A stretch of DNA of 64,000 nucleotides from Chloroflexota bacterium (GCA_021787395.1 JAJYLZ010000011.1:2196-66195); one strand, 5' to 3'. Shown: positions 1 through 64,000, numbered from the stretch's first letter. Translations and numbers: made by a program. The notes: generated by a model from the letters alone, not told the origin.

Positions 1-367
1 GCAGCGAGGGGTCGCCATTGGGCGGCACGACCGTCGAGAACGAGCCGTAGCTGGCGGGTGAACCCGTCCCGGAGCTCGCGGCCGCCGCCGTGGACCCCGG
101 CGAGGGCGCGGCCGATGCCGATGCGTCGGGCGACGGGCCGGTGGCCGGGGAGGATGTCGGCGCGGGCCACAGGACCGGCTTGACGAAGGTGCCCGTGACG
201 CTCTGGCCGGTGAACTGGACGGTGGCGACGTTGCCGTCGCGGGCCTGGGCGAGGAACTCGGAGTAGGGGATCGACGCCGACGAGGGGCCCCCGATCGGGA
301 GGAACAGCAGCAGGTTCCAGATCAGGAGCGGCAGCAGCAGGAGCAGCCACTGCGCCCAGCGCGGCAT
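1..367 (-). CDS. ftsH: ATP-dependent zinc metalloprotease FtsH, N-terminal fragment (continues beyond the window start)
   Basis: Reverse translation from ATG at 367 gives MPRWAQWLLLLLLPLLIWNLLLFLPIGGPSSASIPYSEFLAQARDGNVATVQF. This is a short tip, a TM helix, then the I-x-YSEFL motif typical of the FtsH N-terminal domain. It is absent from the ORF track because it has no stop inside the window. An in-frame GTG at 451 is an alternative start. Confidence 0.6.
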   Translation of the reverse strand, partial: MPRWAQWLLLLLPLLIWNLLLFLPIGGPSSASIPYSEFLAQARDGNVATVQFTGQSVTGTFVKPVLWPAPTSSPATGPSPDASASAAPSPGSTAAAASSGTGSPASYGSFSTVVPPNGDPSL

Positions 368-725
368 GCCCGGACGGTCCGGCGGTCGAGGAGGCTGGCC
401 CTGAGGACCCTGCGGGGGGACCGGAGGCCGCTCGCGGGCGGGCGGCGTCACGGGACCGTGGAGCGGCTCCGGCGACGGTCGGCGACCCCGTCGATCGCCC
501 CGATCCGGAGCGCTGGCGCCGGAGCGAGCGGTGCCGGGCTCGCCTCCCTTGTCAGAGCCTGTGTGCGTTGCCAAGCCTCGCGACGGCCTCCCTGTCAAGT
601 TGCTCCCTCGCGAGCATACGCCGTGTGCCGCGGCGGGCCGCTGGCAGCGCCCTTGCGCCCGGCCATGGAGGGGGCAGCCCGCTGCCGCGCCGCGCTCCCG
701 GCTGCGTCTGCCGCCGGGGCGTTCG

Positions 726-734
726 TGCTATCCT
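726..734 (+). promoter_or_regulatory. Candidate extended -10 promoter element (TGCTATCCT) for tRNA-Val and possibly the thrS leader
   Basis: TGn-TATCCT lies 10 nt upstream of the mature tRNA 5' end. The same 12-mer GTGCTATCCTCC recurs upstream of infC (3231-3242). There is no convincing -35. Confidence 0.35.
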
Positions 735-744
735 CCGGCGCCGA

Positions 745-821
745 GGGCGATTAGCTCAGCTGGTTAGAGCGCATGCTTGACATGCATGAGGTCACTGGTT
801 CGAGTCCAGTATCGCCCACCA
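745..821 (+). tRNA. tRNA-Val: tRNA-Val (anticodon GAC), with encoded CCA
   Basis: Acceptor stem GGGCGAT / ATCGCCC. D-arm TAGCTCAGCTGGTTAGAGC. Anticodon stem CATGC/GCATG with loop TTGACAT (GAC). T-arm GGTTCGAGTCC. Discriminator A followed by CCA. Confidence 0.92.
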
Positions 822-850
822 CACAGCGTCGACCGGGACACGCCCGGTCC

Positions 851-1072
851 CGCACCCGCCAGAGAGGCGCGGCCACCGGCTGAGAGCCGCGCCAGGGGCG
901 ACGGGGCCACGGCACCACCCGCGAGCGGCCGGCGAACCGGCCCGGGATCCGCCCGTTAGCGCGGCACGAGAGCGCGGCGGCCGCCCGGGGCGAACCCGGC
1001 GCCGACGCGAAGGCGGGTGGAACCGCGGGAGGTCGAACCTCTCGTCCTGTCGGGACGAGAGGTTCTGTGATT
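851..1072 (+). promoter_or_regulatory. T-box riboswitch leader of thrS (threonine specifier suggested)
   Basis: Elements appear in canonical order:
- AGAGAG bulge at 861-866
- stem GCGCGGC/GCCGCGC closing a CCACCGGCUGAGAG distal loop
- candidate specifier ACC followed by A at 914-917
- F-box CCGTTA at 953-958
- T-box GGGTGGAACCGCG at 1015-1027 (consensus GGGUGGUACCGCG)
- a 13-bp terminator hairpin immediately after
It sits directly upstream of an aminoacyl-tRNA synthetase gene. Confidence 0.8.
1035..1072 (+). terminator. T-box terminator hairpin
   Basis: GAACCTCTCGTCC (1035-1047), loop TGTCG, GGACGAGAGGTTC (1053-1065), followed by TGTGATT. The stem is a perfect 13 bp. The U-tract is weak. 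Confidence 0.6.
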
Positions 1073-1087
1073 CCCGGGAGGTCGGAC

Positions 1088-2938
1088 ATGGCTGACGACA
1101 AGGCGCACGACCACGAGGACGAGGAAGCCCTGGAGGCCCCCATCCGCGGCTCGGCGGACGAGCTGCTGGACGCCGGCGCCCACGCGCCGATCGACGCGAT
1201 GCGCCACAGCGCGGCGCACGTGATGGCCGAGGCCGTCCTCGACCTGTTCCCGGGCGCCCGCCTCGGCATCGGGCCAGCAGTCGAGAACGGCTTCTACTAC
1301 GACTTCGACCTGCCCCGTCCGCTCACGCCCGACGACCTCGCGCTCATCGAGGCGCGGATGGCCGAGAGCATGCGGGCGGACCACGCCTTCGTGCGGCGCG
1401 AGGTCCCGTTCGACGAGGGGCGGGCCGTGGAGGAGGCGGCCGGCCAGCCGTTCAAGGTCGAGATCCTCGACGACCTGGCGAGGAAGGCCGCCGAGACGGG
1501 CACCCCCATGCCGCCGGTGTCGTTCTACGAGCACGGCCCGTTCCGCGACCTGTGCAAGGGCCCCCACGTCGAGTCCACCGGCCGGATCGGCCCGTTCAAG
1601 CTGCTCTCGGTGGCCGGCGCCTACTGGCGCGGCGACGAGAAGCGGCCGATGCTCCAGCGGATCTACGGCACGGTCTGGGAGACGCAGGAGCAGCTGGACC
1701 AGTACCTGTGGCGCCGCGAGGAGGCCAAGAAGCGCGACCACCGCCGCCTCGGCCGGGAGCTGGACCTGTTCAGCTTCCACGAGGTGTCGCCCGGCGCCGC
1801 CTTCTGGCACCCCAAGGGACAGCGGCTGTGGCGGACGCTCGAGACGGCCATCCGCGAGGTGCAGGACCGGCGGGAGTACACCGAGGTCTCCACGCCCATG
1901 GTCGTCTCCCAGCGGCTGTGGGAGGCGTCCGGCCACTGGGCGCTGTACAAGGAGAACATGTTCCTGATCGAGAGCGAGGGGCAGACGTTCTCGCTCAAGC
2001 CGATGAACTGCCCCGAGTCCACGATCATCTACAAGACGCACCTGCGCTCGTACCGGGACCTGCCGCTGCGGCTGTCGGAGTTCGGGCGGCTGCACCGCAA
2101 CGAGCGCTCCGGCACGCTCTCGGGCCTGACGCGCGTCCGCCAGTTCATCCAGGACGACGGCCACATCTACGTCCGCCCCGACCAGCTCGCCGACGAGATC
2201 GCCGCGCTGCTGGGCGAGGTGGACGAGGTCTACGGCTGGTTCGGCCTCAAGCCCGACCTCAAGTTCGGGACGAAGCCGGACAAGGCGCTGGGCGACCCCG
2301 CCCTGTGGGACCAGGCCGAGGCGCTGATCCGCGAGGCGCTCGACCGCGCGGGCCTGCCCTGGACGCTCAAGCCCAAGGACGGCGCGTTCTACGCGCCCAA
2401 GATCGACATCCACATCGAGGACGCCCTGGGCCGGAGCTGGCAGACGGCCACGATCCAGGTCGACCTGACGATGCTGCCCGAGCGCTTCGACCTGACGTAC
2501 ATCGACGAGAGCGGCCAGGCCGTCCGCCCGATGGCGATCCACCGGGCGATCTACGGCTCGCTGGAGCGGTTCATCGGGATCCTCGTGGAGCACTTCGCCG
2601 GCGCGTTCCCGCTCTGGCTGGCGCCGGTGCAGGCCGTGGTGATCCCGATCGCCGACCGGCACGTGCCGGCCGCGCGCGAACTGGCGTCCGAGCTCCGGGC
2701 GGCCGGGCTGCGGTTCGTCGAGGTGGACGACTCGGACAACCGGATGCAGAACAAGATCCGGCTGGCGCAGGGCCAGAAGGTCCCGTACATGCTGATCCTC
2801 GGCGACCGCGAGGTCGAGGCGCGGACTGCCGCCGTGCGCAGGCGGGGCGCCGGCAAGAACGACCCGCAGGAGGTGCTCCCGTGGGCCGAGGTCGCCTGGC
2901 GCCTGGGCGAAGAGGCCCGCGAGAAGCGCCTGGGGTAG
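1088..2938 (+). CDS. thrS: Threonyl-tRNA synthetase (no N-terminal TGS domain)
   Basis: Editing-domain motif RHSAAHVMAEAV, then FYYDFDLP, and class II core motifs (FSLKPMNCPES, RLSEFGRLHRNERSG, GAFYAPKID). ATG at 1088 lies 7 nt after GGGAGG. The track start GTG 1067 lies in the terminator tail and is unlikely. Confidence 0.95.
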   Translation: MADDKAHDHEDEEALEAPIRGSADELLDAGAHAPIDAMRHSAAHVMAEAVLDLFPGARLGIGPAVENGFYYDFDLPRPLTPDDLALIEARMAESMRADHAFVRREVPFDEGRAVEEAAGQPFKVEILDDLARKAAETGTPMPPVSFYEHGPFRDLCKGPHVESTGRIGPFKLLSVAGAYWRGDEKRPMLQRIYGTVWETQEQLDQYLWRREEAKKRDHRRLGRELDLFSFHEVSPGAAFWHPKGQRLWRTLETAIREVQDRREYTEVSTPMVVSQRLWEASGHWALYKENMFLIESEGQTFSLKPMNCPESTIIYKTHLRSYRDLPLRLSEFGRLHRNERSGTLSGLTRVRQFIQDDGHIYVRPDQLADEIAALLGEVDEVYGWFGLKPDLKFGTKPDKALGDPALWDQAEALIREALDRAGLPWTLKPKDGAFYAPKIDIHIEDALGRSWQTATIQVDLTMLPERFDLTYIDESGQAVRPMAIHRAIYGSLERFIGILVEHFAGAFPLWLAPVQAVVIPIADRHVPAARELASELRAAGLRFVEVDDSDNRMQNKIRLAQGQKVPYMLILGDREVEARTAAVRRRGAGKNDPQEVLPWAEVAWRLGEEAREKRLG

Positions 2939-3210
2939 GGGGAGGGGCGCCACCGGTCGCCGCCCTGCGCCGTCGCGTCGCTGCGCCCGATGCGTCGCCC
3001 CGGAGGTGACGATTCCGGCCGGTCGCGGTAGTCTCGTCCCCTGGCTGGCGACGAGCCGCCGGGCGCGCGGCCGAGACCGCCGCCGAACGCGGCGGATCGT
3101 CCACGACGAGAAGACGCTGCGACATCGGGGCCCGGAAATCGTCTCCCGGCAGAGGACCAGACGGCGCCGTACGGCGGTCAGGCAGCGAGGCGTGCGGCAC
3201 CCCCAGTTCG

Positions 3211-3240
3211 TTGCCTGCCGTCGAACCCCTGTGCTATCCT
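3211..3240 (+). promoter_or_regulatory. Candidate promoter of infC-rpmI-rplT (TTGCCT-N18-TATCCT, with TG extension)
   Basis: TTGCCT at 3211-3216, an 18-nt spacer, TGCTATCCT ending at 3240. It lies about 75 nt upstream of the infC start. Confidence 0.35.
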
Positions 3241-3317
3241 CCCGCGGCGACCGCGCCCATGGCCGTGTGCCCTGACGCGCCGCGAGATCAGTTGGATTCG
3301 AGCAAGGGGAAGCCACC

Positions 3318-3956
3318 ATCAGCCGAGACCTGCGCATCAACCAGATGATCCGCGTCCCACAGGTGCGGGTCGTCGACCAAGACGGGCAGCAGCTTGGCGT
3401 CATGGCGACGTACCAGGCGCTGGCCATGGCGCAGGACCGCGGCTTCGACCTCGTGGAGGTCGCGCCGATGGCGGCGCCGCCCGTCGTCCGATTTCTCGAC
3501 TACGGTCAGTACAAGTACGAGCTGACCAAGCGCGAGAAGGAGGCGAAGCGCAAGCAGCGGGCGGTGGAGTTCAAAGAGGTTCGCCTCACGCCGAAGATCG
3601 GCACGGGCGACTTCGACACCAAGGTCCATCGCGCGATCGAGTTCCTCGAGGACGGCGACCGGATCAAGGTGACGGTCCGCTTCCGCGGCCGTGAGCTCAC
3701 CCACCCGGAGATCGGCCGGAGCCTGCTCGCCAGGTTCGGCGACGCGGTGAAGGACCACGGCATCGTGGACCGGGCCCCCGCGCTCGAGGGCAAGTCGATG
3801 TTCATGACGCTCGCCTCGGTCCACAAGCCGAGGGTCCACGAGCACCGCAAGACTGACGGCGAAGCGGGCCAGGAGCCTGCCGCCGCAGCGCCAACGCCGC
3901 CGCCCTCGGCCGGAACCGCGCCAGCGGAGGCACAGGCGCCGCAAGCAGGAGAGTGA
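3318..3956 (+). CDS. infC: Translation initiation factor IF-3, probable non-canonical ATC start
   Basis: ISRDLRINQMIRVPQVRVVDQDGQQLGV aligns by eye with the extreme N-terminus of Bacillus IF-3 (MISKDQLVNEGIRAREVRLI). The frame opens after TGA at 3273, and the only ATG (3345) would truncate conserved residues. AAGGGGA lies 7 nt upstream of ATC 3318. There is an Ala/Pro-rich C-terminal tail. Confidence 0.85.
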   Translation: MSRDLRINQMIRVPQVRVVDQDGQQLGVMATYQALAMAQDRGFDLVEVAPMAAPPVVRFLDYGQYKYELTKREKEAKRKQRAVEFKEVRLTPKIGTGDFDTKVHRAIEFLEDGDRIKVTVRFRGRELTHPEIGRSLLARFGDAVKDHGIVDRAPALEGKSMFMTLASVHKPRVHEHRKTDGEAGQEPAAAAPTPPPSAGTAPAEAQAPQAGE

Positions 3957-3963
3957 GGCCAGC

Positions 3964-4161
3964 GTGCCGAAGATGAAGACCCACAAGGGGACCCAGAAGC
4001 GCGTCGGGGTCACCGGGTCGGGCAAGTACATTCGCGTGAAGTCCTGGCGCGGGCACCACCTCGAGCACAAGTCGTCCCGCCGGACCCGACGCTACGCGGG
4101 CAAGTCGATCGTGGGCCCGGAGCACACCGACCAGCTCCGCCGGCTCCTGCCGTACCTCTAG
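3964..4161 (+). CDS. rpmI: 50S ribosomal protein L35
   Basis: MPKMKTHKGTQKRV... is the classic L35 sequence, in the infC-rpmI-rplT order. Confidence 0.95.
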   Translation: MPKMKTHKGTQKRVGVTGSGKYIRVKSWRGHHLEHKSSRRTRRYAGKSIVGPEHTDQLRRLLPYL

Positions 4162-4173
4162 GAGCCGCACGAG

Positions 4174-4524
4174 ATGGCACGCGTCAAGCGGGGCGTCACC
4201 GCCCACAAGCGCCACAAGCGCCTGTTCAACGAGGCCGAGGGTCGCAAGGGCACTCGCCGCAAGCTCATCAAGGCGGCCCACGAGGCGCAGCTCCACGCCC
4301 TCGCCTACGCCACGCGCGACCGCAAGCAGCGCAAGCGCGACATGCGCGGGCTCTGGATCGTTCGGATCAACGCGGCGGCCCGCCTCAACGGCACCACCTA
4401 CGGCAAGCTGATCGCCGGCCTCAAGAAGGCCGGCGTCGCGCTGGACCGCAAGATCCTCGCCGACATCGCGGTCCGCGATGCCGCGACCTTCGGCCAGATC
4501 GCCGAGGTCGCCAAGAGCGCCTGA
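4174..4524 (+). CDS. rplT: 50S ribosomal protein L20
   Basis: [18 protein letters not shown]... is the classic L20 N-terminus. Confidence 0.95.
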
Positions 4525-4547
4525 CCCTCCGCGGTCACCCCTCCCGG

Positions 4548-4585
4548 ACCCTCGACGTCGCCGACGCTCGAGGGTTCGTGATTCT
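4548..4585 (+). terminator. Hairpin after rplT (possible weak terminator or attenuator)
   Basis: ACCCTCGA (4548-4555) pairs with TCGAGGGT (4568-4575), followed by TCGTGATTCTC. The stem is short and the U-tract is poor. Confidence 0.3.
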
Positions 4586-4635
4586 CGAGACCCCGGACCA
4601 CTCCCCGAAGACCACAGGACGGATCGCCACCTGAC

Positions 4636-5676
4636 ATGGATCTCGCCCAGCTGACCTCGGACCTCGAGGCCCTCCGCGCCCGGGCCATCGCCGCCGCCGC
4701 GGCCGCGCCCGACACCGCCGCGCTCGACGCGCTCGACGTGGAGGTGCTCGGCAAGAAGGGCGGCATCACGGCCATCCTGCGCAGCATCGGCGCGCTCCCG
4801 CCCGAGGACCGCCCGAGGCTCGGCGCCGTCGGCAACGAGGTGCGCGCCGCCGTGGAGGCGGCGATCAGCGCGGCGCGGGCCCGCCTGTCCGCGTCGGAGC
4901 TGGCCGCGCGCCTGGCCGCGGAGGCCGTGGACGTCACCACGCCCGGCCGGCCCGTCCGGCGGGGCAGCCTCCACCCGATCATGGAGACCGCCCGCGAGAT
5001 CGCCGACGTGTTCGCCCAGTTCGGGTTCGTGGTCTACGAGGGCCCCGAGGTCGAGGACGACGTCACCAACTTCCAGATGCTCAACATCCCGCCCGACCAC
5101 CCGGCGCGCGACCTGTGGGACACCCTGTACCTCGACCTGGAGGGCCGGCTGCTCCGCACCCACACCAGTCCCGGCCAGATCCGGGTGATGCACCAGGAGC
5201 AGCCGCCGATCCGGGCGCTGCTGCCGGGCCGCTGCTTCCGCTACGAGGCGGTTGACGCCAGCCACGCCTCGGAGTTCTTCCAGGTCGAGGGCCTGATGGT
5301 GGACGAGGGCACCTCGATGGCCGACCTCAAGGGCCTGCTCGACCAGTTCGCCCACGCCATGTTCGGCGCCGACCGGCCCACCCGGTTCCGCCCCGGCTAC
5401 TACCCGTTCACCGAGCCCTCGGTCGCGTTCGACATCCTGTGCGTGATCTGCAACGGTGAGAAGTGCCCGGCCTGCTCGCGCACCGGCTGGATGACCATCC
5501 TGGGCGCGGGCATGGTCCACCCGGTGGTGCTGCGCTACGGGGGCATCGACCCGGAGCGCTACCAGGGCTTCGCGTTCGGGATGGGCGTGGAGCGCATCGC
5601 CAACCTCCGCCACCACGTGGTCGACCTGCGGCAGTACATGGAGGACGACCTCCGCTTCCTGGGAGCGTTCCGGTGA
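4636..5676 (+). CDS. pheS: Phenylalanyl-tRNA synthetase alpha subunit
   Basis: HPIMETAREIADVF, NFQMLNIPPDHPARD, TSPGQIRVM, FRYEAVDASH, FTEPS and GFAFGMGVERIA motifs. Confidence 0.95.
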   Translation: MDLAQLTSDLEALRARAIAAAAAAPDTAALDALDVEVLGKKGGITAILRSIGALPPEDRPRLGAVGNEVRAAVEAAISAARARLSASELAARLAAEAVDVTTPGRPVRRGSLHPIMETAREIADVFAQFGFVVYEGPEVEDDVTNFQMLNIPPDHPARDLWDTLYLDLEGRLLRTHTSPGQIRVMHQEQPPIRALLPGRCFRYEAVDASHASEFFQVEGLMVDEGTSMADLKGLLDQFAHAMFGADRPTRFRPGYYPFTEPSVAFDILCVICNGEKCPACSRTGWMTILGAGMVHPVVLRYGGIDPERYQGFAFGMGVERIANLRHHVVDLRQYMEDDLRFLGAFR

Positions 5677-8171
5677 GAGTCCCGCTGTCCTGGCTCCGCG
5701 AGTTCGTCGACATCCAGCTCACGCCCGAGCAGCTGGCCGAGCGGCTGACGCTGCTCGGGATGGAGGTCAAGCACATCGAGCGCTGGGGCGCCGACTGGCA
5801 GAACGTCGTGATCGGCGAGCTGCTGACGGTGGACAAGCACCCCCGCGCGGACCGGCTCCACCTGACCACGGTCACCGTCGGCGGCGAGACCCTCTCGATC
5901 GTCTGCGGGGCCGACAACATCGCCCCCGGCCAGCGGGTCCCGGTGGCGCTGCCGGGCGCGGTCCTGCCCGGCGACCGCCGCATCGAGCGCACCGAGAAGA
6001 TGGGCGTCGTGTCCAACGGCATGCTGTGCTCGGGGGACGAGCTCCGGCTGACGGGCGACGCCGACGGGATCCTGATCCTCCCGCAGGACACCCCGCTGGG
6101 CGTGCCCCTCGCCGACCTCTACGGCGACGTCGTGCTCGACGTGGACGTCAAGCCCAATCGGGGCGACGCGCTCTCGATCCTCGGCCTCGCCCGCGAGGTC
6201 GCCGCGGCGACCCGCCAGGGTGTGCGCCAGCCGCCGATCACGGTGGAGGAGGGGAGCGGCCCCTCGTCGGCTGAGCGGTTCGCCGTGGACGTCCGGGACC
6301 CGGAGCTGTGCCCCCGCTTCGTCGGCCGCTGGGTCGGGCACGTTCGCGTGGGGCCGTCGCCCGACTGGGTCCAGATGCGCCTGCTCGCGGCCGGCCAGCG
6401 GCCGATCAGCAACGTCGTGGACGCCTCGAACTACGTCATGCTCGAGCTGGGCAAGCCCATCCACACGTTCGACGCCGCGGCGGTGGGGGCCGGCCCGGAC
6501 GGACGAGCCACGATCGTCGTCCGGCGTGCCGCGGCGGGCGAGCGGCTCGAGACGCTCGACCACGTGGACCGCGAGCTCAGCCCGGAGGCCCTGCTGATTG
6601 CGGACCCCCGCGGCCCGATCGCCGTGGCCGGGGTCATGGGCGGGGCCAACTCGGAGGTCGCCGAGGCGACGACCGACGTGGTGGTCGAGTCGGCGGTGTT
6701 CGACGCGGTCAGCATCCGGCGCACGGCCTTCCGCCTCGGGCTCCGCTCGGAGGCCTCGAGCCGGTTCGAGAAGGGCCAGGAGACCCGGCTGGCGCGCCTG
6801 GGCGCCGACCGCACCGCGCAGCTCCTCCACGAGTGGGCCGGCGGCGTGGTCGCCCCAGGCCGCGTGGACACGGCCCCCGCGGAGCCGGGGCGCCCCCGCG
6901 TCGCGTTCCGCCCGGCCCGCGTCAACCGCCTGCTGGGGACCGAGCTGACCGCAGACGAGCAGCGCGACCTGCTCGCGAGGGTCGGCGTCGAGACCGAGCC
7001 CGCCGCGCCCGGCGACCGGGTGGACGTGGCCATCACGCCGCACCTGCTGGCCGTCGTCCCGGACGAGGGCTCGGCGATCACCGCCCTGGTGCCGACCTGG
7101 CGGCGGGACATCGCCGTCGAGGCTGACGTGGCCGAGGAGATCGCCCGCGTCCGCGGCTACGAGCTGGTCCCCTCGGTGACCCCCGACACGCTCATGCCGA
7201 CCTTCCGGGCGTCGCCGCTCGAGGTCCGCGAGCTGGTCCGCGAGACGCTCGCCGGGGCGGGGCTCACGGAGGTGGTCACGACCGCCCTGGTGTCGCCGCG
7301 CCACCACGACACCTTCGTCCTGGCGCGCGATGTCCCGTCCATCGAGGGCGAGGACGAGCCGGGCGGCTCCGCGATCGAGGTCACCAACCCGCTCTCGCGC
7401 GACCACTCGCTGCTGCGCAGGAACCTGCTCGGGAGCCTGCTCGACGTGGTGGCGGTCAACCTCCGCCACGGCACGCCCGACGTGGCCGTGTTCGAGATCG
7501 GCAAGGGCTACGCCCGTTCGGGCGCCACGGCGCGCGAGTGGTGGCGGCTGGGCATCGCGCTCACGGGCGCGGCAGAGGAGCCCGGCTGGAACCGCGCCGC
7601 CCGGCCGTACGACCTGGACGACGCGAAGGGCATCCTGGAGCTCGTCGCCCGGCGCGCCGGCCTGCCCAGGCCGGTCTACGAGGCGGAGACGGCCGAGGCG
7701 GTCTTCCACCCGGGCCGGACCGCCCGGGCGGCGGCCGGGGGCGACCTGTTCGCCATCCTGGGCGAGCTGCACCCGGACACCATTGACCGGTGGGGCCTGC
7801 GGTCGTCCCAGCGCGTCATCCTGGCCGAGATCGCGCTGCGCGGCCTGGCCGCCGGACGCCTGGCGCCCGAGAGGGCGCGGTCGGTCGTCCGGTTCCCGGA
7901 GGTCGACCGCGACCTCGCGATCATCGTGCCGGAAGCCACCCCGGCGGCGGCCGTCGAGACGCTCGTCCGGGCGACGGCGGGCTCGCTCCTGCGCGAGGTG
8001 ACCCTGTTCGACATCTACCGCGGCGTGCCGCTGGCCGGCGACGAGAAGAGCCTCGCCTACCGGCTCCGCCTCGGGGCGGGGGACCGCACCCTGACCGAGC
8101 CCGAGGTCGAGGCCGCGGTCGCCGCCGTGGTGGCCGCGCTGCCGGGCATCGGGGGCCGTCTCCGCGCCTGA
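5673..8171 (+). CDS. pheT: Phenylalanyl-tRNA synthetase beta subunit
   Basis: VRVPLSWLREFV is the canonical PheT N-terminus. The tRNA-binding, B3/4, B5 and FDX-ACB regions are recognisable. GTG 5673 overlaps the pheS stop (GTGA). Confidence 0.95.
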   Translation: MRVPLSWLREFVDIQLTPEQLAERLTLLGMEVKHIERWGADWQNVVIGELLTVDKHPRADRLHLTTVTVGGETLSIVCGADNIAPGQRVPVALPGAVLPGDRRIERTEKMGVVSNGMLCSGDELRLTGDADGILILPQDTPLGVPLADLYGDVVLDVDVKPNRGDALSILGLAREVAAATRQGVRQPPITVEEGSGPSSAERFAVDVRDPELCPRFVGRWVGHVRVGPSPDWVQMRLLAAGQRPISNVVDASNYVMLELGKPIHTFDAAAVGAGPDGRATIVVRRAAAGERLETLDHVDRELSPEALLIADPRGPIAVAGVMGGANSEVAEATTDVVVESAVFDAVSIRRTAFRLGLRSEASSRFEKGQETRLARLGADRTAQLLHEWAGGVVAPGRVDTAPAEPGRPRVAFRPARVNRLLGTELTADEQRDLLARVGVETEPAAPGDRVDVAITPHLLAVVPDEGSAITALVPTWRRDIAVEADVAEEIARVRGYELVPSVTPDTLMPTFRASPLEVRELVRETLAGAGLTEVVTTALVSPRHHDTFVLARDVPSIEGEDEPGGSAIEVTNPLSRDHSLLRRNLLGSLLDVVAVNLRHGTPDVAVFEIGKGYARSGATAREWWRLGIALTGAAEEPGWNRAARPYDLDDAKGILELVARRAGLPRPVYEAETAEAVFHPGRTARAAAGGDLFAILGELHPDTIDRWGLRSSQRVILAEIALRGLAAGRLAPERARSVVRFPEVDRDLAIIVPEATPAAAVETLVRATAGSLLREVTLFDIYRGVPLAGDEKSLAYRLRLGAGDRTLTEPEVEAAVAAVVAALPGIGGRLRA

Positions 8172-8259
8172 CGCCGACCGGGCACCCGATGGTCCCCCGA
8201 TCGGCTCATTGCCGCGGCGCTCGGCGCGCTGCTACGCTTCCTGACCGGGGAGAGCCGCG

Positions 8260-8880
8260 GTGGGCGTGCTCGCCGGAACCGCGTGGAGGGCACTGGTGGA
8301 CATCGCGGGCCTGTTCGCGAACGTGAGCCTCACCGACCTGGTGATCCTCGCCTACCTGCTCGGCTGGTTCGTGCTCGGCTTCGCGCAGGGTGCCGTCCGG
8401 CGCGTGGTGGGCGTGCTGACCATGAGCTTCTCGTTCTTCCTCGCGGCCCAGCTCAACGTCTACCTCGGCCCCTTCCTCGCCAGCCACTGGACCCAGTTCC
8501 CCAACGGGTATGCCGAGATGGTGGGCTTCTCCACGCTGTTCGTCGCGGGGGTGGTCGCCTTCGCGCTGATCGTCCAGGGGACGTACAAGCGGGTGGCCCT
8601 GTTCGCGGCGCACCCCATCGTCGACGAGCTGGTGGGCGGCCTCATGGGCCTGATCCAGGGGTTCCTGCTGCTGATGTACGTGGTGATCATCCTCGACCAG
8701 TTCTTCGTGACCGCCTCGCCCGCCGCCAACCCGTCGGAGCTGCCGCTGCTGCGGCCCGTGTGGGACGCCATCAACACCTCGGGCACCGGCAAGGTCCTGC
8801 ACGAGCAGCTGATCCCGAGCTTCATGTCGCTCACGGGCTTCCTGCTGCCGAGCGCCGTCCGCGCCCTGTACGGTCGGTGA
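8260..8880 (+). CDS. CvpA-family integral membrane protein
   Basis: Four predicted TM helices, with an N-terminus LVILAYLLGWFVLGFAQGAVRRVVGV resembling CvpA/YshB. Its position upstream of mutS2 matches Bacillus gene order. Confidence 0.65.
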   Translation: MGVLAGTAWRALVDIAGLFANVSLTDLVILAYLLGWFVLGFAQGAVRRVVGVLTMSFSFFLAAQLNVYLGPFLASHWTQFPNGYAEMVGFSTLFVAGVVAFALIVQGTYKRVALFAAHPIVDELVGGLMGLIQGFLLLMYVVIILDQFFVTASPAANPSELPLLRPVWDAINTSGTGKVLHEQLIPSFMSLTGFLLPSAVRALYGR

Positions 8881-9515
8881 CGGGGCCACCGCCCGGGCGC
8901 CCCTTCCCGAGGGACCTGCTCGCCGCCGATTCGCTGGCCGCGGCGCGCGCCCTGCTCGGCGCCCGGCTGGTCCGGGAGGCGGACGAGCCCGGGGGGCAGC
9001 GCCGCCGCGGCCGCATCGTCGAGGTGGAGGCCTACATCGGGCTGGACGACCGCGCCTCGCACGCCCGCATGGGCCCCACGCCGCGCAACCGCGTCATGTT
9101 CGGCCCTCCGGGGATCGCCTACGTGTACCTTGTCTACGGCATGCACCACTGTCTCAACGTCGTGACCGAGGCCGGCGGACGCCCGGCGGCCGTGCTCGTG
9201 CGCGCGGTCGCACCGGAGGAGGGCCTCGACGCCATGCGGGCCGGTCGCGGCGGCTCGACCGTCCCCCCGCACCGCCTCGCGTCCGGCCCGGGGTGCGTCG
9301 GCGCGGCCTTCGGCGTGGACCGGTCGTTCACCGGCATGGACCTGTGCGACCCGGCCTCGCCGCTCCACCTCGAGCCCGCGCCCCCCGACGAGCCCGCGCC
9401 CCAGATCGCGGCCGGGCCCCGCATCGGCATCGCCTACGCGGGCGAGCCGTGGACCAGCCGCCCGTGGCGGCTCGCGGTGGCCGGAAGCGCGTCCGTCAGT
9501 CGGCGGATGGCCTGA
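8877..9515 (+). CDS. mpg: DNA-3-methyladenine glycosylase (Mpg/AAG family)
   Basis: LLGARLVRE...GRIVEVEAYIG..D.ASHA...PTPRN.VMFGPPGIAYVYLVYGMHHCLNVV is the AAG-family signature. GTG 8877 overlaps the cvpA stop. Confidence 0.85.
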   Translation: MTGPPPGRPFPRDLLAADSLAAARALLGARLVREADEPGGQRRRGRIVEVEAYIGLDDRASHARMGPTPRNRVMFGPPGIAYVYLVYGMHHCLNVVTEAGGRPAAVLVRAVAPEEGLDAMRAGRGGSTVPPHRLASGPGCVGAAFGVDRSFTGMDLCDPASPLHLEPAPPDEPAPQIAAGPRIGIAYAGEPWTSRPWRLAVAGSASVSRRMA

Positions 9516-9516
9516 C

Positions 9517-11916
9517 GTGGACGCCCGCTCCATCGCGCTGCTCGAGTTCCCGCAGGTCCGCGACCGCCTCGCCGAGCACACCTCGTTCGACCCCTCGCGG
9601 CGCCTGGCCGAGGCGCTCGTCCCGTCCTCCGACCCCGTCATCGTGGGCCGCGGCCTCGACGAGACGGACCAGGCTCGGGCGCTGCTCTCCGAGCGGCCCG
9701 GCGTGGGCATCGGCGGCGCCAAGGACATCGAGCCGCTGGTCGGGCGGGCGGTCCGCGGCGGGCGCCTGGAGCCCCTGCAGTTCATCGACGTCGTGGACAC
9801 GCTCGATGCGGTCGTGCGCCTCCAGACGGCGATCGCCGACGACCGCCGGGCCCTGATCCGCGACCTGGGCCGGCGCCTCCACCCGCTGCCGGCCCTGCGC
9901 TCCACGCTGGCGCGCAGCTTCGACCCCGCGGGCGAACTGCTGGACACCGCCTCGCCGCGCCTGGGCGCCCTTCGGGGGACCGTCCGCATCGCGTACGACC
10001 GGCTCCGGCGGCGGCTCGACTCGCTGGTCACCTCCGAGCTGGGCAGCGCGCTCCAGGAGCCGATCGTCACGCTCCGCAACGGACGCTACGTCGTGCCGAT
10101 CCGCGCCGAGGCCCGGAGCCGGGTCAAGGGCATCGTCCACGACGCGTCGGGGAGCGGGGCGACGCTGTTCGTCGAGCCGCTGGTGGTGGTCGAGCTCGGC
10201 AACGCCTGGCGCGAGGCGCAGGCCGCGGTCGAGGAGGAGGAGGCCCGCATCCTCGACGAGCTCTCGGCGCTCGTGGCCGCCAACGCGACCCTGCTGCGGG
10301 AGTCGCTCGGGGCGCTCGCCCAGTTCGACTTCTGGGCGGCCAAGGCGCAGCTCGCCAGCGAGATGGACGGCGTCCGCGCCGAGACTGCCGACCGCACCGA
10401 GGTCGTCCTCCTCTCGGCGCGCCACCCCGGGCTCACCGGGCGGGTCGTCCCGATCGACATCCGCCTCGGCGACGGCTACACCGCGCTGGTGATCACCGGG
10501 CCGAACACCGGCGGCAAGACGGTCACGCTGCGCACCCTCGGCCTGCTGTCCCTGATGCACCAGGCTGGGCTGCACATCCCGGCCGCGGCGGGCTCCCGGC
10601 TGCCGGTGCTCCGCGACGTGTTCGCGGACATCGGGGACGAGCAGTCGATCGCCCAGTCGCTGTCCACCTTCTCCGGCCACCTGCGCTCGATCATCCGGAT
10701 CGTCGAGCACGCCGGGCCGGGAACGCTGGTCCTGCTCGACGAGCTGGGCGCGGGCACCGACCCCACCGAGGGCTCGGCCCTGGCGCAGGCGCTCCTGGAC
10801 CACTTCATCCGGTCCGGGGCGCTGGTGGCCGCCACCACGCACTACGCGGAGATCAAGGTCTACGCCCACGAGACCCCGCAGGCGCGCAACGCCTCGGTCG
10901 CGTTCGACCTCGAGACGCTCTCGCCCACCTACCGGCTCACCATCGGCCTGCCCGGCGGCAGCCAGGCCTTCGCCATCGCGGAGCGCCTCGGCCTCCCCGA
11001 GGCGATCGTGGCCGACGCGCGCAGCCGCCTCACCGAGAACCAGCGGGCGTTCGAGTCCACGCTGGCGTCCATCCGCCGGCAGGAGGACGAGATCGCGGTG
11101 GCCGTCGAGCGGGCCCGGGCCGCCGAGGCCAAGGCGGCCGACGCGCTGCGGACGGCCGAGGACGAGCGACGGCGCGCCCGGCGCGAGCGGGACGAGGCCG
11201 TGCGGGCGGCCCGCGACGAGGCGCAGCGGCTGGTGGACCAGCTGCGGGACGACGTGGCCGCGATGCGCCGCAAGCTGGAGCGGGAGACGGTCACGGCGCC
11301 GGCCATCGACGCGGCGCTCGCCCGGGCGGACCAGACGCTCGGGCGCCTGCCGGGTCCGACGCCCGAGGCGGACCGGTCGGCCGCCCCGGCGCCGCCGCAT
11401 GCATGGCGGCTGGGCGAGCGGGCGCGGAGCCGGAGCGGCGGCTGGGAGGGGAGGATCGCGGCCCTGGAGAAGGCGGGGACGAGGGCAACCCTCGAGGCCG
11501 GCGGGCTGCGCGTCTCGGTCTCCGTGGACGACCTCGAGCCCGCGATCGGCCCGGTCGGCGCCGCCGCGGGGGGCGGATCGGGTGCCGCCGGTGCTGCCGG
11601 CGCGCGGCGGCCACCCGCGGCGAGCGTGGAGCCCGCCTCCGGGATCACCTCGATGCGGCTTCAGCGGGCGCGTTCGGTGGCCTCGTCGCTCGACCTGCGC
11701 GGCGCCAGGGTGGACGAGGCGCTCGAGGCGCTGTCGCGCTACCTCGACGACGCATCGCTGGCCGGCCTCGATCAGGTGACCGTGATCCACGGCCTCGGGA
11801 CGGGGGCGCTCCGCGACGCGGTCCGCGCGCTCGCCGGATCGCACCCGCTGGTCCGGGGCTTCCGCGCCGGCGAGCGCGGCGAGGGTGGCGACGGCGCGAC
11901 GATCGTGCGGCTCTAG
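9517..11916 (+). CDS. mutS2: Endonuclease MutS2 (MutS domain V ATPase plus C-terminal Smr)
   Basis: ITGPNTGGKTVTLRTLGL Walker A, LVLLDELGAGTDP, and a C-terminal Smr region (LDLRGARVDEALEAL...VIHGLGTGALRDAV). Confidence 0.95.
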   Translation: MDARSIALLEFPQVRDRLAEHTSFDPSRRLAEALVPSSDPVIVGRGLDETDQARALLSERPGVGIGGAKDIEPLVGRAVRGGRLEPLQFIDVVDTLDAVVRLQTAIADDRRALIRDLGRRLHPLPALRSTLARSFDPAGELLDTASPRLGALRGTVRIAYDRLRRRLDSLVTSELGSALQEPIVTLRNGRYVVPIRAEARSRVKGIVHDASGSGATLFVEPLVVVELGNAWREAQAAVEEEEARILDELSALVAANATLLRESLGALAQFDFWAAKAQLASEMDGVRAETADRTEVVLLSARHPGLTGRVVPIDIRLGDGYTALVITGPNTGGKTVTLRTLGLLSLMHQAGLHIPAAAGSRLPVLRDVFADIGDEQSIAQSLSTFSGHLRSIIRIVEHAGPGTLVLLDELGAGTDPTEGSALAQALLDHFIRSGALVAATTHYAEIKVYAHETPQARNASVAFDLETLSPTYRLTIGLPGGSQAFAIAERLGLPEAIVADARSRLTENQRAFESTLASIRRQEDEIAVAVERARAAEAKAADALRTAEDERRRARRERDEAVRAARDEAQRLVDQLRDDVAAMRRKLERETVTAPAIDAALARADQTLGRLPGPTPEADRSAAPAPPHAWRLGERARSRSGGWEGRIAALEKAGTRATLEAGGLRVSVSVDDLEPAIGPVGAAAGGGSGAAGAAGARRPPAASVEPASGITSMRLQRARSVASSLDLRGARVDEALEALSRYLDDASLAGLDQVTVIHGLGTGALRDAVRALAGSHPLVRGFRAGERGEGGDGATIVRL

Positions 11917-11943
11917 GCTCCGGGCGGCTCCGGGGCGGGCCGG

Positions 11944-11961
11944 GTCCCCGCGGGCGGGGAC
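11944..11961. terminator. Short GC hairpin between convergent mutS2 and the PBP gene
   Basis: GTCCCCGCGGGCGGGGAC is a palindrome. There is no U-tract on either strand. Confidence 0.25.
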
Positions 11962-11974
11962 GGCCGTGCGGCCG

Positions 11975-14737
11975 CTACGGCTTGCCCTTCGACGGCGTCG
12001 GGGCGGGGATCTGGAACGGGGTCGGCGTGGGGGTCGGCACCGGCGCCGACGGCGGGCCAGACGGCTGGTCCGACGGGCAGGGCGAGGCGGGGTCGAAGGA
12101 GATGCAGAACGTGGGCGGCGGCGTCACCGGCACCACCGGGCACATCTTGGTCGGGGCGAACGAGCCGCCCCACGTCGTGCCGAACGGGAAGAAGCCGCTG
12201 CCGTAGAAGTACGAGGTCGCCGTGCCCTTCGGGCCTCCCCGGACGCCGGAGCCGCGGGCCGCGCGCGCCTGCCACGCGATGTCCGCCTGCTGCCAGGTCG
12301 GATACGCCGCCTCGATCTGGCTGTAGTCGATGAACGACTTGGCCACCTGCGGCCCGGCGCAGCCGTCCTGCCAGAGGAGACCGCTGGCGGCGTCGATCTG
12401 GAGCGTGACCGTGGTGTTGCCGCTCGAGGTGGGCGCCGTCCCGGGCAGGTAGAGCTCGTTGATCGTCTTGGTGGTGGTCGGTCCGGGCAGCATCCCCGTG
12501 AACGCGTCCACGGTCTTCGTCACCAAGTCGGGCGGCTCCACGCGGCTGAACGACTCGATGGGCAGTCCCTTGGCGACCTCCGACATGATGGCCGACCACA
12601 GGGGCGCCGACGAGTCGAGCGACAGCGAGCCGGTCGGCGAGTTGTCGGAGTTGCCCATCCAGACGCCGACCACGAGGCCCGGCAGGTTGGGGTCCGACGG
12701 CGGCGGGAGGTAGCCGTCGGCGAGCACGTCGCGGGTGTCCTCGGTGGTGCCGGTCTTGTACGCGGCGGGACGGACCTTGCTGCTGGTCACGCCGTCGGTG
12801 ATCCGCCACTTGCCCCAGAACGGGTTCACGTTCGGCTGGGTGTTGCCGGCCAGGATGTCGGTGATGATGTACGCGGTCTCCCGCGACACCACCCGCTTCC
12901 CGGCCATGGACACGCCCGGCTGGGGCCACACCTGCAGGCCGTCGGGCCCGATGACCTTGAGGATGGTGTGGCGGGGCATGAGCACGCCCCCGTCCGCGAG
13001 CGTGCCGAAGGCGCTGATCATGTCGATCGGGTGGACCAGGAGCGTCCCGATGCTCTCCGACGGCACCGCGTACGTGTTGGGGGGATAGGTGATCCCGAAG
13101 TCCTGGGTCCGCTGGAGCTGGTGGTCGAGGCCGTTGAGGAAGCCCGCCTTGATCGCCGGGACGTTGAGCGAGAACTCCAGCGCCTGGCGCAGCCGCACCG
13201 GGCCCCGCTCGAGGTGGTCGGCCTGGGTGGGCAGGTAGGGCGCCTGGCCGGCCAGCGCGAAGTTGGTGACCACGTCCATGAACACGGTGGACGCGGTCAG
13301 CGTGTGGTCCTCGATGCCGATGGCGTAGTCGATCGGCTTGATCGAGGAGCCCGACTGCCGGAAGCCGTCGCTCAGCACGTCGAACTGGGGCTGGAACTTG
13401 CTGTTGCCGCTGGTCGCGTACTCGTTCCCCGACCCCGAGTAGGCCAGCACCTCACCCGTCCGGTAGTCCATCACGCCCGCCGCGGCGTTGTGGATGTTGT
13501 CCTGGGTCAGGCCCCTGATCCAGGCCCACTCCGAAGACGGGATCTTCTGCTGCTTGAGCAGCGCCGTCGGGTTGGAGGAGTTCGGGATCATGGTGGCGGC
13601 ATAGAGCCACTTGTCGACGGTCTGCTGCATCGACCAGTCGAGCGTGGTGTAGACCTTGTAGCCGCCGGTGTCGATCTTGTCGCAGGTCGTGGAGCCGCAG
13701 ATGAGCTGGGCGAGCTCGTCGCGCACCTGCCACACGAACTGGGGCGCCTTCCACGACGGAGGCGTCTGCGGGGCGAGGACCACCGGCTCCTGCTGCGCGG
13801 CCGCGATCTCGGCGGCCGTGTAGTGGCCGAGGGACGCGTTGGTGAGCATCAGCTGCAGGATGTAGTTGCGCCGCTGGACGATCGGCCGGTCGGGCGGCAC
13901 CACCAGCTGGGTCAGCACGTTGCCGCGGGCGTCCTTCTTGGGCTTGCCGTTGGCGTCGAGCACCGGCTCCGCGACCGCGTTCGAGACCAGGTCGTAGGTG
14001 GTGGGCGACTTCGGGATGCCCGCCAGGAGCGCCATCTGGGCGAGCGTCAGCTGGTCGAGGCTCTTGTTCCAGTAGCTCTTGGCGGCCGCCGCGACGCCGT
14101 AGCTGCGGTTGCCGTAGAAGTTCTGGTTGAGGTAGTCCTGCATGATGATCTGCTTGCCGGCCAGGCCCGGGTAGGCCTGCGTCAGGCGGATCGACTGGAT
14201 GATCTCCTTGGCCTTGCGGATGTAGCGGTCGCCGTTGAGCACGTCCTGCGGCAGCAGGCGCGCCCGGACCAGCTGCTGAGTGATGGTGGAGCCGCCGCGG
14301 TCGTTGCCGCTGATGGTGGCGAGCGTCGCCGAGACGAAGCCGCCGATGTCGAAGCCGGGGTTCTGCCAGAAGGTGTGGTCCTCGATCGAGGTCGTCGCGT
14401 CGATGAGGGCGACCGGGATGTCCTTGAACTGGACCACGTCGCGCCGGTCGGTGCCCAGCTTGGCGAGCTCCACGTTGCCGGTCCGGTCGTAGACGACGGT
14501 CTGGGACGTGAAGGTCAGCTTGCCCGGGTCGAGCGCCGAGCTGGGGTCGGGGAGGCCCTGGGCGAGCCACTGGTAGGTCCCCACCGCGGCCACCGCGGCG
14601 CCCGCGCCGAGCAGCAGGAAGACGCCGAACAGCAGGGCGGGGATGGCGACAAGCGTGGCCCGCATCGTGCCGCTGCCGCGGCGCCGACGCGCTCCCTGGC
14701 GGCGGTGCCGCTGCCGCCGGGCGAGGCTGTTTCGCAT
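11975..14737 (-). CDS. Class A penicillin-binding protein (transglycosylase/transpeptidase) with a Pro-rich C-terminal tail
   Basis: GT51 motifs (IEDHTFWQNPGFD, GGSTITQQLV, RKAKE). Transpeptidase SxxK (GSSIKP), SxN (FSLNVPA) and KTG (YKTGTT). Start chosen at ATG 14737 (MRNSLARRQRH... then a TM helix). The track start 14956 would overlap tyrS. Confidence 0.9.
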   Translation of the reverse strand: MRNSLARRQRHRRQGARRRRGSGTMRATLVAIPALLFGVFLLLGAGAAVAAVGTYQWLAQGLPDPSSALDPGKLTFTSQTVVYDRTGNVELAKLGTDRRDVVQFKDIPVALIDATTSIEDHTFWQNPGFDIGGFVSATLATISGNDRGGSTITQQLVRARLLPQDVLNGDRYIRKAKEIIQSIRLTQAYPGLAGKQIIMQDYLNQNFYGNRSYGVAAAAKSYWNKSLDQLTLAQMALLAGIPKSPTTYDLVSNAVAEPVLDANGKPKKDARGNVLTQLVVPPDRPIVQRRNYILQLMLTNASLGHYTAAEIAAAQQEPVVLAPQTPPSWKAPQFVWQVRDELAQLICGSTTCDKIDTGGYKVYTTLDWSMQQTVDKWLYAATMIPNSSNPTALLKQQKIPSSEWAWIRGLTQDNIHNAAAGVMDYRTGEVLAYSGSGNEYATSGNSKFQPQFDVLSDGFRQSGSSIKPIDYAIGIEDHTLTASTVFMDVVTNFALAGQAPYLPTQADHLERGPVRLRQALEFSLNVPAIKAGFLNGLDHQLQRTQDFGITYPPNTYAVPSESIGTLLVHPIDMISAFGTLADGGVLMPRHTILKVIGPDGLQVWPQPGVSMAGKRVVSRETAYIITDILAGNTQPNVNPFWGKWRITDGVTSSKVRPAAYKTGTTEDTRDVLADGYLPPPSDPNLPGLVVGVWMGNSDNSPTGSLSLDSSAPLWSAIMSEVAKGLPIESFSRVEPPDLVTKTVDAFTGMLPGPTTTKTINELYLPGTAPTSSGNTTVTLQIDAASGLLWQDGCAGPQVAKSFIDYSQIEAAYPTWQQADIAWQARAARGSGVRGGPKGTATSYFYGSGFFPFGTTWGGSFAPTKMCPVVPVTPPPTFCISFDPASPCPSDQPSGPPSAPVPTPTPTPFQIPAPTPSKGKP

Positions 14738-14831
14738 GACTGGTGGACGATACCATGCAGGTGATGAACACCCGATCCCCCGGGCCGGGCCGGAGCGCAG
14801 ACGCTCCCGGCACCGACCTTGTGACGCACCC

Positions 14832-16139
14832 GTGACCGCCGCCCCGGACCCGGCGCCCGGCCTGCCCGGCCTGCTCGACGACCTGGAGTGGCGCGGCATC
14901 CTGCACGCGGCCACGCCCGGCCTCCGCGAGCGCCTGGCCACCGGACGCCCGATCACCGCCTACAACGGGTTCGACCCGTCGGCCGACTCCCTGCACGTCG
15001 GCCACCTCATCCCGATCCTGGGGCTGATCCGGCTCCAGCAGCGCGGCGGGAAGCCGGTCGCCCTGGTCGGCGGCGGCACCGGCATGATCGGCGACCCGTC
15101 CGGGCGGTCGTCGGAGCGCAACCTGCTCGACGCGGAGACGCTGGCGCGCAACGTCGCGAGCATCCGCGCCCAGCTCGAGTGGTTCCTCGACTTCTCCCCG
15201 GGGCCCGTCCAGGCGGTCATGGCCAACAACTACGACTGGCTGGGCCAGCTGTCCCTGATCGACTTCCTGCGCGACGTCGGCAAGCACTTCACGGTGCCGT
15301 ACATGCTGGCCAAGGACTCCGTCCAGCAGCGTCTCGAGCGGGGGCTCTCGTTCACCGAGTTCTCCTACATGACGCTCCAGGCGTTCGACTTCGCCACCCT
15401 GTACCGCGACTACGGCGTCGAGATGCAGCTGGGCGGCGCCGACCAGTGGGGCAACATCACGGCCGGCCTGGAGCTGATCCGGCGGACCTCCGGCGGCGGG
15501 GCCGAGGTGAGCCCCGCGCACGGGATGGCCTACAAGCTCCTGCTCGCGCCGTCGGGCGCCAAGTTCGGCAAGAGCGAGGCCGGCGAGTCGGTGTGGCTCG
15601 ACCCGGCGCGCACGACGCCCTACGCCTTCTACCAGTACTGGCTCAACCTCGACGACCGGGACGTGCCGACGTACCTGCGCTGGTTCACGATGTGGCCGCG
15701 CGAGCGGATCGGCGCGCTCGAGACGGCCATCGCCGAGCGGCCCGACGCCCGCGAGGCCCAGCGCGAACTGGCCCTCGACGTCACGGCCCGCGTCCACGGC
15801 GAGGCCGAGGCGCGCGCGGCGGTCGCGGTGTCGGAGGCCCTGTTCCAGCGCGAGCCGGTGGCCGACCCCGCGCTGCTCGCCCGGATCCACGCCGCGACGA
15901 ACGGCCCGGACGCGACCCCGGACGCGGTGGCGGGCGGGCTGGCGGCGCTGCTCGCGGAGACCGGCCTCGCCGCGTCGAGGAGCGAGGCCAGGCGACTGAT
16001 CTCCGGCGGCGCCATCACCGTCAACGGCCAGCGGATCGCCGACCAGGGCGCCGCCGTGCCGGACCCGCTGGACGGCGCCTGGCTCGAGGTCCGCGTGGGC
16101 AAGCGGCATCGGGCGGTCGTCCGGGTGACCCGCGGCTGA
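14832..16139 (+). CDS. tyrS: Tyrosyl-tRNA synthetase
   Basis: GFDPSADSLHVGHL (HIGH), GGADQWGNI, KFGKSE (KMSKS) and a C-terminal S4-like domain. GTG 14832 is chosen because it gives a typical length. Confidence 0.9.
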   Translation: MTAAPDPAPGLPGLLDDLEWRGILHAATPGLRERLATGRPITAYNGFDPSADSLHVGHLIPILGLIRLQQRGGKPVALVGGGTGMIGDPSGRSSERNLLDAETLARNVASIRAQLEWFLDFSPGPVQAVMANNYDWLGQLSLIDFLRDVGKHFTVPYMLAKDSVQQRLERGLSFTEFSYMTLQAFDFATLYRDYGVEMQLGGADQWGNITAGLELIRRTSGGGAEVSPAHGMAYKLLLAPSGAKFGKSEAGESVWLDPARTTPYAFYQYWLNLDDRDVPTYLRWFTMWPRERIGALETAIAERPDAREAQRELALDVTARVHGEAEARAAVAVSEALFQREPVADPALLARIHAATNGPDATPDAVAGGLAALLAETGLAASRSEARRLISGGAITVNGQRIADQGAAVPDPLDGAWLEVRVGKRHRAVVRVTRG

Positions 16140-16190
16140 TCGACGGCTGGCCGGGGCTGAGCGCCGCCGCCACGGGCCCTCGCGCAGCGG

Positions 16191-16598
16191 TCAGCTGGCG
16201 AGCTCCCAGCAGTGGCCGCTGGGGTCGGCGATGGTCACCGTGCGCGGGCCCCACGGGCGGTCGACGGGGCCGTTGAGGATCCGGACGCCGAGCGAGCGCA
16301 GGTGGCTCGCGAACTCGTCCACGTCCTCGACCTCGAGCGTGAGCATCATCCGCGCCGGCGTCCCCGACGGGCCGACCGCCACCGGCTCGACCAGCTCCGG
16401 GGCGGACGAGGCGAGCAGCAGGTTCACGACCATGTTCGGGAAGCGGTAGGCGATCGAGTCCTTGTCCTTGTGGACCAGCGGCATGCCGAACACCTCGTGG
16501 TAGAAGCGCTCGGTCTGATCGAGGTCGTCCACGAACAGCGTGATCGCGAACAGCTGCTTCGTGCGCGCGCTCGGCGAGATCGCGTCGTTGCCCGCCAT
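16191..16598 (-). CDS. VOC/glyoxalase-bleomycin resistance family protein
   Basis: 135-aa protein with FAITLFVDDLDQTERFYHEVFG...DPSGHCWEL, a typical VOC fold signature. It lies 13 nt downstream of hisIE. Confidence 0.7.
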   Translation of the reverse strand: MAGNDAISPSARTKQLFAITLFVDDLDQTERFYHEVFGMPLVHKDKDSIAYRFPNMVVNLLLASSAPELVEPVAVGPSGTPARMMLTLEVEDVDEFASHLRSLGVRILNGPVDRPWGPRTVTIADPSGHCWELAS

Positions 16599-16611
16599 CG
16601 GTCGACTCCCT

Positions 16612-17343
16612 TCAGCGGCCGCCCGGGCGTCCGTGGCGCTCCTGGAGGACCCCGATGACGTCCGCGGGGGCAAGGCCCCGCTCCGCGAGCAGCACAAGGG
16701 CATGGTAGGCGAGGTCGGCGGCCTCGCCAGCCAGCAGACGGCCTGTTTCGGTGCGGTCGGCTTTCGCTCGTTCGGCGGCCTCGTCGTTCTTCGCGGCGAG
16801 CAGCACCTCCGTCGCCTCCTCGGCGACCTTCCGCCCAGCGAGGTCGACCCCGCCGTCGAGGAGGCGCGTCGTGTAGGAGCCCGGCGGGCGGTGCGCGGCG
16901 CGGGACGCGATCGTCGCCCACAGGCCCTCGAGCCAGGCGAACCCCTGGGGGGCCGGCCCCGCGGCCACGCCGTCGGCGTCGAAGCAGGAGCGGACACCGC
17001 GGTGGCAGGTGGGGCCGGCGGGCTCGACGCCCAGCAGGAGCGCGTCCCCGTCGCAGTCGATGGCCAGCGAGCGCAGGCGCAGGACGTTGCCGGAGGTCTC
17101 GCCCTTGCGCCACAGGCGGCCGCGGGATCGGGAGTGGAAGTGGACCTCGCCCGTGGCCAGCGTCGCGGCCAGCGCCTCGGCGTCCAGCCAGCCGACCATC
17201 AGGACCCGGCCGTCGGCCACGTCCTGGACCACGCCGGCCGCCAGGCCCCCGTCGCCCCACGCTACGCCGTCGGGGCCCGGGCCGGCCGACAGGTCCACCG
17301 GACCGGGCGCCACCGGCCGCGCCGCATCCACCTTGCCGTTCAT
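16612..17343 (-). CDS. hisI: Bifunctional phosphoribosyl-AMP cyclohydrolase / phosphoribosyl-ATP pyrophosphatase
   Basis: MVGWLDAEAL...FHSRSRGRLWRKGETSGN...CDGDALL (HisI) followed by YTTRLLDGG...KV.EEA.E (HisE). ATG 17343 overlaps the hisF stop (TGATG). Confidence 0.9.
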   Translation of the reverse strand: MNGKVDAARPVAPGPVDLSAGPGPDGVAWGDGGLAAGVVQDVADGRVLMVGWLDAEALAATLATGEVHFHSRSRGRLWRKGETSGNVLRLRSLAIDCDGDALLLGVEPAGPTCHRGVRSCFDADGVAAGPAPQGFAWLEGLWATIASRAAHRPPGSYTTRLLDGGVDLAGRKVAEEATEVLLAAKNDEAAERAKADRTETGRLLAGEAADLAYHALVLLAERGLAPADVIGVLQERHGRPGGR

Positions 17344-18137
17344 CACGCCTCCGCCGCCTCGCGCGGCAGCCGCACCGGGAGCCCGGCCGCCGCCATCGCC
17401 GCCTTGACCGCCGCGATCGACCACTCGCGCCGGTGGAAGATGCCCGCCGCCAGCACGGCGTCCGCGCCGCCCTCGCGCACGGCCGCGATGAAGTCGTCGG
17501 GGCCGCCCGCGCCGCCCGATGCGATGACCGGGACCGGGACCGCGCTCGAGATGGCCCGCAACTGCTCGGTGTCGAAGCCGGATCCCGTGCCGTCCCGGTC
17601 GATCGAGGTGACCAGCAGCTCGCCAGCGCCCAGGTCCACCGCGCGCAGGGCCCAGGCGACCGCGTCGAGGCCCACGGGCTGGCGACCGCCCTTGACCACC
17701 ACCTCGAAGCCGGACGGGATCGCGTCGCTGGGCTGGACCCGCCGGGCGTCGATCGCGACCACGACGGCCTGGCTGCCGAAGCGCGCGGCGCAGCGTCGAA
17801 CGAGCTCCGGCTCCTCGACCGCGCGCGTGTTCAGGCTGACCTTGTCCGCGCCGGCCCGGAGCACCGCCCGCATGTCGTCGACGCTCCGGACGCCGCCCCC
17901 CACGGTGAGCGGGATGAACGCCCGCCGGGCGGTCCGCTCGACGATGTCGAGCAGGGTCCCGCGGCCCTCCGGCGCCGCCGAGATGTCAAGGTAGACGAGC
18001 TCGTCCGCGCCCTCGCGCGCGTACCGCTCGGCGAGCTCCGGCGGGTCGCCCTCGTCCTTGAGGTCGACGAAGCGGGTGCCCTTCACCACGCGGCCGTCGG
18101 CGACGTCCAGGCACGGGATGACGCGGCGGCGCAGCAC
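17343..18137 (-). CDS. hisF: Imidazole glycerol phosphate synthase, cyclase subunit
   Basis: [15 protein letters not shown].....GDP...A..Y...GADELV.LDI; the full-length HisF pattern is present. Confidence 0.95.
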
Positions 18138-18139
18138 GG

Positions 18140-18781
18140 CTAGCCGACCTCCCCGGCGACCCGGACCACGTTGGCGATGAGGCGCAGGCCGTCCGCCCCG
18201 GACCGCTCCGGGTGGAACTGGACGCCGAGCAGGTTGCCGCTGGCGACGGCCGAGGTGAACCGGGCGCCGTGCTCCGTCTCGGCCACCACGACGTCCTCGT
18301 CGTCGGGCGCGCCCGCGTACGAGTGCACGAAGTAGAAGTCGGCATCGGGCGCGATGCCCGCGAAGGCCCGGTGGTGCCGGCGGCGCTCCACCTGGTTCCA
18401 GCCGATGTGGGGGAGGGTGGGCGCGCCGTCGAGACGCACCGTGTGGCCGCGGAGGATGCCCAGCGTGCGCGCCTCGTCCTCGTCGCTGGTCTCGAACAGC
18501 AGCTGCAGCCCGAGGCAGATCCCGAGGAACGGGCGGCCGGCGGCGACCCAGTCGAGGATGGCGGGCTCGAACCCGCCGGCGCGCAGGCGCTGCATGGCGG
18601 GCGCCGAGGCCCCCACGCCGGGCACGACCAGCAGGGCCGGGTCGCCGATCTGGTCGGCCCGCTCCGCCCGGTGGGTGACGGCCCCGGCCGCGTCGAGCGC
18701 CTGCTCGATCGACACCAGGTTGCCGGCGCCGTAGTCCACCACGGCGACCGGCACGCGGACACCCTCGGGCAGGGCGCTCAC
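18140..18781 (-). CDS. hisH: Imidazole glycerol phosphate synthase, glutamine amidotransferase subunit
   Basis: [31 protein letters not shown] and FHPE motifs. Confidence 0.95.
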
Positions 18782-18785
18782 CGGG

Positions 18786-19412
18786 TCACCCGAGCGATCC
18801 CTTGGTGGACGCCACGCCGGTTCGGCGGGGGTCGGGCTCGCAGGCGGCGCGCATGGCCCGGGCCAGCGCCTTGAACGCGGCCTCGGCCAGGTGGTGGTCG
18901 TTGCGCCCAGCCCCGCGGAGGTGGACCGTGGCGCCGGCGGTGCGGGCGAAGGACTCGAGGGCGTGCTCGACGAGCTGGGTCGGCAGCTGGCCCACGCGCT
19001 CGCCGCGGAACGGCAGGTCGATCACGGCGTAGGGGCGTCCGCCGAGGTCCACCACGGCGGTGGCGAGGGACTCGTCCATGGGCACGGCCGCCTCGCCGAA
19101 CCGGTTGATGCCGGCCCGGCCGCCGAGCGCCTCGGCGAAGGCCGCGCCCAGCACGAGCGCCACGTCCTCGACCGAGTGGTGCTCGTCCACCTCGAGGTCG
19201 CCCTCCGCCCGGAGCGTCAGGTCGAACAGGCCGTGGTGGGCGAACGAGGTGAGCAGGTGGTCGTAGAAGCCGATCCCGGTCCGGACGTCCGCCTGCCCGG
19301 CGCCCGCGACCAGCAGCCGGACGGAGACCCGCGTCTCGCGCGTCTCGCGCGAGACCGTCACCAGGCCGTCCGCCGAGCGGGCGACGTCGATGCTGCCGAG
19401 GGGAGCGGTCAC
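18786..19412 (-). CDS. hisB: Imidazoleglycerol-phosphate dehydratase
   Basis: RETRETRV, TGIGFYDHLL, DEHHSVEDVA and NDHHLAEAAFKA motifs. GTG 19412 overlaps the hisC stop (GTGA). Confidence 0.95.
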   Translation of the reverse strand: MTAPLGSIDVARSADGLVTVSRETRETRVSVRLLVAGAGQADVRTGIGFYDHLLTSFAHHGLFDLTLRAEGDLEVDEHHSVEDVALVLGAAFAEALGGRAGINRFGEAAVPMDESLATAVVDLGGRPYAVIDLPFRGERVGQLPTQLVEHALESFARTAGATVHLRGAGRNDHHLAEAAFKALARAMRAACEPDPRRTGVASTKGSLG

Positions 19413-20554
19413 GCGGGCACCTCCGGGGCGATCTCCGCGATCGCCGCGATGAGTCGATCGTTCTCCTCCGGGGCGCGAACCGTGACCCGGATGCAGTGGG
19501 CGGCCGGGTGGTGGGCGGGGAAGGTCCGCGGCACCAGCCCCCGGCGCATCAGCCGGTCTGCCACGTAGGCCGCCCGCGCGGTCGTGGCCAGGTCCACCAG
19601 CAGGAAGCAGGCGACCGACGGGTACGGCCGCCAGCCGGCGGCCTCGAAGGCGGCCGCGAGCCGCGGGCGCTCCGCCTCCACCCGGGCGACGTTGGCCAGC
19701 ATCGGCGCGGGCTCCCGCAGCGCCCGCGTCACCACGGTCTCCGAGATCGTCCCGATCGAGCCGGGCGGCCGGAACAGCGCCACCCGCTCGATCGTCGCCG
19801 GGGCGGCCACCGCGAAGCCCACCCGCAGCCCGGCCAGCGCGTACGCCTTGGAGGCCGTGCGCACCACCACCAGGTTCTCGAAGCGGTGGCGCAGGGGGAT
19901 CAGCGAGCGGCCGGTGAACTCGGCGTAGGCCTCGTCCACCACCACGGCCGGCGGCCGGCGGCCGGCGGACTCCGCGTCCGCCGCGATGTCCGCCAGGAGC
20001 GCCTCGACGGCGCCCTCGGGCTCCTCCGAGCCCGTGGGGTTGTTGGGGTTGCACAGCCACACGACCGCGGCGTCCCGGGCCGCCTCCCGGACCCGCGGCA
20101 GGTCGAGCGCGAAGCCCCGCTCCGCGCCCAGGCGGGGCACGGGCACCACGGTCCCGCCGCGCTGCTCGGACACGACCCGGTACATCGCATAGGTGGGCGT
20201 GGGGATCACGGCGTTCTGCCCGGCCGGCAGGAACGCCTTGCCGCACATGTCGAGGATCTCGTCCGCGCCAGCTCCGGGCACCACCTCGTCCGCCCCCACG
20301 CCATAGCGCTCCGCGGCAGCCTCCACCAGGCGCCGGTAGTCGCCGGGCGGGTACTCCGAGAGGCCGGTCTCGAACCGCCCGGCCGCGAGCATCTCGGCCA
20401 GCAGGTCCGGCGGGGCGGGGGAGGTGTTGAGGTCGAAGCGCACGACCTCCTTGAGCGGGATCCCGAAGCGGGCCGCGACGTCCTCGTCGGTGGCCTCCCA
20501 GCTGTAGCTCGCTGGCGTGCCCGGGTCGGCGGCGGTGGGGGGCGTGGGGCTCAT
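19409..20554 (-). CDS. hisC: Histidinol-phosphate aminotransferase
   Basis: DLNTSPAPP, YP...Y, NPNNPTG, DEAY.EF and RT.SKAYALAGLRVG (PLP lysine). ATG 20554 overlaps the hisG stop (ATGA). Confidence 0.9.
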   Translation of the reverse strand: MSPTPPTAADPGTPASYSWEATDEDVAARFGIPLKEVVRFDLNTSPAPPDLLAEMLAAGRFETGLSEYPPGDYRRLVEAAAERYGVGADEVVPGAGADEILDMCGKAFLPAGQNAVIPTPTYAMYRVVSEQRGGTVVPVPRLGAERGFALDLPRVREAARDAAVVWLCNPNNPTGSEEPEGAVEALLADIAADAESAGRRPPAVVVDEAYAEFTGRSLIPLRHRFENLVVVRTASKAYALAGLRVGFAVAAPATIERVALFRPPGSIGTISETVVTRALREPAPMLANVARVEAERPRLAAAFEAAGWRPYPSVACFLLVDLATTARAAYVADRLMRRGLVPRTFPAHHPAAHCIRVTVRAPEENDRLIAAIAEIAPEVPA

Positions 20555-21411
20555 GGCAGGATCTTCTCGATGGGCAGGACGAGGATGCCGGATGCGCCGG
20601 CGGCCTTGAGGCGGGGGAGCAGGCCCCAGACCTCGTCGGCGCCGACGACCGAGTGGATGGCGATCATGCCCGCGTGCGCGAGGGCGATCACCGACGGCGA
20701 CGCCAGACCGGGCAGCAGGCGCTCGAGATCGGCCAGGTGTGACGCGGGGGCGTTCATCATGAGGTACTTGCGGTCCCGCGCGGCGATGACCGAGCCGAGC
20801 ATCAGGACGATGCTGTCGAGCTCGTCCGGGCGCTCCGCCTGGGCGGCGGGGCCCGCGACGAGCACCGCCTCCGACTCGAGGACGTCGCCGATCGCGCGCA
20901 GGCCGTTCATCTGGAGGGTGGAGCCCGTCGAGACCAGGTCCACGATGGCGTCCGCGAGGCCCAGACGGGGCGCGACCTCGACCGCGCCCGAGAGCGGCAC
21001 GACCTCGACCGGGACGCTCAGCCCTGCGAAGAAGCGGCGGGTGCTCGCCGGGTGCGAGGTGGCGACGCGCTGGCCGGCGAGGTCCTCGACGGCGCGTACG
21101 GGGGCGTCGGACGGCACGGCCACCGCCAGGCGGCAGCGCCCGTAGCCGAGGCGGGCGACCACCGGCAGGTCGCGGCCCGCCTCCGCGAGGATGTCCGCGC
21201 CCGTGATGCCGGCGTCCGCCACGCCGTCGGCGACGAACTCCACCACGTCGTCGGTGCGCACGAACAGGATGTCGAGCGGCTGGTTGGAGCAGCGGGCTAC
21301 GAGGCTGCGGTCGTGCTCCTCGAACACGAGACCCGAGGCGTGGAGCAGCTGCAGGGTGGGGTCGACCAGGCGCCCCTTGTTGGGCACGGCCAGGCGCAGC
21401 CGGTCCCTCAT
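20551..21411 (-). CDS. hisG: ATP phosphoribosyltransferase, long form (HisG-L)
   Basis: LRLAVPNKGRL, DILFVRTDDV..FV..G.AD.GITG, DLVSTGSTL, plus a C-terminal regulatory domain; 286 aa. ATG 21411 overlaps the upstream stop (ATGA). Confidence 0.9.
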   Translation of the reverse strand: MRDRLRLAVPNKGRLVDPTLQLLHASGLVFEEHDRSLVARCSNQPLDILFVRTDDVVEFVADGVADAGITGADILAEAGRDLPVVARLGYGRCRLAVAVPSDAPVRAVEDLAGQRVATSHPASTRRFFAGLSVPVEVVPLSGAVEVAPRLGLADAIVDLVSTGSTLQMNGLRAIGDVLESEAVLVAGPAAQAERPDELDSIVLMLGSVIAARDRKYLMMNAPASHLADLERLLPGLASPSVIALAHAGMIAIHSVVGADEVWGLLPRLKAAGASGILVLPIEKILP

Positions 21412-21731
21412 CGCTCGGCCGCCAGCGGGTACGCGCTGCCCCCCTCGGCCTTGAGGCGCTCGAGCTGCGCGCGGTAGCCGCCCTCGCCGTGGTGCAGCCA
21501 CGAGGCGATCCGGGTGATGGTCGCGGTGCTCGCCCCGGACAGGCGGGAGATCTCCGCGTAGTGGAGCCCGGCGTCCAGCATCCGGACCACTGCCCAGCGC
21601 TGGGCCAGGTCGTGGAGCTCGCCCACCGTGCACAGGTCCCGCAGGAAGCGCAGCGCATCATCGCGGTCATCGAGGCGCAGGATGACGTCCAGGAGGGCAT
21701 CGAGCTCGGGGGTCCGCCATTCGCTTGCCAC
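21408..21731 (-). CDS. TrpR-like YerC/YecD-family DNA-binding protein (candidate histidine regulator)
   Basis: ELDALLDVILRLDDRDDALRFLRDLCTVGELHDLAQRWAVVRMLDAGLHYAEISRLSGASTATITRIASWL resembles B. subtilis YerC by eye, including the GASTATI(S/T)R helix-turn-helix. GTG 21731 lies 8 nt after GGGAGGA. It is translationally coupled to hisG. Confidence 0.7.
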   Translation of the reverse strand: MASEWRTPELDALLDVILRLDDRDDALRFLRDLCTVGELHDLAQRWAVVRMLDAGLHYAEISRLSGASTATITRIASWLHHGEGGYRAQLERLKAEGGSAYPLAAER

Positions 21732-21793
21732 GGGTGCGATCCTCCCGGTACCAGGGGGCGACAAGGTCCATCCTTGCGGCCTTGGTGGCATGA

Positions 21794-21819
21794 TAGCGTA
21801 GTAGCGCACTAACACGCTA
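21794..21819. promoter_or_regulatory. Inverted repeat TAGCGT-N14-ACGCTA in the divergent his promoter region (candidate operator)
   Basis: TAGCGT at 21794-21799 and ACGCTA at 21814-21819 flank TAGCGCACTA in a locally lower-GC patch. The site lies between the regulator start (21731) and the hisA start (21835). Confidence 0.3.
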
Positions 21820-21834
21820 CCACGGGGAGGTCCG

Positions 21835-22587
21835 GTGGCCGGCTTCGAGGTCTTGCCCGCGATCGATCTCGAGGGGGGGCGTGTCGTCCGGTTGGTCCAG
21901 GGCGACTTCGAGCGCGAGACCGTCTATGACGACGACCCCGTCCGGGTCGCCCGCGCGTTCGCCGACGAGGGGGCGACGTGGCTCCACGTCGTGGACCTCG
22001 ACGGCGCCAGGCAGGGGGAGCCGCAGCAGCTGCAGCTCGTCGCCGAGATCGTGGCCGAGGTGCACGGCCGCGTCCGGGTCGAGGTCGGCGGGGGCCTGCG
22101 CACGGCCAGCTCCGTGGCCGGTGCGCTGGGCACCGGGGCCAGCCGCGTCGTGGTGGGCACCGCGGCCCTCCGCGACCCCGGCTTCGCCCTCGACCTGGTG
22201 ACCCGCTTCGGCCCGGCGAGGGTGGCCGGCTCGCTCGACATCCGCGACGGCCTGGCGCTGGGGGAGGGCTGGCGCCAGGGCGCGCCCGGGGTCCTCGCGG
22301 TGGACGCGCTCGAGCGCCTGTCGGCCTCGGGCATCGACACCTTCGCGGTCACGTCCATCAGCCGTGACGGGCTGATGGGCGGCCCCGACGTGGACCTGCT
22401 GCGGGCGCTGGTGCGCCTCGGGCGGGGGCGCATCATCGCCTCCGGGGGCATCGCGTCGCTGGAGGACGTCCTCGCGGTGCAGGCGGCCGGCTGCTCCGGA
22501 GCGATCGTCGGGCGCGCGCTGTACGAGGGCCGCGTCACCGTCCGCGAACTCGTCGCCGCGATCGACGGGCGCGACGCCCTCGAGTGA
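21835..22587 (+). CDS. hisA: 1-(5-phosphoribosyl)-5-[(5-phosphoribosylamino)methylideneamino]imidazole-4-carboxamide isomerase
   Basis: VLPAIDLEGGRVVRLVQGDF, HVVDLDGA, GGGLR, DGLMGGPD and SGGI.SLED motifs. GTG 21835 follows GGGGAGG. Confidence 0.9.
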   Translation: MAGFEVLPAIDLEGGRVVRLVQGDFERETVYDDDPVRVARAFADEGATWLHVVDLDGARQGEPQQLQLVAEIVAEVHGRVRVEVGGGLRTASSVAGALGTGASRVVVGTAALRDPGFALDLVTRFGPARVAGSLDIRDGLALGEGWRQGAPGVLAVDALERLSASGIDTFAVTSISRDGLMGGPDVDLLRALVRLGRGRIIASGGIASLEDVLAVQAAGCSGAIVGRALYEGRVTVRELVAAIDGRDALE

Positions 22588-22625
22588 CCCGTCGGGCGAG
22601 GGCCGGAGGCCGCTGGAATCAGAAC

Positions 22626-22648
22626 GCGGCGCCGGCAGCCGGCGCCGC
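22626..22648. terminator. Perfect 10-bp GC hairpin between convergent hisA and the EF-G paralog
   Basis: GCGGCGCCGG, loop CAG, CCGGCGCCGC. There is no clear U-tract. Confidence 0.45.
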
Positions 22649-22668
22649 GCTCGACGAGGGAGGGGGCC

Positions 22669-24747
22669 TCAGTGGCCCTCCTCCTTCCGGTCCTTCTTGC
22701 TGGCCTCGATGATCTTCTCGGCGAGGTTGCCCGGGACGTCCTCGTAATGATCGAGCACCGCCGAGAACGTGCCCCGCCCGCCGGTCAGCGAGCGCAGCTC
22801 GGTGGCGTAGGAGAACAGCTCGGCCTGCGGGACGTGCGCCGAGATCACCTGCATCCCGTCCGCGGTGTCCATGCCCAGCACCCGGCCGCGACGGCCGTTG
22901 AGGTCGCGGTTGACCTCGCCCATGTACTGCTCCGGGACCCGGATCTCGACCGCCATGATCGGCTCCAGGAGCACCGGCTTGGACTGCATGACGCCGTCCT
23001 TGAGCGCCATGGAGGCCGCGAGCTTGAACGACAGCTCGTTCGAGTCGACGGGGTGGAACGAGCCGTCGTACAGCGTCGCCTTGAAGTCGTCGAGCGGGAA
23101 GCCGGCCAGCACGCCCTCGGCCGCCGTCTCCCGGATGCCCTTCTCGATGCCCGGGAAGAAGCCCTTGGGCACAGAGCCGCCCACGACCCGCTCGGCGAAC
23201 TCGACGCCCGCGCCGGGGTTGGGCTCGAGCTCGATCCAGACGTCGCCGAACATGCCGTGGCCGCCGGTCTGCTTCTTGTAGCGGCCGTGGACCTGGGCCT
23301 TGCCGCGGATCGTCTCGCGGTAGGCGACCGTCGGGGTGCGCGTCGCGATCGCCGCCCCGAACTTGCGCTTGAGCCGGTCGCAGATGACCGCGACGTGCGC
23401 CTCGCCCACGGCCCGCAGGATCTGCTCGCCGGTCGCGGAGCGCTCCACGCGGGCGGTCGGCTCCTCCTCGAGCATGCGCTGGAGGGCCGGGCCCATCTTG
23501 TCGAGGTCGGCCTTGGAGACGGGGTCGATCGCCACCTGGAGGGTGGGCTCCGGGAACTCGATGGCGCCCAGCGCGAGGCCCGCCTCGCGCGTGGTCAGGG
23601 TGTCGCCCGTCGCGGTCACGCCGAGCTTGGCGATCGCCCCGATCTCGCCCGAGCGCAGCTCGCCGGCCGGCTCCTGCTCCTTGCCGTGGAGGTACAGGAG
23701 CTGCCCGATCCGCTCGTCCTCGCCCTTCGTGCCGTTGTACACCGAGGTCTGGCTCTTGAGCGTGCCCGACAGCACGCGCAGGTACGTGAGCCGTCCGACG
23801 AACGGGTCGGCCGCCGTCTTGAACACGCGCACCAGGAGCTGCTCGCCGGTGGCCTCGAGCGCCACCTCCTTGCCCGCCTTGCCCGTCGCGGTGAACGGGC
23901 CCTCCTCCTCAGGCGAGGGGAGGTAGCGGACGATCGCGTCGAGCAGGGCGCCGAGGCCGATGCCCTTGTTGGCCGAGGCGACGAGCACGGGCGCCAGGAT
24001 CGACTCCCGGACGCCCTTGTGCAGGCAGGCGTCCAGCTCGGCGTCGGAGATCTCCTCCTCGCCGAGGTACTTCTCGAACACGGCGTCGTCGGCCTCGGCC
24101 GCCGCCTCGAGCAGCTGGTCGCGGCGCATCGCCACCTCGTCGGCGAGGTCGGCCGGGACCGGGATCTCGACCTCCTGGCCGCCCTCGAACTTGTACGCCT
24201 TGCGGTGGACGAGGTCCACGTAGCCGCTGAACGTGTCAGCGGCGCCGATCGCGATGTGCAGCGGGGCCACCTTGTTGCCGAACGCGGCGCGCAGCGCGTC
24301 CAGGGCAGCGGATGGGTTCGCGTTCTCGCGATCGCACTTGTTGATGACGAAGCAGGCCGCGGTCCGGGTGGAGCGGCCGACCTTCACGGCGTTCTCGAGC
24401 CCGGCCTCGACGGCGCCCGACGCGTCCATGACGAACAGCGCGGCGTCCGCCGCGTGGAAGCCCTGGATCATCTCGGCGACGAAGTCCGGGTAGCCGGGCG
24501 TGTCGACGACCGTGATCTCGTGCTCGCCGTGCTCGAACGTCCCGACGGCCAGCGACAGCGAGCGGTGCTGCTTCTGCTCCTCGGGCTCGTAGTCCAGGTG
24601 GGCGGTGCCGTCATCGACCCGGCCCAGGCGCGGGATCGCGCCGGCGCGGAACAGCAGCTGCTCCGCGAGCGTCGTCTTGCCCCCGCCGGCATGGCCGGCG
24701 AGGACGACACTCCTGATGTGGGCGAGGTCGTGGCTCTTCAGGGTCAT
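22669..24747 (-). CDS. Elongation factor G paralog (EF-G-like GTPase)
   Basis: GHAGGGKTTL P-loop, DTPGYPDF, NKCD, then EF-G domains II-V (e.g. VHGRYKKQTGGHGMFGDVWIE). Start at ATG 24747 (MTLKSHDLAHIRSV). Confidence 0.85.
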   Translation of the reverse strand: MTLKSHDLAHIRSVVLAGHAGGGKTTLAEQLLFRAGAIPRLGRVDDGTAHLDYEPEEQKQHRSLSLAVGTFEHGEHEITVVDTPGYPDFVAEMIQGFHAADAALFVMDASGAVEAGLENAVKVGRSTRTAACFVINKCDRENANPSAALDALRAAFGNKVAPLHIAIGAADTFSGYVDLVHRKAYKFEGGQEVEIPVPADLADEVAMRRDQLLEAAAEADDAVFEKYLGEEEISDAELDACLHKGVRESILAPVLVASANKGIGLGALLDAIVRYLPSPEEEGPFTATGKAGKEVALEATGEQLLVRVFKTAADPFVGRLTYLRVLSGTLKSQTSVYNGTKGEDERIGQLLYLHGKEQEPAGELRSGEIGAIAKLGVTATGDTLTTREAGLALGAIEFPEPTLQVAIDPVSKADLDKMGPALQRMLEEEPTARVERSATGEQILRAVGEAHVAVICDRLKRKFGAAIATRTPTVAYRETIRGKAQVHGRYKKQTGGHGMFGDVWIELEPNPGAGVEFAERVVGGSVPKGFFPGIEKGIRETAAEGVLAGFPLDDFKATLYDGSFHPVDSNELSFKLAASMALKDGVMQSKPVLLEPIMAVEIRVPEQYMGEVNRDLNGRRGRVLGMDTADGMQVISAHVPQAELFSYATELRSLTGGRGTFSAVLDHYEDVPGNLAEKIIEASKKDRKEEGH

Positions 24748-24912
24748 CGCGCGCGGTTCCTCTCGGTGTGGCACCGGTGTGCCGGGCCGTGCCCGGACAC
24801 GACAGGGTGCGGTGGGCGCAGGGCTGCGCTCGGATGCGATGCCAAGTCCGCTTCCCGGGCCAAAGGACGCATACATGGCGGGAGCCGGACCCGTTGGACC
24901 GATGATAGTCGG

Positions 24913-24918
24913 TATACT
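24913..24918 (+). promoter_or_regulatory. Candidate -10 box (TATACT) 8 nt upstream of the yebC ATG (possible leaderless mRNA)
   Basis: The sequence reads TATACT cgccgccg ATG. There is no Shine-Dalgarno sequence between them. Confidence 0.3.
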
Positions 24919-24926
24919 CGCCGCCG

Positions 24927-25676
24927 ATGTCCGGACATTCCAAATGGTCAACGATCAAGCGCCAGAAGGGCGCCAATGACGCCAAGCGCGGCGCCATGTT
25001 CACCAAGGTCGCCCGCGAGATCATGGTCGCGGCGCGGGCGGGCGGCGGCGACCCAGACGCCAACTACCGCCTCCGGCTGGCCATGGACAAGGCCCGCTCG
25101 ATCAACATGCCCGCGGACAACATCAAGCGGGCCATCGAGCGCGCCACCGGCGCCGGCGAGGGGGAGCAGTACGAGGAGATCGTGTACGAGGGCTACGGCC
25201 CGGGCGGCGTCGCGGTCCTCGTCGAGGCGGCCACCGACAACCGGAACCGGACCGCGGCCGAGGTGCGCTCCATCTTCTCGAAGACCGGCGGGCAGCTCGC
25301 CGGCTCGGGCGCCGTGGCGTGGCAGTTCGAGGCGCGCGGACTGATCACGGTCGCGCGCGAGGGCGTCGACCCCGACGAGGTGGCCCTGGCCGCCATCGAC
25401 GCGGGCGCCTCGGACGTGGACACCGAGGCCGACCCCATCGAGATCTACACCGAGCCTGCCGACCTCGAGGCCGTGCGCAAGGCCCTCGACGCGGCCGGCA
25501 TCGCGGTCGAGGACGCCGAGAACGCCATGATCGCCAAGCAGACGACCGCGGTGGACGCGGACCACGTCCGCAAGGTCATGCGCCTGATCGACCTGCTCGA
25601 GGACCTCGACGACGTGCAGCGCGTGACGAGCAACGCCGAGATCCCGGAGGAGCTCATGGAGGAGCTCGCCGGGTGA
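24927..25676 (+). CDS. yebC: YebC/PmpR-family transcriptional regulator
   Basis: MSGHSKWSTIKRQKGANDAKRGAMFTK is the hallmark YebC N-terminus. Confidence 0.92.
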   Translation: MSGHSKWSTIKRQKGANDAKRGAMFTKVAREIMVAARAGGGDPDANYRLRLAMDKARSINMPADNIKRAIERATGAGEGEQYEEIVYEGYGPGGVAVLVEAATDNRNRTAAEVRSIFSKTGGQLAGSGAVAWQFEARGLITVAREGVDPDEVALAAIDAGASDVDTEADPIEIYTEPADLEAVRKALDAAGIAVEDAENAMIAKQTTAVDADHVRKVMRLIDLLEDLDDVQRVTSNAEIPEELMEELAG

Positions 25677-26359
25677 TCGTCCTGGGGATCGACCCCGGGA
25701 CGGCGGCACTCGGGTACGGCGTCGTCGAGCGGACCGGCGGGGGCCTCCGCGCGGTGGACTACGGCCTGGTCTCGACGTCGCCCGAGGTCTCGCTGCCGGA
25801 ACGCCTGCTCCGGATCCACGAGGCGCTGACGGAGCTGATCGAGACGCACCGGCCGGACCTGGTCGGCGTCGAGCGCCTGTTCTTCTCGAGGAACGCGCAG
25901 ACGGCGTTCGGCGTGGGCCAGGCCCGCGGCGTGGTGCTCCTGGCCGCCGCTCAGCACGGCATCCCGGTGCGCGAGGCCACGCCCAACGAGATCAAGGTCG
26001 GGGTGACCGGCTTCGGCGGCGCGGACAAGGAGCAGGTGGGGCGGATGGTCGCCGTCATCCTGCGCCTCGACCAGGTGCCCACCCCGGACGACACCGCCGA
26101 CGCGCTCGCCTGCGCCATCTCCATCGCGAACGCCGAGCGGCCCGGAGACCGCATCAACGCCGGCGCGACGGCGCCCTCGGCCGTGCTCGACCGTGCGGCG
26201 GTCGCCCCGATGGCCCAGGGCGAGACCCCCTACGAGCGCGCCGTCCGCGAGGCGCTGACCCGCGAGGCCAAGGCCAGGGCGACCTCCAGCCGTGCGCCGG
26301 GGGCGCCCGCCGGCAAGGCTGCGGCGGCCCGCAGGGCCCCTGCAGCCCGCAAGCGATAA
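25673..26359 (+). CDS. ruvC: Holliday junction resolvase RuvC with a basic Ala-rich C-terminal extension
   Basis: VLGIDPGTAALGYGVV, VGVERLFF, PNEIK and PDDTADALA motifs. GTG 25673 overlaps the yebC stop. About 60 extra C-terminal residues end in KAAAARRAPAARKR. Confidence 0.9.
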   Translation: MIVLGIDPGTAALGYGVVERTGGGLRAVDYGLVSTSPEVSLPERLLRIHEALTELIETHRPDLVGVERLFFSRNAQTAFGVGQARGVVLLAAAQHGIPVREATPNEIKVGVTGFGGADKEQVGRMVAVILRLDQVPTPDDTADALACAISIANAERPGDRINAGATAPSAVLDRAAVAPMAQGETPYERAVREALTREAKARATSSRAPGAPAGKAAAARRAPAARKR

Positions 26360-26371
26360 GGGGAGCGCCGG

Positions 26372-26965
26372 GTGATCGCGTCGGTCGAGGGGATCGTCGG
26401 GGCCATCGCGGCCGATTCGCTCGTCCTCGAGGTCGGCGGGATCGGCTACCGCGTGTTCGCGGCGCCGGCCGTCCTGGCCTCGGCCCCGCCCGGCGGCCGA
26501 CTCAAGCTCCACACCTACCACCTCGTCCGCGAGGACCAGCAGGCGCTGTTCGGCTTCCGCACCGCCGAGGAGCTCGGCTTCTTCAACCTGCTGCTCACGG
26601 TGACCGGCGTCGGGCCCAAGGTGGCCATGGCGATCGTGGGCTCGCGGCCGACCGCGGACCTCCAGCTCGCCATCCTCCAGCAGGACCAGGCGGTGCTGAC
26701 CTCCATCAGCGGCATCGGCAAGAAGCTCGCCGAGCGGATCATCTTCGAGCTCAAGGAGAAGGTCTCCGCCGCCGGGATCGCCGCGGGCACCTCGGCCGCC
26801 GTGGCCACCGCCTCCGAGAACGAGGTCGTGGCCGCCCTGCAGGCGCTCGGCTACTCGCTGGGCGAGGCTCGCGAGGCGTCCCGGCTGGCGGTGTCCGACC
26901 CGGCCGTGGGGGCGGGCCTCGAGGAGCGGGTGAAGGCCGCCCTGCGGACGCTGCTGCGCGACTGA
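26372..26965 (+). CDS. ruvA: Holliday junction branch migration complex subunit RuvA
   Basis: MIASVEGIV...GGIGYRV, LFGF....E...F..L..V.GVGPK.A and ISGIGKKLAERI (HhH motifs). Confidence 0.9.
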   Translation: MIASVEGIVGAIAADSLVLEVGGIGYRVFAAPAVLASAPPGGRLKLHTYHLVREDQQALFGFRTAEELGFFNLLLTVTGVGPKVAMAIVGSRPTADLQLAILQQDQAVLTSISGIGKKLAERIIFELKEKVSAAGIAAGTSAAVATASENEVVAALQALGYSLGEAREASRLAVSDPAVGAGLEERVKAALRTLLRD

Positions 26966-26989
26966 CCGGCGCCGGAGCGGCGCCCGGGG

Positions 26990-27331
26990 CTAGATCGCCG
27001 AGCCCCCGCGCTGCCCGGTGCGGATGCGGATGGTCTCCTCGAGCGGCAGCACGAAGATCTTGCCGTCGCCGACGCTCCCGTCGCCGTGCCGGGCGCCCCG
27101 CAGGATCGCGTCGATCGTGGGCTCGACGAACGCGTCGTTGACCCCGATCTCGAGGCGCACCTTGGGCAGCAGCGGCGGCGCCACCTCCTGGCCCCGGTAC
27201 AGCTCCGGGTCCTCCTGCTGGCCGTGCCCCGTCACGCGGCTGACCGTGATCCGGAAGATCTCGTTGTCGATGAGGGCCTGGTGGACCTCCTCGAGCTTGT
27301 CGGGCTGGATGATCGCGACGATCAGCTTCAT
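26990..27331 (-). CDS. glnK: Nitrogen regulatory protein P-II (amtB-linked GlnK type)
   Basis: MKLIVAIIQPDKLEEV...ELYRG...LPKVRLEIGV...GDGKIFV.P is the P-II fold signature. It lies directly downstream of amtB. Confidence 0.9.
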   Translation of the reverse strand: MKLIVAIIQPDKLEEVHQALIDNEIFRITVSRVTGHGQQEDPELYRGQEVAPPLLPKVRLEIGVNDAFVEPTIDAILRGARHGDGSVGDGKIFVLPLEETIRIRTGQRGGSAI

Positions 27332-27351
27332 GGCGTCGGTCGGGCCTCCGG

Positions 27352-28713
27352 TCAGTTGAGGTTGAGCAGGCCGTAGCCGTGCTCCCCGTGCAGCTCGTGG
27401 TCCATCCCCGCCATCTCGCCCCCGCTGCCCAGCCGCAGCCCCAGCGTCCTGTCCACGAGCGCGATCAGCACCAGGCTCGCCGCCGCGCAGTACACGACGG
27501 TCGCGACGACGCCCGTCACCTGCACCCCGAGCTGTCCGAGCGCCGTCCGGCCGTCGGGCATCTCGCCCGCCCGGACGAACAGGGCCAGCAGGATCGCCCC
27601 GACCATGCCCGCGATGCCGTGGACCCCGAACACGTCGAGCGTGTCGTCGTAGCCGAGGCGGTTCTTGAGCAGGATCGCGCCGTAGCACAGGGCGGACGCG
27701 GCGAAGCCGAGCGCCACCGCCCCGGCCGGCTGCACCACCCCCGCGGCCGGGGTGATCACCACCAGGCCCGCCAGGATCCCCGAGGCGATGCCGAGGCTGG
27801 TCGCCTTCCGGTGGTGGACGGCCTCGATGCACATCCAGGCGAGCGCGCCGGCCGCCGCCGCCACCTGCGTCACCGCCAGCGCCTGGGCCGTCTTGACGCC
27901 GCTGCTGAGCGAGCTGCCGGCGTTGAACCCGAACCAGCCCACCCACAGCAGCCCGACGCCCATCAGCGCCATCACCAGGTTGTTCGGGTGCATGGCCGTG
28001 CGCGGATAGCCGCGCCTGGCGCCCAGGTACAGGGCCGCCACCAGGCCCGACACCCCGGCCGAGACGTGCACGACCGTGCCGCCCGCGAAGTCGATCGCCC
28101 CCATCTGCTGGAGCCAGCCGTCGGGGGCCCACACCCAGTGGCACAGCGGCGCGTAGACGAGCAGGCTCCACAGGGCGATGAACACCGCATAGCCCCGGAA
28201 GCGCACGCGCTCGGCGAAGGCGCCCGCGATCAGCGCCGGCGCGATGATCGCGAACTTCCCCTGGAACATCGCGAACACCAGGTCCGGGACGCCGTCCTTG
28301 CCCACCGTCGCGTCCACGTCCCGCAGCAGGACGTGGCCGGGGTCCCAGCCGATCCAGCCGCCGAGGGTGTTGGGCCCGAAGGCGAGCGCGAAGCCGACGG
28401 TCGCCCAGAGCACGCCGATGATCGCCATGGCCGAGAAGCTGTGCATCATCGTTCCCAGCACGTTCTTGGTCCGGACGAGGCCGCCGTAGAACATGGCCAG
28501 GCCCGGGACCATGAGCAGGACCAGGGCGGTCGAGACCAGCATCCAGGCAGTGGCCCCCGAGTCCACGGCGGGCTGGGGCGGCAGGACCGCGGGGTGCGCG
28601 TCGGGCCAGGCCACCACGAACGAGGCGACGAGGACCGCCAGCAGCCCGAGCGCGGGCAGGGCCGTGCGGGCGGGGAAGCGGAGCGTCGAGGGGATCGTTC
28701 GCGCAGCCAGCAT
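27352..28713 (-). CDS. amtB: Ammonium transporter
   Basis: DSGATAWMLVSTALVLLMVPGLAMFYGG, DFAGGTVVH and VFGVHGIAGMVGA motifs. ATG 28713 follows CAGGAGGA. Confidence 0.9.
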   Translation of the reverse strand: MLAARTIPSTLRFPARTALPALGLLAVLVASFVVAWPDAHPAVLPPQPAVDSGATAWMLVSTALVLLMVPGLAMFYGGLVRTKNVLGTMMHSFSAMAIIGVLWATVGFALAFGPNTLGGWIGWDPGHVLLRDVDATVGKDGVPDLVFAMFQGKFAIIAPALIAGAFAERVRFRGYAVFIALWSLLVYAPLCHWVWAPDGWLQQMGAIDFAGGTVVHVSAGVSGLVAALYLGARRGYPRTAMHPNNLVMALMGVGLLWVGWFGFNAGSSLSSGVKTAQALAVTQVAAAAGALAWMCIEAVHHRKATSLGIASGILAGLVVITPAAGVVQPAGAVALGFAASALCYGAILLKNRLGYDDTLDVFGVHGIAGMVGAILLALFVRAGEMPDGRTALGQLGVQVTGVVATVVYCAAASLVLIALVDRTLGLRLGSGGEMAGMDHELHGEHGYGLLNLN

Positions 28714-29225
28714 CGGGCGGTCCTCCTGGCGCGGGCGTCGGTCGGGGCGGGGCGTGGGTCGGGGTCGTCTCGGTCGCGGCCGCGCCCGCCGCAGAGCCGG
28801 CCTGATCGTAGGGGCGCGAGTCGGGCCGGACATGGAGTTCCCGGTTGCGGAGGGGCGACGATTTCGTGCCCCTTCGGCACGGCCCCCGCCGGCCGGGACA
28901 GCGCGTCAGGGGCGCCTGTCGGGCCGGCTTTCCGCACCTTCCGAAAACGCCCGCGACCGCCGCGCGGATCCGTGCGGGCGGCCCGCTGGGCCGGACTCAC
29001 GCGAGGCCGATCCCTCCGCGCTGGCGCTCCCCGACGCCGTGACCGCCGAGTGCGTGGACCGGGCCGCCCGCTCGCCGCGGCGGCGCCCGCGCTGTGCGCC
29101 CGGGCGCCGACCGGACGTCCGCTCCCTGCGGAGATCAGGTGGCACGGCGGCGGACGCTCAGGTCGCGGCCGCCAGACCCGGCGAGGCCGCCGGCAGCCCG
29201 GGCGCGGGGCCGGCGGGGCACCCGC

Positions 29226-31268
29226 CTAGAGGAGCGCGTCCCGCTCGAAGGGCACGTCGTTGAGGTGCTCGTCGAGGAACCCGAGCACCGTCGCGTACCA
29301 GAGCCTCGCGTTCTGGGGCTTCAGGACCCAGTGGTTCTCGTCGGGGAAATAGAGGAACCGGCCGGGCACGCCGAGTCGGCGCATGTCGGTCCACAGCGTG
29401 AGGGCCTCGCTGATCGGCACCCGGGCGTCGAGCTCCCCGTGGATCACCAGCATCGGCGTCCGGAACTCGGCCATCTGCTTCAGGAACTCGCGCGGCGACC
29501 AGTCGCGGTAGGCCTTGGGGTCCTGGTACACGTCGCCCATCTCGTGCTCCCACGCCGGGCCGTGGTCGGTCGTTCCGTGGAAGCCCACCAGCTCGTAGAG
29601 CGACGCGTGCGTGACGATGCACCGGAACCGATCGGTGTGGCCGGCCACCCAGTTCGCCATGTAGCCGCCGTAGGAGCCGCCCATCAGCGCCACCCGCGCG
29701 GGGTCGAGGTCGTTCCGCGCGAGGGCGGCGTCGGTGAGGGCCATGACGTCGGTGAACGGGTTGCCGCCCCACTGGCCCCAGCCGCGGTCCAGCATGCCCT
29801 GGCCGTAGCCGGTTGAGAAGGCCGGGTCGGGGAGGAGCACCGCGAAGCCGCGCGCCGTCAGGACGTGCGGGTTCCAGCGCCAGTGCCAGCCGTTCCACGA
29901 CGAGAGCGGGCCCCCGTGGACGAACACCACGAGCGGCGCCTTGACCAGCGCGGAGGCGGAATCGGGGCGCACCAGCCAGGCGCAGACCTCGGTGCCGTCG
30001 GCGGCGGTGGCGCAGACGCGATCGACGACGCTGTGGGACACGGGGCCGCCGTCGTCGATGGAGTTGTCGAGCTCGACAGGCGTCTGGTCCGCGGTCCGGG
30101 CGTCGAAGCGCACGATGCGCGGCGGCGTCGCGATGTCCGACATCAGCGCGAACACCGTGGTGCCGTCCGGCGTGACGCACAGGTCCGAGACGTGCCCGGC
30201 GGCCGTGAGGCGGGTGGCCCGGCCCTCCGGCAGGTCCACGCGGTAGGCCGAGTGCAGGCCCGCGTCGTCGGAGTCGAAGAACAGGGTCGAGGCGTCGGGA
30301 CCCCAGGTGGGGGCCTCCGGCCGCCGGTCGAGCTCGCCCGCGAGCTCGCGCTGCTCGCCGGACGCCACGTCGATCAGGACCAGCGAGTGGCGCTCCGGCT
30401 CGCCGGGGGAGGCGTAGCTGAACCGCGTCGCGGCGACCGTCCTGCCGTCCGGCGAGACGGCGCAGTCGCTGTAGGCCGCCTCCCGGTGCGTCAGCTGGCG
30501 CACCGCGCCGCTGGCCGTGTCGTAGACGACCAGGTCGTCCCAGGTCTCGGGGAACCCGCCCGGCACGCGGCGGACGGCCACCGTGAACGAGCCGTCCGGG
30601 GCGACGTCGAAGGCGCCCTCCTCGAAGGTGAACCCGCCGACCTCCGGCTCGAGGTCGCGCGGTTCGCCGATCCTGTCCTCGCCCTCGGGCACCGCGGCCG
30701 CGAACAGCCGCCGGTGGCGCGGCCCGAGGTAGTGGTCCCAGTGGCGGATCGGGTACTCGTCGAACAGCAGGGCCTTGACGCCCGCGTCCCGGCGCGCCTT
30801 CTCCTTCGCCTCGTCCTCGGCCAGGTCGGCGGCGCCGCGATGGACCATGGCCCCGAAGGCCACCGTGCGCGAGGCGCGCGCGGTCGCGATGCCGTCGATG
30901 CCGCCGTCCGGGCTGGCCACGGGCCGCGCCTCGCCGCCGTCCGCGGGCAGGAGCCACAGCGAGCGGATCGGGTGCGCGTCGTCGCCCGAGGGCGCCTTGA
31001 CGTCCGGATCCGGGCGCGTCGAGGCGAACAGCAGCGACCCGTCGGGCAGGAACGCATGGCCGCCCGACTCGCCGGCCACCGAGCGCGTCAGGCGCCGGGC
31101 CAGGGAGCGGCCCTCCGCGTCCACCTGCCACAGGGCGGTGGCCATCTTCTTGCCGTCGGGCGCCACGGTGCCCACGGCCACGACGAGTCGCCGGCCGTCG
31201 GGGCTCAGCCGCAGGGAGGAGAGGCGCGGGAGCGCGAGCAGGCGCTCCACCGAGAACGGTTCTGTCAT
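29226..31268 (-). CDS. S9-family serine peptidase (prolyl oligopeptidase / acylaminoacyl peptidase-like) with an N-terminal beta-propeller
   Basis: N-terminal propeller-like repeats ([24 protein letters not shown]). C-terminal alpha/beta hydrolase with GGSYGGYM (nucleophile Ser), then HGELDARVP and ENHW. Confidence 0.85.
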
Positions 31269-31399
31269 GGCCCCATGATGCCCCGGTTCGGCCCTCCCGG
31301 CGCGCGCCCGAGTGGGCCCCGGCCGTGCCGCCGGCCCTCGGACCGCAGGACATCGAACATCTGTACGAAACGACAGCGAACCTGCTAGACTCCCGGGCG

Positions 31400-32473
31400 A
31401 TGACCGACGACGCCCTGAGCCTGCTGGCGGCCGGCGCCTCCGAGCCCGGCGAGCTCGCCGTGGAGGGCTCGCTCCGCCCGCGGACGCTCGACGAGTACAT
31501 CGGGCAGCGCGAGGTCAAGGCCAGCCTGAGCGTGCTGCTCCAAGCGGCGCGGGCGCGGGGCGAGGCGGCGGACCACGTCCTCCTGTACGGCCCGCCCGGC
31601 CTCGGCAAGACCACGCTGGCCACGATCATCGCCCGAGAGCTGGGCGTCAACGTGCGCTACACCAGCGGCCCCGCCATCGAGCGGGCAGGGGACCTGGCGG
31701 CCATCCTCACCGCCCTCGACGAGCGGGACGTCCTGTTCATCGACGAGATCCACCGCCTTAACCGCGCCGTGGAGGAGATCCTCTACCCGGCGATGGAGGA
31801 CTTCGCGCTCGACGTTATGATCGGCAAGGGGCCGAGCGCGCGGAGCCTGCGCCTCTCGCTCAAGCCGTTCACCGTGGTGGGCGCCACCACGCGCGCCGGG
31901 CGCATCAGCGGGCCGCTCCGGGACCGGTTCGGCATGACCTACCGCCTGGACTTCTACGGCGAGGACGAACTGGCCGCCATCGTCCAGCGCTCGGCGGGGA
32001 TCCTGGGCGTAGCCGTGGACGCGGACGCCGCGCGCCTGATCGCCAAGCGCGGCCGCGGCACGCCGCGCATCGTCAACCGGCTGCTGCGCCGGGTTCGCGA
32101 CCACGCCGAGGTCCACGGCGACGGATCGGTCCACGTGCAGGCGGTGCGGGAGGCCATGGCCGTCCTCGACATCGACGACCTCGGCCTCGACACTACCGAC
32201 CGCAAGCTGCTGGCGGCGATCGTGCAGAAGTTCGGCTCCGGGCCGGTCGGCGTGCAGGCGCTGGCGGCCGTCCTGGCCGAGGAGGCCGACACGATCGAGG
32301 ACGTGTACGAGCCGTACCTGCTGCGGCTGGGATTCCTGGACCGCACGCCCCAGGGCCGCATCGCCACGGAGCCCGCCCGCCAGCACCTGGCCGCGCTCGG
32401 CTTCGACATCCCCGCGCCCCGCCGCCCGGAGCCCGACATGCCGGCGCTCTGGGACGACCTGCCGAGCCGGTGA
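31400..32473 (+). CDS. ruvB: Holliday junction branch migration DNA helicase RuvB
   Basis: [48 protein letters not shown] and [13 protein letters not shown] motifs. Confidence 0.95.
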
Positions 32474-32697
32474 CCGCCACGGTGGAGCCGATCGGTCGGG
32501 TGCTGATCGTCGTGGGGCTGGCGATCGCCGCCGCTGGCGCGGTGCTGGTGCTCGGCCCGCGGCTGCCGCTGCTGGGGCACCTGCCCGGCGACATCACCCT
32601 CCGCCGGGACGGGCTGACCGTGTTCATCCCGCTCGGCACGATGGTCCTGCTGTCCGTCGTCGCGTCCGTGGTCCTGTCGCTGCTCGGGCGCCGCTGA
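32470..32697 (+). CDS. DUF2905-family small membrane protein
   Basis: 75 aa with two TM helices flanking GHLPGDI.LRRDG, as in DUF2905/YrzS-type proteins that often follow ruvB. GTG overlaps the ruvB stop. Confidence 0.65.
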
Positions 32698-32700
32698 CCC

Positions 32701-33861
32701 GTGCCCGGCGCGTCCCGCTTCGAGGTCCTCGTCCCGCCGCCCCGGGACGGCTCGACGCGCGCACGGCTCGGTCGCCTGCACCTCCCGCACGGCGTCGTGG
32801 ACACGCCGCAGTTCATGCCGGTGGGCACCAACGCCACGATCAAGGCGCTCCACCCCGACGAGGTGCGGGACGCGGGGGCCAGCATCATCCTCGCCAACAC
32901 CTACCACCTCTACCTCCGGCCCGGACACGAGCGGATCGAGCGCCTCGGCGGGCTGCACGCCTTCATGGGCTGGGACGGGCCGATCCTGACCGACTCGGGC
33001 GGCTTCCAGGTGGTCTCGCTCGGCGACCTGCGGGTGATCGACGACGGCGGGGTCACGTTCAAGAGCCACCTCGACGGCACCGTCCACCGGTTCACGCCCG
33101 AGCACTCGATCGAGGTGCAGCAGGCCCTGGGGCCCGACATCGCCGTCGCGTTCGACCACCCCGTGTTCCCCAGCTCGCCGCGGCCCGTGGTGGAGGACGC
33201 GCTGCGCCGGACGCACCTGTGGGCGGAGCGCTCGCTGGCGGCGCACCGGCGATCCGACCAGGCGCTGTTCGGCATCGTCCAGGGCGGGCTCGACCCCGAG
33301 CTGCGCGAGGAGAGCGCACGGTTCATCGCCGGGCTGCCGTTCGACGGGATCAACATCGGGGGCCTCGCCGGCGACGAGACCCCAGAGCAGCGCAACGCCA
33401 CGCTCGACCTGACCGTGCCGCTGCTCGACGGCGACCCGCGGCCGCGCTACCTCATGGGCCTGGGGTCGCCGCTCGACCTGCTCGAGGCCGTCCACCGCGG
33501 CATCGACCTGTTCGACTCGGTGCTCCCGGCGCGGGTGGCGCGCAACGGGCAGCTGTGGGTCCCCGGCGGCCGCCTCAACCTCCGGAACGAGCAGTTCAAG
33601 GACGATCCGCGCCCCGTCCAGGAGGGCTGCCGCTGCCCGCTCTGCACGCGGTTCTCGCGGGCCTACCTGAGCCACCTGTTCCGGGCCAAGGAGATGCTCG
33701 CGTACCGTCTCGCGACTTGTCACAACCTGACCTTCACCCTAGACTTCATGGCCGGGATCCGGGCCGCCTTGCGCGCCGGAACCTTCCCCGCGGAGCTGCC
33801 GGATCTGCGCCGTCGCGCCGTCCGGATGAGTGGCGGCGAAGGGGCCGCAAAGCCCGCGTGA
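32701..33861 (+). CDS. tgt: Queuine tRNA-ribosyltransferase
   Basis: TPQFMPVGT, ILANTYHL, TDSGGFQV and zinc site CRCPLC...H. Confidence 0.95.
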   Translation: MPGASRFEVLVPPPRDGSTRARLGRLHLPHGVVDTPQFMPVGTNATIKALHPDEVRDAGASIILANTYHLYLRPGHERIERLGGLHAFMGWDGPILTDSGGFQVVSLGDLRVIDDGGVTFKSHLDGTVHRFTPEHSIEVQQALGPDIAVAFDHPVFPSSPRPVVEDALRRTHLWAERSLAAHRRSDQALFGIVQGGLDPELREESARFIAGLPFDGINIGGLAGDETPEQRNATLDLTVPLLDGDPRPRYLMGLGSPLDLLEAVHRGIDLFDSVLPARVARNGQLWVPGGRLNLRNEQFKDDPRPVQEGCRCPLCTRFSRAYLSHLFRAKEMLAYRLATCHNLTFTLDFMAGIRAALRAGTFPAELPDLRRRAVRMSGGEGAAKPA

Positions 33862-33900
33862 AGTCCCTGTCGGTATCGTCGCGAGACGTGGAGGCGCGCT

Positions 33901-34056
33901 ATGGGCTCGAGGGATCGCCCCCACAAGGAAGTCAAGAAGAAGCCGAAGGACAAGTCGTCCGCGCCGCACCTGGCGCCGCTGTCGGAGCCGCCCCAGCAGG
34001 CGGAGCTGATCCGGAAGCCGCGCAAGCCCCGGCGGGACGAGGAGTCGGAGGGCTGA
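33901..34056 (+). CDS. Small Lys/Arg-rich hypothetical protein (51 aa, below the ORF-track cutoff)
   Basis: ATG 33901 lies 6 nt after GGAGG and translates to MGSRDRPHKEVKKKPKDKSSAPHLAPLSEPPQQAELIRKPRKPRRDEESEG. Third codon positions are strongly GC-biased, like neighbouring genes. Confidence 0.4.
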   Translation: MGSRDRPHKEVKKKPKDKSSAPHLAPLSEPPQQAELIRKPRKPRRDEESEG

Positions 34057-34122
34057 CGTACCGGCCGGGCGGGTCCACCCCGCTCCGTCGGGCAGGCTGA
34101 AGCCGCCAGGAGCGAGGACGCC

Positions 34123-35187
34123 ATGACCACCGGCAGGGACCTTGATTCACGCACCGGGGAGAAGACGTCCGCCGAGCGCGGGCGCGCCGTCGACGCTGCC
34201 ATCCTCGCCATCGAGAAGCAGTTCGGCCGCGGGTCGATCATGAAGCTCGGCTCGGCCGAGAAGCTCGCGGTCGAGTCCATCCCCACCGGGTCGATCGCCC
34301 TCGACCTCGCGCTCGGCGTCGGCGGCATCCCGCGCGGCCGCATCGTCGAGGTGTTCGGCCCCGAGTCCTCGGGCAAGACCACCCTCTGCCAGCACGTCAT
34401 CGCCGAGGCGCAGCGCAAGGGCGGCATCGCCGCGTTCATCGACGTGGAGCACGCGCTCGACCCGGCCTACGCGCGCGCCTGCGGCGTGAACGTGGACGAG
34501 CTGCTGGTCAGCCAGCCGGACACGGGCGAGCAGGCCCTCGAGATCACCGAGACCCTCATCCGCTCCGGCGGGGTGGACATCGTGGTCGTGGACTCCGTGG
34601 CGGCGCTGGTGCCGCGGGCGGAGATCGAGGGCGAGATGGGCGACAGCTTCGTCGGCATCCAGGCCCGCCTGATGAGCCAGGCCCTGCGCAAGCTGACCGG
34701 CGCCGTGTCCCGCTCCAACTGCGCCCTGGTCTTCACCAACCAGCTGCGCGAGAAGATCGGCGTCATGTTCGGCAACCCGGAGACGACCCCCGGCGGCCGC
34801 GCGCTCAAGTTCTACGCCTCGGTCCGCCTCGACATCCGCCGGGTCGAGACCATCAAGAGCGGCACCGAATCGGTGGGCAACCGGGTCCGGGTCAAGGTGG
34901 TGAAGAACAAGGTCTCCCCGCCGTTCCGGGTCGCCGAGTTCGACGTGATGTACGGCGAGGGGATCAGCAAGGAGGGCGGCCTCCTGGACGTCGGCGTCGC
35001 GATGGACGTCGTGGCCAAGACCGGCGCCTGGTTCAACTTCGCCGACACCCGGCTGGGCCAGGGCCGCGAGGCCGCCAAGGAGTTCCTCAAGATCAACGGG
35101 GACGTGGCGGCGGAGATCGACCGGCGGATCCGGGCCAAGATGTCCGACGTGGCGCTGCCGGTGGAGGGCATCGAGGAGGCGGAGTAG
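34123..35187 (+). CDS. recA: Recombinase RecA
   Basis: [26 protein letters not shown] and VVDSVAAL motifs. Confidence 0.97.
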
Positions 35188-35209
35188 GGCCGCCGAGCAG
35201 GGCTGCCGA

Positions 35210-35824
35210 GTGAGCGACGAGCGGACCGGCCGGCCGCCGCGCCCCCGCAGGCCGACGCCCGCCGAGCGGCGCGAGCAGCGGGCCCGATCGGACGACCCGG
35301 CCGAGGTGCTCGACGCCGCGGCGCGGCTGCTGGAGGCGCGCCCGCGCTCCGAGGACGAGGTCCGCCGCAAGCTGCTGCGGCTGGGCTACCGCGCGGAACT
35401 GGTGGACGAGGCGGTGGCGAGGCTGCTCGCGCTCGGCTACCTCGACGACGAGGCGTTCGCCCGCTCCTGGGTGGAGTCCCGCGACCGGGCCCGCCCGCGG
35501 GGCGAGCACGCCCTTCGGCGCGAGCTGGGCCAGCGCGGCGTGGACCGCGCCCTGATCGACGAGGTCCTCGGCGACCGGCGCGATGCGTCGACTGGGGCCG
35601 GCGGCGAGGCGCCGGCCAGCCCCGACGAGGCGGCGGCGGAGCGCCTGCTGGCCAAGAAGCTGGCGCCCATCCTGCGCGAGCCGGACCCGCGGCGCCGCCT
35701 GCAGCGGGCGTACGCCCTGCTGGCCCGGAACGGCTTCTCGCCGGACGTGTGCTCGTCGGTGGCGCGGCGGGCACTGGCCACGGGCGCGGCCGAGGGCGGG
35801 GGCGAGGACGACGGGGCGGGGTGA
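35210..35824 (+). CDS. recX: Regulatory protein RecX
   Basis: Position after recA. The repeated three-helix pattern ...R.RSE.EVR.KL...GY....V..A...L...GYLDD..FA..W... is typical of RecX. Confidence 0.85.
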   Translation: MSDERTGRPPRPRRPTPAERREQRARSDDPAEVLDAAARLLEARPRSEDEVRRKLLRLGYRAELVDEAVARLLALGYLDDEAFARSWVESRDRARPRGEHALRRELGQRGVDRALIDEVLGDRRDASTGAGGEAPASPDEAAAERLLAKKLAPILREPDPRRRLQRAYALLARNGFSPDVCSSVARRALATGAAEGGGEDDGAG

Positions 35825-35933
35825 CCGCCGCACGCCCGGCGTCCGCAGAGCGTCCGGGCCATCGAGGCGCTCGGCGGTCGCGACGGCAGGGCGCCCCGGA
35901 GCGTCGAGGGCGGGCTCGACGGACAGCGCGGTT

Positions 35934-36092
35934 GGACTCCCGGTCCAGACTTCCGGCAGACGGCGGGCGGCCGCCGGACCGCGGGTCCGGGCACGACGGC
36001 GAAGCGCGGCCGTAGGCGGCCGGTTCCGCCGTCGGGTGGACCCACGGTCCAGCCAGCAGCGGAGGGCCGCCAGAAGTCTGGACTGTCAGTCC
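35934..36092. repeat. 159-nt element bounded by 20-nt imperfect terminal inverted repeats
   Basis: GGACTcccgGTCCAGACTTC (35934-35953) matches the reverse complement of GAAGTCTGGACtgtcAGTCC (36073-36092) at 16 of 20 positions, including 11 contiguous. The interior is rich in sub-hairpins (e.g. GGACCgcgGGTCC at 35976-35988). Confidence 0.5.
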
Positions 36093-37027
36093 ACGGCCTG
36101 CGTGGCGAGCACCGCGTGGACCTCGCGCGCGACGGCGGCCACGAGCGCCGGGCCTGCCGCCGTCTCGTCCAGCCCCTCGGTGAGCACGACCAGGACGTAG
36201 GGCGGGGCGGCGGCCGGGTACACCACCCCCGCATCGTGGTAGAGGGACGCGATCCAGCCCGTCTTGTGGGCGACCCGCGTCCCGGTCGGCAGGCCGGCCG
36301 GGATCCCCTCGTTGAACTCCTGCGCCGCGAGGACGTCGAGCATCGCGGCGCACGCGTCGGGCGGCGCAGCGGACCCGTCGGCGATCCGCTCCAGCAGGTC
36401 CGCCAGTCCGGCCGCGGTGACCGTGCTGTTGCGCCCGGCCGCGAACGCCGCGTCGTCGCCGACCCCGCGCACGACGTTGACGCCCTCGACGCCGAGCCGC
36501 CGCACCGTGGCGTCGATCGCCTCGGCGCCCAGCCCGTCCACCAGCAGGTTGGTGGCGAGGTTGCTGCTGCGGACGACCATCCGGCGGGCCAGCTCGCCGA
36601 CGGGGACGGCCTCGCCCTCGAGCGCGTAGAGGCCGTCGTCCGAGTCCTCGGCTGCGTCCAGGGCGAAGGGCTCCCCGCCGACCAGGCTCCGGAACGCGTT
36701 GCGCACGGTGACCCGCCCGTCGAGCGCGAGCGCCCCCAGCCAGGTGCGTCGGTACACCTCCAGCAGCACCGCCACCTTCATCGTGGACGCCGCGTAGAAC
36801 GGCTCGTCGGCGGCGATCGAGACCGCCAGCGGCTCGCCCAGCCTCCCCGCCGCCACGCCGACGCGGGCTGCTCCCGACGCGGCGATGACCCGCCTGACCG
36901 TCGCCTCGAGCCCGTCCACCGCGCCACCATACCCGCCCGGCGCGGGTTGCGAGCCGGTTTCGGGGGGAAGCGGTAGGCTACGCGCACCGGATGCGGACCT
37001 GCGGGCCGCCCGGGCGAGCTGAAGCAT
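36086..37027 (-). CDS. Class A beta-lactamase-related serine hydrolase
   Basis: STMK (SxxK), SSN (SxN) and KTG motifs in the right order and spacing. The start is uncertain (ATG 37027 chosen). Confidence 0.75.
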
Positions 37028-37157
37028 CGACCTGAGGTCGGATCCGAGCCGAGTGGCTCCCGGCCCCGTGCCCAACGCGAAAGGTCGGCGCTCCGGGCCC
37101 GATCGACTCGTCAAACGCCCACGGCCCATTCACCCGGCCGCGGGGGAGGATCCGAAT

Positions 37158-38687
<1,530 letters not shown>

Positions 38688-38699
38688 GCTGTCGCGCCC

Positions 38700-39563
38700 G
38701 TGGCACCCCGCAGCGACCGAGCCGGGCTCGGCAACCCGCCCAACGGCAACGCCCCGCGCCCGGCCGGCGCCTGCCGCGTGCTGATGATCGGCGACGTCAT
38801 CGGCAAGCCGGGGCGGCTGGCGGTCGAGCAGGTGCTGCCGGGGCTGCGCGACGAGCGGGGGATCGACTTCGTCACCGCCAACGGCGAGAACCTCGCCGGC
38901 GGCATGGGCCTGACCGCGTCCACGGCCGACGCCCTGTTCGCCGCCGGCGTGGACGTCATCACCAGCGGCAACCACATCTGGGACAAGCGCGAGATCTACC
39001 CGGTCCTCGACCTGAGCGACCGGATCCTGCGCCCCCTCAACTACGGCACGCACGACGTCCCCGGCAGGGGCTGGGGCGTCTACACGGCGCTCGACGGCTC
39101 GGAGCTCGTGGTGGTCAACCTGCAGGGCCGCACCTACATGCAGCCGATCGACAACCCGTTCACCGAGGCGGACCGGCTGCTCGACGAGGCGGCGGACCCG
39201 CTGCCGCCGATCCGCCTGGTGGACTTCCACTGCGAGATCACGTCCGAGAAGAACGCCCTGGGGCTGTACCTCGACGGGCGCGTGTCGGCCGTGGTGGGCA
39301 CCCACACCCACGTGGTGACCGGCGACGAGCGCATCCTGCCGCGGGGCACCGCCTACCAGAGCGACCTGGGCATGACCGGCCCGCTGTGGAGCGTCATCGG
39401 CTTCGACCCGGCGACCGTGCTGCCGCGCTTCATCAACGCGCTGCCGACGCGGTTCGAGGTGGGGGACGGGCCGGTGGTCCTCAACGCCTGCCAGATCGAC
39501 GTCGACCCCGCCACGGGCCAGGCGCTCCAGATCGAGCGCGTCGCGCGGCTCGTCGACCTCTAG
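38700..39563 (+). CDS. ymdB: YmdB-family metallophosphoesterase (2',3'-cyclic-nucleotide 2'-phosphodiesterase)
   Basis: VLMIGDVIGKPGR, TANGENLAGG, ITSGNHIWDK, DFH.E.TSEK and GTHTHV motifs. It lies immediately downstream of rny, as in Bacillus. Confidence 0.85.
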   Translation: MAPRSDRAGLGNPPNGNAPRPAGACRVLMIGDVIGKPGRLAVEQVLPGLRDERGIDFVTANGENLAGGMGLTASTADALFAAGVDVITSGNHIWDKREIYPVLDLSDRILRPLNYGTHDVPGRGWGVYTALDGSELVVVNLQGRTYMQPIDNPFTEADRLLDEAADPLPPIRLVDFHCEITSEKNALGLYLDGRVSAVVGTHTHVVTGDERILPRGTAYQSDLGMTGPLWSVIGFDPATVLPRFINALPTRFEVGDGPVVLNACQIDVDPATGQALQIERVARLVDL

Positions 39564-39566
39564 ACG

Positions 39567-40508
39567 GTGGCCGTCCGGCACGCCCGCCCCGCCGCCCCGC
39601 CCGCGGCGCCCGGCACGGCCGAGGCCGACTTCCACACCCACACGACCCGATCGGACGGGGTGCTCGAGCCCGAGGAGCTCGCCCGCCAGGCGCGGGCCGC
39701 GGGCGTGCGCATCCTCGGCGTCGCCGACCACGACAACCTCGCCGGGTACCGGGAGCTGACGGCGGCGGGCGCCGGGCCGCTGCCGGACGGCCTCCGGCTG
39801 GTCCCCGCCGTGGAGATCAACTCCGTGGCGGCGCGGTTCGCCGCCGGCCTGCCCGAGGGCGAGCTCCACATGCTGGGGATCGGCGTGGACCCCGACGACG
39901 AGGCGTTCGAGGCCGCCCTCGCCGACCAGCGCGGCGCCCGGCGGATCCGGTTCTTCAAGATGGTGGACCGCCTCCGGGACCTCGGCCTGGCCGTCGACGC
40001 CCAGGTGGCGATGCTCGACCTGTCCGCCGACGACGCCCTCGGGCGCCCGACCGTCGCCCGCGCCCTGGTCGCGGCCGGCCACGCGCTCGACGTGGAGGAC
40101 GCGTTCGCCCGCCTCATCGGCCACGGGTGCCCGGGCTACGTCCCGCGCGGCGGCCTCGACCCGATCGCCGCCATCCGGGCCATCCGCGACACGGGCGGCC
40201 TCGCGTCCCTCGCGCACTTCCCGGAGGCGCCGGACCGCGAGCCGCTCCTCCGCGAGCTCATGGACGCAGGCCTGAGCGGCCTGGAGACCCACCACCGCTC
40301 CTTCGACGCGCCCACGCGGTCGGCGATGTCGGCCACGGCGCGCCGCCTGGGCCTCGTGGAGACGGGCGGCTCCGACTACCACGGGGACCACGGGCCGTAC
40401 GCGGACACCCACGCCGCGCTGGTCATGCCCGACTGGCTGGTCGACGGCGTCATGGCGCGCCTCGGCGGCGGCCCGGGCCCCGGGCAGACGGTCGCCGGCC
40501 GGCCCTGA
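39567..40508 (+). CDS. PHP-domain phosphoesterase (TrpH/YciV-like)
   Basis: DFHTHTTRSDG, GVADHDN, GLASLAHF and GGSDYHG motifs. Confidence 0.8.
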   Translation: MAVRHARPAAPPAAPGTAEADFHTHTTRSDGVLEPEELARQARAAGVRILGVADHDNLAGYRELTAAGAGPLPDGLRLVPAVEINSVAARFAAGLPEGELHMLGIGVDPDDEAFEAALADQRGARRIRFFKMVDRLRDLGLAVDAQVAMLDLSADDALGRPTVARALVAAGHALDVEDAFARLIGHGCPGYVPRGGLDPIAAIRAIRDTGGLASLAHFPEAPDREPLLRELMDAGLSGLETHHRSFDAPTRSAMSATARRLGLVETGGSDYHGDHGPYADTHAALVMPDWLVDGVMARLGGGPGPGQTVAGRP

Positions 40509-40567
40509 CCGGGGCCGAGCCCGCCGCGCGCCGGCGCCCGGCGCAGACTCGCTACCATGCACCGGTC

Positions 40568-42220
40568 ATGACGCCCCGGTCGCTGCCCGTCCTCGACTTC
40601 ACCCCGCCCACCGCGGGCCCCGCCGGCCCGCGCACGCCGCCCGACCCGGCCGACGGCCGGCTGGACGAGTTCCGGCCCGAGCCTCGGGCGCTGCCGTCGT
40701 TCTTCGTCTGGACGCTGGGCTGCCAGATGAACCGAAGCGACTCCGAGGAGATGGCGGGCCGCCTGCTCGCGGCCGGCTGCGCGGAGGCGCCCTCGATGGA
40801 GTCGGCCGGCCTGATCGTGATCAACACCTGCGCCATCCGCGAGGCTGCCGAGGCCAAGGTCATCGGCCGCCAGGGGCACCTGCGCCGGCTCAAGGACGCC
40901 AACCCCGCCCTGCGCGTGGTCCTCACCGGCTGCAGCGTCCGCGAATCGAACCGCGCCGGGCTGGCGCGCCGCTACCCGGCGGTCGACCTGTTCCTGCGCC
41001 CGGACGAGGAGCCGGAGTTGGTGGACCGGCTCGGCCTCGCCTCCGCGCAGGCGCCGGTCGGCGCCGTCGCCGCGACCGCCGCCACGACGCTCGTGAAGGG
41101 CGACCCGGTCTCCGACGCGACCCACCTGGTCCGGGCCCGCGCCGACGCCGTGGCCGGCGGCGCCGTGAGCCGCGGCTCCGCCATCAGCGCCTGGCTGCCG
41201 ATCATCTACGGCTGCGACAAGACGTGCACCTACTGCATCGTGCCGTTCAGCCGCGGGCCGGAGCGGAGCCGGCCGTTCGACGAGATCGTGGACGAGGCGC
41301 GGGCGCTGGCGGCCGCCGGCTACCGCGAGGTCACGCTGCTGGGCCAGAACGTCAACTCCTACGGCCACGACCTCGCCCCGGAGGAGCGCTTCGGCCACAT
41401 CGACACCGAGCGGACTGTCGGCCGGCGCCAGGACCGCACGGCGCGGCCGGACCTGGCCGAGCTCATCCGCGCGATCGACGCCGTCCGCGCCGACGACGGC
41501 GGCCCGGCGATCCCGCGCCTGCGCTTCGTGACCTCGCACCCGTGGGACCTCTCGGACCGCCTCGTCGAGGCCATGCGCGACTGCCCCTCGGTGTGCGAGG
41601 CGCTCCACCTGCCGGTCCAGTCCGGCAGCGACACGATGCTCCGGCGCATGGGCCGCCAGTACACCGTCGCCCACTACCGCGAGCGCCTGGAGCGGATCCG
41701 CGAGGCGGTGCCGGGGATCTCGCTCTCGACCGACGTGATCGTCGGGTTCTGCGGCGAGACCGAGGCCGAGTACGCGGCGACCCTCGAGCTGCTCCGGGCC
41801 GTCCGCTTCGACCAGGTGTTCGCCGCCGCCTACAGCGAGCGCCCGGGCACGCCCGCGACGAGGCTCGCAGACGACGTCCCGCCGGCCGAGAAGCGGCGGC
41901 GACTGGTGGAGCTGCTCGCGGTGCAGGAGGCGATCGGGCTCGACCGCAACCGCGCCTGGCTCGGCCGCACCGCCGAGGTGCTCGTCGACGCCGTCGTGCC
42001 GCCCCGGGCCCACGACCACGACGACGAGGAGGAGGCCGCCGGCACCGCTACCGCCCGCGACGCCTTCCGCGACCTGCCCGAGGGCACGGTCCACCTGGTC
42101 GGCCGTTCGCGCGAGAACAAGCTCGTCCACCTCGCCGGCGCGCCGTCGCTGCTGGGCCGGCTCGTGGACGTCGTCGTGGAGCACGCGGGGCCCTACGCCC
42201 TGCGCGGGAGGCTCGCCTGA
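40568..42220 (+). CDS. miaB: tRNA-2-methylthio-N6-dimethylallyladenosine synthase
   Basis: FVWTLGCQMN, INTCAIRE, radical SAM CDKTCTYCIVP and a C-terminal TRAM domain. The ORF track fuses it into a 1685-aa out-of-context frame; ATG 40568 is chosen. Confidence 0.9.
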   Translation: MTPRSLPVLDFTPPTAGPAGPRTPPDPADGRLDEFRPEPRALPSFFVWTLGCQMNRSDSEEMAGRLLAAGCAEAPSMESAGLIVINTCAIREAAEAKVIGRQGHLRRLKDANPALRVVLTGCSVRESNRAGLARRYPAVDLFLRPDEEPELVDRLGLASAQAPVGAVAATAATTLVKGDPVSDATHLVRARADAVAGGAVSRGSAISAWLPIIYGCDKTCTYCIVPFSRGPERSRPFDEIVDEARALAAAGYREVTLLGQNVNSYGHDLAPEERFGHIDTERTVGRRQDRTARPDLAELIRAIDAVRADDGGPAIPRLRFVTSHPWDLSDRLVEAMRDCPSVCEALHLPVQSGSDTMLRRMGRQYTVAHYRERLERIREAVPGISLSTDVIVGFCGETEAEYAATLELLRAVRFDQVFAAAYSERPGTPATRLADDVPPAEKRRRLVELLAVQEAIGLDRNRAWLGRTAEVLVDAVVPPRAHDHDDEEEAAGTATARDAFRDLPEGTVHLVGRSRENKLVHLAGAPSLLGRLVDVVVEHAGPYALRGRLA

Positions 42221-43170
42221 GCGCGACGGGGCCGGCGTCCCTCGCGCCCCTGGTCGTCCTCGGCGGGCCCACCGCCACCGGCAAGACCGGGCTCGCCGTC
42301 GCGCTCGCGGAGCGGCTGCTCGACCGGGGCGTGCCGGCGGAGGTGGTCTCGGCCGACTCGCGCCAGGTGTACCGGGGCCTCGACATCGGCACCGCCAAGG
42401 CGACGCCCGAGGAGCGCGGGCGCGTCGTCCACCACGGCCTCGACCTCGTGGACCCCGACCAGCCGTACTCGGTGGCGGACTTCCGCGCCCACGCGCTGGG
42501 CGCGCTGGCGTCGCTCGGGGAACGGGGAGGGGTCGGCATCCTCGCTGGCGGGACCGGGTTCTGGCTGCGCGCCGTCGCGGCCGGCATCGACACCGACGCG
42601 CTGCCGTCGGACGGCGCGGTCCGGGCGGGCCTCGAGGCCGACCTCGGCCGGCTCGGCGTCGCGGCGCTCGCCGCCCGGCTCGGGGCCCTCGCTCCGGCCC
42701 TCGCCGCCCGCACCGACCTGCGCAACCCGCGGCGCGTCGTGCGGGCGCTCGAGATCGCGGAGCTGCAGGGCGATGCGCCGCTGCCCGCCCCGGTGGGCTA
42801 CCCGGCGCCGGTGCTCGGCCTCCAGCTCCGCGTCGAGCCCGGCGAGCACCGGCGGCGGATCCACGCCCGCGCCCGGGCCCAGTTCGACGCCGGCCTGGTG
42901 GACGAGGCGCGGGCCCTGCGCGAGCGCTGGGACCCGGCCCTCCCGTGCTTCACCGCGATCGGCTACCGGGAGAGCTGGGCGTACCTCGACGGCGCCTGCT
43001 CGCTCGAGGAGGCCGTCGCGCTCGACGCCCGGCGCAACGTCGCGTTCGCGAGGCGCCAGCAGACGTGGTTCCGCGCCGAGCGCACGCTCGAGGTCGTCGA
43101 CGCGACCCGAGACCCGCTGGCCGCGGCGTGGGCACGGCTCGACGCCTTCTCCCGGACGGCACGGCGCTGA
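42217..43170 (+). CDS. miaA: tRNA dimethylallyltransferase; the only plausible start is CTG
   Basis: VVLGGPTATGKTGLAVALA P-loop, SADSRQVYRGLDIGTAK and RR..RALE motifs. There is no ATG, GTG or TTG in frame between far upstream and the P-loop. CTG 42217 lies 5 nt after GGGAGG and overlaps the miaB stop (CTGA). Confidence 0.85.
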   Translation: MSATGPASLAPLVVLGGPTATGKTGLAVALAERLLDRGVPAEVVSADSRQVYRGLDIGTAKATPEERGRVVHHGLDLVDPDQPYSVADFRAHALGALASLGERGGVGILAGGTGFWLRAVAAGIDTDALPSDGAVRAGLEADLGRLGVAALAARLGALAPALAARTDLRNPRRVVRALEIAELQGDAPLPAPVGYPAPVLGLQLRVEPGEHRRRIHARARAQFDAGLVDEARALRERWDPALPCFTAIGYRESWAYLDGACSLEEAVALDARRNVAFARRQQTWFRAERTLEVVDATRDPLAAAWARLDAFSRTARR

Positions 43171-43249
43171 GCGGGGTCGCGGCAGCGGCGGCGGCGACCC
43201 GCCGAGCGCCGGCAGAGGGCCCGCGGGCGACCGGATATCCTTGCCCGCG

Positions 43250-44566
43250 ATGAGCCAGCGCGACGCGATCGACCTCGCACCCCCGGTCGAGAGGGCATTC
43301 CTCGTCGCCGTGGACACCGGCGACGACCCCGGCTGGACGGCCGAGGACAGCCTCAACGAGCTGGCCGCCCTGGCGGCCACGGCGGGCGCCGACGTCGTGG
43401 GCGCGGAGTGGCAGAACCGCCGCCACGTGGACCCCAACTGGTACGTGGGCAAGGGCAAGGCCGAGGAGCTGCTCCAGGCCAAGAGCGAGACCGGCTTCGA
43501 CATCCTGGTCGCCGACGACGAGCTGAGCCCGGTCCAGCAGAAGAGCCTGGAGTCGTTGCTCAACGTCAAGGTCATCGACCGCAGCCGGCTGATCCTCGAC
43601 ATCTTCGCCCTGCACGCCCAGACCCACGAGGGGCGGCTCCAGGTGGAGCTCGCCCAGCTCGAGTACCAGCTGCCGCGGCTGACCCGCCTCTGGACGCACC
43701 TCTCGCGCACGGGCGGCGGCATCGGCACCCGGGGGCCCGGCGAGTCCCAGCTCGAGACGGACCGCCGGCTCATCCGCGAGCGGATCAAGAAGATGAAGGA
43801 GCGGGTCGAGGACGTCCGCCGCCAGCGCCAGACCGCCGCCCGAGGCCGAGACCGGCGCCTGTACCCGACGGTCGCGATCGTCGGCTACACGAACGCCGGC
43901 AAGTCCACGCTCCTCAACGCCCTGGTCGGCAGCGAGGTGGCCCGGGCCGAGGACAAGCTGTTCGCGACGCTCGACCCCACGTCCCGCCAGGTCAAGCTGG
44001 GCGACGGCCAGGTCGTGATCGTCACCGACACGGTGGGGTTCATCCACAAGCTGCCGCACCAGCTGGTCGACGCGTTCCGCGCCACCCTCGAGGAGGTCAC
44101 CCGCGCCGACGTCCTGCTCGAGGTGGTGGACGCCGCGGACGACCACGCGCCCGAGCACCGCACGACCGTCCAGTCCGTGCTCGACGAGCTGGGGGCGGGC
44201 GACAAGCCGCGCCTCACCGCGTTCAACAAGGCGGACCTCCTGTACCCGGGCAGCGACGGCTCGCGACCCGCGCCGGCCGTGTCGGGCAGCGTGCTCGTGT
44301 CGGCCGCCACGGGCTTCGGGCTCGAGACCCTGCGCGGCGAGATCGCCGCCCTCCTCGCGTCGCTCTGGGAGGACGTGGACGTCGCCGTCCCGTACGCGGC
44401 CGGGGAGCTCCTGGCGCGGGTGCGCGAGCGGGGCACGGTGGACCTCGAGTACGGCGAGCGCGACGTGCGGGTGGTCGGCCGGATGGCCCCGGGCCTCGCC
44501 GGCGAGCTCCGGGCGGTCGCCGCGCGCTGGGCGGAGTCGCTCGCAGAGGGGAGCGCCGCCAGCTGA
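43250..44566 (+). CDS. hflX: GTPase HflX
   Basis: N-terminal HflX domain (DRSRLILDIFALHAQTHEGRLQVELAQLEY), then GYTNAGKST, DTVGF and NKAD. Confidence 0.9.
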   Translation: MSQRDAIDLAPPVERAFLVAVDTGDDPGWTAEDSLNELAALAATAGADVVGAEWQNRRHVDPNWYVGKGKAEELLQAKSETGFDILVADDELSPVQQKSLESLLNVKVIDRSRLILDIFALHAQTHEGRLQVELAQLEYQLPRLTRLWTHLSRTGGGIGTRGPGESQLETDRRLIRERIKKMKERVEDVRRQRQTAARGRDRRLYPTVAIVGYTNAGKSTLLNALVGSEVARAEDKLFATLDPTSRQVKLGDGQVVIVTDTVGFIHKLPHQLVDAFRATLEEVTRADVLLEVVDAADDHAPEHRTTVQSVLDELGAGDKPRLTAFNKADLLYPGSDGSRPAPAVSGSVLVSAATGFGLETLRGEIAALLASLWEDVDVAVPYAAGELLARVRERGTVDLEYGERDVRVVGRMAPGLAGELRAVAARWAESLAEGSAAS

Positions 44567-44697
44567 GCGCCGCCGCCAAGCCGGTCCGGCGCGGGGGCAC
44601 CGCCAGCCTGCCCGGGGGCCGCCACCTGGTCTGGACGGTGGCCGCGGGCGGCAGGGGCCGCCGCTGGCGCGCGGTGACCACCCACGGCGACGGCCGG

Positions 44698-45144
44698 ATG
44701 GAGTCGTCGCTGCTGCTCGAAGTGTCACCCCAGGGCCGGCTGCTCAAGCTCGAGCTGGCCACGGGCGAGGGCCTGCTGACGCTCCACCCCGACGGCGACC
44801 CGGTCAGGCTCCACGGGAACGTGGTGCGCGCGGCCGGCGTCGAGCACCTCGCGCTGTCCTGGTCCGAGGGCCATGTGCTGCTGGCCGGCGCGTCGCCGGT
44901 GACCGCGGCCGTCGCAGTCGAGGGCCCGGCCCGGCGGATCGGGGTGGGGGAGGGGACCAACCTGCCGGCGGTTGCGGTGGGGATCGACCTCCGGCCGCGG
45001 CCGGCGACCCTGCACGTCGCCCGCACCGCGGAGCGGCGCTGGCGGCTCCTCGTCGCCGACGGGCCCCCGTCGCTGCTGCTCGAGACCGACGCCGACGGCC
45101 TGCCGACCGCAGCCGACGGGCTGGCCTGGCCGCTGGAGGCGTAG
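44698..45144 (+). CDS. Hypothetical protein (start uncertain; may begin at CTG 44563 or GTG 44638)
   Basis: Open frame directly following hflX, with GC3-rich codons. I recognise no motif. Confidence 0.35.
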   Translation: MESSLLLEVSPQGRLLKLELATGEGLLTLHPDGDPVRLHGNVVRAAGVEHLALSWSEGHVLLAGASPVTAAVAVEGPARRIGVGEGTNLPAVAVGIDLRPRPATLHVARTAERRWRLLVADGPPSLLLETDADGLPTAADGLAWPLEA

Positions 45145-45225
45145 TCCCGCCCTGCGCCGCGCGCGGCGGCCCACGGTGCCCCGCGGATGACTGCACCGCG
45201 CCACGGCCCGGAACACTCGGACCGG

Positions 45226-45253
45226 TTGACATGCGCCGTCTGACATCTACGCT
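45226..45253 (+). promoter_or_regulatory. Near-consensus sigma70-type promoter (TTGACA-N16-TACGCT) of the 45.3-kb cassette
   Basis: TTGACA at 45226-45231 and TACGCT at 45248-45253. TGACAT is repeated at 45227 and 45241. It lies about 47 nt upstream of an SD (GGAGGGG) and ATG 45300. Confidence 0.45.
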
Positions 45254-45299
45254 GGTGCACGTTCGTTAGGGGCCGATCGGCACGGTGGAGGGGTGACCT

Positions 45300-46217
45300 A
45301 TGGACCATGATGAGGCGGGCATGGGCGGCATGGGCGAAATGCCCGGCATGGGCAGCGGCGAGCCCGGCGGGTCCGGGATGCACGACATGCCCGGCATGGC
45401 CGACATGCAGATGGGCCCCGGGCCCAACGCCGACCCGGACCAGCACGCGTTCGTCATGCTGGGGACCGAGACCATGTTCCTGTGGCACCTCCCGATGCTC
45501 CGCGTGGACATGGACATGCACAAGTACGAGTTCGTCCTCAAGGCGCATCTCGACCCCGCCGCCAAGCGGGCATGGCTCGAGGACCGGTCGCGCCACGGCG
45601 GCGAGGTCTACTTCCTGGGCAACTCCGACAAGGACCTGATGACGATCGCGAGCCTCGCGATCGGGGCGAAGACGTCCTTCCAGGCGTCGGTCTGGGCCGG
45701 CATCCCGCCCAAGCACCGCTACTGCTCGTGGCCCTGGGAGCACCAGGAGCCGATCGTCGAGGCCGCGACGGTCACCATCGAGCGCGTGGTGGCCTACCGC
45801 CACTTCGACGTCCAGGAGAACTACCCGGCCTGCCCGTCGTACCTGCTGTTCGGCGAGGGGAACGAGGCGTACCTGGCCCACCGCCTGACACGCCAGCCCG
45901 ACTACGACGAGGTCGTGATCCTCCACGGGCGGCCGAGCTGGCTGCCCGAGGAGCTGCTCCAGGCGGGCGTGCCGGTGAGCTTCCCCGGGCTGGCGGCGAC
46001 GCCGACGCCCTGCTCCACCCAGCTCCTCAACAAGGTGTACACGGTCGAGTACGGCGGCGAGCCGGGCGCGGCCTACCCGGTGACGATCAAGCAGAACCTC
46101 TGGTTCAACACCAAGATCCCCAACGACGTCGATCCGTGCGAGCCCGACGAGGGCCCGTGCCCGCCCCCGCCGAGCTCCGCGCCGGCCACGGCCTCCGCCG
46201 CGGGTTCCCACAGGTGA
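45300..46217 (+). CDS. Hypothetical protein with a Met/His-rich N-terminus and no domain I recognise
   Basis: 305 aa with good SD spacing. The N-terminus is MDHDEAGMGGMGEMPGMGSGEPGGSGMHDMPGMADMQMG, followed by HAFVMLGTETMFLWHLPMLRVDMDMHKYEFVL... and six Cys. There is no signal peptide or TM helix. The stop overlaps the next gene's start (GTGA). Confidence 0.7.
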   Translation: MDHDEAGMGGMGEMPGMGSGEPGGSGMHDMPGMADMQMGPGPNADPDQHAFVMLGTETMFLWHLPMLRVDMDMHKYEFVLKAHLDPAAKRAWLEDRSRHGGEVYFLGNSDKDLMTIASLAIGAKTSFQASVWAGIPPKHRYCSWPWEHQEPIVEAATVTIERVVAYRHFDVQENYPACPSYLLFGEGNEAYLAHRLTRQPDYDEVVILHGRPSWLPEELLQAGVPVSFPGLAATPTPCSTQLLNKVYTVEYGGEPGAAYPVTIKQNLWFNTKIPNDVDPCEPDEGPCPPPPSSAPATASAAGSHR

Positions 46218-48463
46218 CCGCCGGGCACCCGGTCGAACACCTCCTCGCGTCCTTCGAGCGGCGCTACCGGCAGGACGACACGCTCCGCCTCGAGCAGGCA
46301 GGGTCGGATTCACTGGGCTCCTGGTTCCTGGGGCCGAAGGGCGAGAACGCGGACCTCTTCAGGCAGCTGGCCATCAGGGCCATCGACGCCCACCTCACGG
46401 ACCGCCGCGAGTTCCGCCGCGACGATCCGCCCTGGGTGACCCGCGAGGTCAAGGACAGCGCGGCCTACAAGGCCGGCGTCTCGCTGCTCGAGTCGGAGCT
46501 CGACCGCCTGCTCGCTCGGCTGCACGGCTCGGTGCCCTTCTACAGCTACCGCTACCAGGGCCACATGCTCTGGGACGTCACCCTGCCCTCGCTGCTGGGG
46601 TACCTGGCGGCGCTCCTCTACAACCAGAACAACGTGGCGGCCGAGGCGTCGCCGGTCACCACCCTGCTCGAGATGGAGGTGGGGCGCGACCTGTGCCGGA
46701 TGCTGGGGTACGCGGTGCCGCCGCTGTCCGAGGTCGACGCTCCGCCCGCGCCGGGCGGACCGGCCATCCCCTGGGGCCACATCACCGCGGACGGGAGCCT
46801 CGCCAACATCGAGTCGATATGGGCGATGCGCAACGCCCGGTACTACCCGGTGGCGCTGGCCGCCGCCGTCGCGGCGGAGTCGTCGCTCGCGGCCGCGAGG
46901 GGCGTCGAGGTGGCACTGCCCCAGGGCGGCACGAGGCGGCTCCTCGACCTCGACGCCTGGGGCCAGCTGAACCTGAGCCTCGACGAGACCGTCGCGCTGC
47001 CCGGTCGCATCGCGGCGGCAGCCGGGATCGGCGCGGACGCGCTCGCCGCGATCATCGGGGGCTACTCGCTCCAGGGCCTGGGCATGGCCGAGTTCGCGAG
47101 CCGGCACCTGCCGGGCGTGCCCGGCGGCGTCGTGATCGGGCCCGGGACGATGCACTACTCGTGGCCGAAGGGGGCGACCCTGCTCGGGATCGGGGCCGCC
47201 AACCTCATCCCCGTCCCGGTCGACCTCGACGCCCGCCAGCGCGTCGACGCGCTGCGCGAGCAGCTGGACCGGTGCCGCACGGCCAGGCGGCCCGTGATCC
47301 AGGTCGTCGCGGTCATGGGGACGACCGAGGAGAGCGCAATCGACCCCCTCGAGGACATCCTCGCCGCCCGCGAGGACTGCCGCCGGGCGGGCATGGACTT
47401 CCCGGTGACCGTCGACGCGGCGTGGGGCGGCTACTTCGCCTCGCTCCTGCGCACGTCGGGCACCGCACCCGTGGACGGCGACCCGCGGGACGTGCGCCAG
47501 TACACGCCGGAGCTCGCCATGAGCGGCTACGTCGAGCGCCAGTACCGGGTGCTCGGCAACGCCGACGCCATCACCATCGACCCCCACAAGGCGGGCTACA
47601 TCCCGTACCCGGCGGGCGGGCTCTGCTACCGCAACGCCGACGTCCGCAACCTCGTGTCGCTCAAGGCGCCCGTCGTGTACCACGACGGGGTCGACCCCAC
47701 CGTGGGCGTCTACGGGATCGAGGGCTCGAAGCCGGGCGCGGCGGCCGCCGCCACCTACCTGAGCCACCGGGTGATCAGCACCGACCAGACCGGCTACGGC
47801 AAGATCCTGGGCAAGTCCCTGTTCAACAGCAAGCGGCTGTACTCGGCGATCGTCACCATGGCCGCGGACGCCGATCCGTTCATCGTGGTGCCGCTGCAGC
47901 GGATCCCCGCCGAGCGGATGGGCGAGTCGCCGGCGCGGATCCGCGCCCAGCTCGACCGGATCCGGACCGACGTCGTCGAGCGGACCAACGACGAGCTGCT
48001 GGCCGACCGGAGCGTGATGGGCCTGTTCCGCGAACTCGGCTCCGACCTCAACATCGTGGCCTACGCCTTCAACTTCAAGTCGGCCGGCGAGGTCAACCGC
48101 GCGCTGGACAAGGCGAACGCGCTCAACAACGCGGTCTTCACGCAGCTCAGCCTCCAGGCCGACCCCGGCCGGATCCCTGCCACGCCGATGTTCGTGACGT
48201 CGTCCCAGTTCGATCCGGCCAGCTACGGGCACGAGCTCGTCGACGACTTCAAGCGGCGCCTGGGCGTGGTCGGCGACGCCGACGCGCCGGTGCAGTTCGT
48301 CATCTCGACCACCATGGACCCCTGGCTGACCGACACGGCCGGGGGCAGCTTCATCCCGACCCTGATCGCGGCGCTGCGGAGCGCCGTGCTCAAGGCGCTT
48401 CCAGCCGTCCAGGCGCCGTCCCCTGACGCCCCAGCCAGCGCGACCAGAAAGGGCCGACCGTGA
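46214..48463 (+). CDS. Large (749 aa) group II pyridoxal-dependent decarboxylase-like protein
   Basis: LLYNQNNVAAEASPVTT.LE, HITADGSLANI, VMGTTEE.AIDP, TVDAAWGGY and DPHKAGYIPYPAG (PLP-lysine motif). It is much longer than typical ~480-aa family members because of an N-terminal region and internal insertions. Confidence 0.85.
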   Translation: MTAGHPVEHLLASFERRYRQDDTLRLEQAGSDSLGSWFLGPKGENADLFRQLAIRAIDAHLTDRREFRRDDPPWVTREVKDSAAYKAGVSLLESELDRLLARLHGSVPFYSYRYQGHMLWDVTLPSLLGYLAALLYNQNNVAAEASPVTTLLEMEVGRDLCRMLGYAVPPLSEVDAPPAPGGPAIPWGHITADGSLANIESIWAMRNARYYPVALAAAVAAESSLAAARGVEVALPQGGTRRLLDLDAWGQLNLSLDETVALPGRIAAAAGIGADALAAIIGGYSLQGLGMAEFASRHLPGVPGGVVIGPGTMHYSWPKGATLLGIGAANLIPVPVDLDARQRVDALREQLDRCRTARRPVIQVVAVMGTTEESAIDPLEDILAAREDCRRAGMDFPVTVDAAWGGYFASLLRTSGTAPVDGDPRDVRQYTPELAMSGYVERQYRVLGNADAITIDPHKAGYIPYPAGGLCYRNADVRNLVSLKAPVVYHDGVDPTVGVYGIEGSKPGAAAAATYLSHRVISTDQTGYGKILGKSLFNSKRLYSAIVTMAADADPFIVVPLQRIPAERMGESPARIRAQLDRIRTDVVERTNDELLADRSVMGLFRELGSDLNIVAYAFNFKSAGEVNRALDKANALNNAVFTQLSLQADPGRIPATPMFVTSSQFDPASYGHELVDDFKRRLGVVGDADAPVQFVISTTMDPWLTDTAGGSFIPTLIAALRSAVLKALPAVQAPSPDAPASATRKGRP

Positions 48464-49254
48464 GCAACGAGGAGCTCTGGTACACGATCTTCGCCAAGGG
48501 GCATCCGGCGCTGGTCAAGCAGCACCAGCGACACCTCAGGATGCCCTCGCCCCCCAGGTGCAAGCTCTGCCTCGTGCCGTTCGCAGGGGTAGGCGGGTTC
48601 ATCATGGGCTTCCGGGGCAAGCGCCCCTCGAACCGCAACCCGCGGTTCTGCAGCGCCTGCGACCACTTCATCCGCCAGTTCCCGGGCGGCGCCGAGGTCG
48701 AGCTCTCCCTGGTCTTCGCCGACGTGCGCGGGTCCACGACGCTGGCCGAGCGGGTGAGCGCGTCGGAGTTCAGCCGGATGATGCACCGGTTCTACGCCGC
48801 CGCCACGGCGCAGCTCGTCGCGACGGACGGCTTCATCATCGATGTGGTGGGCGACGAGGTCGTGGGCGTGTACCCGCCCGGGTTCTCCGGCCCCCGCCAC
48901 GCGGCCCTCGCCATCGAGGCCGCCCAGCGCCTCCTCGCCCTCGACTCGGCCGAGTGGGCCGACATGCCGTTCGGCGTGGGCGTCCACACCGGCGTGGTCC
49001 ACATCGGCACCGTGTCGGGAGCCGAGGAGGGCATCCAGGACGTCCGCGCGATCGGCGACAACGTCAATGTCGCGGCGCGGCTGTCCTCCCAGGCCGGCCC
49101 GGGCGAGGCCCTCGTGAGCGATGCGGCGTGGACGGCGGCCGGGGCGCCCGACGACGGCCTCGAGCGCCGCACGCTCGCGCTCAAGGGCCGCACGGAGCCG
49201 ATCTCGGTCCTGGTGCTCACCTCCGGCTACCACCGAGCGGCCGCCCCGGCCTGA
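48460..49254 (+). CDS. Class III adenylate/guanylate cyclase with an N-terminal CxxC...CxxC zinc ribbon
   Basis: RCKLC...FCSAC, then cyclase homology domain motifs LVFADVRGST, VVGDEVVGVY, GVHTGVV and IGDNVNVAARL. GTG 48460 overlaps the decarboxylase stop (GTGA). Confidence 0.85.
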   Translation: MSNEELWYTIFAKGHPALVKQHQRHLRMPSPPRCKLCLVPFAGVGGFIMGFRGKRPSNRNPRFCSACDHFIRQFPGGAEVELSLVFADVRGSTTLAERVSASEFSRMMHRFYAAATAQLVATDGFIIDVVGDEVVGVYPPGFSGPRHAALAIEAAQRLLALDSAEWADMPFGVGVHTGVVHIGTVSGAEEGIQDVRAIGDNVNVAARLSSQAGPGEALVSDAAWTAAGAPDDGLERRTLALKGRTEPISVLVLTSGYHRAAAPA

Positions 49255-49354
49255 CCCCGCCTCGCGGCGTCGGGGCAGGGGAGGGGGCCGCCACGCCCGG
49301 TTGACCGGAGCGTCCTCTCCGGGAGGCGTTTCGCCTGCCAGAGGGGAGTCGACC

Positions 49355-50152
49355 GTGCCGTTCACCGTTCGCGCCGCCGCCGGCCCGCTGCTCCTGTGCG
49401 GCGCGGCGCTGCTGCCCGCCGCACGGCCGGTGGCTGCCCTCGCGCTGCTCGTCGCCTGGGTGGTCCAGCTCGCACGGGGACGGGCCGAGGCGGTCGCCCT
49501 GGCGGCGACCCTGCCGGTCGGCCTCATCCTGCCGTGGCCCTGGATCCTCGGGGTGGACGCGCCGATCGGCGTCCCGGCGTGCACGGCCCCGCTGTCGGCC
49601 ATCGTCGTCCGCCGGCTCGCCCTGGCAGCGTTCGGCCTGACCGCGGTCGCCACGGTGGCGGGCCTCCACGGACTGGACAGGGGAGAGCTCGGCCTGCGGG
49701 GGCCCGCGCCGCGGGAGGCCGCCGGCGCCGCGGCCGCCGCGGGCGTCGTCGCGCTGGGCGGCCTCGTCGCCGGACCCTGGCTGGCCAGCCCGTTCTTCGG
49801 CGAGCTCGACTTCCCGCGCCCGGCCGCGGCGCTGCTGCCGGCGCTCCTCTTCGGCGTCGCGAACGGGGTGCTCGAGGAGGTGGCCTATCGCGGGGCGATG
49901 CAGGGCCTGCTGGCACACGCGATGCCGCTGTCCTGGGCCATCGGCATCCAGGGGCTCGTCTTCGGCATCGTCCACGCCGGTCCCGAGGTGCTCGCGCTCC
50001 TGCCCGTGCACGTCGCCCTCATGGGCGTGATCGGCATCGCCGGCGGCGTGGCCCGGGCGCGGCTGGGGTCCCTGTGGCTGCCGATCGGCGTCCACGTCGG
50101 CGCCGACATCGCGCTCTATGTCGGACTGGCCTGCCGGGCTGCGGCCGCCTGA
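49355..50152 (+). CDS. CPBP-family intramembrane glutamic endopeptidase (CAAX protease/Abi-like)
   Basis: Multi-TM protein with EEVAYRG (EExxxR), FGIVH (FxxxH) and a distal HVG histidine. GTG 49355 lies 6 nt after GAGGGGAG. Confidence 0.8.
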   Translation: MPFTVRAAAGPLLLCGAALLPAARPVAALALLVAWVVQLARGRAEAVALAATLPVGLILPWPWILGVDAPIGVPACTAPLSAIVVRRLALAAFGLTAVATVAGLHGLDRGELGLRGPAPREAAGAAAAAGVVALGGLVAGPWLASPFFGELDFPRPAAALLPALLFGVANGVLEEVAYRGAMQGLLAHAMPLSWAIGIQGLVFGIVHAGPEVLALLPVHVALMGVIGIAGGVARARLGSLWLPIGVHVGADIALYVGLACRAAAA

Positions 50153-50232
50153 CGCGAGGACAACAGGGTGCCGCCGCCGGACGGCCGGCATGCCGCCAAC
50201 GCTGGAGAAGCGGTCCGGGCGGTCCGCCGGGC

Positions 50233-50442
50233 TCAGGCGGCCAGCACGAGGGCCGCCGCGCGGCGCAGCACGTGCAGCCTGCGGCGCAGGCCGGGCCGTG
50301 GCGCGCGCCGAGCGCCGTCGGGGCTCCCCTCGAGCGTGCGCGCGCCGGCCTCGAGGGAGTCGGGCCGTCCGCCCGTACGGCTCCACACGGTGGTCTCGTC
50401 CTGCTCGGTCAGGTAGTACTCGTCGAGCGTGATCGCGCCCAT
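50233..50442 (-). CDS. Small hypothetical protein (69 aa; acidic N-terminus, Arg-rich C-terminus)
   Basis: ATG preceded by AAGGGA with a 7-nt spacer. Sequence MGAITLDEYYLTEQDETTVWSRTGG... with GC3-rich codons. No recognisable family; it could be a shadow ORF. Confidence 0.3.
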   Translation of the reverse strand: MGAITLDEYYLTEQDETTVWSRTGGRPDSLEAGARTLEGSPDGARRAPRPGLRRRLHVLRRAAALVLAA

Positions 50443-50671
50443 CTCCGCATCCCTTCTGCAGTAGATGACGCGCGGCGTCGCCGGCTGTTCCGTCCGAGAC
50501 CACGCGAGCCGTGCCGCTCACGGCTGCGCACGTGCACTGCTGCGCCGGCCGGTCGGCCGTCCGGGTTCGACATCACTTCCGATAAGGCAAGTTATGTTAT
50601 CTCTGTCTGTACGGAGCGCTACGGAACGGTCGGGGCTGGTCGGCGGCGCGGATCCACAGTAAGGTTCACGG

Positions 50672-51736
50672 GTGTCCGGACTCGTCCCCGTCCCGGGCGG
50701 CGGGAATCCGCCCCTGCCGCGATCCGACGTCCCCGCCATCGAGCTCGACGGGCTCGTCAAGCGCTACCGCAAGGCCGACCGCAACGCGGTGGACGGGATC
50801 AGCCTCACGGTCGCCCGGGGGGAGTTCTTCGCGCTCCTGGGGCCGAACGGAGCGGGCAAGACCACGACGCTGTCGATCCTGACGACCACGCTCGCGCCCA
50901 CGGGCGGCCGCGCCCGCATCGACGGGCTCGACGTGGTGGCGGACGCGGCCGCGGTGCGGCAGCGGGTGGGCATCATCTTCCAGCGCCCGAGCCTCGACCG
51001 GAATCTGACCGGCGAGGAGAACGTTCGGTTCCACGCGGTCCTCTACGGGCTGTACCCGTATGCGCCCGCCTTCCGGATGATGGCCGCCGCGTACCGCGAG
51101 CAGGTGGCCGCCTGGTCCGAGCTGCTCGGCCTGGGCGCCGACGTGTTCAAGCCCGTGCGCACGTACTCGGGCGGCATGCTGCGCAAGCTGGAGATCGTCA
51201 GGAGCCTCGTCCACCGTCCGCGCGTGCTGTTCCTCGACGAGCCCACGACCGGGCTCGACGCTCCCAGCCGGCGGGCGCTCTGGGCCTACCTGCGCGACGT
51301 CCGCGCCGCCGACGGCACCACGATCGTCCTCACCTCCCACTACCTCGAGGAGGCCGAGCAGGCCGACCGGATCTGCGTGGTGGACGCGGGCCGCGTGGTC
51401 GCCACCGGCTCCCCCGCCGAGCTCACCGCGGCGCTCGCCGGCGAGTCGCTGCTGGTGGACGCCGCCGACCGCGCCGCGCTGCGCGCCGAGCTGGCGGGCA
51501 TGGGCCTGGCGCCGGCGGGGGACGGTCCCTTCCGGCTGGCCGTCCGGACCGCCGACGTGCACCGGGTGCTCCGGGCGGTCGCCACTCCCCTCTCGATGGT
51601 CCGGACCGACGCCCCGTCGCTCGAGGACGCCTACCTCCAGATCGTGAGCCGCGCCGAGCTGGACACCGAGGTCATGGGGCGGCCGGCGCCTGCGTCGGGT
51701 GCCGGGCTGCCCACGCCGGAGGCTGGCGATGGCTGA
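50672..51736 (+). CDS. ABC transporter ATP-binding protein (ABC-2/DrrA-like exporter subunit)
   Basis: GPNGAGKTT Walker A, YSGGMLRKLEI signature, LFLDEPTTGLD Walker B, and a C-terminal extension. Confidence 0.9.
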   Translation: MSGLVPVPGGGNPPLPRSDVPAIELDGLVKRYRKADRNAVDGISLTVARGEFFALLGPNGAGKTTTLSILTTTLAPTGGRARIDGLDVVADAAAVRQRVGIIFQRPSLDRNLTGEENVRFHAVLYGLYPYAPAFRMMAAAYREQVAAWSELLGLGADVFKPVRTYSGGMLRKLEIVRSLVHRPRVLFLDEPTTGLDAPSRRALWAYLRDVRAADGTTIVLTSHYLEEAEQADRICVVDAGRVVATGSPAELTAALAGESLLVDAADRAALRAELAGMGLAPAGDGPFRLAVRTADVHRVLRAVATPLSMVRTDAPSLEDAYLQIVSRAELDTEVMGRPAPASGAGLPTPEAGDG

Positions 51737-52577
51737 GGCGGCGGCGCCGCACGAGTTGACGGCCCGCCGGAAGGGCGCTCCCCTGCCCCGCCGGTGGCAG
51801 GCCGAGCTGTCGGCGGTCGCGGTCATCGCCCACCGGGACTTCGTGAAACTGCTGCGGGACCGCCTGCGGCTGCTGTCCGAGCTCGCCTTCCCGCTGGTCC
51901 TGGTGCTCCTCCTGGGCCCGGCCCTGCAGTCGGGCTTCGGCGCCCCGGGGGGCGTCAGCCTGACCGGGTTCGTGTTCAGCGGCGTCCTCGCCCAGACGAT
52001 CTGGCAGTCGGCCGTGCTGGGGCTGGTGTCGCTCGTGGCGGACCGCGAGGAGGACTTCAGCCAGGAGGTCTTCGTGTCGCCCGCGTCGCGCTACTCGATC
52101 GTGGCGGGCAAGATCATCGGCGAGTCGCTGGTCGCCCTGCCGACGGGCCTCGGGATCGTGGTCGTCGGGCTGCTGATCGGCGTCCCGCTCCCGCTGCCGG
52201 TGCTGGTGGCCCTGGTGCCCACCTCGCTGTTCGTGGCCCTCAACGGCGGGGCATTCGGGCTGCTGCTGCTGTCGCGGGTGGGGAGCCAGCGGGCGGCGAA
52301 CCAGATCTTCCCGTTCCTGCTGCTTCCGCAGTACTTCCTGGCTGGGGTGTTCAACCCGATCCACGGGCTGCCGCTGCCGCTCGCCGTCCTGTCCGCCCTG
52401 TCGCCGCTGCGCTACGCGGTGGAGCTGACGCGGAACGCCATCTACGGGCTCCAGCCCGGCGTGCCGGCGCCCGAGACGACGGCCGCGCCGATCAACGCCG
52501 CGGTGCTCGGGGCGTCGCTGCTCGCGTTCCTCGTGGCCGGCACGTTCCTGTTCGTCCGGGCCGAGCGGAACCGCTGA
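51729..52577 (+). CDS. ABC-2 type transporter permease
   Basis: Six predicted TM helices. ATG 51729 overlaps the end of the ATPase gene by 8 nt. Confidence 0.85.
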   Translation: MAEAAAPHELTARRKGAPLPRRWQAELSAVAVIAHRDFVKLLRDRLRLLSELAFPLVLVLLLGPALQSGFGAPGGVSLTGFVFSGVLAQTIWQSAVLGLVSLVADREEDFSQEVFVSPASRYSIVAGKIIGESLVALPTGLGIVVVGLLIGVPLPLPVLVALVPTSLFVALNGGAFGLLLLSRVGSQRAANQIFPFLLLPQYFLAGVFNPIHGLPLPLAVLSALSPLRYAVELTRNAIYGLQPGVPAPETTAAPINAAVLGASLLAFLVAGTFLFVRAERNR

Positions 52578-52602
52578 CCGTCGCGCGCCCCGCCGACGGT
52601 CG

Positions 52603-53634
52603 TCACGCCGCCGGCCGGCGCGCCATCACCAGCGAGCCCCACAGCTCGCCCGGGACCTCGATCGGCAGCGGCGGCTCGAAGCCGGCCTCGCGCAGCCAGC
52701 GCTCCCAGTCGTCGCGGGTGTCCAGGCCGCCGCCGTCGGTGGCGAGGAGCATCTGGAGCGCGAACAGCGCGGCCTCGGGCGGCCCGGCGCGGTCCGGGTC
52801 GAGCACCGCGTCGCGCAGGACGATCCAGCCGCCGGGCGCGAGCGCGCCGAACACCTTGCGGATCAGCGCCGGGTGGCCCTCCCGGGGCTCGCCGTTGAGG
52901 ACCCCGAACACGAGCGCGACGTCGTAGCCGCTGCCCAGGGGCTCGCGCTGGAAGTCGCCGGCGACCATGCGCACGCGCCCGCTCCAGCCCGCGTCGGCGA
53001 TCAGCCGGGCCCCGACCGGCACCACCCTCGGCAGGTCGAACACGTCGGCGCGCAGGCGCGGATAGCGCTCGGCCAGCGCCATGCTGTAGGCGCCGTGGCA
53101 GCCGCCGACGTCGATGAGCCGCAGGTCGCGCTCCCGGGGCAGCTCGATGCTGGCGGCGACCGCGGGGGCCAGCGGGAGGGCCGTGGCGTAGATCCCGCGC
53201 ACGAACCGCTCGATCCAGTCCGGCGGCGCCTCGTCGCGGGCGTTCTCGGGCGGACGCCGGCCCGTCCGCACGGCGTCCGCCAGGTGGCCCCAGCGCCGGT
53301 AGTGCGCGCTCTGGAGCTCGATCCCGCCGACGATCGCCCCCGGCACGCCGCGGACCAGCAGCTCCCCTGCCCCGGGCGCCATCCGAAAGCGGCCCTCGGC
53401 CTTGTGCAGCAGTCCGAGCGCGGTCGCCGCGTTCAGCAGCAGCTCCACGGCCCGCGCGTCGGCCGCGACCTCGGCGGCCACCTCCGCCGAGGTCGCCGGG
53501 CCAGCCGCGACGGCGTCGAACACGCCCAGCTCGACGCAGGCGAACAGGACCTGCGCCCCGCGGAAGCCCGTCGCGAGGTCCTGCACCCGCCGTCGGACGG
53601 GCAGGGTGTCGTCCCCGGTGTCGTCCCCGCTCAC
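52603..53634 (-). CDS. Class I SAM-dependent O-methyltransferase (family 2, with an N-terminal dimerisation/winged-helix domain)
   Basis: LIDVGGCHG (SAM motif I), DVFDLP, GDF and YDVALVFGVL motifs. GTG 53634 overlaps the stop of the upstream Cys-rich gene (GTGA). Confidence 0.85.
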   Translation of the reverse strand: MSGDDTGDDTLPVRRRVQDLATGFRGAQVLFACVELGVFDAVAAGPATSAEVAAEVAADARAVELLLNAATALGLLHKAEGRFRMAPGAGELLVRGVPGAIVGGIELQSAHYRRWGHLADAVRTGRRPPENARDEAPPDWIERFVRGIYATALPLAPAVAASIELPRERDLRLIDVGGCHGAYSMALAERYPRLRADVFDLPRVVPVGARLIADAGWSGRVRMVAGDFQREPLGSGYDVALVFGVLNGEPREGHPALIRKVFGALAPGGWIVLRDAVLDPDRAGPPEAALFALQMLLATDGGGLDTRDDWERWLREAGFEPPLPIEVPGELWGSLVMARRPAA

Positions 53635-53882
53635 GCCTCGTCGGCCGGGCCGAGGCCCAGCGCCCGCAGCTCGGCGGCCACCTCGCGCAGGCAGGCCGGG
53701 CACAGGCAGTCCCGGTACGGCCCCACGCCCTCCGGCAGCGGCACCGGCAGGCGGAAGGCCTCGGCGGAGCACCAGCACAGCCCGTCGCCCAGGTTGCGGC
53801 ACCCGAAGACGGCGCCGCAGCGCTCGCAGCGCGTCTGGCGGCTGGCGAGCGCCGGGTCCCATGACCCCGTCGGCTCGGTCAT
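53631..53882 (-). CDS. Cysteine-rich CWC-family small protein
   Basis: 83 aa: CERCGAVFGC...GLCWCS...CLCPAC, the spacing characteristic of the Cys_rich_CWC family. ATG 53882 lies 9 nt after AAGGAGG. Confidence 0.7.
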   Translation of the reverse strand: MTEPTGSWDPALASRQTRCERCGAVFGCRNLGDGLCWCSAEAFRLPVPLPEGVGPYRDCLCPACLREVAAELRALGLGPADEA

Positions 53883-54068
53883 CTGGCGCGACCTCCTTGC
53901 CATCGCCCCCGGTCCGGCCCTCCGCCGGCGCGCACCGCGGCGGCGCGCTCCCCGGAATCTAGCCCGGGGCAGCCTTGACAACAACGCCGTGCACAGGGCC
54001 CCCGCCGGCCTGGGGCGCTCCCCGTGCGACACTGGGCCCGAGCTGACACGCGATGGGAGGACGCCCGC

Positions 54069-55865
54069 ATGTCCCAGCGGATCGAGGACTACGCGCTCAT
54101 CGGCGACACCCACACGGCCGCCCTCGTCGGACGCGACGGGTCGATCGACTGGCTCTGCGCACCGCGCTTCGACTCGGGCGCCTGCTTCGCCGCACTGCTC
54201 GGCGGGCCGGAGCACGGCCACTGGCGCCTGGCGCCCGACGCCGGGGCCACCCGCGTCGCGCGCCGCTACCGGGACGACACCCTGGTGCTGGAGACGACGT
54301 TCGAGACCGACGGCGGCGAGGCCCGGGTCGTCGACTTCCTGCCCATCCGCGAGGACGTCTGCCATGTCGTCCGGCTGGTCGAGGGCGTCCGCGGCCAGGT
54401 CGCGATGCGCATGGACCTGGTGGTCCGGTTCGACTACGGGGCCACCGTGCCCTGGGTGCGGCGACGTGACGGGACCTTCACGGCCGTGGCGGGCCCCAAC
54501 GGCCTCGCCCTCCGCTCGCCGGTCGAGACCCGAGGCCGCCAGCTCGCCACGGAGGCCCGGTTCAGCGTCGCGGCCGGGCAGCGCGTGCCGTTCGTGCTCA
54601 CCTGGTACCCGTCCCGCCTCGAGCCGCCGCCCCCGATCGACGCCGAGCAGGCGCTCGCGGACACGGTGGCCTGGTGGCGCGAGTGGTCGTCACGGTGCAC
54701 CTACCAGGGCCCGTGGCGCGACGCCGTGGTGCGCTCGCTGATCACCCTCAAGGCGCTCACCTACGACCCGACCGGCGGCATCGTGGCGGCCCCGACCACC
54801 TCGCTCCCGGAGCGCATCGGCGGCGTCCGCAACTGGGACTACCGGTACTGCTGGGTCCGCGACGCCACGTTCACGCTGTACGCGATGATGCACGGCGGCT
54901 ACCACGACGAGGCGGGCGCCTGGCGCGACTGGCTGCTCCGCGCGGTGGCCGGCGATCCGGCCCAGCTCCAGATCCTCTACGGGCTGGGCGGCGAGCGGCG
55001 GATCCCGGAGACCGAGGCCGACTGGCTGCCCGGGTACGAGGCGTCGAGGCCCGTCCGGATCGGCAACGCCGCCGTGGACCAGCTCCAGCTCGACGTGTTC
55101 GGCGAGCTCATGGACGCGCTGCACGTCGCCCGCCGCAGCGGGCTGCACCCCGAGGCCGCGGCGTGGGCGCTGCAGCGCCACCTCATGGAGTACCTCGAGC
55201 AGACCTGGCGCCAGCCCGACGAGGGCATCTGGGAGGTCCGCGGCGGTCCGCGGGTGTTCACGCACTCGCGGGTCATGGCCTGGGTGGCCTTCGACCGGGC
55301 GGTCAAGGCGGTCGAGCAGTTCGGGCTCCACGGCCCGGTCGAGCGCTGGCGTCGCGTCCGCGACGAGATCCACGACGACGTCTGCGAGCACGGCTACAGC
55401 GCCGACCTGGGTGCATTCGTCCAGTCGTACGGGTCGACGGCCCTGGACGCGAGCCTGCTGCTGATCCCGCTGGTCGGCTTCCTGCCCCCGGACGACCCGC
55501 GGGTGGTCGGCACCGTGGCGGCGGTGGAGCGGGAGCTGCTGCGGGACGGCTTCGTCCTCCGCTACTCGACCCAGGAGGATGCGGCCGACGGGCTGCCGCC
55601 GGGCGAGGGCGCGTTCCTCCCCTGCACCTGCTGGCTCGCCGACGCCTACGCGCAGACCGGGCGCCGCGACGACGCCGAGCGCCTGTTCGAGCGGCTGCTG
55701 GCGATCCGCAACGACGTGGGCCTGCTGGCCGAGGAGTACGACCCCGCGGCAGGCCGGATGCTCGGCAACTTCCCGCAGGCCTTCTCGCACGTCGCGCTCG
55801 TGAACACCGCGTCCAACCTGTCGCGGACGGGCACCGGCACGACCGAGCACCGGACGAGGGCCTGA
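54069..55865 (+). CDS. Glycoside hydrolase family 15 protein (glucoamylase/trehalase-like)
   Basis: IEDYALIGD..TAALVGRDGSIDWLC.PRFDS, TTSLPE.IGG.RNWDYRY.W.RDA, E.W....P..FTHS and LAEEYD........GNFPQAFSH motifs. ATG 54069 follows GGGAGGA. Confidence 0.9.
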   Translation: MSQRIEDYALIGDTHTAALVGRDGSIDWLCAPRFDSGACFAALLGGPEHGHWRLAPDAGATRVARRYRDDTLVLETTFETDGGEARVVDFLPIREDVCHVVRLVEGVRGQVAMRMDLVVRFDYGATVPWVRRRDGTFTAVAGPNGLALRSPVETRGRQLATEARFSVAAGQRVPFVLTWYPSRLEPPPPIDAEQALADTVAWWREWSSRCTYQGPWRDAVVRSLITLKALTYDPTGGIVAAPTTSLPERIGGVRNWDYRYCWVRDATFTLYAMMHGGYHDEAGAWRDWLLRAVAGDPAQLQILYGLGGERRIPETEADWLPGYEASRPVRIGNAAVDQLQLDVFGELMDALHVARRSGLHPEAAAWALQRHLMEYLEQTWRQPDEGIWEVRGGPRVFTHSRVMAWVAFDRAVKAVEQFGLHGPVERWRRVRDEIHDDVCEHGYSADLGAFVQSYGSTALDASLLLIPLVGFLPPDDPRVVGTVAAVERELLRDGFVLRYSTQEDAADGLPPGEGAFLPCTCWLADAYAQTGRRDDAERLFERLLAIRNDVGLLAEEYDPAAGRMLGNFPQAFSHVALVNTASNLSRTGTGTTEHRTRA

Positions 55866-56327
55866 TCCGGCGCTCCCCTACCGTCGGCGCTCGCCGCGCT
55901 CATCGGGCTGCGGACTCGGGCGGCCCGGCAGCATCTCGACCCCGATCCGGAACGAGTCGAGGCGGGGCATCCGCCCGACTCGAATCACCTCGGCCGGGCG
56001 CCGGCGGTCCCGGCGCGACGCGACGGCGCCTGTGGCCGCCGGAAGCACCGACGCGCGCCTCCAGGGGTGAAGCATCTGATCCCTCGACCTCGTGGACTGC
56101 AGGAAGGTGCGCCGAGGTTCCCGCGCGGTGCCTGCGCGCGCCACCACCCGAACGGACCGGCGACCCCGTACCCGAGGGCCACTGGGACCTGGAGTCGGCG
56201 AGCCGCCGCCACGCCGGGCCGACGGCCACGGGCCCTTCGACCCGCCCTGTACAGGCCGATCCTCCCATAGGGTCCGCGCCATCGTGGACGTGCTGGCCGA
56301 ACCGCTCCTCGGGCTACAATCTCGGCC

Positions 56328-56777
56328 GTGCAGCGTGCCCGTGTCCCCAAGAACGCCCTGATGCTGATCGCCGGCGTCGTCTGGTGCATCGCGGGGACCA
56401 TGGTCACCGTCGTCGGCGTGCCGCTGCTGCTCAGGCTGGAGCCGGTGGACCCCATCCTGCTCCCGCTCGCGGCGGTCATCTTCGCGGTGTTCTACGTGTT
56501 CGTGTTCTCGCGCCTGGTGCGCAAGCACACGATGCGGATCCGGGCGCGCGAGGAGGAGCGGCTGCCGGTCTGGCACTTCTTCAACGCATCGTCGTGGATC
56601 GTGATGTTCATCATGATGGGCGGGGGCATGGCGCTGCGGCTGTCGCACCTGTTCCCGGACTGGTTCATCGCGTTCTTCTACACCGGCCTGGGCATCGCGC
56701 TGTTCCTGTGCGGCGTGCGCTTCGTGGGCGTGTTCGCGCGCAAGGACGTGCTGGCCCCGATCCGCGCCGAGCGCTGA
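56328..56777 (+). CDS. Hypothetical four-TM membrane protein (possibly leaderless)
   Basis: 149 aa with four hydrophobic helices. GTG 56328 lies 7 nt after TACAAT (56315-56320) with no SD. Confidence 0.55.
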   Translation: MQRARVPKNALMLIAGVVWCIAGTMVTVVGVPLLLRLEPVDPILLPLAAVIFAVFYVFVFSRLVRKHTMRIRAREEERLPVWHFFNASSWIVMFIMMGGGMALRLSHLFPDWFIAFFYTGLGIALFLCGVRFVGVFARKDVLAPIRAER

Positions 56778-56828
56778 CCCGCCCGCCCCGGCGGGGCCGC
56801 GTGCCGCGGCCGCGGGCCCGGGCCTCCC

Positions 56829-58325
56829 TCAGGCGCCCGTCAGCTCGTCTCCGAGGCGCACTACCGCATCCACCAGCTCGACCACCTCGCGCTCGGTGGT
56901 CCGCGGGTTGATGAAGCACGGGCGGATGGCGAACCGGCCGCCGACCTGCGTGCCCGACGGCGTGACGCTCGTGTCGCGGCGCAGCCGGTCCAGGATGGCG
57001 CGGTTGAGCTCGTCGCCGTCCACGCCCGCCCCGGGACGGTACCGGTAGCAGACGACCGAGAGCTGCGGCTCCATCAGGAGCTCCAGCCGCGGGTGGGCGC
57101 GCACCCGGTCGGCGATCTCCCGGGCGAAGGCGACGTGGCGCTCCACGCGGGCCACGACGCCCGCACGTCCGATCTCGCGCAGCACGGCCCACACTGCCAC
57201 CCCGCGCGGCGGCGCCGACAGCTCCAGCGACTGGTCGCCCCAGAGGCCGCCCATGGCGTCGAACTGGGAGCGCGCCTGCGCCAGGTCCTCGCGGAACGAG
57301 CCCTCCAGGTAGGCCGCCTCCCCCTCGGCGAACGCCCTCGTGAGCACCCCGGCGTCGCGCACGTAGGTGGCCCCGACCCCGACGCCGGTGGCCAGCCACT
57401 TGTGCGGGTCCACGATCCAGGAGTCGGCCGCCTCGACGCCGGCGAACAGCGGCCGCAGGCGGGGCGACGCGTTGGCGACCAGCCCGTACGCGCCGTCCAC
57501 GTGGAGCCAGGCGTCGAAGCGCCGGGCGATGGCGGCAACGCGGTCGATGCGGTCCACGCTGCCCGTGTCCGTGGCGCCGGCGCAGGCCACGACGGCGATC
57601 GGCAGGACGCCGGCGCGCGCGTCAGCCGCCAGGGCCGCCTCGAGCTCGTCCTCGCGGACGCGCCCGTCGGCGTCCACCGGGATCGGCACCACGGCCTGGC
57701 GGCCCAGCCCCAGCACCGCCGCCGAACGGTGCACGGTGCGATGGGCGAGCGCCGACGCGTAGACCCGGCCCGGCCGCCCGTCGAGCGTCCCGTCCTCAGC
57801 GACGCTGTGCCCCAGTCGCTCGTAGGCCGCCTGGCGCGCGCTGCCCAGGGCGATCAGGTTCGCCGACGAGCCGCCGCTCGAGTACACGCCGGTGACCCCG
57901 TCGGGCAGCCCGCACAGGTCGGCCAGCCAGCGCAGGCTGGTGTGCTCGATCGCGTTGAACGCGTGGAGCGTGTAGCGCTGGCCGCCCGCGAAGGCGGTCG
58001 CGGTGAGCGCCGCGGCCCCCGAGGTGGACGCGCCGGTGGTGATGAAGCCGACGAACCCGGGCGAGCTGATCCGGCTCCCCCGTCGCACCACGGCCGAGAG
58101 TTCGTCCACGGTCGCGTCGATCCCGACGCCGGTCTCGGGCAGCGGCCCCTGGCCCGGGTCCCCGGGCGCCGGCCGGTAGGGCGGGAACGGCGCCGTGGCG
58201 TGGTCGGCGGCGAACGCGTCGAGCGCCGGCGCCAGGCGGGCGAGGACCTCGCCGAACCGCCCGGTCTCGGCGGGCTCCTCCGGGGGCGCGGCGGGCTGGG
58301 CGACGTCGGCGGCGTGCAGGGTCAT
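56829..58325 (-). CDS. Group II pyridoxal-dependent decarboxylase
   Basis: SSGGSSANL, VACAGATDTGSVD, HVDGAYG and DPHKWL (PLP lysine). ATG 58325 lies 8 nt after GGAGAG. Confidence 0.85.
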   Translation of the reverse strand: MTLHAADVAQPAAPPEEPAETGRFGEVLARLAPALDAFAADHATAPFPPYRPAPGDPGQGPLPETGVGIDATVDELSAVVRRGSRISSPGFVGFITTGASTSGAAALTATAFAGGQRYTLHAFNAIEHTSLRWLADLCGLPDGVTGVYSSGGSSANLIALGSARQAAYERLGHSVAEDGTLDGRPGRVYASALAHRTVHRSAAVLGLGRQAVVPIPVDADGRVREDELEAALAADARAGVLPIAVVACAGATDTGSVDRIDRVAAIARRFDAWLHVDGAYGLVANASPRLRPLFAGVEAADSWIVDPHKWLATGVGVGATYVRDAGVLTRAFAEGEAAYLEGSFREDLAQARSQFDAMGGLWGDQSLELSAPPRGVAVWAVLREIGRAGVVARVERHVAFAREIADRVRAHPRLELLMEPQLSVVCYRYRPGAGVDGDELNRAILDRLRRDTSVTPSGTQVGGRFAIRPCFINPRTTEREVVELVDAVVRLGDELTGA

Positions 58326-58459
58326 CGGGACGCTCTCCGGGGATGGGCTCGGGGCCTTCAGCATAGACCGCGCCTGCAATGGCGGGCCCCGCGGCCCCGG
58401 CGGACGTGCAACCATCGTCGGCGGAGGGGATGCACCACGGAGCGGCGAGGCGGACCACG

Positions 58460-59686
58460 ATGACGATCGAGGCGGCGGGGATCGACGGGGCGGCGGGCCT
58501 GGGGGCCGCGGTGATCGCGGACGTGGAGGCCCACGCCGCGCACAACTACCACCCGCTGCCGGTGGTCCTCGCCCGCGGCGAGGGCGCCTGGGTCTGGGAC
58601 GCCGACGGCCGCCGCTACCTCGACCTGCTGGCCGGCTACAGCGCGCTCAACTTCGGCCACCGCCACCCCCGCCTCGTCGCGGCCGCCGAGGCGCAGCTCG
58701 GCCGCCTGACGCTGACCAGCCGGGCCTTCCACAACGACCTCCTCGGCACCTTCGCGCGCGAGCTCACGGCGCTCTGCGGCATGGAGGCCATGCTGCCCAT
58801 GAACACGGGCGCCGAGGCGGTCGAGACCGCGCTCAAGATGGCCCGCAAGTGGGGCTACGAGCGCAAGGGCGTCCCCGAGGGCCGGGCCAGGATCGTCGTG
58901 ATGGGCGGCAACTTCCACGGCCGCACCACCACGATCGTCGGCTTCTCCGACGACGCGTCGGCACGCGACGGCTTCGGCCCGTTCACGCCCGGCTTCGTGC
59001 GCGTCCCCTTCGGCGACGCGGCGGCGCTGGCCGACGCGATCGACGACGACACGGTGGCGGTGCTGCTGGAGCCGATCCAGGGCGAGGGCGGCGTGATCAT
59101 CCCGCCCGAGGGCTACCTGCGGGCGGTGCGCGCGATCTGCACCGAGCGCCACGTGCTGATGCTCGCCGACGAGATCCAGTCCGGCCTCGGGCGGACCGGA
59201 CGCACCTTCGCCTGCGACCACGAGGACGTCGTCCCGGACGCCTACATCCTGGGCAAGGCGCTGGGCGGCGGGATCCTGCCGGTCTCCGCGGTGGTCAGCC
59301 GCCGCGAGGTGATGGACGTCTTCCGCCCCGGCGAGCACGGCTCCACCTTCGGCGGCAACCCGCTGGCCTGCGCGGTCGGCATCGAGGTCGTCCGGATGCT
59401 CCGCACCGGCGAGTTCCAGGCACGCGCGCGGGAGCTGGGCGAGGTGCTCGCCCGCGGGCTCGCGTCGCTGCCGTCCGCGCGGGTCGCCGGCTTCCGGGCC
59501 CGGGGCCTGTGGGCCGGCGTCGACCTGGTCGGGCGCACCGGGCGCGACGTGTGCGAGGGGCTGATGCGCCGAGGCGTCCTGGCCAAGGACACCCACGGCA
59601 GCACGATCCGCCTCGCCCCGCCCATCGTGATCGAGCGGGCCGACCTCGAGTGGGCCGTGGAGCAGCTCCGCGCCGAGCTGGGCTAG
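58460..59686 (+). CDS. rocD: Ornithine--oxo-acid aminotransferase (class III aminotransferase)
   Basis: HNYHPLPVV, SALNFGHRHP, NTGAEAVE.A.K.ARKW, GNFHGRT, DEIQSGLGRTG, LGKALGGG..P.SAV and HGSTFGGNPLA motifs. Confidence 0.88.
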   Translation: MTIEAAGIDGAAGLGAAVIADVEAHAAHNYHPLPVVLARGEGAWVWDADGRRYLDLLAGYSALNFGHRHPRLVAAAEAQLGRLTLTSRAFHNDLLGTFARELTALCGMEAMLPMNTGAEAVETALKMARKWGYERKGVPEGRARIVVMGGNFHGRTTTIVGFSDDASARDGFGPFTPGFVRVPFGDAAALADAIDDDTVAVLLEPIQGEGGVIIPPEGYLRAVRAICTERHVLMLADEIQSGLGRTGRTFACDHEDVVPDAYILGKALGGGILPVSAVVSRREVMDVFRPGEHGSTFGGNPLACAVGIEVVRMLRTGEFQARARELGEVLARGLASLPSARVAGFRARGLWAGVDLVGRTGRDVCEGLMRRGVLAKDTHGSTIRLAPPIVIERADLEWAVEQLRAELG

Positions 59687-59735
59687 CAGGCGCCGGCGGC
59701 GGCCATCGGGCGGCCGACGTGCCGCGCCCCGGGCG

Positions 59736-61286
59736 TCAGCCGAGCTCAGGCGTCCCCTCAGGCCCCGTCGCCGAGGGCTCTGCCGTCCGGACGCCGGCCG
59801 GCATGGCGTCGGCGGGCACGGCCGCGGGGTCGCCCAGCTGCGCCGCGGGCATCATCCGGACCGCCAGCACGAGCGCGGCGGCGGCCGCGGCGGCCATCAG
59901 CCAGTAGACCACCTGCAGCCCGGCCCGGAGGTCGTCGCGCCCGGCGGCCAGCTGCTGGGGCGACAGCAGCTGCCGCCCGACGGGGTCCAGGATCGCCGAC
60001 GACGCCGCGCCGACGAACGCGGCGAGGATCCCGCCCATGACGCCCACGCCCACCGAGCCGCCGATGGTCCGGCTGAACTGGACCAGGCCCGTGGCGGTGG
60101 CGCGCCGCTGCCAGGGCACCGCGCCCTGGACCATGATCAGCAGCACGGTCGAGGAGAAGCCCATCCCGAGGCCCACCACCGCGCACGCCGCGGTGGCGAA
60201 GGCCAGGGAGTCGATCTGGGTGGTCTGGGTGGTGGCCAGAGAGCCAACCAGGATGAGCACCGAGCCGGCCAGCACGAACGGCCGCGCGCCCACCCGGTGG
60301 AGCAGCCGCCCGGAGATGATCGAGCCCGCCGGCCAGCCGATCGACATGGCCGCCACCACGGCGCCGGCCTCGACCGCGGTCCCGCCCTGCACGCCCTGGA
60401 CCAGCGGCGGCAGGAACGTCGTCAGGCCGAACATGACGATCCCCGCCAGGGTGCCGATCCAGAGCCCGGCCCGGATCAGCGGCACGCCCATCAGGTCGAG
60501 GTCCACCAGCGGCTCCGCCACTCGCCGGGACTGGCGGACGAACAGCCAGAACAGGGCCGCGGCCGCCCCCAGCATGGCGAGGAACGGGAGCGACACCCAG
60601 CCGAACAGCTGGCCGCCCTCGGAGACCGCGAACAGCAGCAGCACGACCGAGCCCGACAGCAGGGCGGCGCCGGACCAGTCGATGCGGTGCGGCCGGCGCT
60701 CGAAGCGCTCGTGCAGCCGGAGGCCGATGATCGCCGCCGCCAGCAGGCCAACCGGGATGTTCAGCTCGAACACCCACGGCCAGCCGACGGTGGACGTGAT
60801 GAGCCCGCCGATCGCGGGGCCGACGATCGCGGCGATCCCCCACACGCCCGAGAAGAACCCCTGCATCCGGGCCCGCTGCCGGGGCTCGAAGATGTCGCCC
60901 GCGATCGTGAACGAGATGGGCTGCACCGCGCCCGCGCCAAGCCCCTGGATCGTCCGGAACGCGATCAGCATCAGCATCGAGCTCGACAGCCCGCACAGCG
61001 CCGACCCGGCCACGAACAGCGCCAGGCCGACCAGGAAGATGGGCTTGCGGCCGTGGATGTCGGCCAGCTTGGCGTACAGCGGAACGGTGGTGGTGGACGC
61101 CAGCAGGTAGGCGGAGAACACCCAGGCGTACTCGGACAGCCCGCCCAGCTGGCCGATGATCGTGGGCATCGCCGTGCCCACCACGGTGGAGTCGAGCGCG
61201 GCCACCGCGAGGGCGGCCATCAGGCCGACGGTGATGAGCCGCTGCTCGCGGGTGAGGGGCGGAAGGGGCGTCTGGGCGGCTGCCAT
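59736..61286 (-). CDS. MFS transporter, DHA2 (14-TM, EmrB/QacA-type) drug/metabolite exporter
   Basis: LDSTVVGTAMPTI, KLADIHGRKP, RTIQGLGAG, with about 14 hydrophobic segments. Confidence 0.9.
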   Translation of the reverse strand: MAAAQTPLPPLTREQRLITVGLMAALAVAALDSTVVGTAMPTIIGQLGGLSEYAWVFSAYLLASTTTVPLYAKLADIHGRKPIFLVGLALFVAGSALCGLSSSMLMLIAFRTIQGLGAGAVQPISFTIAGDIFEPRQRARMQGFFSGVWGIAAIVGPAIGGLITSTVGWPWVFELNIPVGLLAAAIIGLRLHERFERRPHRIDWSGAALLSGSVVLLLFAVSEGGQLFGWVSLPFLAMLGAAAALFWLFVRQSRRVAEPLVDLDLMGVPLIRAGLWIGTLAGIVMFGLTTFLPPLVQGVQGGTAVEAGAVVAAMSIGWPAGSIISGRLLHRVGARPFVLAGSVLILVGSLATTQTTQIDSLAFATAACAVVGLGMGFSSTVLLIMVQGAVPWQRRATATGLVQFSRTIGGSVGVGVMGGILAAFVGAASSAILDPVGRQLLSPQQLAAGRDDLRAGLQVVYWLMAAAAAAALVLAVRMMPAAQLGDPAAVPADAMPAGVRTAEPSATGPEGTPELG

Positions 61287-61497
61287 GGGACGCCGAGTCT
61301 ACCGGCAGTCGGCGGATCGGGCGGCCAGCGGCCGGGCCTCGCCCGGCCCGCGTGGCGCGGGCGATACTGCCGTCCATGCATGCCCTGGCCGCCAGTCTGC
61401 ACCCCGCTCGCCCCGGACGGGCCGGCCAGCGCTCAGCCGCCGCATCGCAGGGCTCGGCTGCCGCGCGGCCCCGACCCCCAGCCCAGGGCACCGTGCG

Positions 61498-62277
61498 ATG
61501 ACCCGCCCCGACGACGTCACCCCGCTCCCTCTCGCCGAGACCGCTCGGCTGCTCGTGCTGACGGGCGCCGGGATCAGCGCCGAGTCCGGGCTGGCGACCT
61601 TCCGCGGCGGCGGCGGCCTGTGGGAGGCGGAGCCGGTCGAGGAGGTCGCGACGCCGGCCGCGTTCGCCCGCGACCCGGCCCGCGTCTGGCGGTTCTACTC
61701 CCAGCGCCGCGCGGCTGCCAACGCCGTCCGGCCGAACGCCGCCCACTTCGCCCTGGCGGAGGCGGAGCGCCGCATGGGCGAGCGGTTCCTGCTCGTCACC
61801 CAGAACGTGGACGGACTCCACGCTGCGGCCGGCAGCGAGCGCCTCGTCGAGCTCCACGGCTCCCTGTGGCGGGCCCGCTGCTCGCGGTGCGGCCGGCCGC
61901 CGTTCCCGGACCGACGCTACCCGGTGGAACCGCCGCTGCCCTCGTGCGACCGCTGCGCGGCCGATGGGCGCGGGGTCGCGTACCTCCGCCCCGCCGTCGT
62001 CTGGTTCGGGGAGCCGCTCGACGCCGGTGACCAGTACCGGGTCACGGGCTTCCTGAGCCGCGGCCGCCTCGAGCACGCGCCGCTGCTGTTCCTGGCCGTC
62101 GGCACCAGCGGCACCGTCTACCCGGCCGCCGCCTACGTCCGCTACGCGGCCGAGCTCGGCGCCACCACCTGGCTCGCCAACCTCGAGCGGCCCGACAACG
62201 CGTGGGCCTTCGACCACGTGGTTGAGGGCGCAGCTACCCAGGTGGTGCCGCGACTCCTCGGCCTGGACGGCTTCTAG
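61498..62277 (+). CDS. cobB: NAD-dependent protein deacylase (Sir2 family)
   Basis: LTGAGISAESGLATFRG, TQNVDGLH, ELHGS, zinc ribbon CSRCG...CDRC, and GTSG.VYPAA. Confidence 0.85.
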   Translation: MTRPDDVTPLPLAETARLLVLTGAGISAESGLATFRGGGGLWEAEPVEEVATPAAFARDPARVWRFYSQRRAAANAVRPNAAHFALAEAERRMGERFLLVTQNVDGLHAAAGSERLVELHGSLWRARCSRCGRPPFPDRRYPVEPPLPSCDRCAADGRGVAYLRPAVVWFGEPLDAGDQYRVTGFLSRGRLEHAPLLFLAVGTSGTVYPAAAYVRYAAELGATTWLANLERPDNAWAFDHVVEGAATQVVPRLLGLDGF

Positions 62278-62909
62278 TTGCGCGGCTCTTGGCCTGGTGC
62301 GAGCGCCGGCCCCCCGAACCGCAGCGTCCGGAACGCGTAGACCCTCGCCTCGGGGTCGCGCCATGCCCCGTGCGGCAGGCCCGCCTTGCGGGTCGCGATG
62401 TCGAGCATGGCCACGCGGTCGAGCCCGTTCTCTTCGGCCACCTCGGGCAGCAGCAGGCCCCGCCGGCCGCCCAGCTCCACGACGATCCCGTCGACCCCGA
62501 GCCGCCAGGAGAGCGGGTCCTCGAGCCGGGCCATCGGCCCCAGCACCGAGACGTCCACCTGGAGCCGTGGGAGCTCGTCCGGGGTCACCGGCCGGAATCG
62601 CGGATCCGTGCGCGTGGCGCAGGCCGCGGCCTCGGCCACCGAGTCGTCCACGGGCCGATCGGGATCGAGGATGCCCATGCAGCCGCGCAGTTCGCCGCCC
62701 TCGGTCAGGGTCACGAACGCCGACGCGGCAAGGTCGGTCAGGGACGCGTCGTGCATCGCCGCGTCGAGGGCCGGCGCGGGCTCGGCACGGCTGGCGACGG
62801 CGACAGCCGTCCTGGCCAGGGCGAGCAGCTGCGCTCGGGCCGCCTCCGGCAGCGACACCGGGCCGGGCAGGCCGGCTGCCGACTCCATCCGCGGGACTCC
62901 TGTCGTCAT
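62274..62909 (-). CDS. AMMECR1-domain protein (AmmeMemoRadiSam system protein A-like)
   Basis: AFVTLTEGGELRGCMG, SVLGPM and GLLLPEVA motifs. ATG 62909 lies 8 nt after GAGGAGG. Its stop shares the palindrome CTAG with the convergent cobB stop. Confidence 0.8.
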   Translation of the reverse strand: MTTGVPRMESAAGLPGPVSLPEAARAQLLALARTAVAVASRAEPAPALDAAMHDASLTDLAASAFVTLTEGGELRGCMGILDPDRPVDDSVAEAAACATRTDPRFRPVTPDELPRLQVDVSVLGPMARLEDPLSWRLGVDGIVVELGGRRGLLLPEVAEENGLDRVAMLDIATRKAGLPHGAWRDPEARVYAFRTLRFGGPALAPGQEPRN

Positions 62910-63046
62910 GGCGCGCACCTCCTCGTCCTCCGGCATGGTGCGCCCGACCGGCCGCCGCGCGCAGGGCGGGATGGCCCGAAACCGGCCGGGCGGCCCTTCC
63001 GGGCGCGTCCAGCCGTGGGCGAGACTGGCCGCCGGAGGTTGACCCC

Positions 63047-64000
63047 GTGCCCAACCCGCTGACCCGAGCCGCGCCGGAGGCGCCGGTGCCGAGCCTGCTG
63101 GCGGTGCCGCAGGACGACGGCGCCGTGCGCTGCGGCGTGTGTTCGCATCGCTGCCTGGTGCGGCCGGGTCGGCGCGGCATCTGCGGCGTCCGGGAGAACC
63201 GCGGCGGGGCACTGGTGGCCACGGCCTACGGGAGGGTGGTGGCGGAGGCGCTCGACCCCATCGAGAAGAAGCCGCTGTTCCACGTGGCCCCCGGGTCCAC
63301 GGCGTGGTCCATCGCGACACCGGGCTGCCCGTTCCACTGCACGTTCTGCCAGAACTGGGAGATCGCCCAGGGCCCGCGGCTGGGGCTCGACCTCCCGGTG
63401 CGCCGCCTCGCGCCCCAGGACGTCGTCCAACAGGCCCTCGCCCTGGGCGCCGACGCGGTCGCCTACACCTACGTCGAGCCGACGGTGTTCCTCGAGTTCG
63501 CCCTCGACGTCGGGCGCCTGGTCCGGGCGGCGGGCCTGCGCAACCTATGGATCACCGACGGGTACGCGACCCCCGAGGCGATCGAGCTGCTCGCCGGGTT
63601 CGTGGACGCGGCCAACGTCGACCTCAAGAGCTTCGACGAGCGCTTCTACCACCGGCTGTGCGGCGCCCGCCTCGCCCCGGTGCTCGAGGCGATCCTCGCC
63701 ATGCGCGCGGCCGGGATCTGGCTGGAGATCACCACGCTCGTCATTCCCGGCCAGAACGACAGCCCGGGCGAGCTCGGGGCCATCGCCGGCTGGATCGCTG
63801 AGCACCTCGGCCGCGAGACGCCCTGGCACGTCAGCCGCTTCCACCCGGCCTTCCGGATGTCGGACGTGCCCCCCACCCCGCTCCCCACGCTCAGGCGGGC
63901 CGCCCAGATCGGCCGGGAGGCGGGCCTCGCCCACGTCTACGTGGGCAATGCTCCGGAGCTGCAGGCCGAGGACACGTGGTGCGTCGGCTGCGGCACGCTG
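63047..64000 (+). CDS. AmmeMemoRadiSam-system radical SAM activating enzyme (3' end beyond the window)
   Basis: VRCGVCSHRCLVRPGRRGICGVREN, DPIEKKPLFH, CPFHCTFCQNW (CxxxCxxC), AYTY.EPTVF.E, ANVDLK, and the tail WCVGCG. GTG 63047 lies 8 nt after GGAGG. It is absent from the ORF track because it has no stop in the window; the track ORF 63139-63801 is a wrong-frame shadow. Confidence 0.85.
   Translation, partial: MPNPLTRAAPEAPVPSLLAVPQDDGAVRCGVCSHRCLVRPGRRGICGVRENRGGALVATAYGRVVAEALDPIEKKPLFHVAPGSTAWSIATPGCPFHCTFCQNWEIAQGPRLGLDLPVRRLAPQDVVQQALALGADAVAYTYVEPTVFLEFALDVGRLVRAAGLRNLWITDGYATPEAIELLAGFVDAANVDLKSFDERFYHRLCGARLAPVLEAILAMRAAGIWLEITTLVIPGQNDSPGELGAIAGWIAEHLGRETPWHVSRFHPAFRMSDVPPTPLPTLRRAAQIGREAGLAHVYVGNAPELQAEDTWCVGCGTL

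Follow-up and report, generated by a model that had tools for sequence, protein, structure and literature searches.

The genes ORF1, ORF2 and ORF3 of this Chloroflexota locus probably constitute an operon that encodes a split bacterial decarboxylase of the ncAAAD type together with a cyclase that has evolved to work with it. The reference enzyme is PcncAAAD, the noncanonical calcium-activatable aromatic L-amino-acid decarboxylase of Psilocybe cubensis (PDB entry 6EBN; Torrens-Spence et al., 2018, via PMC13062060).

Layout of the locus

The four open reading frames named in the preliminary description were all found in the window (the whole stretch of 64,000 nucleotides that was analyzed) and are listed in Table 1 with their principal features. 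The GTGA stop/start overlaps reported between ORF1 and ORF2 (46214–46217) and between ORF2 and ORF3 (48460–48463) are present, ORF4 follows 100 nt after the cyclase stop, and the expected motifs DPHK, FADVRGST, GDE and NVAARL were located, as were EEVAYR (EExxxR) and FGIVH (FxxxH) of ORF4. The strong Shine–Dalgarno sequence before ORF1 was likewise identified. The promoter-like site upstream had been called near-consensus, which holds for its −35 element (TTGACA at 45226–45231, a perfect match) but not for its −10 element: after a 16-nt spacer, TACGCT (45248–45253) agrees with TATAAT at three of six positions and fits only TAnnnT, the looser −10 pattern of actinobacterial promoters, and a σ70 scan of positions 44900–50700 called no site. 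The genes flanking the module in the window are housekeeping genes of an hflX/miaA neighborhood, with no defense island.

Table 1. Sequence features of the module and of its downstream neighbor, numbered from the first nucleotide of the window.
Feature	Positions	Strand	Basis
Promoter-like site: TTGACA, 16-nt spacer, TACGCT	45226–45253	+	Sequence read directly
Shine–Dalgarno GGAGG, 5′ of ORF1	45287–45291	+	Sequence read directly; 8 nt before ATG at 45300
ORF1, 305 aa, predicted double-β-barrel accessory subunit	45300–46217	+	AlphaFold2/Foldseek, profile
Met/His-rich low-complexity tail of ORF1, aa 1–47	45300–45440	+	Composition
WPW loop of ORF1, aa 144–146	45729–45737	+	Invariant in alignment A1
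Cys238 of ORF1	46011–46013	+	Specific to cyclase-linked ORF1 proteins
Cys280 of ORF1, DPC motif	46131–46139 (motif)	+	Specific to cyclase-linked ORF1 proteins
ORF2, 749 aa, PLP-dependent TyrDC/ncAAAD-type group II decarboxylase (predicted catalytic subunit)	46214–48463	+	PF00282, 6EBN alignment
PLP-binding Lys459 of ORF2	47588–47590	+	DPHK motif
ORF3, 264 aa, N-terminal four-Cys zinc ribbon and class III cyclase domain	48460–49254	+	PF00211, AlphaFold2/Foldseek
Zinc ribbon of ORF3: CKLC (aa 34–37) and CSAC (aa 64–67)	48559–48660	+	Conserved Cys
DVVGDE of ORF3: Asp128 and metal-binding Asp132	48841–48858	+	Residue mapping
Arg196 of ORF3, second specificity position	49045–49047	+	Residue mapping
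NVAARL of ORF3, holding Asn203 and Arg207	49066–49083	+	Residue mapping
ORF4, 265 aa, CPBP/Rce1-like membrane protease	49355–50152	+	PF02517

ORF4 (PF02517, E = 6.6e-15) has no counterpart in any related locus: tblastn found no homologue in 17 genome loci or 80 metagenome loci, and clustering of the ORFs of 25 linked loci placed it in no shared cluster. The quartet first proposed is therefore reduced to a trio, and the CPBP protease is, on these comparisons, a neighbor private to this genome that lies outside the conserved unit. Neither a terminator-like site nor an unusual RNA structure (z = −0.9) is present in the 100-nt spacer between ORF3 and ORF4, so that co-transcription of the two genes is possible in this one genome.

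The decarboxylase and its predicted accessory subunit

ORF2 matches PF00282 (E = 2.3e-13), and its residues 32–717 align with residues 21–697 of 6EBN (E = 3.9e-136) over ~690 residues, including the N-terminal extension. The motifs HYSWPK, DAAWGGYFA, TIDPHKAGY and YGIEGSKPGAAA are kept; TIDPHKAGY, in which DPHK occupies residues 456–459, differs from 6EBN by one conservative Ser/Thr change. The enzyme had been described as oversized, but it is an ordinary member of the TyrDC/ncAAAD type, with residues 1–130 aligning to the N-terminal part of 6EBN. ORF2 is accordingly assigned by sequence as the catalytic part of an ncAAAD-type enzyme, and from its homology to PcncAAAD only it is predicted to decarboxylate aromatic L-amino acids. 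The Enterococcus/Lactobacillus tyrosine decarboxylases (TIGR03811; PDB entries 5HSI and 7CWX) share with ORF2 the group II PLP fold and extensions at both termini, and PDB chains of this type match it with E of about 1e-75. However, ORF2 scores 299 bits against the 905-bit equivalog cut-off of TIGR03811 and is a relative rather than an equivalog of that family; it also lacks a nearby TyrP-type antiporter and is accompanied instead by a β-barrel subunit and a cyclase.

ORF1 has no match in Pfam or NCBIfam and belongs to a large family for which Pfam has no model and whose members are annotated `hypothetical'. The preliminary description recognized no domain in it and recommended structure prediction followed by Foldseek. 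In the resulting AlphaFold2 model (mean pLDDT 77, core mostly >90) β-strands predominate, and chains A and B of 6EBN are the only significant matches in the PDB (E = 5e-10 and 1.3e-9, probability 1.0, 264–282 aligned columns), the next match having an E value of 0.02. The ORF1 family profile, searched against PDB sequences, also finds 6EBN as its sole match (residues 717–770 and 824–856, with a marginal E value of 0.02), and the matched segments lie essentially inside the appendage domain, the boundaries of which are defined as 718–1013 in PMC13062060. The same profile also hits decarboxylase fusion proteins in their C-terminal regions (E = 1.6e-80, 2.9e-23 and 1.5e-21). Since the direct sequence match is marginal, it is the shared fold, the fusion intermediates and the gene context that carry the assignment, by which ORF1 is predicted to be a stand-alone homologue of the PcncAAAD C-terminal appendage domain.

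ORF1 thus matches the appendage domain and ORF2 the catalytic part of the same enzyme, and the pair is therefore a split PcncAAAD-type enzyme. The appendage domain of PcncAAAD is reported to be essential, to bind calcium and to work in trans; the enzyme is inactive without it and is partly rescued by the co-expressed domain (PMC13062060), which sets a precedent for a two-subunit enzyme. The fungal substrates are Phe, Tyr, Trp and kynurenine (PMC13062060). Assignment of ORF1 and the decarboxylase to families of unrelated function had been named as an outcome that would speak against the cassette; both do match assigned families, which explains two of the parts, but the assigned function is related to the cassette and adds weight to the view that the genes act jointly.

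The bacterial pair resembles PcncAAAD in its catalytic domain (ORF2) and in the fold and profile of the appendage (ORF1), but ORF1 and ORF2 are separate, translationally coupled genes, with the accessory gene first in this genome, and are joined by a dedicated cyclase, whereas PMC13062060 does not mention a cyclase associated with the fungal enzyme. Only some of the calcium ligands of sites A and B are conserved. On the appendage side, Asp825 of PcncAAAD corresponds to the invariant Asp170 of ORF1 (Ala in Paenibacillus) and Glu824 to Phe169; on the catalytic side, Ser632 corresponds to Ser646 of ORF2 and Glu638 to Gly652. For Asp971 the alignments give no counterpart. Calcium control may therefore not carry over.

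ORF1 also differs from the fungal domain in its tail, which is rich in Met and His, in its WPW loop and in a conserved pair of cysteines. Its first 50 residues contain ten Met and three His, and most aligned family members, among them fusions to a decarboxylase, a cyclase, an M28 peptidase and cupredoxins, carry a His- or Met-rich stretch immediately before the conserved QHAFVMLG strand; this composition suggests that the tail may bind metal. WPW, Cys238 and Cys280 are invariant in alignment A1 (21 sequences) and are missing from the ORF1 proteins of Paenibacillus, Chitinophaga and Dyella, which have no cyclase neighbor, and also from two low-GC decarboxylase fusions. ORF1 adjoins the decarboxylase on the same strand in >20 loci, including those of cultured members of these three genera, in which the pair occurs without any cyclase. 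The decarboxylase family is found without ORF1 in Actinokineospora and Shimia, so ORF1 is not universally required.

The zinc-ribbon cyclase

ORF3 matches PF00211 (E = 1.5e-10). The closest structures to its AlphaFold2 model (mean pLDDT 91.5) found by Foldseek are Spirulina CyaC (PDB entry 1WC1; E = 1.4e-15, TM-score of 0.84 normalized to the target) and the cyanobacterial guanylyl cyclase Cya2 (2W01), with TM-scores to the CyaC and Cya2 structures, normalized to the target, of 0.79–0.84. ORF3 shares with these class IIIb cyclases the catalytic fold, both metal-binding Asp residues, the transition-state Asn and Arg and the conserved Lys242. It differs from them in carrying a four-Cys zinc ribbon at the N terminus together with a helical region, and in its genetic link to ORF1 and the decarboxylase. 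None of the four ribbon cysteines, which are predicted to bind zinc, varies in alignments A2 and A3 or among the 22 linked cyclases.

The base-specifying positions were mapped using what we take to be the CyaC and Rv1625c numbering. The canonical adenylyl cyclase pair consists of a Lys four residues before the second metal-binding Asp and an Asp or Thr seven residues before the Asn. In ORF3, Asp128 stands at the position of the adenine-specifying Lys and Arg196 at the Thr position, a combination that is neither the adenylyl nor the classical guanylyl cyclase pair, and ORF3 was rejected as a canonical adenylyl cyclase for this reason. The earlier reading of an active class III cyclase is thus upheld for both metal-binding Asp residues, the Asn and the Arg, but not for the base-specifying residues. 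Of the 22 linked cyclases, 14 have Asp and one has Lys at the Lys position, and 12 have Arg and none has Thr at the Thr position, whereas the free-standing sister cyclases have Lys or Arg at the first position and Thr or Ser at the second without exception (42/42 each). The linked cyclases retain the metal-binding Asp88 and Asp132 (22/22), Asn203 (19/22) and Arg207 (21/22) and have gained an invariant His15. Their base-specifying positions are variable and not uniformly Asp/Arg, which could equally reflect relaxed selection and a non-catalytic role.

In a neighbor-joining tree of 95 zinc-ribbon cyclases all 22 linked cyclases fall into one clade with no unlinked member inside, and the 42 unlinked cyclases all lie outside it. 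ORF3 is accordingly placed, by sequence, in a cyclase clade dedicated to the module. An uncharacterized cluster of Shimia isoporae (locus L106; decarboxylase–Peptidase_S9–FIST–cyclase) resembles the module in setting the same decarboxylase family beside a class III cyclase, but it has no ORF1, its cyclase follows the FIST sensor gene, and the match of that cyclase to the zinc-ribbon cyclase profile is confined to the catalytic domain and leaves out the ribbon region.

Conservation and interpretation of the trio

Gene-neighborhood searches with ORF1 and the decarboxylase, which had been proposed as a check on the trio or quartet, gave a positive result and show the tightly coupled trio to be a co-conserved functional unit. 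Wherever a related locus has sufficient flanking sequence, all three genes are found together; of the 17 loci taken from genomes, 15 carry the complete trio, one is cut by a contig end and one is degenerate. The loci span at least five phyla, and clustering of all ORFs of 25 linked loci shows only the ORF1, decarboxylase and cyclase families to be shared. The genomic position of the trio varies between genomes, and the hflX/miaA neighborhood of the window is not conserved with it in the related loci. Two gene orders exist (ORF1–decarboxylase–cyclase and decarboxylase–ORF1–cyclase), each of which tracks one of two cyclase sub-clades, and 4-nt overlaps recur in the window, in L001 (ORF1/cyclase) and in L105 (ORF1/decarboxylase). 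Two bacterial fusions, each from one metagenomic contig, involve ORF1: L103 encodes a 1125-aa decarboxylase–ORF1 fusion followed by a cyclase, and L102 a decarboxylase followed by a 562-aa ORF1–cyclase fusion. Together they suggest that ORF1 serves as a shared hub. The linked partners have also changed together, the cyclase losing the Lys/Thr pair and gaining His15 and ORF1 gaining WPW and the two cysteines.

These observations bear directly on whether the genes are simply co-regulated neighbors that share a promoter and are inherited jointly, with an independently acting cyclase and a linked clade produced by vertical co-inheritance. The clade structure could in principle mirror shared host-genome ancestry, but the module is always a unit in Actinomycetota, Eremiobacterota, Gemmatimonadota, Gammaproteobacteria and Alphaproteobacteria, within differing neighborhoods, and both the fusions and the clade-specific residue changes in ORF1 and in the cyclase make this explanation unlikely.

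The altered base pocket raises a further possibility, also improbable, that the cyclase uses another nucleotide, or the amine as a nucleophile, and that an unusual nucleotide or nucleotide–amine is made in a complex of decarboxylase, ORF1 and cyclase. Both purine-specifying residues are lost while the metal-binding and transition-state residues are kept, the three proteins appear to be tethered through the fusions, the module has no receptor gene, and the PycC cyclases show that the class III fold can be switched to pyrimidine substrates through changed pocket residues (PMC11224242). The pocket residues of the linked cyclases are, however, variable rather than newly fixed, and the 25 linked loci share no genes for tailoring, export or resistance alongside the trio. 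Amine attack in a class III cyclase, moreover, is a reaction for which we know of no precedent, which counts further against this proposal.

A cyclase that senses CO2 or bicarbonate from the decarboxylase active site, and so reports decarboxylation as a cyclic-nucleotide signal, would fit the adjacency of the two genes and their ties to ORF1 through fusions. It would also fit the closest structures of ORF3, the Spirulina CyaC entries, some of which contain bicarbonate (1WC5 and 1WC6), and the free-standing sisters, which have Lys at the first and Thr or Ser at the second specificity position, a pair typical of bicarbonate-responsive class IIIb cyclases. Exactly this Lys/Thr pair has been lost in the linked clade, and the substrate Lys is implicated in CO2 activation of class III cyclases, which argues against such sensing; nor would it explain why the cyclase fuses to ORF1 and not to the decarboxylase. 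We consider this mechanism quite improbable.

A Pycsar-like anti-phage system, with the cyclase as sensor and the decarboxylase and ORF1 as toxic effector, is very improbable: ORF3 does match PADLOC PycC models weakly (best E = 1.2e-12, 45.7 bits), and the trio varies in genomic position and is scattered over phyla in a way that suggests horizontal transfer, but the PycC score does not exceed that of the generic Pfam cyclase model, the 50 best structural matches listed are canonical adenylyl or guanylyl cyclases with none described as PycC, the flanking genes in the window are of the housekeeping kind, and ORF1–decarboxylase pairs occur without a cyclase. PycC cyclases resemble ORF3 in being small class III cyclases that stand alone and have altered base pockets, and a zinc motif is found in some of them (PMC11224242), but ORF3 has no effector gene, and the zinc motif of clade D PycC is a C-terminal Cys3His in place of an N-terminal four-Cys ribbon. 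ORF3 was rejected as a Pycsar member, since no TIR, transmembrane or cNMP-binding effector is conserved with it and its PycC matches are of generic strength.

The best reading remains that of an amine-forming step linked to cyclic-nucleotide signaling. ORF2, as the PLP-dependent catalytic subunit, would form an amine from an aromatic or related amino acid with the help of ORF1, the double-β-barrel counterpart of the appendage domain that PcncAAAD needs. ORF1 would contact both ORF2 and ORF3 as a shared, probably metal-responsive, activator or scaffold, and ORF3 would make a cyclic nucleotide that is probably not canonical cAMP, so that decarboxylation and cyclic-nucleotide synthesis may be under the control of one cue or be mutually coupled. 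The contact, the metal cue, the substrate and the cyclase product are features that we infer, as are a downstream receptor, none being encoded in the trio, and the physiological role. The composition had been put forward as undescribed, and the literature searched contains no description of a trio linking amine synthesis to cyclic-nucleotide signaling. A decarboxylase type known so far as a single fused protein of a psilocybin mushroom would thus occur here in bacteria, in two pieces and with a cyclase of its own.

Organization of the locus

The four ORFs of the cassette lie on one strand, where the preliminary description had placed them, and both of the GTGA stop/start overlaps claimed for them (ORF1/ORF2 and ORF2/ORF3) were found in the sequence, as was a GGAGG motif 8 nt ahead of the ORF1 start that corresponds to the reported strong Shine–Dalgarno sequence. 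The near-consensus promoter stands only in part: the TTGACA hexamer is perfect and is followed by a 16-nt spacer and TACGCT, but this −10 element fits TATAAT at three of six positions and a σ70 scan calls no promoter in the region. Scans returned no promoter or terminator sites in the cassette region and no Rfam family in 43000–52000, and the spacer between ORF3 and ORF4 contains neither a terminator-like site nor unusual RNA structure (z = −0.9). Pfam assigned a PLP decarboxylase domain to ORF2, a class III cyclase domain to ORF3 and a CPBP/Rce1-like domain to ORF4, in agreement with the initial reading of these genes. In public gene calls ORF2 begins at 46157, not at the GTG at 46214, and is 768 aa long with 61 nt shared with ORF1; the shorter, 749-residue form is favoured because homologues align from its residue 1.

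The locus belongs to a high-GC metagenome-assembled genome and is flanked by rny, ymdB, miaB, miaA and hflX on the 5′ side and by an ABC transporter and other genes on the 3′ side. The G+C content of the trio (ORF1–ORF3) is 70–73% (window 45000–49000), slightly below the 75–79% of the flanks, which, together with a neighbourhood that differs in every other genome, fits a horizontally mobile accessory module. A fixed chromosomal site by hflX/miaA was rejected, as it is not common to other loci. An ORF without a Pfam match between hflX and ORF1 is not kept with the module elsewhere. Further 3′, a second PLP decarboxylase (PF00282) is divergent from a class III aminotransferase starting at about 58460 on the plus strand; this couple looks like a diaminobutyrate-type pathway unrelated to the cassette. 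An O-methyltransferase (Dimerisation and Methyltransf_2 domains) is preceded by an 83-residue Cys_rich_CWC protein with overlapping coordinates.

Coordinates of the cassette, of neighbouring features and of features in related loci
Feature	Sequence	Position	Strand	Length (aa)
ORF1, accessory β-barrel	Window	45300–46217	+	305
ORF2, PLP decarboxylase	Window	46214–48463	+	749
ORF3, zinc-ribbon cyclase	Window	48460–49254	+	264
ORF4, CPBP protease	Window	49355–50152	+	265
ORF without Pfam match	Window	44638–45144	+	168
O-methyltransferase and Cys_rich_CWC protein	Window	52603–53882	−	
Second PLP decarboxylase	Window	56829–58364	−	511
HTH-STAND NTPase regulator, truncated ORF1 and cyclase	L017	5812–9454		730 (regulator), 188 (ORF1)
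Decarboxylase in two ORFs	L001	7850–9989		228, 446
Decarboxylase in two ORFs	L002	1787–3926		228, 446
Peptidase_S9	L003	5685–7613		
Peptidase_S9	L020	8255–10228		
Peptidase_S9	L106	7253–9325		
Decarboxylase to class III cyclase	L106	5001–11359		

Relationship of ORF1 and ORF2 to a fungal decarboxylase

The closest solved relative of ORF2 is the noncanonical aromatic amino-acid decarboxylase of Psilocybe cubensis (PcncAAAD; PDB entry 6EBN), residues 21–697 of which align with ORF2 residues 32–717 (E = 3.9e-136), with HYSWPK, DAAWGGYFA, TIDPHKAGY and YGIEGSKPGAAA kept between the two; tyrosine decarboxylases of the Enterococcus/Lactobacillus type come next (E of about 1e-75). This homology explains both the length of ORF2 and its residues 1–130, so that an enzyme initially regarded as oversized is an ordinary member of an already known family. 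That family of ∼740-residue decarboxylases is large (at least 1945 matches at E ≤ 1e-30) and has cultured members in Paenibacillus, Chitinophaga, Dyella, Sulfitobacter, Shimia and Actinokineospora.

ORF1 has no match in Pfam, NCBIfam or PADLOC, and a first homology search recovered only 21 relatives, none of them named. The AlphaFold2 model made from the alignment of these relatives consists chiefly of β-strands (mean pLDDT of 77, with most of the core above 90). In a Foldseek search of the PDB it was significantly similar only to the two chains of 6EBN (E = 5e-10 and 1.3e-9, probability 1.0), all other matches having E ≥ 0.02. Since ORF2 takes up residues 21–697 of that entry, ORF1 should match the remainder, where the C-terminal appendage domain is located (residues 718–1013; PMC13062060). 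An ORF1 profile run against 177,635 PDB sequences found 6EBN alone, at residues 717–770 and 824–856 (E = 0.02), and this weak direct match is bridged by decarboxylase fusions whose C-termini the same profile recovers (P0148, E = 1.6e-80; P0246, 2.9e-23; P0267, 1.5e-21). From the fold match confined to 6EBN, the profile match in the appendage region and the bridging fusions, we conclude that ORF1, which had been thought to contain no recognizable domain, corresponds to an already known structural domain: it is homologous to the PcncAAAD appendage domain but stands free, and together with ORF2 it makes up a split PcncAAAD-type enzyme.

The catalytic and appendage parts are fused in PcncAAAD, whereas here they are encoded by separate genes. 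Without its appendage domain the fungal enzyme loses all activity, which partly returns when the domain is co-expressed separately, and the domain supplies part of two calcium/sodium sites (PMC13062060). It has been termed 'unique' and suggested to have evolved in the fungal lineage (PMC13062060, 2026). The domain deemed unique to the fungus belongs to a large bacterial family: among 1.84 billion representative proteins, the ORF1 profile found 992 representatives at E ≤ 0.001, 455 of them at E ≤ 1e-10. As the family usually occurs as a separate subunit beside the decarboxylase, the fungal enzyme is suggested to have arisen by gene fusion. All ORF1-family proteins checked, including those of cultured bacteria, carry the annotation 'hypothetical protein', and Pfam has no model for them; the stray UniRef label 'DUF4261' is unsupported, as ORF1 proteins from loci without a cyclase have no match in Pfam.

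Judged by alignment, the calcium ligands of PcncAAAD appear to be kept only in part. Asp825 aligns with the invariant Asp170 of ORF1 (Ala in Paenibacillus) and Glu824 with Phe169, while Ser632 and Glu638 align with Ser646 and Gly652 of ORF2. Most aligned ORF1-family members have a His- or Met-rich low-complexity tail ahead of the first conserved strand, among them ORF1 domains fused to M28 peptidase and to cupredoxins; the composition of these tails suggests metal binding. Three metagenomic proteins (P0232, P0253 and P0203) consist of an ORF1-like domain fused to a cupredoxin (plastocyanin/azurin-like) or an M28 peptidase, each with a His-rich stretch just before the ORF1-like domain. One cupredoxin fusion has a lipoprotein-type signal, and the P0232 cluster takes in a protein from a Kofleriaceae metagenome-assembled genome.

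Conservation of the trio and the linked cyclase clade

The ORF1 alignment, scanned against species-representative genomes, yielded 14 loci (in Gaiella, Solirubrobacterales, Eremiobacterota/Vulcanimicrobiota, Gemmatimonadales, one gammaproteobacterium and one alphaproteobacterium), and three from protein look-ups brought the total to 17. In 15 of these, tblastn places ORF1, decarboxylase and cyclase side by side on one strand, which bears out their proposed grouping; the exceptions are L012, cut by a contig end, and L017. The gene order of the window, ORF1–decarboxylase–cyclase, recurs in the Gaiella and Solirubrobacterales loci, the Gemmatimonadales and the gammaproteobacterium, and the order decarboxylase–ORF1–cyclase is found in Eremiobacterota and others. 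Overlaps of 4 nt are found in several loci and not always between the same two genes. ORF clustering across 25 loci with a linked cyclase (one encoded beside ORF1 or the decarboxylase) gave these three common families only. ORF4, put forward as a fourth component, has no counterpart in any related locus and falls in no shared cluster, and the quartet was abandoned.

L017 retains a truncated ORF1 of 188 residues and has no decarboxylase within 8 kb. Directly 5′ of this ORF1 lies the gene for an HTH-STAND NTPase regulator whose C-terminus carries a cNMP-binding domain (E = 4e-14), the sole cNMP receptor seen beside the module; both adjoin a cyclase of the linked clade. Owing to the truncation, L017 was rejected as a variant with ORF1 and cyclase but no decarboxylase and is read as a decayed module. 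The ORF1 HMM matches (E = 1e-70 to 1e-76) a gene directly 5′ of the decarboxylase in the cultured species Paenibacillus woosongensis, Chitinophaga filiformis and Dyella flagellata, and in these loci there is no cyclase. The existence of such pairs indicates that ORF1 and the decarboxylase are the core, to which a cyclase was added in a single module lineage.

Several decarboxylase loci have further features. The decarboxylase of L001 and L002 is in two ORFs in different frames, split identically in contigs of two independent samples, and may represent a real frameshift or a pseudogene. A Peptidase_S9 gene (BD-FAE, 640–690 residues) is found 3′ of the decarboxylase module in three unrelated genomes, hinting that the substrate amino acid may derive from peptides. 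In one of them, Shimia isoporae (L106), Peptidase_S9 overlaps the decarboxylase by 4 nt, and genes for a FIST sensor protein and for a class III cyclase without the zinc-ribbon region come after it; this is a second decarboxylase–cyclase linkage, one that does not include ORF1.

ORF3 belongs to a family with an N-terminal four-cysteine ribbon and a cyclase domain (4345 matches at E ≤ 1e-20), found at no fewer than 572 metagenome loci. The family as a whole does not travel with the decarboxylase: ORF1 or the decarboxylase is beside the cyclase in only six of the 54 metagenome loci with ≥400 bp of DNA upstream of the cyclase. A neighbour-joining tree of 95 zinc-ribbon cyclases accounts for this low figure, since only one clade is linked. 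It holds all 22 linked cyclases, no unlinked member and four others with flanks that are not known, and all 42 unlinked cyclases fall outside it. Each of its two sub-clades has one of the two gene orders.

The AlphaFold2 model of ORF3 (mean pLDDT of 91.5) has its nearest structural relatives in Spirulina CyaC and the guanylyl cyclase Cya2 (TM score of ∼0.8, normalized to the target). Because the metal-binding and catalytic residues are kept and the specificity pair is lost, the linked cyclase is probably still catalytic, yet not a canonical adenylyl cyclase.

Residues of linked and free-standing zinc-ribbon cyclases (specificity positions, Asp128 and Arg196 in ORF3, mapped by CyaC and Rv1625c numbering)
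Position	Linked	Free-standing sisters
First specificity position (Lys in canonical cyclases)	Asp 14, Gly 3, Ser, Tyr, Glu, Ala and Lys 1 each (of 22)	Lys/Arg 42 (of 42)
Second specificity position (Thr)	Arg 12/22, others variable	Thr/Ser 42/42
Metal-binding Asp88 and Asp132	22/22	42/42
Asn203	19/22	42/42
Arg207	21/22	41/42
Lys242	20/22	40/42
His15 (GHP motif)	22/22	His 3/42, otherwise variable

Two natural fusions, taken as evidence of physical cooperation among the three proteins, occur within the trio context. L103 encodes a 1125-residue protein composed of the decarboxylase, a His/Cys-rich linker and the ORF1 domain, followed by the cyclase; L102 encodes a 724-residue decarboxylase followed by a 562-residue ORF1–cyclase fusion. 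ORF1 is therefore the common fusion partner. An inserted loop containing WPW and two cysteines (Cys238 and Cys280) are common to the cyclase-linked ORF1 proteins, including both fusions; ORF1 proteins from cyclase-free pairs and low-GC decarboxylase fusions have neither the loop nor these cysteines.

Proposed function and significance

The best supported reading is that a two-subunit ncAAAD-type decarboxylase and a dedicated, specificity-altered cyclase are encoded in one operon. It draws on the homologies found, on the trio being conserved, on the cyclases forming a dedicated clade, and on the fusions and correlated residue changes. ORF1 is probably an activator or scaffold shared by both enzymes and would couple amine formation to cyclic-nucleotide output. 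We infer that the proteins form a complex, as we do the cue, substrate, product and receptor of such a system.

A biosynthetic role, in which the trio makes a non-canonical nucleotide product, is possible, although it has no precedent. Sensing of CO2/bicarbonate by the cyclase is weakened as an explanation by the loss of the Lys/Thr pair from the linked enzymes, and the fusions and clade-specific residue changes count against three genes that are merely co-regulated. PycC structures show that the class III cyclase fold can shift substrate via pocket substitutions (PMC11224242), but a Pycsar-like defence is unlikely, and ORF3 is not filed as a Pycsar cyclase, since PycC has a C-terminal zinc motif and effectors alongside (PMC11224242), whereas ORF3 has an N-terminal ribbon and no effector.

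A more far-reaching proposal, which we consider improbable, is that all three proteins form one complex in which the cyclase, without purine recognition, makes a non-canonical product and that the β-barrel family senses metal. The product would then be another cyclic nucleotide, or a conjugate of a nucleotide with the arylalkylamine just formed, and would represent a new signal or metabolite in bacteria through which aromatic amino-acid decarboxylation is directly coupled to nucleotide chemistry. The ORF1 family would be a widespread, unrecognized metal-sensing regulatory module, fused also to peptidases and cupredoxins.

For the two-subunit decarboxylase with its dedicated cyclase, the literature searched contained nothing relevant on the gene combination or on bacterial split homologues of PcncAAAD; this literature, which did not include the original 2018 PcncAAAD paper, also gave no account of the free-standing bacterial form of ORF1, of how large its family is or of its association with a dedicated cyclase clade. 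The findings could guide annotation of the ORF1 family and engineering of PcncAAAD-type enzymes for arylalkylamine production, and the role of the accessory subunit is open to study in the three cultured species with cyclase-free pairs. Across five or more phyla of soil bacteria, the decarboxylase pair has recruited a cyclase clade of its own whose base pocket is altered. Biogenic-amine formation and cyclic-nucleotide signalling, a connection with no description in the searchable literature, are in this way linked genetically, and probably physically as well.
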